This document shows, piece by piece, positions 1 through 52,473 of a DNA stretch of 52,473 nucleotides. A model generated the notes under the pieces. The model was not told where the DNA came from, did no database searches, and was given only the letters and a program-made list of their open reading frames with translations. The stretch comes from Elsinoe ampelina (lineage: Eukaryota), in the NCBI GenBank assembly GCA_010093995.1, contig ML992510.1, forward strand, positions 633,504 to 685,976. Direction: 5' to 3'. How positions within the stretch are numbered: position 1 is the stretch's first letter; each line of letters begins with the position of its first letter. Position numbers and translations under genes: made by a program.

Positions 1-948
1 ACTACCAGCTTCTCTTCAAAGTAACGCTTCAAACGCATGTATATGGTAGGAACTGCTGAGAAGAAAGTCAAGCCTCCCTGCTTGAATCTATCCCAGGTCC
101 AGGCCGGATCGAAGCTCCCACTCCTGAACTCGATAGTCGCGCCCGAAATCAGGAAAGGAAAGAACATCATGCCGACACCAGTCGCATGATGGACCGGCAA
201 CAGATGGAGCAAGATATCAGAACTTGTGATCTGGTAATGGTCGGCGACTCCCTGCGCTTCATCAAAGTAGTGCGTCCTTCGCATTACAGCACCCTTTGGC
301 GGTCCTGTCGTTCCACTTGTGAAGATCACAACCCCGGCAGCATTCGGATCTGGAGACCTGTCGGAGGAGATGAAGACCTCGTCTGGAACTATCAGGGGAC
401 GGAAGCAGGATGCTGCAATCGCCAAGGCTGCGAAATCTTTCTGCACCTTCTCCTGCATCAAGTGCTCCAGCTCCAAAGCCTGACGGGTCACAGGTCCAGA
501 ATATAGCACGGCTACTGATTGGGATTTCGATGCGTAGTAGAACGCCTCTGCTGGTGATAACGCCACAGCTGATCGTCCTCAGTCGGCCGCCATAAAAACC
601 CTGGTTGTACTCACAGATTGGGACTACAGCGGCACCGGCCGCAAGCACAGCCAGAACACCGATGGCATATTCGTATCCTCCCCCTGCCAGGACCGAGATG
701 AACACTTCTTCATCGTTTGCCAGCTTCTTTCGCGTGTTGGCAGACAGCTGGTCAAGTAGGCGGCATCTCATATGCAGCACGTCCGAGAGCAGCTGCAGGT
801 ATGTCGATTCTGTGTTCCCCACGACGTCTCGAATGGCAAGACGTGGTGGTCGCTCATGTGCAAATCGTAGGAGTCGAGTGAAGAACAGATTCCATGGTAG
901 GATATTTGGTCCTCTATGCGGAGGGACCAAGGAGGTGCGGTCTGTCAT
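1..948 (-). CDS. AMP-dependent acyl-CoA synthetase/ligase, 5' part (runs off the left edge)
   Basis: ATG at 948. Intron 569-614 (GTGAGT...CAG) restores the frame to the AMP-binding motif IFTSGTTGPPKG (~290-327), then LPVHHATG and FFSAVPTIY. Confidence 0.9.
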
Positions 949-1267
949 GTCCTCATTCTGCGGAAGTCACGTCTAGCTTTTTGAGCAAAAATTATAATTA
1001 GACCTGTCCCATCTGATTGTCATTACACATCAAAGCAGCTAATGGTTGTGGTAGTATCAGATCTGCCCCGCACATCACCCCGCAGTCGGCATCAACTTCC
1101 GAGCATTCTTGTGGGGACCCTCAAGGACCTCGGTGCAATGCTTGATCATGGGCTGTTTTGAATACTTGACTTGATCGAGGGCTTGACTTGATGGTTCTGG
1201 TAGTTGTTGCTGTCATTGACATTTCGCAATATCGCCCTTTCAGCCACCAGCGCCATAGACCATTATC

Positions 1268-3373
1268 ATGGCAGACCAGACGGACGACTCTCAAGGATTC
1301 ATCGAGAATCTGAAAGGCGAACCCAGTGACTTTACCTCTCATCTCAAGCCCAGTGGGGAGAATGGCTCGAGTATCTTGCAGGGTCTGCGAAAGCAGTCTT
1401 CTGTCCGCACTTCAGACTTGTCGTACCACTTGCTAGGCCAGTATGGATTCTTGGATCGGCAGGAGCGCATCCTCAATATATTACTACCAGAGCCTCTGCT
1501 GAGGAAGCGAAAGCAGTCCCATCTCTCCCGACCAGAGAGGTATTACTTGGGGCTTGCTCGTGCGAAGCTGCTACGGAGACTGTCAGTCAAACATGGCTGG
1601 GACCGCGAAGATGACAAGATGGCAATGTACCTGGTCGACGATGTTTCTCCTTACACTCTGCATATGGAGATGTTCATTACTACCATCAGAGAGCAAGGTG
1701 ACGATCAGCAAAGAGCTTATTGGATGCCAAAGATTGAGAATTGGGAGATCATTGGTGCGTATGGTCAGTCTGAGCTTGGTCATGGTAGCAATGTGCGAGG
1801 ACTGGAGTGCGAGGCGCGATGGATTCCAGCGGCGAAGCACTTCGTCTTGCACAGCCCGACTCTTACGGCCAGTAAATGGTGGAATGGCTCCCTCGGACGG
1901 ACCGGGAATCATGCTATCATTGTCGCTCAACTCCTGCTGCCGGACAGTTCTGGTAGTTACAAATCGTACGGGCCGCACCCGTTCATTGTACAGATTCGGG
2001 ACATGAAGACACACAAGCCATTGGAAGGTATCACAGTCGGTGATATCGGACCCAAATTGGGCTACAAATCCATGGACAATTGCTATTGCTTGTTCAACAA
2101 GCACGTCATACCTCACAGTGCGATGCTGTCACGATACTCAAAGGTGGACCCGGACACTGGTAATTACTCCAAATTTGGTAACCCAGCTGTTGTCTATGGA
2201 TCACTCACTGCTGTCCGGGCCAATATCGTCATGCATGCAAGATTGATCCTGGCGAGGGCAGTGACAGTAGCTGTACGATACACATCTGTTCGACGGCAGT
2301 TCCAAGACCGCGATGGCGATAGTCAGCAGGCCGAGATGGCTGTCATCGACTACCCAACGGTCCAGATAAGGATACTACCACTTCTGGCCACCACTTTCGC
2401 CTTGCACTACACTGGACAAGCGATGCAAGATCTCTACAGCCGAACAAGATCGAACATTGAATCTGGCGACTTCTCTACCTTGGCTGAGCTTCATAGCACA
2501 TCCAGCGGTCTAAAGTCTCTCTGTACCGAGCTCGCGGCGAATGGAACTGAGACTTGCCGCCGAGCTTTAGGAGGCCACGGCTTCAGTGAGGCAAGTGGGC
2601 TAGTGCAGCTCAAGAACGACTATCTATCCAAACCAACGGTCGAAGGAGACAACTGGATGATCACACAACAAGGTAGCTCCTACCTGATCAAGCAGATGAC
2701 AGCTGCAATCGAACATGCATCTGGTACGACTGCCGAGCCTTTCCAGCAAAGCTGTAGAGCCTACCTGGCGTCGAGAAGCCACCATCATCCATTGCCGATA
2801 TTGAACGATGATGCAGCGATTGTTGAAGCCTTCGAGCGACGCTCCCTTCACCTTACCTACCAGGCATACGACCTGCGAGTCGTACAGAAACGACCATGGA
2901 ACAGTCTCATGATCTTGCTCCGCAAGCAGTCAATTGCCCATTCGCAGTGGCTTTTGGTATCGAACTACCAGAAAGCGCTCAAGGACAATACGATGCCGGC
3001 AGCACTATCTCATATTCTCCGCCTACTCTTCCGCTTGTTCGCTTTATACACGATTGATGAGCATGCTAGAGAATTTGCACGGTCACAGGCCGTTTCAGAC
3101 GAGGATCTCGATAGGATACCCAGGATCGTCCAAGAGCTGATGAAGGATATCAGACCGCACGCCGTGAACCTGGTCGATGCTTGGTCGATACCGGACTACC
3201 TTCTCGACAGCGCGTTGGGGAGATATGATGGTAGGGTCTATGAAGATCTCTTCCATCGAGCTCACAGGCTGAACCCGCTCAATGATGTTACGGTCAATCC
3301 GGATTGGAGGACCACGGAGATTGAGATGGGGAAGGGAACGGAGCTCATTGATGCGATTGCGGCGAAGCTATAG
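1268..3373 (+). CDS. Peroxisomal acyl-CoA oxidase
   Basis: Intronless 701-aa ORF with GAYGQSELGHGSNVRGLE, KWWNGSLG, GDIGPKLG, CRRALGGHGF, PTVEGDN and DSALGRYDGRVYE; C-terminal PTS1 -AKL. Confidence 0.95.
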   Translation: MADQTDDSQGFIENLKGEPSDFTSHLKPSGENGSSILQGLRKQSSVRTSDLSYHLLGQYGFLDRQERILNILLPEPLLRKRKQSHLSRPERYYLGLARAKLLRRLSVKHGWDREDDKMAMYLVDDVSPYTLHMEMFITTIREQGDDQQRAYWMPKIENWEIIGAYGQSELGHGSNVRGLECEARWIPAAKHFVLHSPTLTASKWWNGSLGRTGNHAIIVAQLLLPDSSGSYKSYGPHPFIVQIRDMKTHKPLEGITVGDIGPKLGYKSMDNCYCLFNKHVIPHSAMLSRYSKVDPDTGNYSKFGNPAVVYGSLTAVRANIVMHARLILARAVTVAVRYTSVRRQFQDRDGDSQQAEMAVIDYPTVQIRILPLLATTFALHYTGQAMQDLYSRTRSNIESGDFSTLAELHSTSSGLKSLCTELAANGTETCRRALGGHGFSEASGLVQLKNDYLSKPTVEGDNWMITQQGSSYLIKQMTAAIEHASGTTAEPFQQSCRAYLASRSHHHPLPILNDDAAIVEAFERRSLHLTYQAYDLRVVQKRPWNSLMILLRKQSIAHSQWLLVSNYQKALKDNTMPAALSHILRLLFRLFALYTIDEHAREFARSQAVSDEDLDRIPRIVQELMKDIRPHAVNLVDAWSIPDYLLDSALGRYDGRVYEDLFHRAHRLNPLNDVTVNPDWRTTEIEMGKGTELIDAIAAKL

Positions 3374-3601
3374 TTGAAGTAAGGATTATTGACCAGCATC
3401 GTGCAAAGCTGAGGAGGCTGCTCAGGTCAGGAATCATTATTTCGTGGCACATGATCGGCCCAAACAGGATCCGTGCTGTAATTGCTACTACAATACCGAC
3501 AAAAGTACTATTAGAAGCTGTAGTTACTACCGGAAGCTATAGTTACCACCAGAACATGAACAAACGTGTCGTCCAACTCGACAACTCTTCGAATCCACAT
3601 C

Positions 3602-4354
3602 TCAAATCTTCGCCTTCGCCTCCCTATCCACCCTCTTCCCCCTCACATAACTAATCTCCCTCAACCCCCTCGCCGCCTCCCCCACCAACTCCTCCCTCAA
3701 CACCCCATAAACCCCCATCCTCCCCTTCCCCGCCCACGTCCTCGCCACCTCCTCCGCCCTCACCAGCACCTCACTCTCCTCGACCGCCTCATCCACCACC
3801 CCATCCCGCACCGCCTCCTCCCCCGTCCACCTGTGCGCTTCAAGCAACATCTTCCTCGCCACCGTATGCCCCAGCTTCAACCTCGGCAAACTCCCAATGC
3901 CGGGGAAATGCAGCCCCAAATCCACGGGCGGCATGCAGATGAACCCGCGCTCCACGTTCATGATCCGGTAGTCGTGCGCGAGGATCAACGGACACGCGCC
4001 CCCGAAGGTGTGCCCCGTGATGGCCGCGACGGTGGGGTGGGGGAAGTCCAACAGCGTCGCGAGCAGGGGGTAGAAGCCCATTGTGTTGGCGTGCGGGTCG
4101 GTGGCTGATTCTTCGAGCTCGAGGCCCGTGCAGAAGAATTTTGGGGAGGAGGAGGTGGTGATGAGTGCTGCTGGGGTGGAGGGCGGGATTAGAGAGTGGA
4201 TCTTGTGGATGCTGCTGATGAGGAGTTGGCAGTAGCTGGAGTTGAGGCGGTTTTCGGGGGGTTTGCGCAGGGTGAGGGTGTAGATGTGGGAGGAAGGGGC
4301 GCGGGTGCAGAGGAGGAGGGGGTGGGAGAGGATGGTTTCGGGGGTGGGAGGCAT
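3602..4354 (-). CDS. Enoyl-CoA hydratase/isomerase (crotonase family, likely delta3-delta2 isomerase type)
   Basis: 250-aa ORF with KFFCTGLEL, PTVAAITGHTFGGACPLILAHDYRIM and ICMPPVDLG; ends -AKI (PTS1-like). Confidence 0.88.
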   Translation of the reverse strand: MPPTPETILSHPLLLCTRAPSSHIYTLTLRKPPENRLNSSYCQLLISSIHKIHSLIPPSTPAALITTSSSPKFFCTGLELEESATDPHANTMGFYPLLATLLDFPHPTVAAITGHTFGGACPLILAHDYRIMNVERGFICMPPVDLGLHFPGIGSLPRLKLGHTVARKMLLEAHRWTGEEAVRDGVVDEAVEESEVLVRAEEVARTWAGKGRMGVYGVLREELVGEAARGLREISYVRGKRVDREAKAKI

Positions 4355-4651
4355 GGTGGTGGGTGGGGATGGTACTGCCAGAGCTCGGTGGTGGACACGG
4401 AAGTTGACGTTGGGTTGATGTCTGGCGAGGATCTTCTGGTGGGTAGATATGCAGAGATGTGTGGTGTTGCTGTGATGGGCCTCGGTGCTGGATATGCGGG
4501 GTGCGGGGCATGGGGATGCAGATCATCTGTCGTTACCGGAGCATCGACAGTGTCTAAGTAATTGTGAGGACGACAGCGCTCGCTGGTCTGGTAGTATTTT
4601 CTGTTCAGGCTATTGATTACACTTACACACCACTATGTACCCCCTCCTCCC

Positions 4652-7100
4652 CTAAAACTGCGTAACAATTCCCGTCCCATTAATTCCCACCACCCCCCAC
4701 TCCTCCGTCGTATGTCTCTTCTTCAACTCACTATACTGCAACAAGTCAGCACCACCCGCACAATCCCCTTCCACACCCACTCACCTTGAACCCAAAATTC
4801 AACACCAACGCCACAATCAATCCCACACAAGTCACCACCGGCCCCGTCAACGCATCAAAATCCTTCCCAGACCGCTTCCTGATCAAATCGCTTCTCCAGC
4901 GATACACCCACCAGCCCCAAAGCCCGATAAAGCCAGCCAGCGCAGTATACACCACCGCCAATCCCCGTGCGACGTTATTGTTCTCACCCGCAGCGTTGAA
5001 GAGACCGAGACTCAGACTGGCGAGCAGCACGGAGACGTGTTGCCACTTGATGAATGTGCGTTGATTGGCAAGCCATACTTTACCCTCGACCTTGACGGGG
5101 CCTTGGTCTTTGATCCAGTACTCTGGTTTGCGCACGCCGGGGGGTAGAGGGGCGTCGGGGTCTTTGGATTGCCGAGCGAGGCGGAGGCGGGCGTATTTGC
5201 TGGTTGAGAAGCCGGGGAAGAGGCTTTTGAGGCCGGCGGAAGAGGAGAGCACGACGGGGTCGTCGTCGTCTGAGTCGGGTTCGCCCGCTGTTGCGGCTGA
5301 GGCGGGGTCGCGTGCTACGCCGTCGATGCTACGTCTGTTGGACTCCTCGGCGGCGCGTGTAGCGACGGGACTTCCTTGGTCGGGGCTGGCGACCGGGCTG
5401 AGAGCACTAAGCTTGCCTGGTGGAGTCTTGCTCATGGCTGATTTTCCTATAAAGGAGCCGACAGCAATCTCGTCCTCTGCTTGGCGTTGACGGCGCTCTT
5501 GTTCTGCTTTGAAGGCATCTTCTGGCTTTTGTCGGATGTCTTCGTCGAGGGCGGACAGCCAGAAGGGGAAGGCGTTGACATTGTCTTCGAACAACTCGGC
5601 CACACCGTGGACGAATTTGGAGAAGCGAGGTGCCTCGCGAACGAGATGCGATGACATGAGATCTTCGATCCATTCGTATGACTTGTGGCCGCGGATCTTG
5701 ATCTCGAGGATGCCAAATGGAAAGCGGGAGATCTCACCCTTGCGGATCGTCTTGAAAGGATATTCCAGGTTCGCATCATCAATGTCATGTCTGTGCCAGT
5801 CTTCCGGATCTCTGATAGGACGATCTGTGTCGATCGCGTCCTCTCGTATGAATGCTAGGTTGGTATCGAGTGAGATGCGAACACGAGAGTCACCAGGAAT
5901 CTGGAAAGCTGTGCGTGTGTAATTGGCGCGGAGAACCGGTTGAAGCTCCTTCTCTTTGATGAGTGTCTGAATGTCTTCCACGGCAGTCTTAAAGCCTTGA
6001 GCTTCTGGCGACTCGGGTCCGGAACGGTCTTCGAGCTTCTTGATTTGCTTCTCCATGTGGTTCTCGCCATTGATGAAGGATTGGATGTACTTGTCTTTGA
6101 TTGGAAAGCGCTTCTCGCTACTCGTGTTGTCTTCATTGACAGTCTTCTTTTCAAACATGATTTCTGGTTTGCCCGACAATTGGTCATACCATCGAAGACG
6201 TAACGAAGAAGCTGTACCCTGATGCTCGACCTTTCCGTTGTAGAGATCGAAATTAGAGTTGTCCAGATATATTGAGGTCAGAGTTGGATCCCTCTGTCCA
6301 GCTTCCGCAACCTTGGATGTTTGTGGATTATACACAAGCACAGGCAGTCTACGCAGGATGTTGGTCTTGACCTCGAGCAGGTTGTCGGGGTGTACCCAGA
6401 ACTTGTGAGACGTGTAGGACTCCCCTCCAGACTGTGAGTCGGAGAACGACGCTCCAGCCTCCTTGCCATCCAATTGTTGTCTCACAAAGGAGTAGGTCGT
6501 AGATATCCTATATAGCAATGGGGAGTAATCTTCTTTGTTGAATGGCACCTTGACGAGCAGACTCTTGAGCGGGCTACGCACGGAGATCCTGCCGCCACGT
6601 TTCCGATCGTGCTTCTTCGCGATCTTGAGGAAGCCGGTGTAGTTGATGCGAGAGTACTTCTCCAGCTCGCTGATCTCCTTGGTAATCCCATCAAGCTCTT
6701 TGAGTGCGTCTTTCAAGATCGTCTTGCGCTCTTCTTCGCTGGGTACAGCCTTCTTGCCTTCTCCGTTGGACTTTGGTTGTGCTTCTTGCCCATCTTGACT
6801 TTCACTGATCTTACCAGCGCTCGCGATCGGATCTAGCTTCTGCTCAACCTTTGTAGTCCTGTCCCTCAACTTTTGGTAGGTATCGCGGTGGAAGCTCTGC
6901 ACTTTCTCGAGCTGCACGTTTACCAGCTCATTGTAGAACTTCTCAGCATCGTCATCGGTCCATTTGTCGTCGGCAGGCCGAGTCGGAGAGGAAGCAGCAC
7001 TATCGTCTTCTCTCAGCAACTTCTTGAGCTTATTGTAGTCGATGTAGTAGTCCTTCCATGGCGGATAGACAGCGTTTCTGAGCGTCTGACCGAAGCGCAT
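4652..7100 (-). CDS. VTC2: Vacuolar transporter chaperone subunit Vtc2/Vtc3 (SPX + VTC + DUF202 TM domain)
   Basis: SPX start MRFGQTL...YIDYNKLKK and NYTGFLKIAKKHD; FWVHPDNLLEVKT; YTRTAFQIPGD; KVWLANQRTF plus 3 TM segments. Terminal intron 4736-4784 gives last exon YSELKKR...TQF* (TAG 4652-4654). Confidence 0.9.
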
Positions 7101-7404
7101 CGTGTTTGGCAGGCCGGGACACTCAAGTTACTGTCTTTGCTTCCTGTCCTTCCAATCCTTTCTGCGCGAAATCACTACATGTAACAAAGAATACTTCTCG
7201 CAGAATAGGATGACTTTGTTTGGGAAAGTGGGCTTGAAAGAATTGACCAATCACAAGCTCGGATTCAAGCATGTAGGTCGGGACCATCGGCTTTTGACCT
7301 CGAGCTGTAGGTTGGAACCGCGACCTCGGAGTCGGGATGACGCATAATTCAACATTTCCACGACCATCTCATCACCACCCATAGCATGACCTGACCTACG
7401 CACG

Positions 7405-8682
7405 ATGACGGAGACCACATCCTCCACCAAACCTCTCATTTCTGCCCTCCACACTGCCCTCCAGCACCTCACCTCCTCCCCCTTCCCACCAGTGCCCTCA
7501 CCACCCAGCACCAGCAAACGCGCCTCAGTCGCCCTCATCATCCGCCTTAGCCCGTCCTACGCCCATCCACCTCCCACCTCGACCTCTCCACCCTCTGACC
7601 TCGCCACCTTCTTCTCCCAGCCCTGGACCCAGCACGCCGTCCCCGAAGTCCTCTTCATCAAACGCGCCGCCCGCAAAGGCGACAGATGGACCTCCCACAT
7701 CGCCCTGCCCGGCGGAAAGCGCGACCCCGAGGACGCAGACGACCTCGCTGCCGCGATACGGGAGACAAGGGAAGAGGTGGGACTCGACGTCAGTCCGGAC
7801 AATGAATGGGCGCTGCAGGCTGGAAATCTACCGCAGCGGTTGATCACGAGTTCGTGGGGAAAAAAGGCGTTGATGGTGCTTTGCCCTTACATCTTCGTGG
7901 TCACGGGAGGTAGCACCAGAGTGAGCATGCAGCCTAGTGAGGTGGCGAGTTGTCATTGGGTACCGGTCTCGGGGCTGTTGGATGGGAGGAACAGGACGGT
8001 GGTGGAGGAGGACGTGAGCGCGGGGTTTGCGAATCAGGAGACGGGGGTGAAGAGGTGGTTGGCGCGGATGGTGGTGGGGAAGATGGTGTTCAGCGCTGTG
8101 AGGTTATGGCCTGGGGAAAGTGTAAAGTGTTTGGAAAGTCCGGCTGCAGAGGCCGAGGGGGAGGGTTGGGGTGTGTGGATGAAAGGGTTGGTGCCTGGTA
8201 GGACGAGATATGAGGTGGAGCCGCCATTGTTACTTTGGGGATTGACGCTAGGGGTGATGGCGGATTTCTTGGATTTGTTGCCGCCGCATAATGCTCTGGG
8301 ATTGTGGAGCTACCCGACCTTCACTCCGCTGGATGTACGGATAGTGATCTGGGTATTGTCATGGAGGTTCCGACAGAGCAAGCAAAGAGAAGTGCAGGAG
8401 ATACAACAGAATCGAATACCTACAGTGGAGGTCGGGTTGGACGCAATTGCTCCTGGGGGGAATCTTAAAGAAGGCGGAATACACGGTCTCTGTACAGGGC
8501 TTGATGCGGACAATGATCGAACGAGGATGAAGTCGAGCGCCGTCAGCACAATGCTAGAAGGGTATTACGACATTGTAAGAAAAGGTGTGGCCATTGCTCT
8601 GGTGGGACGAACATCTGTTCTTATAGCGCTGGCCGCATGGATATATGCCAGACACAAACGGCGCAGAACACTCTTGAAATAG
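7405..8682 (+). CDS. Nudix hydrolase (CoA-pyrophosphatase-like subfamily) with C-terminal hydrophobic anchor
   Basis: KRASVALII, LFIKRA, Nudix box ALPGGKRDPEDADDLAAAIRETREEVGL, LLWGLT; hydrophobic C-terminal segment followed by HKRRR. Confidence 0.85.
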   Translation: MTETTSSTKPLISALHTALQHLTSSPFPPVPSPPSTSKRASVALIIRLSPSYAHPPPTSTSPPSDLATFFSQPWTQHAVPEVLFIKRAARKGDRWTSHIALPGGKRDPEDADDLAAAIRETREEVGLDVSPDNEWALQAGNLPQRLITSSWGKKALMVLCPYIFVVTGGSTRVSMQPSEVASCHWVPVSGLLDGRNRTVVEEDVSAGFANQETGVKRWLARMVVGKMVFSAVRLWPGESVKCLESPAAEAEGEGWGVWMKGLVPGRTRYEVEPPLLLWGLTLGVMADFLDLLPPHNALGLWSYPTFTPLDVRIVIWVLSWRFRQSKQREVQEIQQNRIPTVEVGLDAIAPGGNLKEGGIHGLCTGLDADNDRTRMKSSAVSTMLEGYYDIVRKGVAIALVGRTSVLIALAAWIYARHKRRRTLLK

Positions 8683-9247
8683 AAATGAACAATAGATCCA
8701 AAGAAGGAATCCAAGCATTCCCAGAGACCTGGTCTCCGGTCTTCCATGACCCTTCTAGCCGCCCGGAGGTTGTCGCTCCAGTGGTGCATACGGCGCAGTT
8801 GTACTCTTAACTGTGCCGCCTCCGTGTTGGATTCGAGCGCGTCTCGAGCAGATTGACCCAAACCTGGATACCACGTGTTGGCCCACAGTAGTCTATTGTT
8901 CAGCCCAAGCGGCCCGAGCAACGTCAGTCGATCGAAGAGACGACATGTCTTGTCTTCGAAAACATACATTGTGGTGAAGGACGGAATCACAGGGGTCAGG
9001 AAAATAGTTCCCTTTTCCGGAGCCCCATCCCCGCCGCTTAATCGGCTGCTGGGCCATCTCCGCAATTTTTTGGAACGCCGACGATTGGCGGGCTTTTTAG
9101 ATCCAGAGGGAGTCGATCGCGCTGGGGAGGCCATTCGGTGCCATCTGTCTCTTGGTTGAGTACTTTCTTGCTTGCATGTCATAGACAAGTGCGAGAGAGA
9201 GAGTTCTTCCATCATCTATTTCCAACCTCCAGGTCCAATCTGCAGCC

Positions 9248-10862
9248 ATGAGCAAGGTCTTCACCTACAACGAAGGTGCGGAGATCCCCCGCCTCGAAAC
9301 ATTCGGGTATGCGATACTGACTTTCCTCCGCAGTGCAGCAGCACAGATCCGTCGACAGTTGCTGGGTAGTGCTATACGGCAACGTCTACGATGTCACCAA
9401 GTTCCTCCCCGACCACCCTGGCGGCTCCAAGATCATCCTCCAGCTCGCCGGCACCGATGCCACAGAAGAGTACGACCCGATCCACCCTCCGGGCACCCTC
9501 GAGGAGTCGCTCCCAGCAGAAGCCAAGCTGGGCTCATTCGACATCAGCACCCTTCCCGCCGTGGAGAAGTCCCCCGTAGACAAAGGAAAGGTCGACGAGG
9601 ACGAGATCCCACCACTCGAGGACATGTTGAACCTCGACGACATCGAAGCAGCAGCAACCAAGCAACTCAGCAAAAAAGCATGGGCATACTACTACTCAGC
9701 CGCCGACGACCTGCGCTCGAAACACCTCAACAACCTCGTCTACTCCTCCATCCTCCTCCGCCCACGCATCTTCGTAGACTGCACAAGATGCGACACCAGC
9801 ACCACCCTGCTCGGCCACAAACTCAAAGTCCCCTTCTACGTTTCGCCCGCCGCAATGGCAAGACTGGGCCACCCCGACGGCGAGCACGGTATCGCAAGAG
9901 CATGTGACACATACGGCGCGTTGCAGATCATCAGCAACAACGCGTCGCAAACGCCCGAGCAGATCGTCGCGGGAGCCTCGCCGGATCAAATGTTCGGGTG
10001 GCAGCTTTACGTGCAGACGGAGCGGAAGAAGAGCGAGGACATGCTGGCGCGGATCCACAAGCTGCCGGACGTCAAGTTCATCTGCTTGACGCTGGACGCG
10101 CCGGTGCCCGGGAAGAGGGAGCATGACGAGAGGAGCAAGAACGTGGGTGGGAACTTGCCTGTGAGAGCCGCCGTGACGGACGGCGCGGCGAGCAGCGCGA
10201 AGCCATCGACGGACGCGACGAGGTCGGGAGGGGTGGGCAAGGCGCTGTTCGCTGGCACGGCGCCGGATTTGACGTGGAAGACAACGTTGCCGTGGTTGGA
10301 GAAGCATACTCACTTGCCGATCGTGCTCAAGGGGATCCAGACGCATGAGGATGCGTACATGGCGTCGCTGCACGCGCCGTTGGTCAAGGGGATTATCCTG
10401 TCGAACCACGGTGGGCGGGCTGCAGACACGGCGCCTCCTGCCATTCACACATTGATTGAGATAAGGAAATACTGCCCAGAAGTCTTCGGCAAGATTGAGG
10501 TCTGGGTGGACGGTGGCATCAAGCGAGGCACAGATGTGGTGAAAGCACTCTGCCTGGGCGCTAAAGCAGTGGGCATGGGACGAGCGCCCCTGTTCGGTCT
10601 AGGTGCAGGCGGTACGGCCGGTGTGGAAAGAGTGCTGGAAATTATCAAAGCAGAAACCAAGACGGCCATGCGGCTGCTCGGTGCAGAACGAGTCGACCAA
10701 CTCGGTCCCCAACATGTGAGTTGCATCAAACGTGATGCCGTACCAAGACGGAGGGGGCTGATAACAAATTTCCAGATCAATGCCAGGGCGGTCGAGAGGG
10801 ACGTTTACGATGGACCTGCAGGCCTGGAAAAGTTGGGCATGTGGCTGCAGTCGAAACTTTAG
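9248..10862 (+). CDS. Flavocytochrome b2-like FMN-dependent alpha-hydroxy acid dehydrogenase (cytochrome b5 + FMN_dh)
   Basis: Introns 9276-9333 and 10716-10775. Heme motif [39 protein letters not shown]; ends -SKL. Confidence 0.92.
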
Positions 10863-11437
10863 GGAGATGGAGGGCAAGGCTGGCGATGCTCGCTGTCAGC
10901 GAGGGGTCGCTACACAACGGGAGGCTTGTCCAAAACGTGCAGCCTCGGGGCAGACCTGTCATGCGGTGTGTCGCGTACAGTATGTGTGTCGGCCGCAAGA
11001 TTGCAGTTGGAAAGTCCACCATGTGGGTCGCGTAATCATACAAAGCAATATCACCAACAGGATGATGGATGGGTCTCCTGCTTGTCTGAACGGGAGGCAG
11101 CCCCACCAATAGAAAGCCTCGTTTTTTCGAGAATCTGTCTTGGAGTGCTTCTGGGCGTGAATGGAATCCTCCGTCCCGATGGGAAACTTTTGTCCTTACC
11201 GTTCCATGGCAAGCCACTGATATCTTCTGACGGACATCTGCAGGAACAAGGACTGTGGGGAGAGTGTGGTTGGTAGTGTAGCGACGTTTCAGATATGCGG
11301 GAGGGGGAGGGCGGTGGCGAGGGTCATGGCCGTTAAGGTTCTCTTCGAAGCGAAAAAGGGGTGCTGGGCAGGAGGTGAGTTGTGGTGCTTGTGCTGTTAG
11401 ATATCGTGCTTGTGTCCCCTGGTGTATTATTGAGCAT

Positions 11438-12117
11438 TTAGCCATGATGGTGATGAACCAGCCTATCGACCATGTTGATTGATCCTAGATGACCGTGATT
11501 TACACTGTGGAGCAGTAATCTGTGAAGATGCTCGGTGATGATCAAAAGGATGCAAAGGGTGGTGCCCTAGATCTCTGATGATTCTAACTCGGTAGCTCCC
11601 GACATGATTGGTTCGCCTTGCGGGCCATCGGGGGCTTAACACCCCCACATGGTGCCTGCATGAATCTGATCTCGGCCTCCTTTCCAATCTCGCCAAACCT
11701 CTTCTACACCTCTGACATGCTCCCACCATCCGGAAAAACTCTTCATGTCGTTCCTGACTCCTCGCCCGTCCATGCAACAAAGGCTAAGCTTTGCTGAATC
11801 GCTGCAGCCACGCGAGCCGGTCAATCGGGACATGCAAAACAACCCTCTTGGATACTATTCGTGAAACGCTGGACTCCCTTTGCTCGCAACCGACCGTTAT
11901 CATTGGACCTCCTGGTGGGCATCCTAAGATCTGGATGGAGTCTGCGCACGTCGAGGTGCCCCATCAGCGCCATATTCCAACGCCTCGTCTGAGACTGGTT
12001 GTCGTGACCGCTCGGTTGGTGAAATTGCATCATGAGCCCTGTCCCTCCCCTTAGCCTGATTACACGATATGTCCGTTAGTCGTGCCTGAGAAGGAGTCAG
12101 AATGCTTCTTGTATAAA
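11438..12117 (+). promoter_or_regulatory. Putative LPMO promoter: three XlnR-type GGCTAA sites and a TATA box
   Basis: TTAGCC 11438-11443, GGCTAA 11782-11787, TTAGCC 12051-12056, TATAAA 12112-12117, all upstream of ATG 12312. These are short motifs, so chance occurrence is possible. Confidence 0.4.
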
Positions 12118-12311
12118 GTGACCTTTGATCCTTGCCAAGTTAGGTCTTTTTCCTTCGTCAGCTTCTTCAGCCACTTTCTACCGTGCGGATATACCATTTC
12201 AGGTCTGTGACCTAGACGTTCTTTATACCCATTGATTGGGAAGACATTCGTTCATTACCGACTTACATTCACTCTTTCAACCACATCTTCAAACGTCCAA
12301 CAACTACCAGC

Positions 12312-13481
12312 ATGTCTATTCTCGCCTACGCCGCTCTCCTGAGCGCAGCTGCGTCCACCGCGTACGGTCACGGTATGGTCCAGTATGTCAAGACTGGATC
12401 GGCGGAAAAGACATTGTCCTTCGACTTGTCCTTGACATACAACCTCGAAACCAACAGGGCTAAGCTTAACAGCCTTCCTGGCTGGTTGGAGTGGTCTCAA
12501 GACAACGGCTTCATCGCCCCTGACAGCAAGCCGTCTGGTGGTCAGTACGCCGGCATTGCCGACCCCCAGAACTTCGTCTGTGGTTCCAAGGCTGCTCCTG
12601 GTGGCGTCGACTTCCCTGTCGCTGCTGGTGGTAACTTGGACTTTATCTGGTCTACATGGCCCGACTCGCACATTGGCCCAGTCATCACTTACCTTGCCAA
12701 GTGCCCTGGCACCACATGCGCGGGTGTTGACAAGACCACCCTGAAGTTCTTCAAGATCGAGGAGGCTGGTCTGACTATGGATGGTACCACCCAGAACTGG
12801 GCCTCCAAGAAGGTCAACAGCGCCAACGGCTTCACTTGGACCACCCCTATCCCCAAGGAACTCCCTGATGGAGCCTACGTTGCCCGTCACGAAATCATCG
12901 CGCTCCACGGCGCTGGCTCGGCCAACGGTGCACAGCTGTACCCCAACTGCGTCAACCTCAAGATCAGCGGCGGTTCTGGTACCATGTCCACCGATGGTGT
13001 TGATGCCTCCACCATGTACTCTCCGACCGACCCTGGTCTCCTTGTTCCCAACATCTACGGAGGCATTACCAGCTACACGATCCCTGGTCCTCCCCTCAGG
13101 AGCGGCTCTGGCGGCTCCAGCCCAGCTCCTTCCTCGGCTTCATCCGCTGCTCCTTCATCCGCTGCTCCTTCCTCCGCCGCTCCATCAGCCTCATCCGCCG
13201 CTCCTCCAGCTTCGTCTGCTGCTCCAGTACCAACCACCACTGCTGCTCCAGCACCTTCCGGCCCTGTCGTCACTGCCACCTCAATCGCCACCACTGTCAT
13301 CCCTGTGACCACCACCGGTGGCGCTTCCCCCGCACCGACAGGCGGCTCCGGCTCTGGTGGTTCCACCAAGCCCCTCCCAGAGGGCACCACGCTTGCCGAC
13401 CTTCTCGCCTGGTTGAAGATCATCCTTAACAGGACCAGCCCAGCCAAGCGCTCCGAGTTCTTCAGCCATATGCTGATGTAA
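12312..13481 (+). CDS. AA9 (GH61) lytic polysaccharide monooxygenase, secreted
   Basis: Signal peptide MSILAYAALLSAAASTAYG then His1 (HGMVQ); WPDSHIGPVITYLA, FFKI, RHEIIALH, QLYPNC, YTIPGP; Ser/Ala/Pro/Thr linker; no CBM1. Confidence 0.95.
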   Translation: MSILAYAALLSAAASTAYGHGMVQYVKTGSAEKTLSFDLSLTYNLETNRAKLNSLPGWLEWSQDNGFIAPDSKPSGGQYAGIADPQNFVCGSKAAPGGVDFPVAAGGNLDFIWSTWPDSHIGPVITYLAKCPGTTCAGVDKTTLKFFKIEEAGLTMDGTTQNWASKKVNSANGFTWTTPIPKELPDGAYVARHEIIALHGAGSANGAQLYPNCVNLKISGGSGTMSTDGVDASTMYSPTDPGLLVPNIYGGITSYTIPGPPLRSGSGGSSPAPSSASSAAPSSAAPSSAAPSASSAAPPASSAAPVPTTTAAPAPSGPVVTATSIATTVIPVTTTGGASPAPTGGSGSGGSTKPLPEGTTLADLLAWLKIILNRTSPAKRSEFFSHMLM

Positions 13482-15147
13482 AGTACTGTTGAAGGAGAAG
13501 GGAAGGAAACGGACTTGATGATTCTAGCAAGGCGACAGGGGGATAACATTTTTGGCTTCTCTAGAGTGACCACTACCTGTACTGGTCACGGGGATCGTGG
13601 TTGATAAGGTTCTCCGCACTGTATTATTCTTGTATCTATCATGAATAGACCTTTTGGACCTCGAAAGAGGCATTATGACATGTCTGAACAGACCTTGCTC
13701 TTCTGATTGCTTACTATTGGGGCTTGCCATCGAGGCTAATTCAAGGGATACTTTATCACTCCGCAGGAGATCCGCAGGAGATCCGCAGATATGTGAACAT
13801 AATTGTAGCGACCGAGCTCACAGTCGTCTAGAAGCGAGCATCTACTTGAAACCGCTACGGCCGCCAGAACCACAAAGTGGACGGCACGGCATCCAAACCA
13901 CGATACTGTGGAGGTGATGTTTCGTATGAGGCAAACCTTGACTTCGGCGGAACTTCTAACCCTACTCGGGGGGGAGGGGCAATTGCGACCGAGATTTTCA
14001 CCGTTTGCACCTTCTGACCAAGTACTTTATACAAGCCTTGACTCCTGGCATTGGCTACGAACGTAAAATCCTTGAGTACATCACCTGCATCCTGCTAAAA
14101 CCTACAACTCGGCCGTCAACCTTGACAGATTAGTCACACCTTAGTCATCCCGCCTTTCCAATGATAATTCAACGGATCTACAAACCGTCAGTCCAGGCAC
14201 AAACGCCTGCTGTCTATTCGGGCCGATTCGAGTACAGGCTGGAATCTCACCGAAAAAGCTATTGAGGAGAATTCTTCAGCCCTGCGAAAGGACTCATCGC
14301 CGTGTTCCTGGAGTTCATACGTCACCGCACATTAGTACTGCTGTGGTTGAACGCGATGATGCTGGGTACTGGATGAAGGGAGATGCGGTTAAGTACCTCG
14401 GTCAACGATATGTCGTGCGAACTTCGGAAGACGGTGGAGGCATTGTTGGGAGTTGACGTGAGTGGCACTTGCTTCTTTCCTTACTTTGCAACGATAGCAA
14501 CACCCACGAACGACATGAAACAAAGCTTGACACATGCATTATCGCCAATTGGCGTCGCTTACATGGCATATCACGTCGATCCTGTCTCGATGTGAGAGAA
14601 AATAGCCATGGTCAGGAAGAGACGAGCAAATCGGCTTCTTTGCGATCAAACTTCTGGCAGTTGCGCAGTTGCGGCAATTTCGGGTTTTGAACCCGCTGAC
14701 TTGGCCCTGGCTGCTACCGCTGCAATGGGGCGCGCGAACTCCATCTTAGGCTTTAGCCGCCTTGCCGTCAACTCTACAAGCGTCCCTCAAACAATTGGGG
14801 TGACGGCTTTTGCCATTATCCAATCCTGCACCTCTGTCTTGTATCTGCTCACCATTCTAGACCACGTTTTCGCTCTCTCACCCCAATCCAGGGCCGTCTC
14901 CCATCGCATTTTGGCGACTTCACTCTCATTAACGCCGAGGCATCCATTGGTCATCTTCTGTCAACCGAGTCTGCCGGGCTTCCCACCCTCCTGTGTGGCG
15001 TCCTGTATAGCCATCACCTACACACTATTATACGTTCGACACACCTTGGCACTCCAGCGCACCTCTACTCTCAGAGATGTCACGATTTGAATGAATACAG
15101 ACCCTTTACCCGGCCGTCGCGACTCTAGCCATCCATCTTCACCCATC

Positions 15148-17152
15148 ATGCCCGACGCGTCCTCCGCTTCCTCATCTTCTTCCGCGCCTGCAAAGAGAGC
15201 ATGCGATGCATGTCATCGACGAAAGGTTAAATGCATCACTTCGAGCGCCGCGGACCACGCCAAACCATGCAAGAATTGTGCCGCGGCTGGACTCAGTTGC
15301 ACTTACAATTCCGTCCCGCAGAAGAAAGGCCCGAAAGGATCCAGAGCACGTGTCATCGGCGAGATTCGAGAGATCCAACGACAACAATCGCGGGGAAGGC
15401 GCTCACCGTTCGGGCCTGAGACTATACAGGTAGCATCGCCATACGCTCGAACACCTGGACTACTGACGCCGCAACTGATCAATTCTTGCGTCGAGTACTT
15501 CTTCCTCCACATATACCCCAGCCAGCCAATCTTGCACCGCCAAAAGCTGGCAGAAACCATCGCACAAATCGACAGCAGTGTTGAGGCATATTGCATGATA
15601 TCATCGCTATGTGCGCTCATGCTGATCCAGCCAAACATGGTGTTGCCAGTTGCCGCTCGTGCCGTGCCAGGCGCGGAAGCGTCGACGTTATCGACAGGCC
15701 ACATGCTGCTTCACGAAACCCTCCGAGTCAGGAGAGGCCACGACTACATCGAAGATCCCTCTGCACTTTCGGTCATGACATCTTTCTTCCTCTTTGCTAG
15801 CTACTTCTGCATTGACAAAAACAACACTGCATGGTTTCACCTCAGAGAGGCGACAACTCTAGCGTATGATATACATATGCATGAAGAGGACAGCTACGCC
15901 GGCCTAGATCCCGTGGAAGCATCAAGGCGACGGAGATTGTACTGGCTTTTATTTGTCACCGAAAGGTAACGATAGAAGTCCCATCTAATCGAGGTCCGCT
16001 GCTAATGTGCATCCAGAGCTTACGCTTTACAACGACACCGTCCACTCACACTGTACAGCACTATTCAGCTACCGTCGACAGACGAGGATCCGTCCGAGAC
16101 TGTGGAGCTAAGCGGCTTTTTGAATCTGGTTCATTTGTTCCGTCCATTCGATGATACCTTTGTCGGCTTCTGGAACAAGACCCGTGTAGGATGTAAAACG
16201 GACTGGCTAACCCAATTGCAAAATCAACTCTCCATCGCATTACCGGTGTACATCCAGAGCACGGAAACACAGGCTGTCGATCTAAAGGTCTCACAGACAT
16301 GGCTGAGGACGATGATATGGCAACTGTCCATCAGTCAAGGGTATCTGTCATCCCAGGCAGATGACAAATCAATGACCTTTGACTTCCCCATCGAACTATC
16401 GAGGGATCTGGTCACAGCTGCCAGTGGATTCTCGCAAATGGCAATGGAAGTGCATGGTATTGGTCTTGTAAGTCACCGGATATTTTCAAGATTGCCGCCA
16501 CCAGGAGCTGACATGACCGCGATAGATAGAAAAGCTGTTCGACGTAGCTTGCACTCTGACCGATGTCATGGGCTGCGTGCCGGAACAGCAACTTCTGCCT
16601 TCGTTTGAATTTGGCCCGCGGGATTACCTGCACCAATTTGTTTCTCTTATTTCTAACCTTCGTGGAGGAAGACAGAGATTTCTACCACTTCTGGTGTCCA
16701 AGATACATGATACACTGCCCTCATCCATGTCCAACATGGGCTACGCTATCAGTCCAAACCTTTCACGAGAAGCCTCCAGCTATCTGGGTACGCAACAGTC
16801 CTCCCGACAGGTTGAGGAGATCTATGATCGACGGGCACATGATACCCAGCCATCCGGTCGCACCAGTCATGTGGCATCTCCCTTTGGTAGCCCGTCACAG
16901 ACTGCAACATTGCCCATAGGCCCGCCGCTACTCGCTTTCGACAGCCTCGCCGTCGAAACAAGCTCAGTCAGCGGTCCGGGCTATGCTATCATCCCCACTG
17001 CGCCCATGGTGCCCATGAGCTATCCCATGTTAAGTACAGCTCATGCTGGATACCGCCAAGCTCCGCATCATCACATTAGCGCTGCAGAAGAGCAACCACG
17101 ACGGGCTTACGCCTATGTTCCACCTGGCGTGAAGTACGAGCGAACACATTGA
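15148..17152 (+). CDS. Zn(II)2Cys6 transcription factor, COL-26/BglR/ART1-like
   Basis: KRACDACHRRKVKC...CKNC...CTYNSVPQKKGPKGSRARV; fungal TF middle domain (RRRRLYWLLFVTERAY); introns 15966-16016 and 16468-16525. Alternative in-frame ATG at 15091. Confidence 0.88.
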
Positions 17153-18252
17153 TTCGGCGGTCTCCCTTCGGTCTTTGGAGTCTCCACAGAGGTACATGTT
17201 TGCACAGTATATTCGAACACGATCACGATGATATAACGACGGTGCTTTGGAAGGTACGAGCATGATAGAACGATTTTGTGTGGCTATCTCCAAGCAGATC
17301 ATTATCAGGGAGTTCAGACGGGAGAGGAATAATTTTTAGATACCCAAATCGCATCAAGTTCAATAACTGCGAAGACTACACCGTCCCTCTTCCTGTCGTG
17401 CATAAGATTTCCATAGTCTTTATCGTTGGCACAGAAGCGCAAAGTATCGCGACCAAGCGGACTACCGAGATTTTTAGGTTTGAGCAATGTCATTTCTGGT
17501 AGGATCTATAGTACAATTACCAGACCTTTTTAGTGTTTAAGCACGAATGACAAACTTTCAGATTTGCTAAATAAACCTGGTAGTATCTATATTAATGCCA
17601 GATACCAGAGCAATTCGGGCCTGATCGGCAAAGAGAAGCAGTTCGGCACTGCTGCCCATGCGGCCTGAACTCGGACAAGTTTCTTTGCTCGAGCGACCTT
17701 GATTCCTTCTCGCACTGTCCCACTGTGGCTGCACTTGTCCAGCACACATCCGGCTAGGGATGCATGCAGGGCACGTTGCGAGGCCTGAACTGAACGCAGG
17801 TACCGGCTTTACCGACCACCTCGAAGATGTTGACCACTGTCGCAGGACGACGTCTTCCTCCTTCTACAGTAGCTGGCATGGACGACCAGCAATTCAGAAG
17901 ACACCCGCCCTCCAAGACATCATTCTTGGATGACTCGCGAAGGTCGCTTGTGTCTTGACATTGCTGCCATGGCCAGGGGGTTTTCTGTGATTGGCAGCGC
18001 AGATTGACATGATCCGCGCTAATGGTCTGTCGGTCCCATGAGATGTCCGGATGGGCAAGCCACCACTAATTTGCTGCTCGTCTCAAGAACCACCATTTCA
18101 CCGGCTCTCGGATGCAAGACGAGATGTGTCGTCAGCTATAAGCGTAGGTCGTGACTTTCCCCAGTCGTTGTATCTTTTCGTTCTTGTCGAGCGATCTTGC
18201 AATTGCGCCGTCAAGCTGTAGTGTGTGCTGGAAAGGGTGCCCGCATGCAAAC

Positions 18253-20131
18253 ATGGGTGAGAACAACGTGCAAAGGCACACTGCAATGACAAGCTGACCC
18301 TTATCAGCGTTAAACACTCACTATACCATCTCGACATATGGTGCGCCAGAGCAGACGCTCGCGACCTGTAATGTTTATTTTACGCCCGCATACATCACAT
18401 GGACGACTGCACCGAGCACATTACCCGTTGTAGGTACTGCATACTTATATGTAGATCTCGACAAGAACACCACATCCACTTCAGTGACATGTACACCATC
18501 AATAGTCGAAGATATCAAGAGCAAGGGCGGCAATCTGGGCCAATGGATGGGAGCATCCATGGACGAGAATTGTACCCTCAGAGCTCCGTACTGGAATGCC
18601 AACATGCGGAATGATACCATTACCACAGCGTAAGCTTCTCAAAGGCAAAGTACAATGGAAGCTAATTACGGTCGGCAGGACATGGCCTGGACCAGTGACC
18701 TTGATGGATCTGGGAAATCGGATACGATTTTTCGGTAACAATGTCAAGAACTACCAGTCCTTTGTGACACTCCCATCCGGTATCCCGATCTACTACACCT
18801 ACTCGGACATCATTCAAGACGTTGGTATTACATCCTATCAGATCCCTGCAAAGAACGGCAGCTGGTACACTACGAAGCGAACGACATTCACAATGCCCGG
18901 ATTGAGCAAAATCTTTCCAGACGTACCCGATCTGAGTCAGAATTGCACGACCGTCTTCTTTGAAACGTCGCCCAACACCCTCACGCATGCCAACTTTCTC
19001 ACCCAAATCAGTACATTGCCAAGATCAGCTCCACAAGGTCAGGTGACGCCTCCGGTAGCAGCACCACAGATCCCGGCTCCCCGGCCACAGCCAGCGAATC
19101 CTCTACCTTCGCCGTCAATCATAGCCCCTGCGCCTGCACCCGCCGTTCCAACCAGTAGACCGAGCACAGGCCCAAGTACTGAAGACAGCAACCCCGACGC
19201 AGGCACCGGCACCGGCAACAACGCAGGTAACAGCCTCCCGCAGGCCGACAACCCCGCCGTCTCCACCGGCCCGGCCACCAACCCCAACCAACCTCACCCA
19301 CCACCACCAGCCAACATCCCCACCCCAGCGTCCCCCCTCACGACCCGCCCCGCCCTCATCCTCCCCAACTCCCAAACCCTCCTCCAAGGCAGCGGCCCCG
19401 CCACCGTGTCCGACCGCTTGATCTTCTTCGACAACTCCGGCACAGTCTACATCGCGCCGTCGCCGACGAACGGTGGCGTCCCGGACGCGGCCAAGGTGAC
19501 GGCTGTGCCGGTCGGGGAGGTGAGGATGCTGGGAGGGGTGGATGCTTTGGGGGTTTGGTTGGAGGTTACTGCTGGGGGAGTAGGGGTAGGAGGAGGGGGA
19601 GGGCAAGGGGGGGGTCAAGGGAACGAGGGTGGGAGTGGTGGGCTGCAGGGGGCAGGGTCTGGTGGTGCAAGCGCGGCGGGATCGGGATCGGGTGTGGGTG
19701 TGGAAACGGGCGGGAAGGGGGCGTCGTTGGCTGGGACGATCAGTCAGGCTTTGAGTAGTTTCAGTGTCTGGATTTTGAGCGGGCTGGGGGCGAGCGTGGC
19801 TGCGAATGGGTCGAGGGTGGGGAGTGCAGATAGTGGAGCGCAAGCAGCGGAGGAAGCGGGGAGTGGTTCCTCTGGGTCTACGAGCTCTGGAGGCGGGCTG
19901 CTGAGTGGTGGCTCTTCTGGGAGCAGTGAGGATGTATCGGCTAGGCAGTCAGGGTCGATGGGGAAGGTCTCAAGGACAACGTCCTTTGCAGCTGCATCTG
20001 GGACGCCGAGCGGCCCTGGTGGAGGAGGAGCTACGTCTGCGACATCACCGTCGACTGGCGGAGCAGGTAGTGTTGGTGCCGGATTATCACTGCTTGGACT
20101 CGTCGTTGGGATAGTGGCTTATGCATTATGA
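18253..20131 (+). CDS. Tandem family copy 1: uncharacterised 4-Cys-domain, mucin-stalk, GPI-like-tail protein (~592 aa)
   Basis: Exons 18253-18256, 18308-18629, 18679-20131 (frame-consistent). Motifs VGTAYLYVDLDKNTTSTSVTC, ATWPGP, MPGLSKIFPDVPDLSQNC, PALILPNSQTL, WILSGLGAS; hydrophobic tail. Confidence 0.8.
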
Positions 20132-20759
20132 GGTGGTATAGGATTAGGAATAATGTCTACGGTCACGTGCTCAAGATGATGGTACAACTCCGCTGTTTCT
20201 TCCGAAAGCTCCCATCTGCAACCTTCCGAGGACAACTGGGCCTCGAGCAGGACGCACTCGATGTGAAGTCTTGCTTCAGCAATGGCATCAGCGTTTTCAG
20301 TGTGGTATGGTGATTGCAACGACTCGTGCATCACGACAATGGCCAGCCACTGGTAGTACCTGGTCACGACTTATGGCGACCAGCAGACACCATCGTTCCG
20401 CGCGGCCCGTCACCACTCAAGATCAGCTTGAACGGAAGAGCCAACGTCGTGTGCAATGAGAGCGTAAGGCGATTGACTGTCAGGTCGTGCGCCCTCCCTT
20501 CTCACAAATAACCGCCGGATCGTGCCCGCCATGAAATACGCTAGGGGCACCGCTACCAAAGTAGGCTTTGACCACGCCACATTGGCAGCGCTCCATTTAG
20601 ATTACATCCTGCAAGGGAAATCACTAGCTTCCCGGCCTCAGCAAATGCTTGGAGGTGCTCCAATGACTTGTCATATCCCGCTCTGTAGCCGCTCAAGGTG
20701 GTTTTAGGTCGACTGGACTTGTCAATTCTAACCTCCGCAAACGATACATCTGACTGACC

Positions 20760-21837
20760 ATGGGTATGGCATCAAGAAGTGAAATTTGCACGAGATCTCG
20801 CTGACTGTGATTAGCGCTCGCATTGAACATGACAAGCCAGGTCCAGGCGTCACCTTCCGGACTTGCTCCTGTAACGTTGCGGATGGGAAGCTCAGTCACC
20901 AGGATCATCACTCCACGTCCATCGCCGACACAGTATGGACCCGTCACGCACTGTGTTGGCTTTATGAGCCCCGCTATAGTACTATGGACACCTGCACCCA
21001 CCGACATTCCTCCTGTGGGGACGACCTATCTCTACGTTGACCCGAATGTCAACACTACCTCAACCTCCGTGACTTGCACGCAATCTGTATATGACGAATA
21101 CAAGACAAAACTCCTGGGCGGCTTTGGCGCCTTCTATGGTGGCACGATGAACGAGCAGTGTGCTTTCCTTGCACCTTACTGGAATGGCGAGTATAGAGAT
21201 AAGGAGATCGAGATGGCGTAAGTTGCTGCCAATGGGTGTGATCAGATCCAACGAAGGCATACTGACGATGCAAAGAACGTACCCTGGCCCTTCGACCATG
21301 TTCGAGATCGGTTATCAGATCCAGTTCGAGTACTGGGGTCCTTCGTACGACGGCAAATGGGATTGGGAGACCATCATCGCCCCTGACGGACCTAGGTACT
21401 ACACCGGAGAGATTATCACTTCGACAGGGCTATCCGGACCAGGTATCCCATGGGCGACAATGTGGTCACTACCAAGCCTCTCCAAAATGTTCCCAGATGT
21501 GCCCGATCTGTCCTCTTGCACACTTATTCACTTCCGGACCACGCCCAACTCGTTGACCTTCGCGCGTTTCTTGACAGAGGCTATCACGCTACCAAAGTCC
21601 GCCGCGGGAAGTCTTACAATACCTTCTGCACCATCATCGACTGTGGATCCGGGCGTGCGTCCTACGGTGAACCAACCTTCGCGGTCTGGTACCGAGATGC
21701 AGCCAGCTCCAACGCCAGGTTCATCGGGCCTGGGACAGCAGCCACGACCGACTGCGACTGCATCAAGTCCAGGATCTGTGCCAAGTAGTGGTGATCATGA
21801 ACAGTCGAACACTGGCCCAGACTTGCCCTCTCGACCT

Positions 21838-21890
<53 letters not shown>

Positions 21891-22458
21891 AAGTCCTACA
21901 AGACCTGCCTTGGTCCTGCCAGGGGGACAAATTGTTCGCGCAGGCGCTGCCCCAGCGACTGTTTCCGGTCGACTCGTTTTTGTAGATAATCAAGGGACTG
22001 TACATATCGCCCCAACACCTGCGCCGGGCCAGAGGATAGAAGAGCCATACGCTCAAGCGACCGCCATTCCACTCGAGCAAGTTATTCGCGAAAGAGGCAT
22101 GCAAGCACTCGGCATCTGGATCCCGGCACAGGAAGCATCAATCGCAGACGACTCGCCCACACCCAGTAAGGAGGGGATGGCTTCTCATGATCTAACAGAC
22201 TCGCCACTCTCCCCAGCAGGACATCTCAGCAACTCCATCTCCAGTTTCGCCAGCTGGATCATAAGCGGGCTAGGAGCAAGCATCGACCGCACCTCAAGCG
22301 TCAAAAACAACAACGGTTCTTCCACGAGTCAATCCCCCGGGTCCAGCCGTAACAACAGCGTCGCGTCCTTCACAGGGGCAGGTGCAGCCACTCACCACCC
22401 GAGAAGAAAGTCAATGGCGCTCTTTCTAGCGTTTGCCGTGCCGTGGCTTTGTCTGTAG
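20760..22458 (+). CDS. Tandem family copy 2 (~529 aa), contains polyQ
   Basis: Exons 20760-20763, 20815-21217, 21276-22458. Motifs VGTTYLYVDPNVNTTSTSVTC, ATYPGP, LPSLSKMFPDVPDLSSC, PALVLPGGQ, WIISGLGAS, FTGAG plus hydrophobic tail. Confidence 0.82.
21838..21888 (+). repeat. (CAG)17 microsatellite encoding polyglutamine
   Basis: 17 perfect CAG units, in frame, in the stalk of copy 2. Confidence 0.97.
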
Positions 22459-23076
22459 TCTCCAGCTGGAAGAGTGATTGGGAAAAAGTCTGCGATAGTG
22501 TGCCCGCTCGTTGCAATCTTCCACAAGCGACCTCGACTCGTGCAGGTGTTTTGTTCCTGGTTGAGGCTGAGAAAGGGGCCAACATGATTGGTGGGTCTGC
22601 TCGGAGGACAGGTTTGGCGTGTCGCGATTTTCCGGCGGGCGCGAAACTCCAAATGGATCGTGAACGCAAGGTCCGGGACGGGATCCTTCTCTTCTCGACT
22701 TCGTTTCTGTGTCGAGAGAGCCATTGGATCTGTGCGATATCTGATGCTGGACGCGCATGCCAGGTCGCTTGGTGTCTATGTGTAGTGTGACGACCTTGTC
22801 TGCAGGATTATCAGGTACGCTATGCAGCAATGTCATGCGTGGTAGGCGCTACTGCAGGTTTGCATAGCCCTGGTTATGGTGCATTGCTACGCCGCATTGG
22901 CATACCGCCACAAAAATAAATGAGTCGTCTCAAGGTGGTCTAGTTGACCAGAGTCGTCGGCGCTTGCATCTTGACGACCCATCGCCAAATCTCGATAGCG
23001 ATAGACACCATGGTAGCCGATTGTAGTCAAAAGGTGTGTCTGATCTCGGTCATTTTTGAGACGGCACCCACTCGAC

Positions 23077-24785
23077 ATGTCTCTCAATCTTACCATTGGT
23101 GAATTGAAATGCCTATATATCATGTGATAGATACTGTTGGCTAATTATTATCGCAGGAGTGCCGGTGATACCCTCGAGCTTCTGGACCGGAGTCTTCCAA
23201 CCTCCGCAGACGGAGCCACCGTGGAAAGTCGACGCCGGTTGTAACATCATCTTGTGGCCTGCGTACATGAGATGGATAAACGCAGCCGATGTGCCGCCTC
23301 TCGGGACGACGTACTTATACGTGGACCCAGACTCGGAGTCGACCTCCACGTCTGTCACCTGCGACACGTCCTTGTTCATGGAGTACAAGACGAAGCTGTT
23401 CTCTCCAGGATTCTACGATACATATGGCACAATTGACGACAACTGTAGCATCACTCTACCTTATCGAGGTCGTGAGTGGACGGCTGTGAGGTCAACGAAT
23501 GCGTATGTCTGACCACCACGATAACACCAGCTGGCTGACGGAGCATAGCACATGGCCTGGACCAGAGTGGCTATTTGACGTTGGTGACGAGATAGCCTGG
23601 GAAGGAGCATGGGTGACAGGCTCATCTCTTGAGATGATTGAGCGCGGTACTTCGACTCTGCCTGCAGCACCACAATGGTACACATGGAATGATGTCTACT
23701 ATACTCGTGGCGTGGTGTCTGGTGTTGATAAGCTTGCTGGTGGCTACGTGATGCCAGGTCTCAGCAAGATGTATCCGGATCTGTCGATCTTGAGCTCTTG
23801 CACCCTGGTACAGTGGGCTACGAACCCGAACACTCTCAGATACGCACACTTTCTTACCGAGACACGGACTTCGCCACGGACAGCTTCTGGTCATCTGACT
23901 ACGCTTCCGATTCCAGAGTCGGTGCAGACAACAACTGTAGCCCCTGTTCCAGTGCCACAACCCACGCAGCCACATGCTTCCCCATCGCAAAGCCAGGCTC
24001 AAGTCGGGCCCGCACCATCTCCAACCAGCAGTCCCCGACCAGTGATCACACCAGCTCAGCCCGGACGACCCCTTGTTCCCACTGGCACCGCCTCGCCAGC
24101 TTCTTCCCGACCCTCCAACACTGGTAGCAACAACCTAGCCAAACAAGAAGCCAATGACCCAGCCAATCCCGTAGCCGCCAACGCCATCCCCAACGCTGCA
24201 CCTCCCCGCATCACATCCGCCCCCGCCCTCGTAGTCCCCGCCTCCAACGGCGCCCTCCAAACCCTCCGACCAGGTAGCTCCCCCGTCACCGTATCAGGCC
24301 ACATCATCTCCCTCGACACCTCCAGCGTGGCGCACGTTGTGTCGCCTAGTACGCAGCAAGGTCGCGCCCCGGAGACAGTAGCGATCAGCTTGGATGACAT
24401 CGCTCGGGTCGGAGCCATTCAGGTACAGGGGACGAGGATTGCAGCTTTTGGGATTATGACGTACGAAGAGGTGCAGGTTGACGGGACAGGGGAAGGTGGT
24501 GCGGGCTCGACGACTGGGGGTGCGCAAGGGAGCGGGGGAATCGGCACGGTTGCGGATCGAGTCGGGGGGAGGGTCTCGGGTATTGGGGCTTGGATCAGGA
24601 GTGGGTTGGGGATTGCGCGGGTTGGCGGAGGTGGAGGTGGTAGTGTAGGTGGTGCGGGCGCGAGAGGGAATAGCACGTCTGGAAGTGGTGCGATGGCGTT
24701 CACAGGGAAAGGAGGGAGGAGGCGGGTTGGGATGGTGTCGATAGCAATGATCGTTGCAGCGATCGGGTGGACATTCGCGAGGTAG
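23077..24785 (+). CDS. Tandem family copy 3 (~534 aa)
   Basis: Exons 23077-23098, 23157-23502, 23549-24785. Motifs LGTTYLYVDPDSESTSTSVTC, ATWPGP, MPGLSKMYPDLSILSSC, PALVVP, WIRSGLG, FTGKG plus hydrophobic tail. Confidence 0.82.
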
Positions 24786-25169
24786 ATGACATTAATCCTC
24801 TGCAGACTACTGTATAGTTTATAAGGTACATGTTGTAGGTCCTAGGATGTCGGAAGCATTTGAATCGATGACTTCGAGGTTACCCTAATGTTGGAACTTC
24901 CGCAGCATTACCGACCAATCGACTGACACTGTCGAATGCTCGACTCATGCGATTTGACGGATTCGCTGAGAAGCATCCAAAGTCGAATCGAAAAGTGGCA
25001 CGGTTAAGCTCTGCTACGCCGCCTTCACAAGACGCTATAATATATTCTCGTTTCGGACCTGACTAGCGTTCCAGCCGCAGCGCCTACCCGCATCAACCAA
25101 AATCATTCAAGAACAACACGACCGCCGACATGGCCGAAATCCCTCATCCCGTTTGTACATCGTCTCGCG

Positions 25170-26899
25170 ATGCGTAAGTCAATCCAGAGGAGACAAACGA
25201 CGCACATTTACTGACGACCATATCACAGCGACCCAAACCATAACCCGACCGATGTGGACCAACCTCAATGGTACCAGCATACAAGTCCCAAGCACAATCA
25301 CACTCGACCCATAACCAACCTACGGCCCCGTGAAAAGCTGCGACCTCTTCCTCAAACCACTGTGGAATCAGTGGACCACTGCCGCCGCGAATTTCTCCGC
25401 AGTCGGCACCACCTACCTCTACATCGACCCCAACGTGAACACGACCAGCACTTCAGTGACATGCACGCCTTCCGTCCTATCGCAGGTACCCGACCAGTAC
25501 GGACGACCATACGGCAACCGATTCCCAGTCACCATCGATGACGAATGCAACTTCTACGTCTCGGTCCTCGCTCCCGCCGGACGAGGAAACAGTCTGACAG
25601 CCATGTAAGTCCACCCCATCTCCCGCGTCACCCCAGTCAACGACTCACCAACCTCCCAGGTCCTACGATCAAGGGAAAACCCAGCTCGACATCGGCCCCG
25701 TCGTCACATTCCAGTACTACGGCGGCACCAGGACCGACATCGGAGGCTACGAAGCCTGGCGATGGTCGACCTGGTTCCCGGCCGGACCGCAACCGTACAC
25801 CGGCGTGGTGTCGCAGTCGACGAAACTCAAGCCGGACGGGTCGATAGACGAGACGTTCTGGCACATGCCCGATTTGAGTATCATGTACCCTGATATACCG
25901 GACCTTACGTCTTGCAAGGGTATCCATATGGAGACGACGCCGAATCAGCTTACTGCGGCGAGGTTCCTGACGGAGTATATCACGTTGCCCAAGGCGGTGG
26001 CGGGAGGTTTGACGGTGCCGCCTATGGGCCAGCCGAGTGCTGCGCCGGTGCCGAGACCGAATAATCCGGCGCCGACAGCGTCGAGTAGTCCGATCGGTGG
26101 ATCTGAAGCCGGGGCGTCTGTCAAAGAGCCCTCGGTCGGTCAAGGCTCTTCGCCGACGTCGAGTGGCGGGCAAGGGCAGCCTGCTGCGCCGGGCGGGTCG
26201 TCACCAGCAGATGGTGTAGTGGTCCCAGGACAGAACGGAGGCAGCAATACTGGTGGGAGTGGTGGTAGCAATGCTGGCGGAGCCAACAATGCTGACGGGG
26301 CAGGCAGACCAGCGTCAGGAGGCCCTTCGCCACCGAGAACGACAGTTCCAGCTCTGATCCTGCCCGACCGCCAGACATTGAGGGCAGGGGCTCCTGCTTC
26401 CACTGTCTCTGGGCACGTGATCTCACTGGGACAAGATGGACTCGTGCACGTTCGGCCTGCAGAAGAGGATAGCAGTACTCCAGGATCGCAAAGCCCGGAG
26501 GTGGTGTTGAGCCTCCCCCAGATTGCAGCCGCTGGTGGCATCGAGGTCGACGGCGTCAAGATTCCTGCTTTCGGTACAGTTGTAGTCGAGACGACTTCTG
26601 GTGAGCAGGTGTCTGTTGGTCAAAGTGGTAGTCCACAGTCTCCTGATGCAGGTGGGGAGATAGCACCAACACCTGGTTCGCGAGTCGGTCAGGCTATATC
26701 AGGTATAGGAGCCTGGGTCATGAGCGGACTCGGAGCGTCGGGATCGAAGAACACACAAACCAGTGGGCCCTCAGGCAACCCATCAAGTCGACCAGGATCG
26801 AACTCGACCATCGTGCCATTCACCGGCGCCGCGTCAAGACCAGTCGCAGCGCTGGCAGCGCTCGGCAGTGCCCTCTTCGTAGTCATATGTATACTATAA
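25170..26899 (+). pseudogene. Tandem family copy 4, interrupted by in-frame TAA at codon 30
   Basis: Exons 25170-25173, 25229-25604, 25660-26899. Motifs VGTTYLYIDPNVNTTSTSVTC, MPDLSIMYPDIPDLTSC, PALILPDRQTL, WVMSGLGAS, FTGAA tail. TAA at 25312-25314 lies in the homologous frame. Confidence 0.7.
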
Positions 26900-27915
26900 T
26901 CCAAAATGTCATCAAAGGAATGGATGGCTTCGGATATCGCTCCAAAGGATCACGAGACGTGACGGCCGAGGAAAGCAAAAAGACGGGGAGGAGTAGTGGA
27001 GACTTCATCTGCTTAGGGCATCCTATGAACCGTGTGCTGTGGGAAGTCCGGAGCCGAGGTCTGCTGGTCCTCACTGGAGGAGCTGGATGGTGGGGGTGGA
27101 TTTAGTCCGGATCGCGATGTGGGATGGGCCTGTCATCTGCTGCTAGCTCGTCGAGGCGCGAGGGGGGCGATGGGGCTTTGCGGCGTGTGTCATCGCGCAG
27201 GCTATTGAGGTGTCGGTATGACTGTATGGGATAGACCATACGATGTGGAAACTTTTGCTCGTCAAACTGAGCATTGACTGCTCATTCGAAATTGAAAACT
27301 GGTGCGACTGTGCCGTTGTGAAAAGATCAGCGTCAGATGACGCGGGATCCGTCAGTGCAAGCCCAGGGCAAGCCTCCGATTTTTAAGCTTGTCAGCCGCA
27401 GACGTAGGTACTCTAAGGCCCAGAGTGTGCCATGGTACACGGTACAGTACCTTGCGATGAAACTGGCTTGCTGCTGTATGTTCTCTGTGTGATTGACATG
27501 AGAGCTGCAGCAGCAGCGTTGACCCTGCGGAGGACTTTTTGCTTTTGCTTCTCAGATCGTGCAAATCATTGGCATACTCGTCCTGGTACAAGGGCAAGCT
27601 ATCGTAGATCTGACATGGAAAAAGGTGTGACAAGGATCCCATCCGTCCACGGCGGATAAACGCACGCCGAGTTGGTTCTCCGCACCATGACCATGCAGAT
27701 CATGACTGCGGGACCTCCTTTGGAGCTCCAGTAAGATGCGGAGTCTCTCGTTGGAGTCTCAGAGTCTTGTCGTGAGCACGGTGAGCACGGGAACGAGCTT
27801 GGCCCTTCATAAGCCCCCGTCTTGCACCCAGAAGCTTTTGCTTCGCATTCCTCAGCCTTTTCTTGACGAAGCTTGTCACGCCTGTTTACCCACCAGAAAC
27901 ACGCGACTGCCCACC

Positions 27916-30182
27916 ATGGCCGAGAAACACTCCCCAGACCTCGTCGACAAGGAGGAGATCGCACACGATAACAAAACCGACAAACAGTTCAATGATATCA
28001 GTCAGGCTGACACGGCCGCTCGTCGCCAGTCGGTCGCCGTGAACATTGTCGAGAACCCGTTGAAGGTACTGTATCGAGGCTAAGCTTCGCCATGCCCGCA
28101 CGCGGGGACAGCCACTGACATCGCTACCCAGCGCCTTTCCAAAGAGCAAGCTGTCGCCAATGCAGAAGAGTACTGTCGCGCACATGGCCTCGACGAACAT
28201 GTCGACCTTTTCGGACGTGCTGCGCTCGTTGCGCGCGAGCCAGATAATTTTGCTGCTTTGAGCACACTCAGCGAGGACGAGCAGACGGCCTTGGCTTATG
28301 AGCGAGACCACAAATGGCACGGCCCGACTATGCTTTGGTATTCCATCGGCCTCTGTGCCATTGGCGCTGCCACACAGGGTTGGGATCAGACTGGCTCCAA
28401 TGGTGCCAACCTGTCGTTTCCTCAGGAGTTTGGCATCCAGGACAACGATCTGCTCATTGGTATCATCAACGCCATCATCTTCTTGACCGCAGGATTGATG
28501 TGAGTATATTGAGCTCTTTAGAATCGCGTGTGCTAACGGCAGTGATACAGCGGCGCCTTCATCGTTGATCCTCTCAACCACTACTTCGGTCGCAGAGGCG
28601 AGATCTTCATCACTGCATGCTGCCTGACAGCTACCCCAATCGGCTCAGGGTTCGCCAAGTCGTGGCAAGGACTGTTCGCTGCTCGTTTCATTATGGGTAT
28701 CGGAATTGGCGCAAAGAATGCTACTGTGCCCATCTACTCTGCTGAGATGGCTCCTGCCCGCATTCGTGGTGCGCTCGTCATGTTCTGGCAGCTTTGGGTT
28801 GTCATTGGTACGTTTCGCCGCTCAACTTTTGGAAGATCTAGAATTGATCCCTCCAGGTATCTTCCTCGGCTTCTGCGCAAACGTTATCGTAAAGGACGTT
28901 CCACGCATCGCCTGGCGTCTGCAGCTCGGATCTGCTTTCATCCCGTCTTTCATCCTCGGTGTCGGCATCTTCTTCTGTCCAGAATCGCCACGTTGGCTCA
29001 TGAAGAAGGACAGGCATGCTGAGGCCTACAAGTCCATGGCTCGTCTGCGAGCACATCCCATCATCGCTGCGAGGGATTACTACTACTCGTATGTCATCTA
29101 CAAGGAGGAGTTGGCTCAGGCTCGCGGCGCGGGTTACTTCAGACGCTTGGCGGACTGCTTCTCCATCCCAAGGATCAGGCGTGCGAATTACGGAGCTTCG
29201 ACTGTCATGATCGCCCAGCAGATGTGCGGTATCAACAGTACGTCCTGGTCGACAGCTTTACCGGGAATGAGCAAAGGCTAACACCTCACAGTCATCTCCT
29301 TCTACAGTTCCAGTATCTTCGAACGAGCTGGATACAACACTGACGAAGCCTTGTTTGCATCGCTTGGATATGGTGCTGTTCAAGTCGTCTTTACCATTCC
29401 TACTCTCTTCCTTATCGACACCAAGGGTCGTAGAACTCTCACCTTGATCGTCAGTACACCAATCTGTTTGCATCTGCACGCGCTGACCAGTCGCAGACTT
29501 TCCCTCTGATGTGCATCTTCTTGCTGGCGGCTGGATTGTCGCTGCTCAAGGATACTGGTAGCCGTGCCGCACAGGTCGGACCAGTCGTACTTTTCATCTA
29601 TCTCTTCACAATCATGTATTCTCTGGGTGAAGGACCTGTCGCATTCCAGTACTCCGCTGAGGTCTTCCCTACCATCCAGCGTGAGCAGGGTATGGCCTGG
29701 GCTGTCTGCATCAACAACACCTTTGGTAAGCTTGTTTATGCTCTCAATCCTGCCGATTACTTACAATTCCTGTAGCTGGTATTCTATCCTTCACGTTCCC
29801 CCGCATGCAGAACGTCATGACACCGACTGGAGCCTGTAAGCACAAACCGTATGTCCTTGCAGACATACTGCTAACCCATCACAGTCGGCTTCTACGCCGG
29901 ACTCAACCTCATCGCATGGGGCATGATCTTCTGCTTCGTCCGAGAGACCAAGCAATTGACCCTTGAGGAGTTGGACCGTAAGTGGCTGTTACCTGCCAAA
30001 CCGATCATCTACTGACGTCATCCGCAGAGGTCTTCTCAGTCCCGACGAGCCAGTTCATCAACCATGAGCTCAAGGTCTGGCTCCCATACTTCATCAAGCG
30101 CCACATTCTCCGCAAGAATGTCGTCAAGCCACCTCCAATCATTGAGAAGGGAGAGAAGACGGATCCTTATGAGAGTCCTTAG
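27916..30182 (+). CDS. MFS sugar porter (sugar/polyol/inositol transporter family)
   Basis: About eight introns (first 28066-28131). QGWDQTGSNGANL, PIYSAEMAPARIRGALV, PESPRWL, QQMCGIN, YSAEVFP, ETKQLTLEELD. Confidence 0.92.
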
Positions 30183-31337
30183 AAGCATCGGCTCTGACAT
30201 GGGCCGCAGTACAAGCGGTGGGAGGCATAAATCTGCATGGTTCTGATAGATGTAGATGGCAATGTTTGTTACCTTCCTCGTAATCGATACCCCTTGTTAT
30301 AGTAAGCATGATCTGCCTTGTTTGTGGCCGTACGGATGCCTGTCGCATGCGGTAAGATACCCGGGACAAGCTCCCACCATCGCCAGTGAGAATACTATAG
30401 TACTGCAATTGTATCGTCAAACTCCTCTTCATTAGATTATCCTTGATTCGTATGACATTTTTTCCTTGACAAAAGTCGGAGAAGGAAGGATGCGGCTGAA
30501 TCGTGAAGGGCAGGATAGCCGAGCAACCCGGTGAACGACTCCTCGCCAGCTGAACCACGATAGCAATCTTATTCAAAGGCCCGAGTCGCTCTTTCACAAC
30601 TTGATTGGTCAACGGGAATGTGTTAACAGGCGTTGAGAATCATCAGCATCCCACGTCTTCCGGGAATGTGTCGACGGCGGCAATCCGCGCCACGGCACCA
30701 GGGGACTGGCGAGAACATAGAACCGCCCTTTCCATGCCTCGAGACACTCACTTTACCTGTGCCATGTACCGCCCATGGCGCAACGATTGGGAGTTCGGCA
30801 GGCTGATCGAACCACTCCGTAATCACGTCATCAATAAGCTGCAGGTGGGTATTCCCAACCTGGAGACTTGGGCATCTATTCCATTCATGGAGCACCATCT
30901 GGCTTGGACCGCGGCTACTGTTCAGGGGCTGAGGATCCCGCTTCACGAGGGTCATGCGGAGGAGTATATCCGTGTGCTGGCCGATCATGGCTGCAGGGGA
31001 GCTCGAGGAACTATACACAGCACAGGATAGTCCGTCCACTGGGAAGTCAAAGGGGAGATCGATCGTGCAACGTCATGCTTACTGAGTCAGTCAAGTTCGG
31101 TCCACGGTGGAGGTCAGAGTACAACCATCGTACCTTCACAACCGGGAAGCGCACTTTGAACAATCGTATTTGTGCTCAACACGTAGCAGGTCAACGATTC
31201 ATATACAGCAAACAGAAAAAGGACCAAACGAGTGTATCTCCTAGTTGGCTCATTGACATCTGCACCCCTCCTCCAATCCTCCCAGCCCCTCAGTCTCCCC
31301 AAGGGACAACCGACTCTCCAGATCAAGACACGTCCTG

Positions 31338-31871
31338 CTAAGGGGTCCCCTCCCGCACTCTCCACCTGATGGTCAACCTCACGGCCCTCCCCACCTCACG
31401 AGTCTGCGCCCTCCACGGTGCCACGACCGTGTGCGACAAGGTCTGCAAGGCGCCACGACTCGTGGCAGCCAGCCGGTTGCGCTGAATGGCGACTTCTTCA
31501 TTGCCATGCCTGACCGACAACTCCATGTACTGCAACGGGGTGAAGCGGAAAGCGTGTCCCAAGTTGATGGCGAGAAAGGCGCCGCCGTCGGCGCGTGACC
31601 ACGCGTCGGCGATTACGGACGGGTTGGCTCCGCCGCTTGTGGCTTGGCTGGTGGTGCCGACGGCCGAAGGGGGCACGAGGATGTCGAAGCTGTTCCAGGG
31701 GGGCTCGCGGCGGAAGAAAGGGACGCAGCTACCTATGTTGCAGAAGCTTTGACGGGGGGAGAGGGAGTTGGAGGAGTGTGTCTCTTGGGGGATCGGCTTG
31801 GCGCAGGTGAGAGGGAGGGTGGTGGCTAGACAGGCTAGGCTGGTGACGAGGGAAGAGAGCTTGAGCTGCAT
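31338..31871 (-). CDS. Small secreted protein, effector candidate (177 aa)
   Basis: Signal-peptide-like MQLKLSSLVTSLACLATTLPLTCA-KP, short propeptide ending LSPR-Q, then a CNIGSC Cys pair; TATA-like TTATAA ~80 nt upstream; no recognisable domain. Confidence 0.7.
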   Translation of the reverse strand: MQLKLSSLVTSLACLATTLPLTCAKPIPQETHSSNSLSPRQSFCNIGSCVPFFRREPPWNSFDILVPPSAVGTTSQATSGGANPSVIADAWSRADGGAFLAINLGHAFRFTPLQYMELSVRHGNEEVAIQRNRLAATSRGALQTLSHTVVAPWRAQTREVGRAVRLTIRWRVREGTP

Positions 31872-32667
31872 CCTTGTTGCTTTGATGGGGGTGGTAGTAG
31901 GGGTGTCAGGTTATGTGTTGTTGTCGTCGTTGAGGCGGGCCACACGCCATTTATAACTTGCCTAGTCGAGGGCACGTTGCTGTTTCTACATCGGGCTATA
32001 TATCCCTTCATCCGGGCAGAAATGGGAGGACAGACCCAGGCAAATGATCACCCCCACTGCCCTCTGCTTCACAAGCCTCGGTACGATTATATGTCATAGC
32101 CCGAATGAGGGTAGCAAAGCTTATTAGTCTGTGGAAGCAACGTGAGAAGCGTCATATCGACATACTCAAGGAATTTCAGAAGGTTGTGTGACTTGGCCGC
32201 TTGGTGATAGGCGTCGGGGCAATCTCTGGAGGTCAGGGTAACGAAACCTATGTAGGGTGGCTGAAGGCATTACAGTACTGCACGACTGCTCCTTCGGTAC
32301 GCCCTTGCACCAATTTCCACCAAACCTTTCCTACAGCGAGGGTTGGAATCTGCCTCTCATCACGATAGGTACAGTTATAGTGAAGCTTGTCACACTGAGG
32401 CTTCCTGACATGTTTCCGTCTTGCTCTCTCATCGTATGAGAAACTTTGCAACCTTGGGAAATATGAATAGCATGCCAAGAGTCGTGTCTGATGATGGTCG
32501 AGCGATGCTGCTCTGAAGCTCTCGGTCCAGACTCGGACACTTCGGACAATTCTCTCCCGACAGCAACCGAGGCAAGCCACTCTACGTAGGGCTGGACCAT
32601 TCAAGCTTCACATGTCTGACATAACTCACTCTGCCATCCGTGCTCTCCTTCCATCTCAACCGCGACC

Positions 32668-33725
32668 ATGACAACCGTAACAGAAGGCACCCACACCCTC
32701 CCCGACGGTCTCTCCGTCTACACCAAAACATGGAAAGCAAGTTCCCCCACCCCCATCCCACAGCCTCCCTCCTGCCCCTCCCCCCCCCAGGCTCCCCTCT
32801 CCCTCCCTCCAACTAACCTCCCCACCCCCACAGGCCTCCCCGGAAACCGCCCGCCTCCTCTTCCTCCACGGCTTCTCCGACCACGCCAACAACTACGAAG
32901 ACCTGCACCCCTACCTCTCCTCCCGGGGCATCACCGTCCTCGCCTTCGACCAACGCGGCTGGGGCCGCACCTGCGCCACGCCCTCCCACCGCGGTCTCAC
33001 GGGCCCCACCACCCAAGTCCTCTCCGACATCACCGCGCTCCTGCAAACGCTGCTCCCGTCCCCCGTCCCAGTCTTCCTCATGGGCCACTCCATGGGCGGC
33101 GCCGAAGCGCTGTACTACACCTGCTCCGACCCGGCCGGGCTGGTGCGCGAGCTCCGCGGCACCGTCGCGCTGGCCCCGCTCATCGCGCTGCATCCCCGCA
33201 CGCGACCCAATGCCGCGACGGTGTTCGTGGGGCGGCTCGCCGGACGCTTCCTCCCTGCGCGCCAGATGGTGAATAAACTCGACCCGGACTTGCTCTCGCG
33301 CAATCCCGAGCGCAACAAGGAGTGGGTTGAAGACGAGCTGTGTCATGATACCGGGACGCTGGAGGGGTTGGCGGGTATGCTGGACCGTGGGGCGGGGTTG
33401 GAGAGTGGGAAGGTCATGTTGGGACCGGGGAGGCATGACGGGGGCAGGAGTAGGGTGTTGGTTGTGCATGGGACGGGGGACGAGATTAATGCTGTTGAGG
33501 GGAGTAGGGGGTGGGTGGAGAGGAGTACGGCCGAGGATAAGAGGTTTTGGGAGCTGGAGGGGTGGTTTCATAATCGTGAGTGTTTCGCGCGAATGGATGA
33601 GGGGGAGGGAACTGACACAGGCAGTGCATATTGAGCCGGAGAAGGAGATGTTTAGGGAGGGAGTGGCGGATTGGATCTTGGAGAGGGCAAAGGGGGAGCA
33701 GGAGCAGCAGCAAGCGAAGCTGTGA
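32668..33725 (+). CDS. Alpha/beta hydrolase, monoglyceride lipase/lysophospholipase (Yju3-like)
   Basis: FLHGFSDH, FDQRGWG, nucleophile elbow GHSMGG, VVHGTGD, catalytic His in WFHNLH; introns 32737-32833 (GC-AG) and 33576-33624; ends -AKL. Confidence 0.9.
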
Positions 33726-33861
33726 GCAAAGGTAGGTCGGGATGCAAAAGGCGTCATGGTGGATACGGTCGATACCACGTTTGATTTGGGATAAGCAGGT
33801 CAGGTCATCTATCATTATATCTTCTTCTATACAGCCCGTCCGACCTCATTAGTCATTATTT

Positions 33862-36183
33862 TCATGCTCGGAGGAGCTTTTCTAGTGCGCCCTCTTCGTC
33901 CCCGACGAGCATACATTTTGTGCCTTCGCAGACCTGTACAAGTTCTTTATTTCCGAGACCTTTGAGCGTCTCGTTCTTGCTCTCGAGCCATTCTCCTGCT
34001 CCGCTTTTGCCGATACGGAGCACGACCACGCCGGGCCAGACGCCTTCTCTGATGGTCTGCAGTGCCTTGTCCGCCTTCTTGCCTTCTCCAGCGATAAGAA
34101 CGCTCTTGACGCCGAGTCGGCTCATGACAACGCTGCCCAGTAAGCCAGTCATAAGGCCAGGGTGTTGACCCAACTCGACCTCGAATGTTCGGAGCGTCTT
34201 CAGTGCCAGATCTTCGAATGTTGCCTCGCCGGTGCCGATCTTGCCCTCGATGCTGGTAGTATTGAGCAGAGCACCGAGGCGGAACAGATTTGATGCCGAG
34301 ACGCCGTTCGTGGATGGCTCGGCGTTGTCCATGGCGTCTTTGCTTCGGATCAGGACATCTTGGGCGTCTTTTTCGGTGGAGAAGAAACCACCGCTACCCT
34401 CGTGGTCGGAGAACAGGCGGATCTGAGTTTGCTGAAGGTGATAGACCCATTCAAGCCATGCCGGATTTGTTGTGGCGGTGTAAAGGTCGAGAAGACCGGT
34501 GATCAGGTGGGCATAGTCATCGGCAAAACCAGGGACCAAACCAGGTGACTCCCTGTAAACACGCTTGAGTGTGTGGTTCGAGGAGTTGTAGAGCTGTTCT
34601 TTGATAAAGTTGGCGGCACGAGAGGCCGACTCAAGATAATTCTGCGCCTCTTGTGGTTGTGATGACAGTAGAGCTGCCGCGGTGCGAGCCATGGCAGATA
34701 TAGCTAGTCCGTTCCAAGATGTAAGAATTTTGTCGTCAAGATGAGGTCGCGGCCTGTTCTCGTCCCGATGCTTCAGCAGTGCAGCCTTTGCTTTCGTGAT
34801 CAGTGAGATAGCATCGGACGAAGATAGCGAGTGCTTGGTGGCGAGGTCGTCAACGCTTGAGGTTATGCAAAGGGTGTTCTGGCCTGTAAGCTCTCCCTGC
34901 GCATCAAACCTCGGTGAAACATTCCCGTCCTCCATGACATTGTAGTATTCTGACACCAACGTAGCAGTCTTGTCATCGTTGACCACCTTCTTGATCTCAT
35001 CGGAAGTCCACACGTAAAAGGCGCCTTCTTTGTGCTCCTTCGAATCGAAGGTCGGGGCGCTGTCGGCATCTTCGGACGCGTGATACGCACCATCTTTTGA
35101 CTGAATTGGTTCAGTGGAGAGATAGGTCGCAATGTCATGGACAGTGTCCAATAGTAACGGATCCTTTGTGATCAAGTAGCCATCCAGGTAAGCATTGAGT
35201 AGCTGCGCGTTGTCGTATAGCATCTTCTCAAAGTGAGGAAGGCTCCAATCGCGTGTGACCGAGTACCTGGAAAATCCATGGCCGACTTGGTCTTTGATAC
35301 CACCCTTCGCCATCGCCTTGAGAGTCTGTATGACCATATCATGTGCCTTTGCAGTCTCCTCTTCCCCGACAATGTCTTGAACGGTAGCAGGCCATTGTCC
35401 GATCCGGATCAAGAAGGAAAGGTGGGACGGGGTCGGAAATTTGGGAGCACCACCGAAGCCGCCGTACTTGCTGTCGAATCTGTGCTTGTAGTGCTCATAA
35501 GCATCTTCCAGAAGCTCAATATCTGGTAGCTCTGGCTCGCCATTGGTTGCACTGTCGGTCCTGGCGCCGCTGCCAGACAAAGTGCCTTCTTGCGCAAATT
35601 GTCTAAGCTGGGCCGTAATGGTCCCTGCATCTTCTCTGCACTTTGCTTCTTGCTCTTTCCATGCGAGGGACACCTTCTCGAGGATACGCTCAAATTCGGT
35701 TCCATAAGCCTTGCGATCGGCGTCCGGACCAGGCCAGTAGGTACCGCCATATATGGGCTCGAGTTGGGGGGTGACAAAGACGTTCAATGGCCAACCACCA
35801 CCTCCAGTGGTAGCCTGCAGAAAGTCCATGTAGACTCTGTCGACATCGGGTCGCTCCTCACGGTCGATCTTGATCGGGATGAAGTTCTCATTGAGGATGC
35901 TGGCAATCTTGGGATGGTTGAAAGACTCGTGGGCCATGACATGGCACCAATGGCATGCGCTATAGCCTATCGAAACGAAGAGTAGCTTGTTGGTCTTGCG
36001 GGCGAGCTCGAGCGTCTGTGGCGTCCATAGCTGCCATGCTGTTGGATTGTCCGAGTGGGATCTAACCTGGGAAAAGTGTCAGAAAGGCAGGCATAAGAGG
36101 GAAGAGTATCAATTGCTCACATATGGTGATTTGCTCTCTAGACATTGGTTCGTGAGCTTGGAAGCTTGAGCCGAGGTGGACAT
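33862..36183 (-). CDS. SPATA20/YyaL-like protein (thioredoxin-like DUF255 + six-hairpin glycosidase-like domain)
   Basis: SKSPY|VRSHSDNPTAWQ, SIGYSACHWCHVMAHESF, KIDREERPDVD, GGWPLNVF, PHFEKMLYDNAQL, DDKILTSWNGL; intron 36067-36120. Possible upstream in-frame ATG at 36360. Confidence 0.93.
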
Positions 36184-37326
36184 GTTCTTGGGTGTTGCGG
36201 GGAATCTGTGGGATCCAAGATATCTCAGCGCAGTGGGGAAGCCCGCGCTGAGAAATGGAGGGAGAGGGAGAGAGAGTCGCTGGGTAGAGAGTTGTGTAGT
36301 AGAGTAATGGGAAGAAAAGAGCGAGAGTCTACGACATGGTGACCTTCGCAAGCTATGCATCCAGGGAAAATCTCTGCCAGGTACTACCAAGGTCAGCCGT
36401 TTCAGCACTATTTTGCTCGGGCGCGGCAGGTTCTGGAATTGTTGATGTCCTGTCAGCGATACCGAGAGGAAAAATGCTCCAAAAGCTTAACCAAACTTGT
36501 GTGAATTTCGCTCAACAACCCCGCCTTGCCGCCAAAAAAGCCAGGAAAAGCCAGGAAAAGCCAGAACGATCCAAGGGACACCAAAACGAGACCGTGGCTA
36601 GCCGGATGATGCGATTCGTCAAAAGTGCGAAATTAGGGCGATAAGATCACTCGATCGCCCGGAACAAGGCCGAAGGATTGCCTGCCCTGACTCTTGTTCT
36701 TGAAACCAATCGGGGTTTTTTGGTGGACGATAATTGCTGATATCAGGCCAGGCGCACACTGGGTTCTGTGAGCAATATCATTGACAGAGCCGCCTTACTA
36801 CAAGTGGACCCTATGATAGCTGGCGGCAGAATGATGATAAATACCGTACGTGGTGCACATCAATGACTGCAGTATCCATCATGTCATTCACTTGAGAAAT
36901 GGCGTTGCAAAAGCCACTTCATTAACGGAGCGACCAGATTCGACACATTACCATACGTGTACACGTCCGTTGACCACACTTTCGTTGCCGTCAAAACTGG
37001 CCCGCAGCTAATGATCTTGGAAACCGAGTCTGAGTGTGTCACAATATGCAGAACTTGCACATGATGGCGGCCGAGGTTATCTTCATGAACAGAGGTTGAG
37101 AAGAATGAAGCTCACACAAGACCAAACTGGCCCGTGCTTTGCTCTTCTCGGCGAAACCGGAGGTCCCCAGCAAAAAAATCGAGAGCTTCAACTTTACAGT
37201 AGTTTGCTCGAGCACGTGTTTCTTGACCGACCATCTTTGCATTTTACACCCACACTATACTCCACCGCGACTCATTGTGAAGCTTCGCCTCTCATCATAA
37301 AATCACATATACCTCGACATATCACC

Positions 37327-38324
37327 ATGTCGCCCGTAGCTCCTCAAGCACTCGCCGAAAAGGCCGAGAAAGCTCTCGGGTCAGCAGCCAAAGATGTCAA
37401 GAGAGAATCTACAAAGGCCCGTATACTCGGCGCAGGTACGCGATCTACCTCTCGCCAATCAATGTCCCTACTGACTCTCCAGGCTGCGCCGGCATTGCCG
37501 AGCTCATTGTCTTCCACCCCGTCGACACCACCGCCAAACGCCTCATGTCCAACCAAACCCGCATAACCTCCGCCGCACAACTCAACAGCGTCGTCTTCCG
37601 CGACACCGCCTCAGGCTCAATCGGCACGCGATTCTTCTCCCTCTTCCCCGGTCTCGGCTACGCAGCAGCCTACAAAGTCCTCCAACGAGTCTACAAGTAC
37701 GGCGGCCAGCCCTTCGTACGGGACTACCTCGCGACCCACCACGGCGACACCTTCGACCGCACATTCGGCAAAGGTAACGGCAAGACCATCATGCACGCCA
37801 CCGCCGGGTCCCTCGTCGGAATCGGTGAAATCGTCCTCCTCCCCCTCGACGTCCTCAAGATCAAGCGCCAAACCAACCCCGATGCCTTCCGCGGCCGAGG
37901 CGTCCTCCGCATCGTCGCAGACGAAGGCTTCTCCCTCTACCGCGGCTGGGGCTGGACAGCAGCCCGTAACGCGCCCGGCTCCTTTGCTCTCTTCGGTGGA
38001 TCTGCTGCAGCGAAAGAATACCTCTTCAAGCTCAAAGACTACAACTCGGCGACGTGGGGACAAAACTTCGTCGCGTCCATCGCAGGAGCGTCTGCTTCGC
38101 TTGTTGTCTCCGCACCATTGGACGTCATCAAGACCAGGATCCAGAACCAGAACTTTGAGGTCAAGGAGAGTGGTATGCGAGTGATCAAGAACATGGCACG
38201 GAACGAAGGAATGGCGAGTTTCTTCAAGGGACTGACGCCGAAGCTGCTCATGACTGGCCCGAAGTTGGTATTTAGTTTCTGGTTGGCGCAGACATTGATT
38301 CCGGCTTTTGGAAAGGTGATGTAA
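37327..38324 (+). CDS. GGC1: Mitochondrial GTP/GDP carrier
   Basis: Intron 37436-37482. ARILGAGCAGIAELIVFHPVDTTAKRLMSN, YKVLQRVYKYGGQP, LPLDVLKIKRQTN, APLDVIKTRIQ, FFKGLTPKLLMTGPKLVFSF. Confidence 0.93.
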
Positions 38325-39200
38325 ATGGTCAGCTACATGGGAGATCCACTCGACTGGAACAGAAGAAGACGCACGCGGACGTGGAGGATAGAGCTTCATG
38401 TGGGAAGGGGAGGGTCAAGAGTCGGCATACGAGTGTCAAAAAGGCGGACTGTCTGCGGCGCAAGGTGAGTGCGGGCAAGCGATGTACACGCAAGAGCAGC
38501 GAGGAGCAACAAAGTATCAAGATAACAGCGTGATAACACTCCATCAGACACAAAGCGATAGAGGGGGCACGAGCAAGGCGTTTCACGGCGTCGGTAATTC
38601 TCCTACAGACCACCAATGCCAGGCGAAGCAACCAGGCAGGCAGGCATGCAGGCAGGTCACGATTGTAAATGTAGCATACCGATACGGTCGGGATATCAAG
38701 ACATCTTCACTTCTTCAACCACTGCTTTCCCAAAAGTCACTCTCGCATCCGTGTAGCAATTTCCGTCCACAAAGCTCCGTCGAGCTCGTCTTGTATACTG
38801 AGCATACTCAAACGACGATGACGGCACCCCACTGCCTGCCCTCAGCTCGTTCATTGAATGAACCAGGCGCCCAAGGAGAATCACTTGTGCACGCAAACAT
38901 CTACGGTTGAGACATAAAGCGGCTCTCATAGCATAGCGTGGCATATCTGATACAAATCATCCTCCTACCTCCATCCTCCATGGGTCCCCCTCCCAGCCCC
39001 ATGCCGCGACGCCTCTCGAAAGACAAGAAGCACAGCCAACCATGCAACTCCCTCTCCCCTCCCGACCTCTCCAACACCCCTTACCCCTCTGACCACCCTC
39101 CCCACATCTTCTCTCTCTCTCTCACTCACTCTCTCTCACTCTCCAGCATCTCACCACCATCTTCCCAACCCTCCACCTCCTCCTCTACTCATCAAGACTT

Positions 39201-41668
39201 TTAGTCCGTCATCTTCCAACTATCAAACCACTTCAACCTCTTCCACTGACCATGACTCCCCTCCATGCCAAAACAAATATCCTTAAAAAACCAAAACAAC
39301 CCCGTCACCCCGATATACAACGGGACAAACAGCCCCCACCTCAGCGACTTCCCCAACGACCTCCCCGCCCAATCCACGCAAAATCCCGCCGTGAGAATCG
39401 CAAAATACAACGCGGGGTAGTAATGATGGACGTACGTCACGCGGGCCATGGCGATAAATGGCGCGTAGTGCAGCACCCACCCTACGATGGGGTAGATGCC
39501 TGCGTAGTGGATGAAGTCAATGTCGGCGTCCGAGAGCTCGTTGTAGCCGCGTTGCCAGCGGATGAGATACCAGAGGACGAGCAGGGAGAAGATGCCGAGT
39601 GAGGCTGTGGAGCCCCAGTACACGAGTGGGTTGCCGAGGAGGAAGTATTTGATTACGCCGTCGTCCCAGGAGCACATGCGGAGACCGACGTGGAGGAGGG
39701 GCCATTGCCAGGGGGCCGAGGCGAGGTCGTCTTGTTTGTCTGGGTCCGGGACGAGGGCGTTGTTGGATGTCATCATGGCGACGTTGAGGTGGATGAAATC
39801 TCGGAGGAAGGGGGACTTGTACGAGCCTGGGTCGCCGGCGGGAACTGTGAAGTGTTAGTGGGATTCAAATGGGGGTCGAAGTGGACTTGCGCTTCTCATT
39901 CCAGTGACTCTCAACGTTCCAATGGGTGTAGACATCGCGAGGGCGGTTGACCTTGTCGCAGGTCACTTCGATCTGCTTAAAACCCCACTGAGGCAAGTTG
40001 ACATTGCCAGCACGGAGGTAGCAGCCAAGCTCAACGTGGCGAAGACGGAAAGCAGTGGTGAGAGTGCGCAGCTTGGAGTAGTCTCTGGAAGCAGCATCGC
40101 TGACAACCTCAACAGCCCAGTGGTCCTTCGCATCTCCCACAGTAGTGTTGCCGTAACTGGACACTTCATGGTCGGCCTTCGTCACAGGAGCAGCGACTTG
40201 ATGAGAGTGCAAGTTGCGTCCAGTCTGGGCGTGGATCAGACGAATGACATCTCCATTACCGACAAACTTCAGAGGCGCCTCGGTGTCAAAGTCCGGCTCG
40301 TGGCGATTCGGATAGAAAAACCAATCGTTGTTGGCATCTTTGTGATGGTAGCAAGTGACTTGCTGCTGGCCAGATCCTTCGGGATATGTCTGTACGTGAG
40401 AGTGGAGAAGTCCACCTCCATAACCCATATTTTTCAGCGTTGCTCTTGATCCGAATGCGATTTCGAGAGGGCTGTCCTTTCCTACGTCGGTACCCCTAAG
40501 GTTGGCCTGGAAGAGAGAGCTCATTTGAGCATCACCCGGTCCGCTGTTCTCGAGAATGAGGAAATGCGCCCAGAACGACAGCATGTAGACAATCATTGGG
40601 ATGACGATAAGTCCAACAACGCGGAAGCCGACATGGGCTGTGAGGGTAGACTGGAATGGTCAGCGGCTGCTCTTTATGCCTACCCAGTACTTCCATACCT
40701 TTGCCATCTTGAGATCGCCAAATTTATTCCACAAATCCTCAATCGTGTACAAACCAACAAGAGCAGTTCCGAACATGCCTACCCATTTGACAGAGCTATG
40801 ACAGTCAGCATCCAGCTTCCCATCTCCGTTCCATCGACTCTTACCAGACACAACCAATGCTCAACCCCGTCATCGCCAACCAGAAACCCCACTCTGGCGT
40901 GAAAGCCTTGCTCTGCATGTTATGCCACTTCGCCCAGCAAAAGACGGTGGTGAAAGTGAAGAACAACAACATCGAGTCCAACAGAATGAACCTGCTGATC
41001 GTGGTATAGGAATTCTCAAACAAGACAGCCATTGTGATCAGCCAAACCGTCGGCTTCTTGAAGTGCATCTCCTTCGCAGTGTAGTAAGCCAGAGGTACAC
41101 ACAGCGCTCCAAAGGCACTGTTGAATTGCCGCATAAAGGTATAGTTCAGCTCTTCCGGGTAAGTCTCGCCGGACTTGAACTCGAATGACCCGTTGTAGCC
41201 TGCGAGGTAGCCTGAGAGACCGACCAGCATCTTGCCGAGGGGAGGGTGGACGTCGAAGTAGAACTCTCGTTTGAGGTAGTGCGAGCCGAACTTGCCGAAG
41301 CTGGGATGTGTCAGGTGGAAGGTCGATCTCGGGGGAATTGGGGGACCTACTGTGCCTCATCCCATGTCACGATGGGGGAGATGCCAATCTTCCATAACCT
41401 GGTGAAGAAGGCTAGTGCAGTGAACAGGATAGGGGCAATGATGGCCTCAATGTCATCAAAGGTTGAAGCTGCTTTCTCCACCTGTCCTCATATCAGCATT
41501 TGTCCATTAGTGGCTCTGTCCAGCGATGTGTACCTTCTGCTTCGTCTTCTCATCAATCTCAAACCCCTTTGCGCTGCCATTGACCTGCGTCGAAGGCACG
41601 TTTCTCCTCCTGAGATCATCCTGCTGGTGTGTGCCGGAGGCATAGGCCTTTTCCGAAGGGACAGCCAT
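39201..41668 (-). CDS. PMT2: Dolichyl-phosphate-mannose:protein O-mannosyltransferase, PMT2 subfamily
   Basis: Multi-exon. [46 protein letters not shown] domains ([30 protein letters not shown]), [14 protein letters not shown]. Confidence 0.92.
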
Positions 41669-42310
41669 GATGTGCAATCAGCGCCGCGAGCGCCAGATGA
41701 TGATCGAATCCGAGCTCCCTTGTCTGATGCAGTGTCCGTCAACAAAAGACAGAGAGATGCGCCTCAAAGTGGTGTACGTGGGAAAACCAAAAGTCGAGTC
41801 CCTGGCGTCGTGTACGGAGCTCCCTTGGTGATCCCTGGCAGCGCGCCTGAAAGCTCTCCGAAAGATATTACAACAAGGTCAAAGGGAAAGCTCCAGTCTC
41901 CAATGTGCGATTGACGCGCTGGGAGATGGGCGAAGGGCAGAATCGGATGGGAAAAGAGGACAGGGTTACGAGTCGTGGATGAAAAAGAAGGGAGTGCCTG
42001 TTAGCAACAGCAGCTGAAATGCAAGAAGCTGATGAATTTCTTGAGCCAAAAGGGCATAGCTCGAGCTTGATGCGGCGCCAGAAAAGCGTCAAAGGAGCAA
42101 TCGACCGGTCCGAACCCGCTCGCTAGTGCGGAAAGTGAAGAAAGGGGTCTCCGACACGTGTACTTCTTGAATATGTCCAGCAGCATGGCTGTATATTGAC
42201 TGGTTCTCAAATATTTCTATAGCTTCTTCACCTTTGAAGTATATGCACGCCGGCTGCTCGTCAATTAATCACCATCTCATCTCCCCCCCCACTACCCCTA
42301 ACACCATCCT

Positions 42311-44161
42311 CTAGTGCTCATCATCGTCCGCTATCCTCTTGTACTTCCCACTTCCCGCCCCATTCTTGTCACCTGGCTTGCCCTTCTTGACCAGGTTGCT
42401 GATCCAGCCTCCCACCCCCTCGCCTGCTTCCCGTCCTTTGCTGACATTCTTCTTCGCCTCAACACTCGCCTCAGGTGGCTCGAGATCCATGTCCGGTATC
42501 TGACTATCCTGGTTCTCATCGCCAAGGCGGAACGAGGGTACAGGCGAACGGCCGCTGAAGAAGGATTCCGCTTCTGCAATCTGCTGCGGCGTGGGTGCGG
42601 CGGTAGTGGCGTCCCCGAAGAGCGAGTTCATATCTTCGAGACGAACATTTGCCGTCTCCGGGTAGATGAACCATACTGTGAAAATGTTAGAGATGCAATC
42701 TTGACATTCGATATGCTTCCATGACTTACCAACAACGAATGACACAGCGCAGAAGAATGCGTGAAGTAGATACAACCGCCACTCGATCAACTCCTGCAAG
42801 ATAGGAGTCATCTCGCCGACCAACCAGTTAAACGCCCAGTTGGAGGCCGTTGACAAACTTGCACCCTTTGCACGAATGCTGAGAGGCAAGATCTCGGGCG
42901 GGTAAAGCCAGGGAATAGGACCCCAAGAAGCACCAAATGCGGCGTTGTAGATCATGACGAAGATGACTACCATGGTTGGTGTGATTGAGATCTCGAGGAA
43001 GATGAAGTAGGCGATAAGCGATAACGAGATGATCATGGCGATGGCTCCCCAGAGTAAGATCGGTCGTCGTCCTAGTCGATCGACCAGGTACCAAGGTGGG
43101 ATCGTTGAAGCCAGATAGGTGAGCGAATTGATACCAGTCATGAGAATGGCGTTGCGACCAGTCCATCCTGCTTGTTCGAAGACGAGCGGTGCGTAGTACG
43201 AAATTACGTTGATACCGTTGAGCTGAGCAAGTGCTTGGGCGGACATGGCGATGAAGACCCGCTTGTAGTACCGCTTGAACATGTCCTTGTATGTCCTCTC
43301 ACCCTCCTGACGCTGTAAAAGTACGTTCATCTTGATCTCTCGGTATTCGTCGCGAGCGTCGGGGTTGTGGATGTCACCCTTTCCGTAGAGATTAGCGATA
43401 ACCACAATGCCCTCCTCGTCGTGATCGTTGTCAAGCAGCCATCTGCGGATAGTTAGTAACTGTCGCTCGAACTTGTGCTCGATCATCCTCACCTCGGCGA
43501 TTCCGGAATCAAGAAACTTCCTACACCCAGCAGCCCACCCATGATGCACTGCATGAGCAATGGTATCCTCCACGACCAATCGCTCCCAATATAGCTGCAA
43601 AAGTAATCCACCCAGACACTAGCAGCATACCCCGTGATGTTTCCCGTAAACTCGATGCAAGCCAATTTCCCTCTGTTATGCGGCGGAGAAATCTCGGACT
43701 GATAGACGGGCACAATCGTCGACAGAGCACCCACTCCCAAACCAGCAATGATCCTACCAACAAGCATCATCGGCATACCAGTAGCGAAAGTCTGAAACGC
43801 TCCTCCCACGAAGAACACAATCGCACCATACAAGATTGTCTTCTTCCTCCCGAGAATATCCCCTATCCTGCCCACCACCAACGACGAAATGAAAGCTCCC
43901 ACCTCCAAGATCGCCACCATGGTCCCGATCTCGGCTCTCGTAGGCTGATGGAAATAATCCTTGAAAAACGCGCCCCTGGTCTCCGTCAGCAATCCATCGT
44001 CCACTCATCCAGACGATCCATCCTCACGTGATAATCCCCGACATAACACCCTGATCATACCCGAACAAAAACACACCCAACGACACAAACACGCTGGTGA
44101 AATAGATCAACTTCTTCCCGTGCAAGCCATGAATACGACTCGATTCATCCGTCGGCGCCAT
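42311..44161 (-). CDS. MFS sugar porter (monosaccharide transporter), AUG-initiated form; frame stays open upstream to 45004
   Basis: LFGYDQGVMSGII, VPVYQSEISPPHNRG, PESPRWL, AQLNGINVISYY, SWGPIPWLYPPEILP, YPETANVRLE; introns 43976-44027, ~43444-43492 and ~42677-42729. Confidence 0.9.
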
Positions 44162-45726
44162 GACTGCAGCGAGCAACCTATGCCCTAACCCAACTGGATC
44201 ACGTTTCGGGTTCGGTATGACAATATCCTCTTTGCGAGTGACTTTTTTGTTTCCTGAACCCTTCTCGCCCGGGAGATACCTCACGCTCTTGTGCTTCTTC
44301 CTGCTCTTCTCACCGCGAGGTTGGAGCTCGTATGCTTCCCCGTTGCTGCCTCGCGTGAGCGGATCTTCTTCGGCCGCGAGTTGGTCGACGAGGTCGCCTG
44401 TGTCGCTCCAGAGGCTAAAGTCGCTGCCGGCTGGGGATGGGGTGCGGCGTGCGGCGCCCGAGATCTCGCTGTGGCTGCTGTCCCAGCTGTGGCCGCGGCG
44501 GTGGAGGCCGACGCGTTTCTCGTCGAGGGAGATGTCGCGGTGGGTGCTGCGGCTGGTGCTGCCCCCTTCTGCGGTGGTGTTGCTGTTGCTGTGGCTGTTG
44601 CTCGCCCGCGACGACGAGGACAGGGCGTGCAGGGGGATGGTTGCGGGCGTGCGGTCGTGGTGGGAGGCGGTAGAGTGAATCTTGCCGGTGGTTAAAGGTA
44701 CGGTAGGCAGGGTGTGGCTCCCGCTGCCCTCCGTTGGTGGTTGGGTTGGGGGGAGTAGGTGGTTAGATAAGGGGAATTGTGAGGCAGAGCCGCGGGACCG
44801 GAGTGCGGAAAAAAAGCTTCTGTCTGCTGACGTGCCTCTCGGTCGGTCGGTGGAGGTCGAGGGCTGGGAATGAGTGACCCTGCAGGTTGAGCTAGTAGAG
44901 CTGGCGGAATGGAGAAATGGGAACGAGAACGGAGAGGACGAGGCTAAGGGAAGCCAATTGCGTAGGTTGTGAAGAGGAAGCTGGTCGAGCGTGGTCAAGG
45001 CAGGTCAGAAGTGGGTCCCTCTATCCGTCCGCCAGTCGATTCCAGAGAATCCGAAAGATACGGCCAATTGGCGTGTGTGTATCACAAGCGAATGCAAGCT
45101 GATCCACAAAGAGAATTCTTCTCGTGTACAAATGTCCGTATAGGTCAAATTGTAGGTGCCGCGATGCTGCAGCAGGGAATATCATCTGCAAAAGGTATAT
45201 CCAGGGTTCTACTGAGACTGCCGTATCAGCCGCAAACACTTCTCCGTCGGTCATCAAACTGCTGAAACACAGCACAATCTTCTACCTTCAAAACCTTGCT
45301 AATTTGCTTCTTCCCACTTTTATCTGGCGGTCTGCAGGCTGCTAGTATCTAGTTTGTGTCTAGCGTTGATGGCCACGAGTCGGTGAGGCTCGCGATCTCG
45401 GATTCAAGGGAAGACGTCATGGGTTTCCCCTCGTGGTCAATTTGGGAGCTGGAGGGGATCACGAGACGATTTGCTAATATTTATGGATCAGCAGAGTACA
45501 GTGCACAAGACAGATACATGTCCCGCAAGTCAGCAAGTATTTACACCTGTCAACCCACCGGAATGCTTCATGCTCCGAGTCCAACGAGTGCCGTAAACGA
45601 ATAGGTATCTATTCATGCTCACCCAAAACCAAATATGCATCTATTCTATCCCAAAACCAACGCAATGCAATTCCATCCATAACAATCATCCCATACCGCT
45701 CCTCCAATACCCAAGCCCCCCAAACC

Positions 45727-48700
45727 TCACACATCCACCAGCTTCTGCTCCCCTTGCCCCCCCTGCCCTCCACCACCCCCCATCATCCCCACCTTCCTCA
45801 CCATCCTCCCAAAATACATCGTCACAAAACTCTCCGTGAAATACTCATGCTGACTCCCATGCTCCGCCACCAAATTATGCGCCAACTCATGACACAACGT
45901 AACCCACCAATACACGGCCGCCTCCCTCTTACGCTCCACATCCCTCTCGAACCCATCCCAATGCAGCTGCAAGAAGAACCTCAAGTTACAAAACAGTGAC
46001 CCGTTGCTGTTGAACGCTATCGAGCTGCCTGTTTCGTTGTAGAAGATGTGTAACGACTGGGGCTTGAGGAGGAATACGCTGCCCACGTCGAGGAGCAGGA
46101 CGGCAAAGGCGCGCACGGCTGCCGCGTTGTTGCGGAGGAAGGCGTTGCGTTCGTCTTGGCTGGAGCCGCGGGAGAGGAAGATCTTGATGCCGGGCTGGCT
46201 GTCCGCGACGAAGGTGAGGTCTTGGCCTGGGCGGGAGTCGCAGAAGGAGGATTGTTCTTTGATTTCTTGCGTCGAGGGTGGGGAGAAGACGCTGCCGGAG
46301 TCGTGGGCACGGGAGGCGTGGATGGCGGAGACGAGATTCTGCTGTAGTTGGTGGGGTGGTGTGACTTGCTCTGGACCTTTGACCTTGGGTTGGAGGGCTT
46401 GTGTTTCTTGCTCGGAGTAAGGTGGTGGTGCGTCGGGCTTTTTAACAAGAGAATTGCTGGCTTGTCCGCCGTGGTCTGATGGCCCTTCATCTGCGTCATT
46501 GTTCAAGCCAAGCTGTCTGGTGAGGTTTGAGAAGAAGCTCTTTTGTCCCTTAGACTTGGGTCGCAGTGCCATGTTCGGCTGCGTGGGGCTACTGTTGAAC
46601 GCCCCAGGCATAGACGGCACTGGATCATGTTGCTCCTGCTTAGCGGCCGCCTCAATAGGTAGCGGCGTCTTTTGCTCAGCTTGTGTCTGCTTCCATCTAC
46701 GCTCTTCCTCGGCCATCCTCTCCTGCTCCTCATCCATCTGCCGCTGTCGCTCAGCTTCAGCGATGCGCGACTCTGCCGCCTTCTGACGCAGGATACGATC
46801 GACGTTGTAGCCTTTGGTCTTCAATCTACGAAGATCACTCTCCATGATCATCTCCAGAGCCAGATAATCCTGCTGCTTGGGACGCTTCAGAAGCAGAGGC
46901 ATGATTGCCCGACTGACCTCGTAGAGATCTGCCTTGGCGGTAATATACAGTGTCGCGTCCTTTGCCGTATCTCTGTGCAGCGCCGCAGTCATCCGCTCCG
47001 TGTGTGATGCATTCGTTCCGCGTAAAGTCTTCCTCAGCGTCAATGAAGAAGTAGCCTTGACCTGCAAGACCTTCTCCATCCAGCGTGCATCGTGACGGAC
47101 AGCATCAGCCGTATGATCGTGGAGGAACAACCGACATCGCTCGATAATGAGCTTTCTATACCTCTCGGCAACAATCTGGTCCTTCAGTATCGGACCCATA
47201 CTCTGGTTATTCTCAACCATAGATCCAAGCCAAGGGGTACCGAGCGAGCCATAGAAGCTCTCCAGAACCTCTTCCTGAGGTGCAGCCAAGAGCTTGTCCT
47301 TGAATAGACGATAGCTGACATAGTCATCCACAAGCACAATACTCGACGAAGAAGCGAGTGAGTACTCCTTGATAGCTGACTCGTCTTCGTCCATATCGTC
47401 ATCATCAGCAACCTTCGTGCTTGCGGTGGACGAAGATGACACTTCCCTGACAGCGATCAAGCACGTCGCCCGCTTCATGCTTGCCCAAAGCGTCTTGTCC
47501 ATCTTCAGGCCCTGGACATTCTCCGCCAACCTGCGCAAGAGACTGAGATACTTATCTGCCCCCAAAGTATTGAGCAGCCTCGCCGGTTCTTTGACAATCA
47601 TCTGTGCCAGCTCGACAGCATTGGGCTCGTGCTTTGATCCAATCTTGAGCAGAAACGTATTCGCCTCGGAACCAAAGTCGACAAAGTCAAAGATCTCGCC
47701 GTACGTCTGACCATCACCGAGGAAACAAGTCCTAGGAGCTGCCATCTTGAATCCAGTATCCTTTTCAGACTTGATCACACGAGACTTGACAGGCACGATT
47801 GGCGCAGTGCCCAGCCGCTCTGCCAGATTCCCAGATGCACCGATCTCGTTAATCCTGCCTGCGAAGTAAGAGAAGACGACTTTCGCATCTGCCTTGTTCC
47901 GTGGCGGCTTCTGCATGAGTCGTTCAGCGCAAACGTTGATTGGTGGATCTTGCTGGACACCCAGGATGGACGCCTGTGCATGCAGGTCTTCTCTCAGGAT
48001 GTCAAAGCCAAGAACAGCGCAGCCTCTGTTAGTGAAAACGCTCCCTGGCGTAGAAAGACGGGATAGATCTTGGCCTGCCAGCGGCAAGAAAGGTACCGTG
48101 ATGCTTTCGATTGGGAACCTACGGTAGCCATTCGGATAATGATTGGAGATAAAGTAGAGCATAGCATTCTCGTACAATTTCGCATCGCCACTCTTCGCCG
48201 CCCTAGCCATAATGTCTACTAGTTCCGGAACAGTCGGGTAAGACTTCAGCCCCAGGAACTGTAAGAACTTGGCCTCCGGACTGGCAAGCCTGAATGGTTC
48301 TGGCCAGTAGAGCAGCTGCAGTCCGAGATCTCGCAGAGGCGCCTTGGGCTCGAATAGATCAGACACTCGGTACAGCCCTGGCGTCTTACCGCCTTTCTGT
48401 TCTGCAGGACAAATCGGTGTCTTTCGAAGCTTGTCGATATCTGCAGCCGGAATGTCGTCGCGGACAGAGACCAGGTACTTGATCAGATCCATATGACTCC
48501 ATTTCGTTCCTTGCGCACTGTCATCTTTGGACATGAGTCGATCAAAGACGACTGAGAGCTCCACAGTCTTTCTCACACCAAGTGCAGAAAGAAACTTCTC
48601 CTTGGTGGCCTGGAGGCCGTGGATGGTGGCTAGGTCATCGAATAATCGGACCGAAGCAAAGTAGGACTGATGTGGTTTCCTCATCCCCAACGTGGTCGGA

Positions 48701-50988
48701 ATGACAGTCCTCGGTTTTAGCAATTCCACGACTGTTGTCTTCGAAGACTGGCTGAGTGCATCCCACCCCTTCGAGATTACTGGCAACACCTGTCCCGCAA
48801 ATGCCGGCGTCTTAGTAAGGCTTTGCTCGATTGGGAAACCATTCCCGTCCTTCTCGATAATGTATCTCAACCACGGCACAAGTTGAAGCTCGTTCCAGCC
48901 AAAGCTCTCAAGATGCGACTTAGGAATGCCCTTGATAAAGTGGAAGGGTATCGCGGTAGGTGGCATAGGCAAGTCTGCCGGGATCCTGGCTACTGCAGGG
49001 AATGTCTCGATACCGCCTAATAGAAGCACGGGCCCGGCATACAGCTTCGAAGTCTCCTCTGACAACGTCGCGACCGTCCCGTCAAAGAGGTTGCGGATGG
49101 CCGAAGTGTCCAGCGCTTCATTGTCGATCTTCTTGCCCGCCCATTTCAAGAGTTCGGACAGCTGGTCCTCTGAGATGGCTTGAGCTTCGAGCTCCTTCTT
49201 GATGTCCCGAGTGGTGATCTCCGTCAACAGACCATACTCTTGCAGTTTCTGCAGGAACAAACCAGCTTTGTCTACAATCTGATCCGGGATGACGGGAATG
49301 TCCTCAACAAAGCTCAGATCCTCAGTGGCAAGTCGGACTTGTACACTAGGTAGGACTCCTCGAGAAGACAGAACATCGATCGAGGCTTTCTGATTACATG
49401 TCCAGAACGCTTCCTCGATGATCTGACCAACCTGTGATGATGGCGTAGACTCTTGGAAGGTATACTGCTTGAAAGCATGCACAGCAGCCGGAATCACCGC
49501 GTCCAGATCCTCCTTGGTCGGCTTCTTCGAACTTGCTGCACGCACACGGCGCTCGAGTTGTGCTTTAAGATCCGATATCTCGCCCTGGTAGGCTACTCGG
49601 CAAGCAATGCCGGCCACACGGAGCATTTCGTGGTTCCATGTCCTGACATATCGCGCATTCAGATCGATGCTCTCTCGCTCTACCGTTGGAATCACCGACG
49701 GGGCAGAAATATGTGCCAGAAGACCAGTCGTCTGCGCTGTCGGAAAGCCGATGAAGATTCGACCATTCTTTGCCGGCAAGACAGATGAGAAGATCTCGCT
49801 CGCCTTCCCCGAACCTAGGCCTGACAGCGACGACAATGATGCCGACGCCTCGTCGAATGAAGACGTCAGAATCGCGATACGGGTGTGCTTTGGTGGCGGC
49901 TTCTTTGTCGCCCTCTCCAGCTCCGCCGCTAATTGCTTACCGACATACGTCTGCACATTGACCGTGCTGACTCTCAGGAACACAGTGGCGGTACTTCCGG
50001 CTCCGACGTTCTCTGACACAGCTCGTTGCACAGCTTCCTCCTCCTTCGCGGCCTTCCTTTGTGCTGCGTTACTACCACCAGTAGTAGAAGTAAACCGACT
50101 GAAGAAGCTTCGTAAGGATTGCGTGGGCTGCGCGGTCTCCGCATGTTGTACTTCAGTGGCGTTCTGTGTCTTCCTGTCCCAAGCCACCACGTTCAGCCAC
50201 TTGCCATCGATCTGCGCATTCTGGTATTCCACAGCCACAATCTTCATAAGCCCATCTTTTGTCTTCGGATTTACCTCGGGAGGTATGCTGACCGTAGCCG
50301 CAGGCGCGGACTTCTTCACCAGCTTCAACAAATTGGAATCGTCTAACCACAGCTCTATCGATTCCAGACCGACGAATGTCAAACTCGTGCTGAGGAACTG
50401 GCAGAGAGACAGTAGCGGGGGCACCGGGGAACCAGTATTCCGGTAGTCCAGCAAAAAGCAAGTATCGTTAGTCGCCTGCTCTTTTGACAGCTTCCCTCGC
50501 CGCGTGAACAAGCTATTCCCCTTCCAGTAGAAGGCCATGGTCTGGTCTCCCGATGTAACAAAGGGTGTTTCGCAGTCGGCGAACACGCTGTAGAATCCCA
50601 CACCGAATGCTCCAATCTTGGTCTCATCTGGGTTTCCTTCTGCGATCCTCTTCAATCTTGACCAGTCGTTCTCACCAAAAGCCTGTCCGTTGTTCGTCAC
50701 CAGGATCCGCTTGAGTGTATGGTGAAGCACGACATGTTTGAGCCGAGCAGCAGTGTCCGCCCCTTGAGGGACCGGGACTGTAGCGGAGGGGAGCGTCTCG
50801 AATCGTATGCTGACTTTCGTCGCCGATGCATCAGCAGCGTTTTGTATAAGTTCTCGCAGAGTGGTCCATTCCCCGGAGTATCGTGCAAGCACCTTGTCGA
50901 TCAGAGCTCTGGTATTCACTGTGACCGCCTCTTCATCCAGACCAGAGCCCAGGGTCTGCTCTCGCAGCTTTGCGTAGTCAACCGCCAT
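45727..50988 (-). CDS. Large GHKL/HATPase (sacsin-like N-terminus) DUF3684-type protein with C-terminal HExxH motif
   Basis: Intronless 1753-aa ORF. LRELIQNAADA, NNGQAF and KIGAFGVGFYSVF are the Bergerat-fold motifs; coiled coil near aa 1400; IAFN...HELAHNLV at the C-terminus. Confidence 0.85.
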   Translation of the reverse strand: MAVDYAKLREQTLGSGLDEEAVTVNTRALIDKVLARYSGEWTTLRELIQNAADASATKVSIRFETLPSATVPVPQGADTAARLKHVVLHHTLKRILVTNNGQAFGENDWSRLKRIAEGNPDETKIGAFGVGFYSVFADCETPFVTSGDQTMAFYWKGNSLFTRRGKLSKEQATNDTCFLLDYRNTGSPVPPLLSLCQFLSTSLTFVGLESIELWLDDSNLLKLVKKSAPAATVSIPPEVNPKTKDGLMKIVAVEYQNAQIDGKWLNVVAWDRKTQNATEVQHAETAQPTQSLRSFFSRFTSTTGGSNAAQRKAAKEEEAVQRAVSENVGAGSTATVFLRVSTVNVQTYVGKQLAAELERATKKPPPKHTRIAILTSSFDEASASLSSLSGLGSGKASEIFSSVLPAKNGRIFIGFPTAQTTGLLAHISAPSVIPTVERESIDLNARYVRTWNHEMLRVAGIACRVAYQGEISDLKAQLERRVRAASSKKPTKEDLDAVIPAAVHAFKQYTFQESTPSSQVGQIIEEAFWTCNQKASIDVLSSRGVLPSVQVRLATEDLSFVEDIPVIPDQIVDKAGLFLQKLQEYGLLTEITTRDIKKELEAQAISEDQLSELLKWAGKKIDNEALDTSAIRNLFDGTVATLSEETSKLYAGPVLLLGGIETFPAVARIPADLPMPPTAIPFHFIKGIPKSHLESFGWNELQLVPWLRYIIEKDGNGFPIEQSLTKTPAFAGQVLPVISKGWDALSQSSKTTVVELLKPRTVIPTTLGMRKPHQSYFASVRLFDDLATIHGLQATKEKFLSALGVRKTVELSVVFDRLMSKDDSAQGTKWSHMDLIKYLVSVRDDIPAADIDKLRKTPICPAEQKGGKTPGLYRVSDLFEPKAPLRDLGLQLLYWPEPFRLASPEAKFLQFLGLKSYPTVPELVDIMARAAKSGDAKLYENAMLYFISNHYPNGYRRFPIESITVPFLPLAGQDLSRLSTPGSVFTNRGCAVLGFDILREDLHAQASILGVQQDPPINVCAERLMQKPPRNKADAKVVFSYFAGRINEIGASGNLAERLGTAPIVPVKSRVIKSEKDTGFKMAAPRTCFLGDGQTYGEIFDFVDFGSEANTFLLKIGSKHEPNAVELAQMIVKEPARLLNTLGADKYLSLLRRLAENVQGLKMDKTLWASMKRATCLIAVREVSSSSTASTKVADDDDMDEDESAIKEYSLASSSSIVLVDDYVSYRLFKDKLLAAPQEEVLESFYGSLGTPWLGSMVENNQSMGPILKDQIVAERYRKLIIERCRLFLHDHTADAVRHDARWMEKVLQVKATSSLTLRKTLRGTNASHTERMTAALHRDTAKDATLYITAKADLYEVSRAIMPLLLKRPKQQDYLALEMIMESDLRRLKTKGYNVDRILRQKAAESRIAEAERQRQMDEEQERMAEEERRWKQTQAEQKTPLPIEAAAKQEQHDPVPSMPGAFNSSPTQPNMALRPKSKGQKSFFSNLTRQLGLNNDADEGPSDHGGQASNSLVKKPDAPPPYSEQETQALQPKVKGPEQVTPPHQLQQNLVSAIHASRAHDSGSVFSPPSTQEIKEQSSFCDSRPGQDLTFVADSQPGIKIFLSRGSSQDERNAFLRNNAAAVRAFAVLLLDVGSVFLLKPQSLHIFYNETGSSIAFNSNGSLFCNLRFFLQLHWDGFERDVERKREAAVYWWVTLCHELAHNLVAEHGSQHEYFTESFVTMYFGRMVRKVGMMGGGGGQGGQGEQKLVDV

Positions 50989-51274
50989 TGCTGCTGGGAT
51001 GAGGGCCCGTTCAGAGGTTGCGAAGGATGCCTAGGTCGTCAAGATCTATAGCCTGGGCGAAACGCAGCCGGACGCCATGCTCGGGAAACGCTTGAGAAAA
51101 GGATGGCCGGAAGACAAGGAACTCCGCGATGAACAAAGGCAAAGTATGCAAGTCTCTGATCAAGAAAACAAAGGAAGCAGATGGATGAAGGCAAAACAGT
51201 GAAAAGATGCAAGTGGCGGAGCTTGCAGCGTAAGGTAACCATTATTTGGCCGCATCCCTGTCATAAGGCGCGTG

Positions 51275-51534
51275 TGTTGACTTGTGTAGGGGAGGAAAAA
51301 GGATTGATTACTGCCTGATCCACCAAACTGAGGTGGATTGTAACTACATAAATACTTAACCTAACAAACTAAAAGATAGCTAAATCAAAAGAACTCCTTA
51401 ATAGCAATAGATTAAGACAATAACTATTTAATTTGATTATAAATTAGTAGAGTAGTGGATAAGTATTTAGTTCTACTAGGGGATAAACTAAATTAGGGTC
51501 CTTCTTAGCGCTCTAGCTTATACCTTAGTTAATA
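51275..51534 (-). repeat. Putative 3' LTR (~260 bp) of the Copia element
   Basis: On the minus strand a purine tract AAAGGGGTG (~51543-51535) is followed by TATTAAC (RIPed TGTTGAC). The other end is TGTTGAC on the plus strand at 51275, giving the TG...CA terminal inverted repeat. Confidence 0.65.
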
Positions 51535-52473
51535 CACCCCTTTACTAAATAGCTATAAGGCTGTTATAGCTAGTTAGTAGACTACTAACTTAAGGGATAG
51601 CTATTATAAGAAGGTCTTATACCTTTTAGATAGTAATAACTTAGTTAATCTATTAGCTAAGGTGTCTACTAATAGTGTCTATATTACTAAGATAGGGCTA
51701 GATAGATCTCTAGCTAGATTAATCTCTTGTCTTAGCTAGTGATAATAGATATTAATATAATAAAGGCGTGTATTAAGCTTCTTAATTAGATTAGTAATAA
51801 GGCTAATTATTTGCTAATTGTTACACTAAATGCTAATATGCTTAAGGGGATAGATAGAGGCTATTAGCCTCCTCTACTACATAGCTTGCTTAGTAGTCTC
51901 TATAAGAGTAAGTAATTCCACTTCTATACTTAAGGTTATAACTATTAGCTACTTAGTAGCCTTCTAGTTAATTAAGCCTTAGAACATCTTAAATAGATAG
52001 CCTTAAAGGCTCTTCCTTAAAGGGTAACTACTAAAGCTAGTATCTAATAAGGCTTAGAAAATTAGAGGTAGTATTAAACTATTAAAGGTAAGAGCTATAT
52101 CTTTAGTTTTATAGAGATACTAAATTACTCTATTTGCTAGTCTCTAGTAAGTTAGTAATAGATTAGTTAAGTGCTTTAATAATCTAGAAGTAGTAAAGGC
52201 AATATTAGGCCTTATAATAACAGCTACAAAGTTAATAGATCTAACCTTCTACTAGTATAGGTAGATCTCTTATAGTAATACTTAGCCTTTATAAGGCTAG
52301 AGTATCTTAATTAGAAGTAGTATTAATATTGGCCTTATTAGCTCTATAATAAACTTACTATATATCTACTATATGTACTAGGCTTAACTAAGCTAGAGTC
52401 TCTTTATTAGTCTATCTCTTATAACTTAGATAGCTAGAAACTAGCTTAGATCTCTAAGTACCTTTATCTTATA
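51275..52473 (-). mobile_element. RIP-degenerated Ty1/Copia LTR retrotransposon (RT-RNaseH 3' part + 3' LTR; truncated by the window edge)
   Basis: Abrupt AT-rich, TpA-rich tract. Minus-strand relics: Y**KVRSINFVAVIIRPNIAF (de-RIP YQQKVGS..TRPDIAF, ~52195-52257), CNN*QII (CDNQQTI), TRLYYINIYYH*LRQE (TRLRHVDIHHHWLRQE, 51724-51771), ANRLTKLL (ADGLTK). Confidence 0.9.

Follow-up and report, generated by a model that had tools for sequence, protein, structure and literature searches.

In the textbook view both GPI anchoring and N-glycosylation require entry into the ER through an N-terminal signal, and the locus described here raises the question of how proteins that seem equipped for both could enter it without one. 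The locus consists of four tandem paralogues on the + strand at 18.2-26.9 kb of the window, i.e. of the 52,473-nucleotide stretch of contig ML992510.1 of the plant-pathogenic fungus Elsinoe ampelina that was analysed. Each copy encodes four conserved cysteines as well as N-x-S/T sequons and a GPI-like tail; these features had been pointed out in an earlier note on this DNA and are confirmed in the translations. The first introns of all four copies are in phase 1 with GT..AG borders, and CG opens exon 2 in copies 1, 2 and 4. In-frame stops are found 2-43 codons 5' of the ATG in each copy, with no intervening ATG in any of them. On re-reading of the sequence the coordinates given in the earlier note for all four first exons and introns were exact, and its N-terminal sequences (MALNTHYTIS, MALALNMTSQ, MSLNLTIGVP and MPTQTITRPM) read as given. 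Its observation of a GPI-like tail on a signal-less protein holds for copies 1-3 and not for all copies, since copy 4 has an in-frame TAA and retains intron 1. Copies 1-3 appear intact, and copy 4 is probably a transcribed pseudogene. The features are as follows.

18253-18256, + strand: copy 1, coding exon 1 (ATGG), read from the sequence and found in none of the listed RNA joints
18257-18307, + strand: copy 1, phase-1 intron 1 of 51 nt, bounded by GTGAGA and CAG and containing a branch-like CTGAC, likewise from the sequence
18308-20131, + strand: copy 1, exon 2 (18308-18629), intron 2 (18630-18678) and exon 3 (18679-20131, including TGA)
20051-20128, + strand: copy 1, GPI-like C-terminal signal, STGGAGSVGAG and then a 15-aa hydrophobic end; no [FY]TG motif
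20751-20753, + strand: in-frame TGA 2-3 codons 5' of the copy 2 ATG, in the sequence
20760-20763, + strand: copy 2, coding exon 1, ATGG, the final 4 nt of a longer 5' exon (RNA joint)
20764-20814, + strand: copy 2, intron 1, 51 nt, phase 1, GT..AG (RNA joint that skips 51 nt)
20815-22458, + strand: copy 2, exon 2 (20815-21217), intron 2 (21218-21275) and exon 3 (21276-22458, including TAG)
22375-22455, + strand: copy 2, GPI-like signal, SFTG followed by AG, spacer AATHHPRRKS, tail MALFLAFAVPWLCL
23077-23098, + strand: copy 3, coding exon 1, 22 nt, MSLNLTI plus G (RNA joint)
23099-23156, + strand: copy 3, intron 1, 58 nt, phase 1 (RNA joint 23098/23157 in X1, X2 and X4)
23157-24785, + strand: copy 3, exon 2 (23157-23502), intron 2 (23503-23548, RNA-confirmed) and exon 3 (23549-24785, including TAG)
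24705-24782, + strand: copy 3, GPI-like signal
25170-25228, + strand: copy 4, intron 1 (25174-25228, 55 nt, retained in RNA) after a putative microexon ATGC (25170-25173)
25229-26899, + strand: copy 4, exon 2 (25229-25604), intron 2 (25605-25659, spliced in X4) and exon 3 (25660-26899)
25312-25314, + strand: copy 4, codon 30, an in-frame TAA where copy 2 has a Ser codon in the alignment, in the sequence
26825-26896, + strand: copy 4, GPI-like signal

The RNA evidence consists of spliced contigs from four runs, X1-X4, and the joints cited are among those listed. For copy 2 (529 aa) the joint of intron 1, 20763/20815, is present in X1 (side 255) and X2 (side 119), that of intron 2, 21217/21276, is present in the same two runs, and over 255 nt or more before the donor the X1 contig is colinear with the genome. 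For copy 3 (534 aa) a loose end at 23156 in X3 reads the end of exon 1, which fits the splice of intron 1, and contig record 4 (21899-23097) is colinear with the genome over 1,199 nt upstream of the donor. The frame is closed upstream of both copies because of in-frame stops, at 20751 in copy 2, where the earlier note had placed a TGA, and at 23041 in copy 3, 11 codons before the ATG. In these two copies the ATG just before the phase-1 intron is the only possible translation start, and the RNA data show their signal-less start to be real and not a mistake of annotation. The RNA contigs were searched for a private signal-peptide exon upstream of each gene, the finding that the earlier note had said would speak against it, and none was seen for copies 2 and 3. 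A CAG run near 21.85 kb in copy 2 encodes about 18 Gln.

The start of copy 1 (592 aa) is preceded by an in-frame stop at 18145, with no ATG and 35 open in-frame codons between the two. Its microexon has no support among the listed RNA joints (the depth of the bin 17738-18271 is about 0 except in X1, where it is 5.9), and the case for it is the sequence itself together with the orthologue P0002 of E. fawcettii, whose N-terminus is MALTTHYTNSS. Record 2 of X1 covers 18679-19540 of this copy and carries 322 further letters, which we infer from their number to be exon 2, of the same length. In copy 4 none of the listed contigs, from any of the four runs, has intron 1 removed; they are colinear over 25024-25606 in X2 and X3, 25024-25604 in X4 and 25031-26926 in X1. 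The RNA contigs give no alternative letter at 25312-25314, the position of the TAA, which the earlier note did not mention. Automatic gene models miss the 4-nt start exon, and in the public model at this locus copies 3 and 4 are merged into one gene, with the start placed at an internal Met.

Searching with a profile brought up 49 relatives, and all those whose source was looked up are Dothideomycete. No Pfam family scored above its gathering cut-off in 8 exon translations of the window or in 16 relatives (PapC_C, with 14.7 bits, and DUF7713, with 15.8 bits, came closest below the threshold). The four copies are members of a family without a Pfam entry that was found here only in Dothideomycetes. 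From the N to the C terminus the protein begins with a polar leader that has an M-[A/S/T] start and, early on, an N-x-S/T sequon. Next come a confidently predicted domain of about 200 aa, which is beta-rich and holds the four conserved Cys, and a linker rich in Pro, Ser, Thr and Gly. At least one small beta module and a helix with Trp-x-x-x-Gly-Leu-Gly lead to the C-terminal part, in which an N-x-S/T sequon precedes the motif [FY]TG-x-[AGS]; 5-10 spacer residues separate this motif from a hydrophobic end 14-23 residues long. Relatives in eight other named species, which were independently annotated, have the same kind of N-terminal start, and so do relatives in other orders and in a separate E. 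fawcettii cluster. In composition the family (medians: D+E+K+R 11%, Lys 1.6%, S+T+P+G+A 54%) is like the adjacent secreted LPMO-like ORF (D+E+K+R 11.3%, S+T+P+G+A 56%); the values for the adjacent transcription-factor exons are 16-20% and 38-42%, respectively.

The hydrophobicity of the N-termini was expressed as the best Kyte-Doolittle 9-mer, a measure which is not a trained predictor, with two signal-peptide-bearing ORFs of the same window as controls. The claim that the N-termini have no hydrophobic signal core stands for copies 1, 2 and 4 (0.99, 1.11 and 1.08), and has to be softened for copy 3, which is borderline because its 1.88 compares with 2.13 and 2.24 for the controls. The C-terminal tails of the four copies reach 2.7-3.6. 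The N-termini of the relatives are of low hydrophobicity as well: the best 9-mer is below 2.0 in 31 of the 33 N-complete database members, most scoring about 1 and some 0.4 or less, and the two exceptions are over-extended gene models. By hydrophobicity an N-terminal signal peptide is absent family-wide. The leader is nevertheless a distinct region in 33/33 N-complete members, and it is rich in sequons: at least one precedes the first conserved Cys in 30 of 33 members (shuffle expectation 14.8, sd 2.7), and the leader sequons total 47 vs 18.1 expected (sd 3.6), a 2.6-fold enrichment. Neither value was reached in any of 2000 composition-preserving shuffles, a comparison that ignores the relatedness among homologues.

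The sole strongly hydrophobic segment of the copies is the extreme C-terminus, and in 36 of 37 C-complete members the hydrophobic run is itself the end of the protein. In most of them this uncharged run has 14-23 residues and is in many cases Gly- or Ala-rich. It sits within about 30 residues of the C-terminus, where a tail anchor would be, and is marginal for one in length and character. By our own motif rule, which is distinct from big-PI, NetGPI and other trained predictors, copies 2, 3 and 4 are among the 30 of 37 C-complete members in which [FY]TG-x-[AGS], its Gly 24-31 residues before the C-terminus, is followed by a spacer and the hydrophobic run. A sequon lies at most 14 residues upstream of the motif in 28 of these 30, in seven tripeptide forms (NGT, NST, NSS, NGS, NTT, NES and NNS). 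In other words, the conserved C-terminal ends fit a GPI attachment signal.

The best reading, which we hold tentatively and at somewhat less than even confidence, is that the proteins enter the ER without an N-terminal signal by way of a C-terminal GPI signal. Together with its main rival, tail-anchoring, it makes up one of the three alternatives put forward in the earlier note, which the family-wide data sharpen; either half of it may be true. The C-terminus would act as the attachment signal and the protein body would be lumenal or extracellular and N-glycosylated. The finished chain, largely disordered and still reduced, would reach the ER post-translationally through its C-terminal hydrophobic signal, delivered by GET- or SND-type targeting; it would be translocated without an N-terminal signal, and the tail would then be swapped for GPI. 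The N-terminal sequon lies close to the Met, so an uncleaved N-terminus would be implied. It is possible, though less likely than not, that we are dealing with a natural, conserved GPI-anchored family whose only topogenic element is the C-terminal signal and whose uncleaved N-terminus carries a glycan close behind the initiator Met. We know of no natural GPI protein shown to enter the ER without an N-terminal signal, and to our knowledge the sufficiency of the C-terminal GPI signal has so far been posed with engineered substrates only. Work in yeast and human cells suggests that this signal does a large share of the targeting, and the family would provide a natural test case for its sufficiency, with several divergent members to compare. 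According to PMC9520029, the hydrophobicity of the GPI attachment sequence selects between GET and SND entry, the GPI-targeting substrates all bore an N-terminal signal, and its authors speculate that ER entry hinges on the C-terminal sequence. Secretome pipelines filtered by SignalP discard a family of this kind, and it is therefore probably missing from the effector and surface-protein lists of Elsinoe, Fulvia, Cladosporium and Botryosphaeria. Against signal-less entry stands the predicted beta domain of about 200 aa, which would need to stay unfolded until import.

The main rival, less than likely in our judgement and yet a serious contender, is a tail-anchored membrane protein whose C-terminal run is a real transmembrane anchor (inserted e.g. 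by GET), with a cytosolic N-terminal body in which sequons, Cys and motif serve some other purpose. The residue after the initiator Met is A, S, T or G in 28 of the 33 N-complete members, which reportedly suits N-terminal acetylation, a modification typical of cytosolic proteins and disfavoured in ER signals. Basic residues stand directly before the tail (RRKS, GRRR, RRQR), where they speak against the preferred reading and agree with the positive-inside rule if the tail is an anchor and the body lies in the cytosol. The lack of a signal peptide in any family member and the single strongly hydrophobic segment at the extreme C-terminus point the same way; in PMC9520029 tail-anchored proteins are defined by a transmembrane domain next to the C-terminus and by GET entry. 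The enriched leader sequons argue, if indirectly, against this rival, as does the retention of the pre-motif sequon in 28/30 members in seven different forms, a selection not expected in the cytosol, and of the small residue two places past the Gly in 30/37. Moreover, the hydrophobic run of copy 2 has only 14 residues, one of them Pro, which is short for a bilayer-spanning helix, the four conserved Cys are without metal-site spacing, and the charge is very low, as in secreted proteins, which likewise tells only indirectly against a cytosolic body.

It is unlikely that the polar, Ser/Thr-rich leader, or the weakly hydrophobic stretch LTIGVPVIP within it in copy 3, serves as a non-canonical, uncleaved signal that drives post-translational, N-terminus-first import of the Sec62/63 type. 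The borderline value of copy 3 against the two signal peptides of the window and the presence of a distinct leader in every N-complete member would agree with such a role, and weakly hydrophobic signals use Sec62 according to PMC9520029. However, copies 1, 2 and 4 and most relatives score far lower, and the leaders, in which charged residues and prolines occur, have no hydrophobic core in common. We give equally little credence to a signal peptide hidden from both RNA and annotations, i.e. to an alternative promoter, an upstream exon used in other conditions or a non-AUG start. Rare isoforms drop out of contigs, three RNA joints lie outside those listed, and the 5' end of copy 1, with its open codons upstream, is barely covered by RNA; against this, the frame closes 2 and 11 codons upstream in copies 2 and 3, the contigs are colinear there, and the eight other species share the start type. 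Finally, the other two alternatives of the earlier note, a shared phase-1 leader exon spliced onto any copy and silent cassettes completed by recombination, draw on the phase compatibility of the four acceptors and can be given almost no weight: no leader exon came to light, copies 2 and 3 each splice to their acceptor from a local donor of their own, with colinear sequence and the stops at 20751 and 23041 upstream, copies 2-4 are transcribed in place, and relatives at other loci and in other genomes have the same N-termini.

Among known systems, the Pneumocystis MSG/UCS genes are similar in being tandem, surface-protein-like genes with bodies that lack a signal peptide. Donor copies of that type have no start of their own and are silent until joined to one expression site, whereas transcripts exist for copies 2, 3 and 4, those of 2 and 3 being spliced from the ATG exon of the copy itself, and orthologues with the same start occur in other species. 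The start-codon-proximal introns of Nielsen and Wernersson 2006 (PMC1626468) also fall inside the first two codons; the peak described there consists of phase-0 introns directly after the ATG in short, Lys-rich, often ribosomal and signal-less proteins, and an excess of phase-1 introns is placed at signal-peptide cleavage sites, while the introns here are in phase 1, one base past the ATG, in long, Lys-poor proteins. GET tail-anchored proteins, as described in PMC9520029, share the lack of a signal peptide and the single hydrophobic segment at the extreme C-terminus, which therefore acts only post-translationally; they differ from this family, which has [FY]TG-x-[AGS], enriched sequons, short Gly/Ala/Pro tails and a secreted-like composition.

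The general class of fungal GPI-anchored cell-surface and cell-wall glycoproteins resembles the family in its Cys-containing N-terminal domain followed by a Ser/Thr/Pro-rich stalk, in its sequons, in the C-terminal order of small-residue site, spacer and hydrophobic end, and in its tandem, fast-diverging and lineage-restricted genes. The C-terminal attachment signal of a GPI precursor is found here by the motif rule (copy 1 having STGGAG instead); the cleavable N-terminal signal peptide was not found by hydrophobicity in the window copies or in 31 of the 33 N-complete relatives. Prion protein lacking its N-terminal signal is said to have been imported in vitro via its C-terminal signal. A further parallel is the role of the GPI attachment sequence in ER targeting (CD59, prion protein, LY6K), where, according to PMC9520029, GET and SND factors recognise the C-terminal signal post-translationally and yeast Gas1-Get3 is cited as a case of GPI-signal targeting; the family described here has no N-terminal signal, and its C-terminal signal would therefore have to suffice.

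Four paralogous plus-strand genes occupy 18.2-26.9 kb of the window. The four modelled proteins match only these four places when compared with the window by tblastn, and the identity between copies is 28-51% per aligned piece. Each gene has three coding exons separated by introns of 46-58 nt with GT..AG ends throughout; intron 1 is in phase 1 in all four copies, and the position of intron 2 in the protein is identical. The reading frame is shut upstream of all four ATGs, and in each copy the interval from stop to start is free of ATG. The coordinates, N-termini and TGA at 20751 that the earlier note reported were exact when checked in the sequence. The gene models and the neighbouring genes are as follows.

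12216-13481, + strand: LPMO-like ORF; normal signal peptide, Ser/Pro-rich tail (upstream; named from its translation)
about 15091-17152, + strand: Zn2Cys6-type transcription factor, spliced (upstream; named from its translation)
18253-18256, 18308-18629, 18679-20131, + strand: copy 1, coding exons of the gene model; in-frame upstream stop at 18145, 35 codons before the ATG
20760-20763, 20815-21217, 21276-22458, + strand: copy 2, coding exons of the gene model; in-frame upstream stop at 20751, 2 codons before the ATG
23077-23098, 23157-23502, 23549-24785, + strand: copy 3, coding exons of the gene model; in-frame upstream stop at 23041, 11 codons before the ATG
25170-25173, 25229-25604, 25660-26899, + strand: copy 4, coding exons of the gene model; in-frame upstream stop at 25038, 43 codons before the ATG
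about 27886-30000: sugar-transporter-like gene (downstream; named from its translation)

The models were compared with contigs of four public sequencing runs (X1-X4) that carry the label 'RNA? (a guess)'. The contigs do hold RNA-derived sequence, since they skip GT..AG introns of the flanking genes, e.g. 15963/16015, 16467/16526 and 28499/28551; they are uninformative on transcript starts or levels. In copy 2, the joints of intron 1 (20763/20815, listed as 20762 to 20814, cut +1) and intron 2 (21217/21276) are both found in X1 and X2. In copy 3, the intron 1 joint (23098/23157, listed as 23097 to 23156, cut +1) is found in X1, X2 and X4, a loose contig end in X3 carries the last letters of exon 1, and the intron 2 joint (23502/23549) is common to all four runs. 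At least 255 letters of an X1 contig extend upstream of the copy 2 donor, and X1 record 4 is colinear with the genome at 21899-23097, i.e. upstream of the copy 3 donor and across the whole spacer between copies 2 and 3. Among the joints listed for X1-X4, none connects the acceptor of copy 2 or 3 to a distant exon. The two genes are thus transcribed and spliced at both first introns as had been proposed, and their translation can start only at the ATG preceding intron 1. In view of the joints, the colinear upstream contigs and the closed frames, the N-termini MALALNMTSQ (copy 2) and MSLNLTIGVP (copy 3) are as firm as the contigs allow. The linker of copy 2 contains an unbroken CAG run of about 18 Gln (window about 21843-21899); 21828-21898 was skipped as a repeat in contig mapping, and the contigs break at this run.

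The 5' end of copy 1 is scarcely covered (the depth bin 17738-18271 is 5.9 in X1 and about 0 in the other runs), and no spliced joint of its intron 1 is present among the joints listed for the X1-X4 contigs. Its microexon is based on the sequence and on the E. fawcettii orthologue P0002, which is 61% identical overall and has the annotated start MALTTHYTNSS. The 35 open in-frame codons before the copy 1 ATG (18148-18252) are without ATG and encode a mildly hydrophobic peptide that is usable only via a non-AUG start; copies 2 and 3 have no counterpart.

The earlier note had ascribed the microexon and phase-1 arrangement to all copies, and this fails at copy 4. TAA at 25312-25314 is codon 30 of the proposed model, and it aligns with a Ser codon of copy 2 within the homologous stretch P-S-P-T-Q-Y-G-P-V; no variant letter occurs there in the RNA contigs. 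The proposed intron 1 is retained in contigs of all four runs: X2 and X3 contigs are colinear across 25024-25606, an X1 contig across 25031-26926, and an X4 contig across 25024-25604, after which intron 2 is spliced to 25660. Splicing of intron 1 was not seen among the joints listed for X1-X4, and in the unspliced RNA each ATG ahead of the TAA opens just 14-21 codons. Because of the TAA, the retained intron and these short frames, copy 4 is most simply, and probably, a transcribed pseudogene, alongside which a rare spliced form with intron 1 removed may still exist. The contigs of three runs begin at 25024, a weak hint of a possible copy 4 transcript start.

The transcription-factor and sugar-transporter-like genes are covered by RNA contigs far more deeply than the four copies, and no functional link of the neighbours to the copies was found. 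A contig of X1 omits 73 nt at 14177-14251, and the CT..AC ends mark this gap as a minus-strand GT..AG intron. It adjoins plus-strand introns of the transcription-factor gene and may belong to an antisense or neighbouring transcript. The G+C content is 0.37 at 51001-52000, as against 0.50-0.65 in the rest of the window.

No Pfam family was above cut-off for eight window exon translations and 16 relatives, and a word-indexed protein search gave just two matches, both from E. fawcettii. A profile built from these two proteins and the window exon translations was searched against 1.84 billion representatives and found 49 proteins with an E-value no higher than 0.001, of which 31 had 1e-10 or lower. 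All sources checked (20 out of 49) are Dothideomycetes: Elsinoe fawcettii, E. batatas, E. ampelina, E. australis and Sphaceloma murrayae, and also Cladosporium fusiforme, Cryoendolithus antarcticus, Fulvia fulva and Botryosphaeria dothidea. The relatives looked up are labelled hypothetical or uncharacterised, except for one 'indoleamine 2,3-dioxygenase', a name that looks wrong. The ESM Atlas returned just unnamed Ascomycota clusters, under 0.9. In open full texts (supplements outside the search) we found neither a published account of a signal-less GPI family nor a paper with any of six accession strings of family members.

Several public models of the family appear to be misannotated. The E. 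ampelina protein P0003 (1024 aa) is identical to residues 45-533 of copy 3 and 39-539 of copy 4, so the public model of the locus (23209-26899) fuses the two copies; its start is an internal Met of copy 3, and one of its introns jumps over the copy 4 stop. The RNA contigs give no support to this model, and its stop-bridging intron is absent from them. P0001, the E. fawcettii orthologue of copy 2, is annotated as starting MWQGGLGSGISVPM; in the alignment these residues fall inside copy 2 and not at its beginning, and the 4-nt start exon was probably overlooked. The N-terminus is truncated or over-extended also in the relatives P0006, P0019, P0038 and P0044.

The N-termini were compared in the 33 of 46 database rows of the family alignment with a Met start and at least 20 residues to the first conserved Cys; the other rows, models with a truncated N-terminus, were excluded. 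A signal peptide is lacking across the family: the best 9-mer hydrophobicity is below 2.0 in 31 of the 33, and the other two, P0019 and P0044, come from over-extended models with the usual start internal. Two signal-peptide controls from the window, the LPMO-like ORF at 12.3 kb and a small minus-strand ORF at 31.9 kb, score 2.13 and 2.24; copies 1, 2 and 4 score 0.99-1.11. Copy 3 is borderline at 1.88 and may have a weak N-terminal signal. An internal signal was rejected both in the conserved segment after the first Cys, where several members have charged residues, and in the W-x-x-x-GLG helix, where there are charged residues too. N-myristoylation was rejected as applicable to a single member starting MG. 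Position 2 is Ser in 12, Ala in 11, Thr in 4 and Gly in 1 of the 33 relatives.

The leaders, i.e. the residues from Met up to the first conserved Cys, belong to the least conserved regions of the alignment. At least one N-x-[ST] sequon is present in 30 of 33, often in the first 20 residues. Shuffled leaders gave 14.8 proteins with a sequon (sd 2.7) versus 30 observed and 18.1 sequons (sd 3.6) versus 47; neither observed count was attained in 2000 shuffles, which ignore shared ancestry and so do not yield a probability. The Botryosphaeria relative P0058, fetched later, begins MCPGATANVTC and has the same pattern.

The C-termini were compared in 37 sequences with a hydrophobic end, the four window copies included. 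The motif [FY]TG-x-[AGS] is present in 30 out of 37, with its Gly 24-31 residues from the end, and 28 of these 30 have a sequon at most 14 residues upstream (NGT, NST, NSS, NGS, NTT, NES or NNS), i.e. the pattern is kept and the letters vary. Copy 1 and the six other sequences without the motif have small-residue sites of another kind, e.g. TGGAG or VTGAAS. In 36 of 37 the hydrophobic run itself is the end of the protein. In a GPI attachment signal, small residues occupy the cleavage site and the position two residues on; a short polar spacer follows, and then an end of moderate hydrophobicity. Judged by their sequence, the family C-termini look like such signals. We know of no need for these two small residues in a tail anchor. 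The hydrophobic run of copy 2, MALFLAFAVPWLCL, is short for a membrane helix. A CaaX box was rejected since the Cys is at -2 or -3.

The first structure prediction of P0001, from a 10-row alignment, had a mean pLDDT of 44 in the N-domain. With a 54-row alignment, AlphaFold2 gave pLDDT values of about 90 for residues 30-228, a predicted beta-rich domain with four conserved Cys and the motif D-P-N-x-N-T-T-S-T-S-V-x-C, and for residues 318-397, a predicted small beta module; the linker and the region ahead of the tail are predicted to be disordered. Foldseek found no match to the P0001 model in the PDB (best E 0.15). A wide VIA-align search gave a best Z of 5.2 for the first model and stayed below 5 for the second; the rows listed cover just the small module (316-406) and not the large N-domain, and FHA-like rows on this module have Z 4-5, a range common by chance according to the tool. 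The module, with a core like G-x-T-L-x-A-G-G-x-A-x-T-I-S-G, is single in the window copies and repeated four or more times in the distant members P0031, P0039, P0047, P0048 and P0058 (Cladosporium, Cryoendolithus, Botryosphaeria). The composition of the family is secreted-like: the medians of 31 full-length members are 11% D+E+K+R, 1.6% Lys and 54% S+T+P+G+A, the LPMO-like ORF has 11.3% D+E+K+R and 56% S+T+P+G+A, and the transcription-factor exons have 16-20% and 38-42%.

Sequon enrichment, the motif at the cleavage site, the pattern of Cys residues and the composition lead us to infer a protein that would be lumenal, N-glycosylated and GPI-processed. If it is lumenal, its entry into the ER must be post-translational, because the sole hydrophobic element leaves the ribosome last; entry would then proceed via this C-terminal element. 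Such signal-less import is our tentative first choice. One may speculate that a mostly disordered chain with one large domain, perhaps needing disulfides to fold, would be a suitable import substrate. Prion protein without its signal was reportedly imported in vitro through its C-terminal signal. According to PMC9520029, whether entry in human cells is by GET or by SND depends on how hydrophobic the GPI attachment sequence is, and its authors speculate that this sequence, and not the N-terminal one, starts ER targeting. The substrates studied there all had an N-terminal signal too, which speaks against import without one.

That the protein is cytosolic and tail-anchored, which the earlier note had grouped with signal-less entry, is a serious if rather unlikely alternative: the basic residues ahead of the tail and the A/S/T/G at position 2 fit a cytosolic body, but the small residues at or near the cleavage site are not known to be needed by such a protein. 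An odd N-terminal signal, to which the borderline value of copy 3 would lend itself, is improbable. We also give little chance to a hidden signal exon, against which stand the colinear contigs upstream and the closed frames of copies 2 and 3. The shared leader exon and the silent cassettes of the earlier note are, taken together, extremely improbable.

In comparison with fungal GPI-anchored surface glycoproteins, the family resembles the class in its C-terminal half and would work alike, but is without the first defining feature of the class. It fits the positional definition of tail-anchored proteins, yet has features of which such a protein has no need. As described in PMC1626468, phase-0 introns peak right after the ATG, and a phase-1 excess sits at signal-peptide cleavage sites; the intron placement in the copies differs from both. 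Only if signal-less import were shown would the family be more than a variant of a known protein class.

What the first reader, a model, noticed from the sequence alone, without database searches (positions are those of the whole stretch)
18253..26899. Head-to-tail array of four diverged paralogues of an unrecognised adhesin-like surface-protein family
Seen: four same-strand units of ~2.1-2.5 kb share one architecture once spliced, and the ORF track breaks each into unrelated-looking fragments. (1) An N-terminal domain with four aligned Cys and conserved blocks C-x5-P-x4-W, GT[TA]YLY[VI]D..STSVTC, [DN][DE]xC, T[WY]PGP (lost in copy 4) and [ML]PxLSx[IM][FY]PD...C...TxPNxLxxAxFLT; the segments between these blocks are very variable and aromatic-rich. 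(2) A Pro/Ser/Gln linker. (3) A second module PALxxP..Q..R.G..P.TVSG..I..D..G.Vh. (4) A Gly/Ser spacer, an amphipathic W[IV]xSGLG motif and a (F)TG-small-hydrophobic tail resembling a GPI signal. A phase-2 intron lies at the same position in all four. Established: N-terminal binding domain + S/T/P stalk + GPI is the layout of fungal adhesins (Epa/Flo/Als). Inference: a locally expanded, diversified surface recognition/adhesion family with a domain I cannot assign to any named family.
Basis: partly seen in the sequence, partly recalled or inferred. Interest (0 to 1): 0.85.

Follow-up and report, generated by a model that had tools for sequence, protein, structure and literature searches.

The report
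Leaderless fungal surface-protein gene array
Four neighbouring genes of an Elsinoe-type fungus belong to an unnamed family that looks like lipid-anchored surface glycoproteins, yet most members appear to lack the export signal such proteins normally need, so they may reach the cell surface by an unusual route; this is inferred from sequence and untested.

Summary
The array is real: four same-strand, two-intron paralogues with a ~200-aa four-cysteine domain, Pro/Ser/Gly stalk, second ~80-aa module, amphipathic helix and GPI-like tail. RNA contigs show 7 of 8 modelled introns. Copy 4 has an in-frame stop at codon 30, and its first intron was not seen spliced. The genome holds 12 members; E. fawcettii has six consecutive ones; named relatives are all Dothideomycetidae. 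No Pfam family passed; a confident model (pLDDT 90) found no clear solved fold. Yet N-glycosylation sequons are kept at the extreme N-terminus (23 of 27 lineages; shuffles 12.4) and just before the tail (17 of 18). Best reading: old, functionally fixed GPI-anchored surface glycoproteins that work like Epa/Flo/Als without being members, and enter the ER through C-terminal signals. The 'variable' segments are ~86% identical between orthologues, so this is not ongoing antigenic variation. Adhesion is unproven.

The parts
18253..20131 (+). Copy 1 gene, exons 18253-18256, 18308-18629, 18679-20131; 592 aa; intact
   Evidence: model; both introns seen as joints in RNA contigs; E. fawcettii orthologue P0009, 85% over the domain
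20760..22458 (+). Copy 2 gene, exons 20760-20763, 20815-21217, 21276-22458; 529 aa; intact; CAG/polyGln run at 21838-21889
   Evidence: orthologue P0001, 80% over the domain; in-frame stop 2 codons before the ATG
23077..24785 (+). Copy 3 gene, exons 23077-23098, 23157-23502, 23549-24785; 534 aa; intact
25170..26899 (+). Copy 4, exons 25170-25173, 25229-25604, 25660-26899; interrupted by an in-frame stop; transcribed; probable pseudogene or N-truncated product
25312..25314 (+). In-frame TAA at codon 30 of copy 4
   Evidence: no other letter listed in 4 of 4 laid runs
18257..18307 (+). Intron 1 (phase 1) after the ATG micro-exon; equivalents at 20764-20814, 23099-23156 and 25174-25228 (last not seen spliced)
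18630..18678 (+). Intron 2 (phase 2) inside the domain; equivalents at 21218-21275, 23503-23548 and 25605-25659
   Evidence: an intron at the matching place appears in metagenome relatives, read by eye
18367..19018 (+). Four-Cys beta-rich domain of copy 1 (copy 2 20952-21591; copy 3 23240-23873; copy 4 25339-25987), each split by intron 2
   Evidence: AlphaFold2 of the copy-4 domain pLDDT 90.4, pTM 0.77
26339..26590 (+). Second module, ~80 aa, small beta fold with one helix (copy 1 19340-19561; copy 2 21898-22131; copy 3 24213-24461)
   Evidence: model pLDDT 83.7
26681..26737 (+). Amphipathic W[IV]xSGLG helix, 55-114 aa before the C-terminus (copy 1 19736-19792; copy 2 22222-22278; copy 3 24558-24614)
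   Evidence: mean hydropathy 0.76-1.21, hydrophobic moment 0.95-1.3
26819..26899 (+). GPI-signal-like tail: (F)TG, small residues, spacer, terminal hydrophobic stretch (copy 1 20051-20131; copy 2 22369-22458; copy 3 24699-24785)
   Evidence: 23-26 aa follow the Gly; no GPI predictor was available

Best explanation
An old tandem array (three intact genes, one interrupted) of a Dothideomycetidae family of GPI-anchored, N- and O-glycosylated cell-surface proteins, expanded in Myriangiales. Shown: gene structure, transcription and splicing, family range, conserved Cys and sequons, a confidently predicted beta-rich domain, and no typical signal peptide by a hydropathy heuristic. Inferred step 1: the whole chain up to the tail reaches the ER lumen, because sequons are conserved at the very N-terminus, in the domain and next to the tail, and the four Cys look like two disulfides. 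Inferred step 2: with no cleavable leader, targeting relies on the C-terminal hydrophobic signal, perhaps helped by the amphipathic helix 50-115 aa upstream, through SND/GET-type targeting and Sec61/62/63 import; the tail is then exchanged for GPI. Inferred step 3: the stalk lifts the four-Cys domain off the membrane or wall, and its aromatic-rich middle, fixed within each paralogue lineage, gives each copy its own binding preference (wall glycan, neighbouring hyphae or plant surface). It works like Epa/Flo/Als but is not a member.
For: Splicing: 7 of 8 introns. Sequons in the first 27 aa: 23 of 27 lineage representatives against a shuffle mean of 12.4 and maximum of 22 in 5000 shuffles; before the tail 17 of 18 against 5.6; 29 of 39 N-terminal Asn in sequons (0.74; S/T 0.37) against 22 of 154 (0.14; S/T 0.14) in six non-secreted window ORFs. 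One domain sequon in 22 of 41 rows. Two Pseudocercospora homologues carry a clear signal peptide ahead of the same domain (P0033, P0040; hhalign 95%, E 2.6e-8). [FY]TG tails in 24 of 36 proteins. Orthologue conservation of the variable middle. C-terminal GPI signals steer ER entry via GET/SND in proteins that also have an N-terminal signal (PMC9520029, passages).
Against: No protein-level data. No SignalP or GPI predictor could be run; copy 3 (1.88) and L012 (1.9) come close to the weaker control signal peptide (1.95) in the heuristic. Copy 1 has no sequon in its first 27 aa, and its tail lacks the F of FTG. [quoted passage not shown] Copies 2 and 3 have basic residues just before the tail, as tail-anchored proteins often do. 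Representatives share ancestry, so shuffle counts overstate independence. Nothing tested binding.
Confidence: 0.5

Rival explanations
1. Same leaderless GPI surface glycoproteins, but structural or protective wall and matrix components (or sensors) rather than adhesins; the domain is a scaffold or oligomerisation unit.
For: Relatives occur in non-pathogens such as Cryoendolithus antarcticus (lifestyle recalled). No long tandem repeats. All three intact copies are transcribed in one run (X1).
Against: Paralogue-specific, aromatic-rich, orthologue-conserved middle segments and 12 copies in one genome fit distinct binding partners better than one structural role.
Confidence: 0.22
2. Ordinary GPI proteins whose signal peptide is hidden: an unseen upstream or trans-spliced exon joining at the shared phase-1 intron, a non-AUG extension, or a weak uncleaved N-terminal signal.
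For: A phase-1 intron follows the ATG in 10 of 12 members, and the N-termini look like mature ends of secreted proteins. In-frame upstream stretches of 23-43 codons exist for copies 1 and 4, L009, L015 and L016. Some metagenome loci have hydrophobic in-frame stretches upstream (L022, L024/L025). Contigs drop rare isoforms, and 1 of 16 joints was not shown.
Against: In-frame stops lie 2, 6, 10 and 11 codons before the ATG in copy 2, L017, L014 and copy 3, and 6 and 3 codons before it in L018 and L019. RNA joints link each micro-exon, with 114-255+ nt of colinear upstream sequence for copies 2 and 3; no foreign loose end is listed at the acceptors. 9 of 11 metagenome loci have the ATG in the same exon as the first Cys, with no intron 1.
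Confidence: 0.15
3. Tail-anchored membrane proteins with the whole N-terminal part in the cytosol.
For: No signal peptide plus one C-terminal hydrophobic stretch is the tail-anchor pattern (PMC8998515, passages); basic residues precede the tail in copies 2 and 3.
Against: A conserved sequon immediately N-terminal to the tail (17 of 18) and at the N-terminus (23 of 27), four near-invariant Cys and signal-peptide-bearing homologues have no use in the cytosol.
Confidence: 0.09
4. A cassette or polyprotein system: copies get a leader by recombination into an expression site (Pneumocystis msg-I type), or one copy's tail serves as the next copy's signal.
For: Leaderless GPI genes in arrays are the msg-I pattern (PMC5676039, passages). 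Public models fuse neighbouring copies (P0005, P0004), and one RNA contig spans copy 2's 3' part and copy 3.
Against: No shared 5' element: no identical 10-mer in 3 or more of 9 upstream regions, and the best ungapped repeats between copies are 73-95% alike and lie mostly in coding blocks. Each intact copy has its own ATG exon, splicing and stop. None of the 12 members found has a clear leader. Copy 1 and the 8 dispersed members have no family copy directly upstream.
Confidence: 0.04

Closest known systems
GPI-anchored yeast adhesins (C. glabrata Epa, S. cerevisiae Flo, C. albicans Als)
   Same: Folded beta-rich Cys-containing N-terminal domain, low-complexity S/T/P/G stalk, sequons, GPI-type tail, paralogue expansion with divergent N-terminal domains (features from PMC6023273, passages).
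   Different: No N-terminal secretion signal; no long tandem repeats; 530-700 aa with ~20% S+T; no sequence match to their domains in Pfam or PDB; extra second module and amphipathic helix.
Pneumocystis Msg family I (UCS/CRJE expression-site system)
   Same: Fungal multigene family whose members carry a GPI signal but no signal peptide (PMC5676039, passages).
   Different: Msg-I genes lack promoter and start and share an identical 33-bp junction; these genes have their own ATG exon, are spliced from their own loci and share no such element.
GPI proteins targeted by GET/SND through their C-terminal signal
   Same: [quoted passage not shown]
   Different: The proteins studied there keep an N-terminal signal sequence; here none is evident.
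Uncharacterised Dothideomycetidae proteins (E. fawcettii D9617_5g068610-068660; S. murrayae CAC42_5911; Cladosporium fusiforme Q7P37_006905; Fulvia fulva CLAFUR5_07747; P. fijiensis MYCFIDRAFT_172747)
   Same: True homologues of the domain.
   Different: Hypothetical or carrying unrelated automatic names; several are mis-fused or truncated; two Pseudocercospora members have a signal peptide.

Membership tests
Epa/Flo/Als-type GPI adhesins | N-terminal secretion signal | tested here: not met
   Best 10-aa Kyte-Doolittle window in the first 35 aa: 0.82, 0.88, 1.88, 0.89 for copies 1-4, hydrophobic runs of 3-6 aa; window controls 2.11 and 1.95 with runs of 12-18 aa. Heuristic only, not SignalP.
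Epa/Flo/Als-type GPI adhesins | Recognised N-terminal domain family (PA14, Ig-like, FnIII) by sequence | tested here: not met
   No Pfam family at curated cut-off for 8 exon pieces, 9 whole domains or 7 full-length homologues; 0 PDB sequences at E<=10 with the profile.
Epa/Flo/Als-type GPI adhesins | PA14, Ig-like or FnIII fold | tested here: inconclusive
   Confident beta-rich model; no such family listed in Foldseek or VIA-align (best Z 2.5, 47 aligned, rmsd 3.6). An unlisted family is not excluded.
Epa/Flo/Als-type GPI adhesins | Ser/Thr-rich tandem repeats | tested here: not met
   Tandem Repeats Finder gave 4 rows in 18000-27200: three of 2.0-2.3 short copies in copy 1 and one CAG run in copy 2.
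Epa/Flo/Als-type GPI adhesins | Low-complexity glycosylatable stalk | tested here: met
   S+T 0.20-0.22, P 0.11-0.12, G 0.09-0.19 after the domain.
GPI-anchored proteins | C-terminal GPI-attachment signal (small omega residues, spacer, terminal hydrophobic stretch) | tested here: inconclusive
   Pattern present in 4 of 4 copies (23-26 aa after the Gly, terminal 15-aa hydropathy 2.1-2.8); no predictor or experiment available.
Epa/Flo/Als-type GPI adhesins | Ligand binding or adhesion activity | not testable with these tools
   Needs display, deletion or binding assays.
Pneumocystis Msg-I | Identical 5' recombination element and a single leader-bearing expression site | tested here: not met
   No shared 10-mer in 3 or more of 9 upstream regions; no clear leader among 12 members; copies are spliced from their own ATG exon.
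Tail-anchored proteins | Cytosolic N-terminal domain | tested here: inconclusive
   Conserved sequons and Cys argue against it, but topology was not measured.

The most novel reading that the evidence does not exclude
A natural fungal family of GPI-anchored surface proteins that has dispensed with the N-terminal signal peptide: a ~500-residue ectodomain, glycosylated up to its first residues, is imported into the ER using only C-terminal signals (GPI signal, perhaps with the conserved amphipathic helix), and it displays a beta-rich domain of undescribed fold with paralogue-specific ligands.
Probability: 0.35. Interest if true: 0.87.

Novelty: new variant of a known kind. Interest (0 to 1): 0.64.

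Why it matters
Secretome and GPI inventories usually rely on a signal peptide; in F. graminearum 58 of 205 predicted GPI proteins lacked one and were not carried forward (PMC3843709, passages). This family gives sequence evidence that some such proteins may be real surface proteins, and a natural substrate for testing whether a C-terminal GPI signal alone can drive import of a long ectodomain. It also offers a candidate surface family, with an unassigned domain, for Dothideomycetidae, where few adhesion molecules are described (PMC6023273, abstract and passages).

Tried and rejected
Pfam: nothing at cut-off; a faint PapC_C hit (E 0.027) and DUF2028 (E 0.27, 1 of 9 members) were rejected. Fold searches of the domain model found no match at E<=0.001 in PDB or BFVD; VIA-align gave 9 of 48161 chains at Z>=2, best 2.5. 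For the second module, Foldseek found none and VIA-align's best was Z 5.1 (FHA and DUF1312, rmsd 3.3-3.7), within the background the tool describes. These blanks do not show a new fold. ESM Atlas gave only unnamed Ascomycota clusters (0.87; 0.90), with no sequences to test. The third protein search covered only 1543-4405 aa proteins and is uninformative. The C25 hit (L013) is spurious. An upstream motif (GCTGGACG in 4 of 16 regions) did not exceed shuffles. RIP indices of the copies match the window. No Rfam match. No run is on record as RNA; the four laid were judged RNA-derived because introns of both flanking genes are skipped; depth was not used to rank genes. Papers: ten searches listed no description of this family; one search returned 0 papers. 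The locus tags were absent from the text and 10 supplements of PMC7259788; PMC8295512 and PMC12941528 had no passage on GPI or adhesins (term searches). Most subscription papers are outside the library. A recalled resemblance to a wider group of uncharacterised Pezizomycotina wall proteins could not be tested.
Full report
Setting. The window is fungal, with short GT-AG introns. The array lies between a Zn2Cys6 transcription factor gene (Pfam) and a gene that reads like a sugar transporter (by eye; one exon gave no Pfam hit). The closest named proteins are from Elsinoe, in Myriangiales, Dothideomycetidae.

Gene models. Four + strand genes were modelled at 18253-20131, 20760-22458, 23077-24785 and 25170-26899. 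Each has a 4-22 nt ATG micro-exon, a phase-1 intron, and a phase-2 intron at one aligned position inside the domain. I laid 4 of the 7 runs found. None is on record as RNA, but introns of both flanking genes are skipped in three of them (X1-X3). Among the 15 of 16 joints shown, 7 of my 8 introns appear with GT..AG ends. X1 may be the genome's own sample; X2 and X3 are one other study. Copy 4 has an in-frame TAA at 25312-25314, and no other letter is listed there in the 4 runs. Its intron 1 is not among the joints shown, and contig pieces of all 4 runs run through it unspliced. Its intron 2 is spliced in X3 and retained in X1's contig. The public model P0005 fuses copies 3 and 4 and avoids the stop by another intron, which the joints shown do not support. 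Copy 4 is most likely a transcribed pseudogene or makes a truncated product.

Architecture. Spliced domains align with E 1e-24 to 1e-52 at 31-46% identity. C, W, P and T positions are invariant or nearly so across 29 sequences. AlphaFold2 gave a confident, mostly beta model of the copy-4 domain (pLDDT 90.4, pTM 0.77, 29 sequences) and a fair model of the second module (83.7). Pairing of Cys1-Cys4 and Cys2-Cys3 is my inference and was not read from coordinates. After the stalk (S+T about 0.2) come an amphipathic, non-transmembrane helix and a GPI-like tail. No Pfam family or PDB sequence matched; fold searches were inconclusive.

Family. The genome has 12 members: the four here and eight dispersed (one of the 13 hits was dropped as spurious). 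A profile of nine domains found 53 of 1.84 billion representatives at E<=0.001. I looked up 30 of them. The names returned are Elsinoe, Sphaceloma, Cladosporium, Cryoendolithus, Fulvia, Pseudocercospora and Dothistroma; three lineages checked are Dothideomycetidae, and the rest I place there from recall. E. fawcettii has six consecutive members, D9617_5g068610-068660, and three more at 8g051510-051530. In a 42-row tree the four copies group with the four E. fawcettii array members included and with S. murrayae P0015 (95/94; the clade also holds P0054 and P0063). Copy 1 pairs with P0009 (85%) and copy 2 with P0001 (80%). The variable middle is 62/71 and 55/64 identical in those pairs but 11/63 to 22/63 between paralogues. 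The duplications therefore predate the species split and each copy's variable part is conserved, which fits fixed specialisation rather than antigenic variation.

The missed oddity. No copy has a typical signal peptide. The best 10-aa hydropathy in the first 35 aa is 0.82, 0.88, 1.88 and 0.89, against 2.11 and 1.95 for two window controls. Dispersed members give 0.52-1.49, and L012 1.9 (L010's first exon was mis-set and corrected). Of 26 public full-length-looking proteins, 24 score 1.68 or less and two Pseudocercospora proteins score 2.58 and 2.68. One of the two, P0040, aligns with the domain profile at 95% probability. A metagenome scan returned 11 loci from 60 pattern matches, some near-duplicates. 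In 9 of 11 the ATG sits in the same exon as the first Cys, with no leader (0.62-1.77) and a sequon at position 14-20; L020 and L021 showed no such start and were left out. In-frame stops 2-11 codons upstream exclude a simple extension for copy 2, copy 3, L014 and L017, but not for copies 1 and 4, L009, L015 and L016. RNA joints for copies 2 and 3 carry 114-255+ nt of colinear upstream sequence; copy 1 has only 25 nt. This rests on a heuristic, not SignalP.

Evidence for a luminal chain. Among 27 lineage representatives, 23 have N-x-S/T in the first 27 residues (shuffle mean 12.4, maximum 22, 0 of 5000 reach 23). Copy 1 is a miss, although its orthologue has one. Of the 18 with a usable [FY]TG tail (9 left out: no such tail, or fused annotation), 17 have a sequon within 14 residues before it (shuffle mean 5.6). 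In six non-secreted window ORFs Asn fall in sequons at the background rate. Shared ancestry inflates these counts, but the sites are kept at 20-45% overall identity. Together with four Cys and the two leader-bearing homologues, this argues that the chain is glycosylated from its first residues to the tail.

Mechanism. I infer ER entry by the C-terminal signal. The GPI-attachment sequence is known to select GET or SND targeting in proteins that also have an N-terminal signal (PMC9520029, passages). Against this, signal-less N-out anchors in a human survey translocate under about 40 residues (PMC6269167, passage), so importing about 500 residues this way would be unusual. The helix 46-179 aa from the C-terminus in 28 of 36 proteins could help, but it also occurs in leader-bearing P0033. 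At the surface the stalk would present the domain, whose aromatic-rich, paralogue-specific middle is the likely binding face. No binding was tested.

Comparison and verdict. It works like Epa/Flo/Als but fails their tests for signal peptide, named domain and tandem repeats (PMC6023273, passages). It resembles Pneumocystis msg-I in being leaderless but lacks a shared junction element (PMC5676039, passages). Two earlier notes of this scan on other genomes raised a polyprotein reading; intact stops and leaderless single-copy members argue against it here. Ten paper searches listed no description of the family. I rate it a new variant of a known kind, interest 0.64; leaderless GPI import, if shown, would deserve about 0.87.

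Noticed in passing
window:21838-21889: Perfect (CAG)17 run giving a polyGln tract in copy 2's stalk, absent from the E. fawcettii orthologue P0001; a candidate for length variation between strains.
   Followed up: no
window:21899-23097: One RNA contig runs unbroken from the 3' part of copy 2 across the spacer into copy 3 (X1): overlapping or read-through transcripts, or assembly of neighbours.
   Followed up: partly
window:25024-25031: Copy-4 RNA contigs of three runs begin at 25024 and a fourth at 25031, a weak hint of a start; several short uORFs precede the domain in the intron-retaining form.
   Followed up: partly
P0002 (E. fawcettii D9617_5g068650): The closest relative of copy 4 is also annotated without the first half of the domain; annotation error or parallel truncation.
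   Followed up: no
P0004, P0005, P0007, P0018, P0042, P0054: Public models fuse neighbouring genes or carry unrelated automatic names such as THO complex subunit 2, Programmed cell death protein 6, sec1 and Indoleamine 2,3-dioxygenase.
   Followed up: partly
window:31338-31910 (-): Small ORF with a signal-peptide-like start (about 176 aa) and no Pfam hit: an uncharacterised secreted protein.
   Followed up: no
window:12216-13481 (+): AA9 lytic polysaccharide monooxygenase with a signal peptide and an S/A/P-rich C-terminal extension.
   Followed up: partly
L014, L015, L018 and window:22745-22756: GCTGGACGC occurs 90-330 nt upstream of four family ATGs; not above shuffles.
   Followed up: yes
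window:51001-52000: GC falls to 0.37 at the window's end, perhaps an AT-rich repeat relic.
   Followed up: no
L020, L021: Metagenome relatives whose N-terminal frame seems broken before the conserved Trp block; possible pseudogenes.
   Followed up: no

Follow-up and report, generated by a model that had tools for sequence, protein, structure and literature searches.

AUU-initiated N-terminal extensions have been reported in fungi for cpc-1 (PMC5487733), Cryptococcus ArgRS (PMC7049704) and Ustilago PGD (PMC7214817), and that of Neurospora crassa cpc-1, which starts from conserved near-cognate codons, has experimental support (Ivanov et al., 2017, PMC5487733). Our literature search, which covered main texts, returned no paper on a fungal sugar transporter that starts at a non-AUG codon. 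Here we analysed a 52,473 nt stretch of Elsinoe ampelina DNA (assembly GCA_010093995.1, contig ML992510.1, forward-strand positions 633,504–685,976), referred to as the window, which carries a sugar transporter gene on its minus strand. The comparative and transcript data taken together make it probable that this gene specifies a sugar porter of 737 residues started at a near-cognate AUU at 44680, with leaky scanning to the AUG at 44161 for a shorter form whose computed length is 564 residues. The features on which this reading rests are collected in Table 1.

Table 1. Features of the transporter locus, in window positions.
Feature	Position	Strand	Evidence or detail
Predicted long-isoform coding region	42311..44680	(-)	737 aa; stop TAG 42313-42311
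Exons, predicted long isoform	44680-44027, 43974-43493, 43442-42730, 42675-42311	(-)	
Introns	44026-43975, 43492-43443, 42729-42676	(-)	Absent from RNA contigs, 4 runs
Main spliced transcript contigs	42295..44953	(-)	RNA contigs, four runs
Internal ATG, proposed start of tail-less isoform	44159..44161	(-)	Context gcagtcATGg; Met invariant in alignment A1
ATG-free zone, all three frames (leader and extension)	44162..45182	(-)	ATG scan
N-terminal extension, 173 codons, Ser-rich	44162..44680	(-)	Protein matches, alignment A1
Conserved block RKEDIVIPNP	44236-44207	(-)	
Conserved block KSVRY	44290-44276	(-)	
Conserved block EEDPL	44371-44357	(-)	
Conserved block SDFSLWSDTGDLVDQ	44425-44381	(-)	
Conserved block PATIPLH	44647-44627	(-)	
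Proposed initiation codon ATT (AUU)	44678..44680	(-)	Context ggcaagATTc; 173 codons upstream of ATG 44161
Window leader stem-loop	44700..44734	(-)	-54 to -20 relative to ATT; RNAfold -18.6 kcal/mol
In-frame stop TGA bounding the open frame upstream of the transporter	45005..45007	(-)	Frame scan

Judged by its profile matches, the gene product is an MFS sugar porter. Exons 2 and 3 of the window gene match Sugar_tr (PF00083; cut-off 22.3) with E-values of 8e-39 (134 bits) and 9e-50 (170 bits) respectively, and the orthologue P0002 scores 356 bits against the same profile. Transcripts of the locus were available as assembled spliced RNA contigs, which carry neither start-site nor strand information. 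In contigs from four runs in three studies, the three downstream introns are removed and the sequence is collinear with the genome, without any joint, from 44027 to 5' ends at 44885, 44889, 44947 and 44953, these being ends of contigs and not transcription starts. Orthologous spliced transcripts are also collinear with their genomic loci throughout the leader (L019/L070, L010/L028 and L035/L042), over a leader length of 121–490 nt.

Minus-strand ATG codons occur at 45420, 45254 and 45185 and the next only at 44161, in agreement with an earlier, sequence-only reading of this DNA, according to which there is no ATG in any frame between 44162 and 45182. When counted from 45184, the ATG-free stretch measures 1023 nt. 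The same reading expected roughly 16 ATGs here, which holds for uniform composition only. Mononucleotide shuffles of the 1023 nt (n=2000) contain 9.6 on average; the depletion itself stands, as none of the 2000 shuffles was free of ATG. The frame of the ATG at 44161 is open for 281 codons upstream, its first open position being 45004, as had been stated, and the peptides quoted from it are present in the translation. The extension of 279 codons originally proposed is a count from TTG 44998; the conserved candidate described below gives 173 codons instead.

Comparison with related fungi indicates that the extension is real coding sequence. Residues 100–326 of the open frame match the N-termini of annotated Dothideomycete sugar porters of about 700–770 aa, with E-values down to 3e-53, and blocks within the extension are invariant in alignment A1. 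The frame is open from the first conserved codon, an Ile codon (44680 in the window), to the internal Met (44161 in the window) in 60 orthologous loci, which are those in which both ends were located. Extension lengths in the orthologues are 130–173 codons and change in multiples of three, in phase with the transporter, and conserved Ile positions within the extension vary synonymously. One could suppose that the extension is untranslated and that its conservation reflects an RNA-level function of the long leader; the leader hairpin described below is indeed conserved at the nucleotide level, and translation of the extension is itself deduced from sequence. However, the in-phase open frames, the length changes in threes and the use of synonymous codons for conserved residues all speak against this explanation, to which we give scarcely any credence. 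A search of the tail against Pfam matched no family, and no recognised targeting signal was found in it; an ESM Atlas search with the tail was uninformative, its best score being 0.81. The tail is presumably cytosolic and might regulate trafficking, turnover or activity of the transporter, possibly in the 'sensor-like' role suggested before.

We then considered where the extension might begin, using 70 orthologous metagenome loci that contain the N-terminal region; these loci are related and do not count as independent events. As their first conserved codon, 66 of the 70 loci have ATT, three have ATA and one has ATC, and ATT together with an A at -3 is invariant in the 53 unique leaders. The A at -3 is found in 56/56 unique loci and the C at -4 shows conservation of 90% or more. 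In the window, ATT 44680 likewise has an A at -3 and is immediately preceded by AAG, with C at +4 in place of the preferred G. Elsewhere in these extensions, Ile codons are distributed quite differently (ATC 203, ATT 61, ATA 91), as is the invariant Ile of PANIPLH (ATC 47, ATT 5, ATA 4). An in-frame stop lies 5–183 codons upstream of the Ile codon in 68/70 loci, and in none of these 68 does an in-frame ATG occur between the stop and the Ile codon. The sequence-only reading had proposed alignment of orthologous 5' regions as a check, and both the coding conservation of the extension and the absence of an upstream in-frame ATG were found in this way. A conserved upstream element stands 28–35 nt from the ATT, with spacings spread over the three mod-3 classes (24:15:11), and orthologues have in-frame stops inside it or past it. 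Thus the ATT marks the coding edge: length variation downstream of it is in frame, and upstream of it the frame is not kept. These observations point to AUU 44680 as the codon that would be used in the cell.

The codons favoured earlier, TTG 44998 (G at -3), ACG 44992 (A) and CTG 44710 (A), do exist in frame with a purine at -3. It could be argued that the long form starts at one of them, farther upstream, and that the ATT is merely a conserved Ile: the frame is open as far as 45004, and one low-depth RNA piece spans 44924–45098. Yet none of the three codons is conserved, and the orthologues lack coding conservation upstream of Ile codon 44680; the sequence there changes frame relative to the ATT and, in 15 of the 68 loci, an in-frame stop is only 5–15 codons away. 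The main contigs stop at 44885–44953, downstream of both TTG 44998 and ACG 44992, CTG 44710 falls within a predicted stem, and an Ile retained for the amino acid alone would take ATC or ATA, like other Ile positions. We therefore regard a start farther upstream as improbable, and the start codon is probably none of these three. In the window itself the frame is open for 108 codons upstream of the ATT; since CTG 44710 lies only 10 codons off, a slightly longer product is possible in this species.

Canonical initiation on an upstream exon that carries an ordinary ATG and is spliced onto the extension was also weighed. Many public gene models of orthologues do have a short ATG-bearing N-terminus joined right before the conserved block, and the contigs are no proof of the 5' end, leaving room for a spliced-in exon at 44954–45004 in E. 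ampelina. Against this, the contigs of all four runs show no joint upstream of 44027, and the sequence-only reading, which had named such an exon as a possible refutation, is upheld on this point. In the orthologous spliced transcripts, the collinear leader contains in-frame stops ahead of the ATT, and no conserved AG acceptor was found before the ATT among orthologues. Moreover, the N-termini of the gene models are mutually unrelated, starting 4–440 residues before PANIPLH in the 95 of 120 matches with the motif; 18/120 models lack an initial M, and several are fusions with adjacent genes. A spliced-in start is consequently very improbable. The extension is apparently coding, yet has no AUG of its own, so the best reading is non-AUG initiation with leaky scanning to AUG 44161. 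What had been proposed for this gene, a long non-AUG isoform made with leaky scanning, is thus supported as regards an extension that is conserved, coding and AUG-free on a collinear mRNA, and unsupported as regards the start codons and the length of 279 codons.

We next turned to the codon at which the shorter form would begin. The internal ATG of the window has G at both -3 and +4. Of the 56 unique loci, 36 carry A at -3, 12 carry G and eight carry C; G occupies +4 in 48. In the window, no ATG occurs in any frame in the 519 nt between the ATT and ATG 44161. The same is nearly true of the orthologues, as 55 unique extensions (23,550 nt) contain five ATGs, compared with 138±10 in codon shuffles and 243±15 in mononucleotide shuffles, and equal-length stretches immediately downstream contain 477. 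Such an ATG desert is, as far as sequence can indicate, a signature of leaky scanning that yields two isoforms, and we infer that both would be produced.

The AUU product might instead be the sole functional protein, the ATG at 44161 encoding a plain internal Met and the desert serving only to avert wasteful out-of-frame starts. The Met sits in the conserved peptide LAAVMAP and may therefore be kept for the protein. In 8/56 unique loci the ATG has C at -3, and hence the short isoform may not matter everywhere. On the other hand, with leader and extension both free of AUG, a ribosome that passes the AUU meets AUG 44161 first, in a context with a purine at -3 and, separately, G at +4 each in 48/56 loci. 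The short product would also start about 20 residues ahead of the region aligning with solved sugar porters, an N-terminus that is ordinary for this family. A single functional product seems unlikely to us.

In the two-isoform reading, scanning 43S complexes would traverse a leader which in E. ampelina is AUG-free and at least 273 nt long, and would then pass the leader stem-loop. A fraction would initiate at the AUU with Met-tRNAi, giving the transporter with a Ser-rich N-terminal tail of 173 residues. The remainder would cross the 519 nt to AUG 44161 and give the 564-aa tail-less transporter, which begins about 20 residues ahead of the first membrane helix.

The stem-loop has a counterpart in most orthologues, a hairpin of the form GGGCUG-N8-CAGCCC with covarying pairs, located about 15–34 nt upstream of the ATT; the median position of its 3' end is -15. 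The window structure, with a core of GGCAG/CUGCC (44728–44724 and 44710–44706), occupies the same place, although its sequence has diverged and it stands about 10 nt farther away from the ATT. Applied to alignment A2 of 53 leaders, RNAalifold returned no consensus pairs, and the hairpin was afterwards examined as a named structure and by single-sequence folding. With the covariance model R1, the window copy was undetected at E<=1, as were those of L002, L003, L005, L006, L008, L013, L014 and L015. An Rfam 15 search over 44100–45750 gave only a chance-level hit to H19_3 (E 0.41; 20.7 bits, gathering score 46). Segments from +6 to +46 in 52 leaders showed no excess structure (mean MFE -4.8, mean z -0.07). 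An upstream pseudo-peptide, 'WSRAAPxQP', was rejected as coding sequence, since it corresponds to one reading frame of the hairpin, does not keep a constant frame with respect to the ATT and is interrupted by stops in several loci.

The hairpin may influence start choice. It is possible, though doubtful, that the invariant AUU acts with its extended context and the covarying hairpin as a dedicated selector of the start site, which sets the AUU versus AUG fraction. The hairpin end, about 15 nt upstream, would lie where the mRNA exits the 40S subunit and meets eIF3, and the hairpin, or a factor on its conserved CUCC loop, would set the share of ribosomes that commit at the AUU. Were this true, translational control would set the proportions of tailed and tail-less transporter, perhaps as a function of sugar or stress. 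One subclade has a conserved AUG-stop mini-uORF, which in terms of such a selector would be an additional layer of control.

An AUU-started long form appears to be common to dozens of related fungi, so that a membrane transporter would join the few fungal genes whose near-cognate start is deeply conserved. The unusually clean comparative signature, one codon fixed as ATT and an AUG desert of 380–520 nt, should make the gene a good model for studying how stringently filamentous fungi select start codons. A pair of isoforms distinguished by a tail of 173 aa with conserved motifs suggests translational control of transporter regulation. The 5' ends of public gene models are unreliable in this orthologue group, with invented N-termini unrelated to one another, fusions to adjacent genes and partial models, and annotation pipelines that require an ATG will go on mis-modelling the group.

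Among solved structures, the sugar porters STP10, GlcP, GLUT3 and XylE belong to the same family (orthologue core against STP10, E 4e-50). They align only from about 17 residues past the internal Met, and none of them has an N-terminal tail of 130–173 aa. Among fungal genes with AUU starts, cpc-1 resembles the transporter in that its in-frame extension upstream of the main AUG, conserved in Pezizomycotina, was found by comparative analysis, and in that its near-cognate codons include an AUU in good context with A at -3 (PMC5487733). In cpc-1, however, several near-cognate codons compete and there are two AUG uORFs, in contrast to the one site and AUG-free path to the next AUG proposed here. 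Its AUU is conserved in only 74/100 species and is partly AUC or AUA, compared with ATT in 66/70 transporter loci. Furthermore, cpc-1 is a bZIP factor with experimental support, whereas the transporter is a membrane protein known from sequence comparison and RNA contigs.

The 6-phosphogluconate dehydrogenase of Ustilago maydis is a dual-isoform enzyme whose long, peroxisomal form starts from AGG AUU (Kremp et al., 2020, PMC7214817). Its AUU directly follows a second near-cognate codon, as it does in the AAG ATT of the window. The Ustilago extension carries a PTS2 targeting signal, whereas the transporter tail has no recognised targeting signal and is borne by a polytopic membrane protein (PMC7214817). 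Cryptococcus ArgRS is similar to the transporter in that a mitochondrial isoform starts from an AUU in strong context (cccaccAUU) and a shorter form arises by leaky scanning (Wallace et al., 2020, PMC7049704). There the extension is a short mitochondrial presequence (PMC7049704), whereas the transporter has a tail of 173 aa that bears conserved linear motifs, together with a conserved hairpin upstream. The leader is also reminiscent of structure-assisted non-AUG initiation (START), in which the distance between an RNA structure and a weak start codon is fixed; START structures lie downstream, at +14 to +23, where they make the scanning complex stall (PMC11165317). The transporter hairpin lies upstream of its weak start, a conserved arrangement that departs from the structure-assisted model.

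The frame that leads into ATG 44161 of the minus-strand sugar porter gene is open back to a TGA stop, and the only minus-strand ATGs between 45500 and 44100 are those at 45420, 45254, 45185, 44161, 44148 and 44130. The sequence-only reading had described a long ATG-free leader here, and this holds in all three frames; shuffled mononucleotide versions of the 1023 nt contained a mean of 9.6 ATGs and were ATG-free in 0 of 2000 cases. The upstream neighbour, a co-oriented open frame of 1767 codons, ends at 45727, so the two coding regions are separated by 45726–44162. The three near-cognate codons put forward earlier as candidate starts (TTG 44998, from which the 279 codons of the proposed extension are counted, ACG 44992 and CTG 44710) are likewise present, in frame and with a purine at −3. 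Elsewhere in the window, GC content is 0.37 at 51001–52000, compared with 0.49–0.65 in all other 1-kb windows.

Logan contigs from four runs in three studies were placed on 42000–46500. Three GT..AG introns (42676–42729, 43443–43492 and 43975–44026) are skipped in all four runs, hence the contigs derive from spliced RNA. Upstream of 44027 the same contigs are collinear, without mismatch or joint, to 44885, 44889, 44947 and 44953; therefore the whole conserved N-terminal tail is in mature mRNA and transcription does not start near 44161. No ATG exon joined to the tail was seen in the contigs of the four runs, which cannot define the cap site. A low-depth piece covers 44924–45098. Another piece, from run X1 (45125–45743), takes in the upstream gene's stop codon (45727–45729, minus strand), continues for about 600 nt beyond it and is probably the 3′ end of that gene, which may thus be long, leaving less than 200 nt before the transporter leader.

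When residues 100–326 of the open frame (P0001) were searched against proteins of more than 572 aa, 581 matches were obtained at E ≤ 0.001 (120 listed). The named ones among the matches listed are sugar porters of Dothideomycetes and lichen fungi, of about 700–770 aa, and many listed matches cover 92–100% of the query. Alignment of the window tail with eight database matches (A1) revealed invariant PA.IPLH, S.FSLWSDTGDLVDQ, DPL, V.Y and K..I.IP.P motifs; the Met at 44161 is invariant too, and after it come HGLHGKKL.YF and the first membrane helix. No Pfam family and no informative ESM Atlas neighbour were found for the tail. Window exons 2 and 3 match the Pfam family Sugar_tr, and solved sugar porters (STP10, GlcP, GLUT3 and XylE) align with the orthologue core from shortly past the internal Met. 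The alignments show that the extension is coding. There is a long C-terminal tail too, past the last membrane helix (42311–42660, minus strand), with blocks GGWISN.VK..K and GKYKR...D. conserved in every orthologue of the protein alignment A3.

In the 95 of 120 listed matches that contain PANIPLH, the annotated start lies 4–440 residues before this motif, and the sequences ahead of the conserved part are mutually unrelated. The N-terminal residue is other than M in 18 of the 120, and several listed models are flagged as partial or are fused to an adjacent gene (Pfam PF00443, PF08610, PF03641, PF12271). Such disagreeing starts are the output expected of ATG-requiring predictors where an ATG is absent. 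Several NCBI records name the transporter "Ribulose bisphosphate carboxylase large chain", and in others it is joined to a neighbour of the ubiquitin hydrolase, Pex16-like or lysine-decarboxylase-like type (P0006–P0008, P0025, P0028, P0037, P0043, P0052, P0068, P0104 and others); these look like annotation errors propagated from genome to genome.

Scanning metagenome contigs with A1 gave 80 loci, ten of which were left out because they end short of the N-terminal region or lack the anchor motif. At the first conserved codon, which encodes the Ile of K/T/N-I-P-S/F, the remaining 70 have ATT in 66 cases, ATA in three (L005–7) and ATC in one (L002). An in-frame stop lies 5–183 codons upstream of this codon in 68 loci (median 26.5; 15 codons or fewer in 15 loci), none of which has an in-frame ATG in between; two loci have no stop before the contig edge. 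All 53 unique leaders aligned in A2 share ATT and an A at −3, and at least 90% have C at −4. As controls, the other Ile codons in the same extensions are ATC 203, ATT 61 and ATA 91; for the Ile of PANIPLH, itself invariant as a residue, the counts are ATC 47, ATT 5 and ATA 4. Since ATT is fixed though other Ile codons vary, the constraint acts at the nucleotide level, which is what a start codon should show. Among the loci are eight spliced transcripts in which the frame runs uninterrupted for 695–723 codons from ATT; three of them can be paired with genomic loci (L019/L070, L010/L028, L035/L042), the pairs being collinear across the leader with downstream introns removed. Codon 2 is Pro (CCN) in most orthologues (A2 and the cleaner leader seed A4), with C at +4 in 52/56 unique loci and at +5 in 59/62 loci; in the window it is His (CAC, 44677–44675), not Pro. 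Removal of Met would leave an N-terminal Pro in most orthologues, a feature reminiscent of the Pro/N-degron in glucose-regulated yeast enzymes.

ATT is preceded by an element of strong conservation, GGAG-N-GGGCTGCTCC-N4-CAGCC, which in one reading frame mimics a peptide 'WSRAAPxQP'. We rejected this as a coding peptide because its frame relative to ATT varies (distance 28–35 nt, mod-3 classes 24:15:11 in 50 unique leaders; the motif is absent from four further leaders, the window's included) and several loci have in-frame stops inside or past the element. Downstream of ATT, lengths are variable and always in phase. With frame shifts and stops upstream and phase kept downstream, coding conservation therefore starts at ATT. 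In the window this codon has the context ggcaagATTc and lies 173 codons before ATG 44161, with predicted products of 737 aa (long) and 564 aa (short). The earlier proposal of non-AUG initiation with leaky scanning seems right in kind; because coding conservation begins at ATT, its start codons and length are corrected to ATT 44680, the probable start, and 173 codons.

Features of the transporter leader and extension in the window
Feature	Position	Strand	Basis or remark
In-frame stop TGA	45007–45005	−	Upper bound of open frame
ATG-free stretch	45184–44162	−	1023 nt, three frames
Window leader stem-loop	44734–44700	−	Folding, −18.6 kcal/mol
Proposed start ATT	44680–44678	−	5′ edge of coding conservation

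ATT and the internal ATG are 381–519 nt apart across orthologues. The 55 unique sequences between them (23,550 nt) contain five ATGs (three are out of frame; the other two are a single in-frame ATG shared by two loci), versus 138 ± 10 in codon shuffles, 243 ± 15 in mononucleotide shuffles and 477 in same-length stretches just downstream. Given this desert, ribosomes passing the AUU would reach the internal AUG first and are expected to make a second, tail-less isoform. In 48/56 unique loci the base at −3 of the internal ATG is A or G, and in 48/56 a G stands at +4. A minimal AUG-stop uORF (caATGt, then a stop at once) is found 119–166 nt upstream of ATT in 18 of the 56 leaders listed (L017, L018, L019, L021, L025, L032, L052, L053, L055, L056, L057, L059, L060, L063, L074, L075, L077 and L078), three of them spliced transcript contigs (L017, L019, L032). 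It is absent from the window and has the look of a start-stop element conserved in one subclade.

The conserved leader element can form the hairpin GGGCUG-N8-CAGCCC. In A2, 87% of cells pair, versus 27–50% with slid partners; in A4, which holds 40 of 48 unique leaders (the divergent L003, L013, L014, L023, L030, L038, L041 and L079 being left out), the figures are 95.8% and 26–52%. Both-side changes occur in four of six pairs in A4, and the observed values were reached in 0/500 shuffles, a kind of test that relatedness inflates. Single-sequence folding (n = 52) gave a mean of −12.3 kcal/mol (z −1.46) for −48..−8, −4.8 (z −0.07) for +6..+46 and −4.6 (z −0.11) for −98..−58; against the hairpin, RNAalifold predicted no structure on A2. 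The stem has its 5′ end at a median of −34 and its 3′ end at −15 (between −11 and −18 in 38/53), with a loop of 8 nt in 29/53. The covariance model R1 found one site per matched locus, at the homologous place and in nine non-seed loci as well, with no second copies within the 222,797 nt searched and, again against the hairpin, no match in the window, L002, L003, L005, L006, L008, L013, L014 or L015. In the window's own stem-loop the GGCAG/CUGCC core stands farther from ATT, by about 10 nt. A GGAG adjoining the hairpin on its 5′ side and a CUCC in its loop are also conserved (A4 columns 9–12 and 21–24) and could pair in place of the main stem, so that the two folds would exclude each other; CUCC is missing from the window. 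As 48S–mRNA contacts are described at −9 to −14 and about −17 to −20 in a 2026 preprint (10.64898/2026.05.12.723742), the hairpin could conceivably act on the exit side of the 40S.

N-terminal extensions with a conserved near-cognate start are established in fungi, with precedents in cpc-1 (PMC5487733), in Cryptococcus ArgRS starting at AUU (PMC7049704) and in Ustilago PGD starting at AGG AUU (PMC7214817). Our literature search, supplementary gene lists aside, turned up no fungal sugar transporter described as starting at a non-AUG codon, and the main text of PMC5487733 mentions no transporter. Known structure-assisted initiation, as described in PMC11165317, relies on downstream structures, absent here. 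The AUU start of the transporter would join an established kind of fungal extension, in which the upstream hairpin appears unusual.
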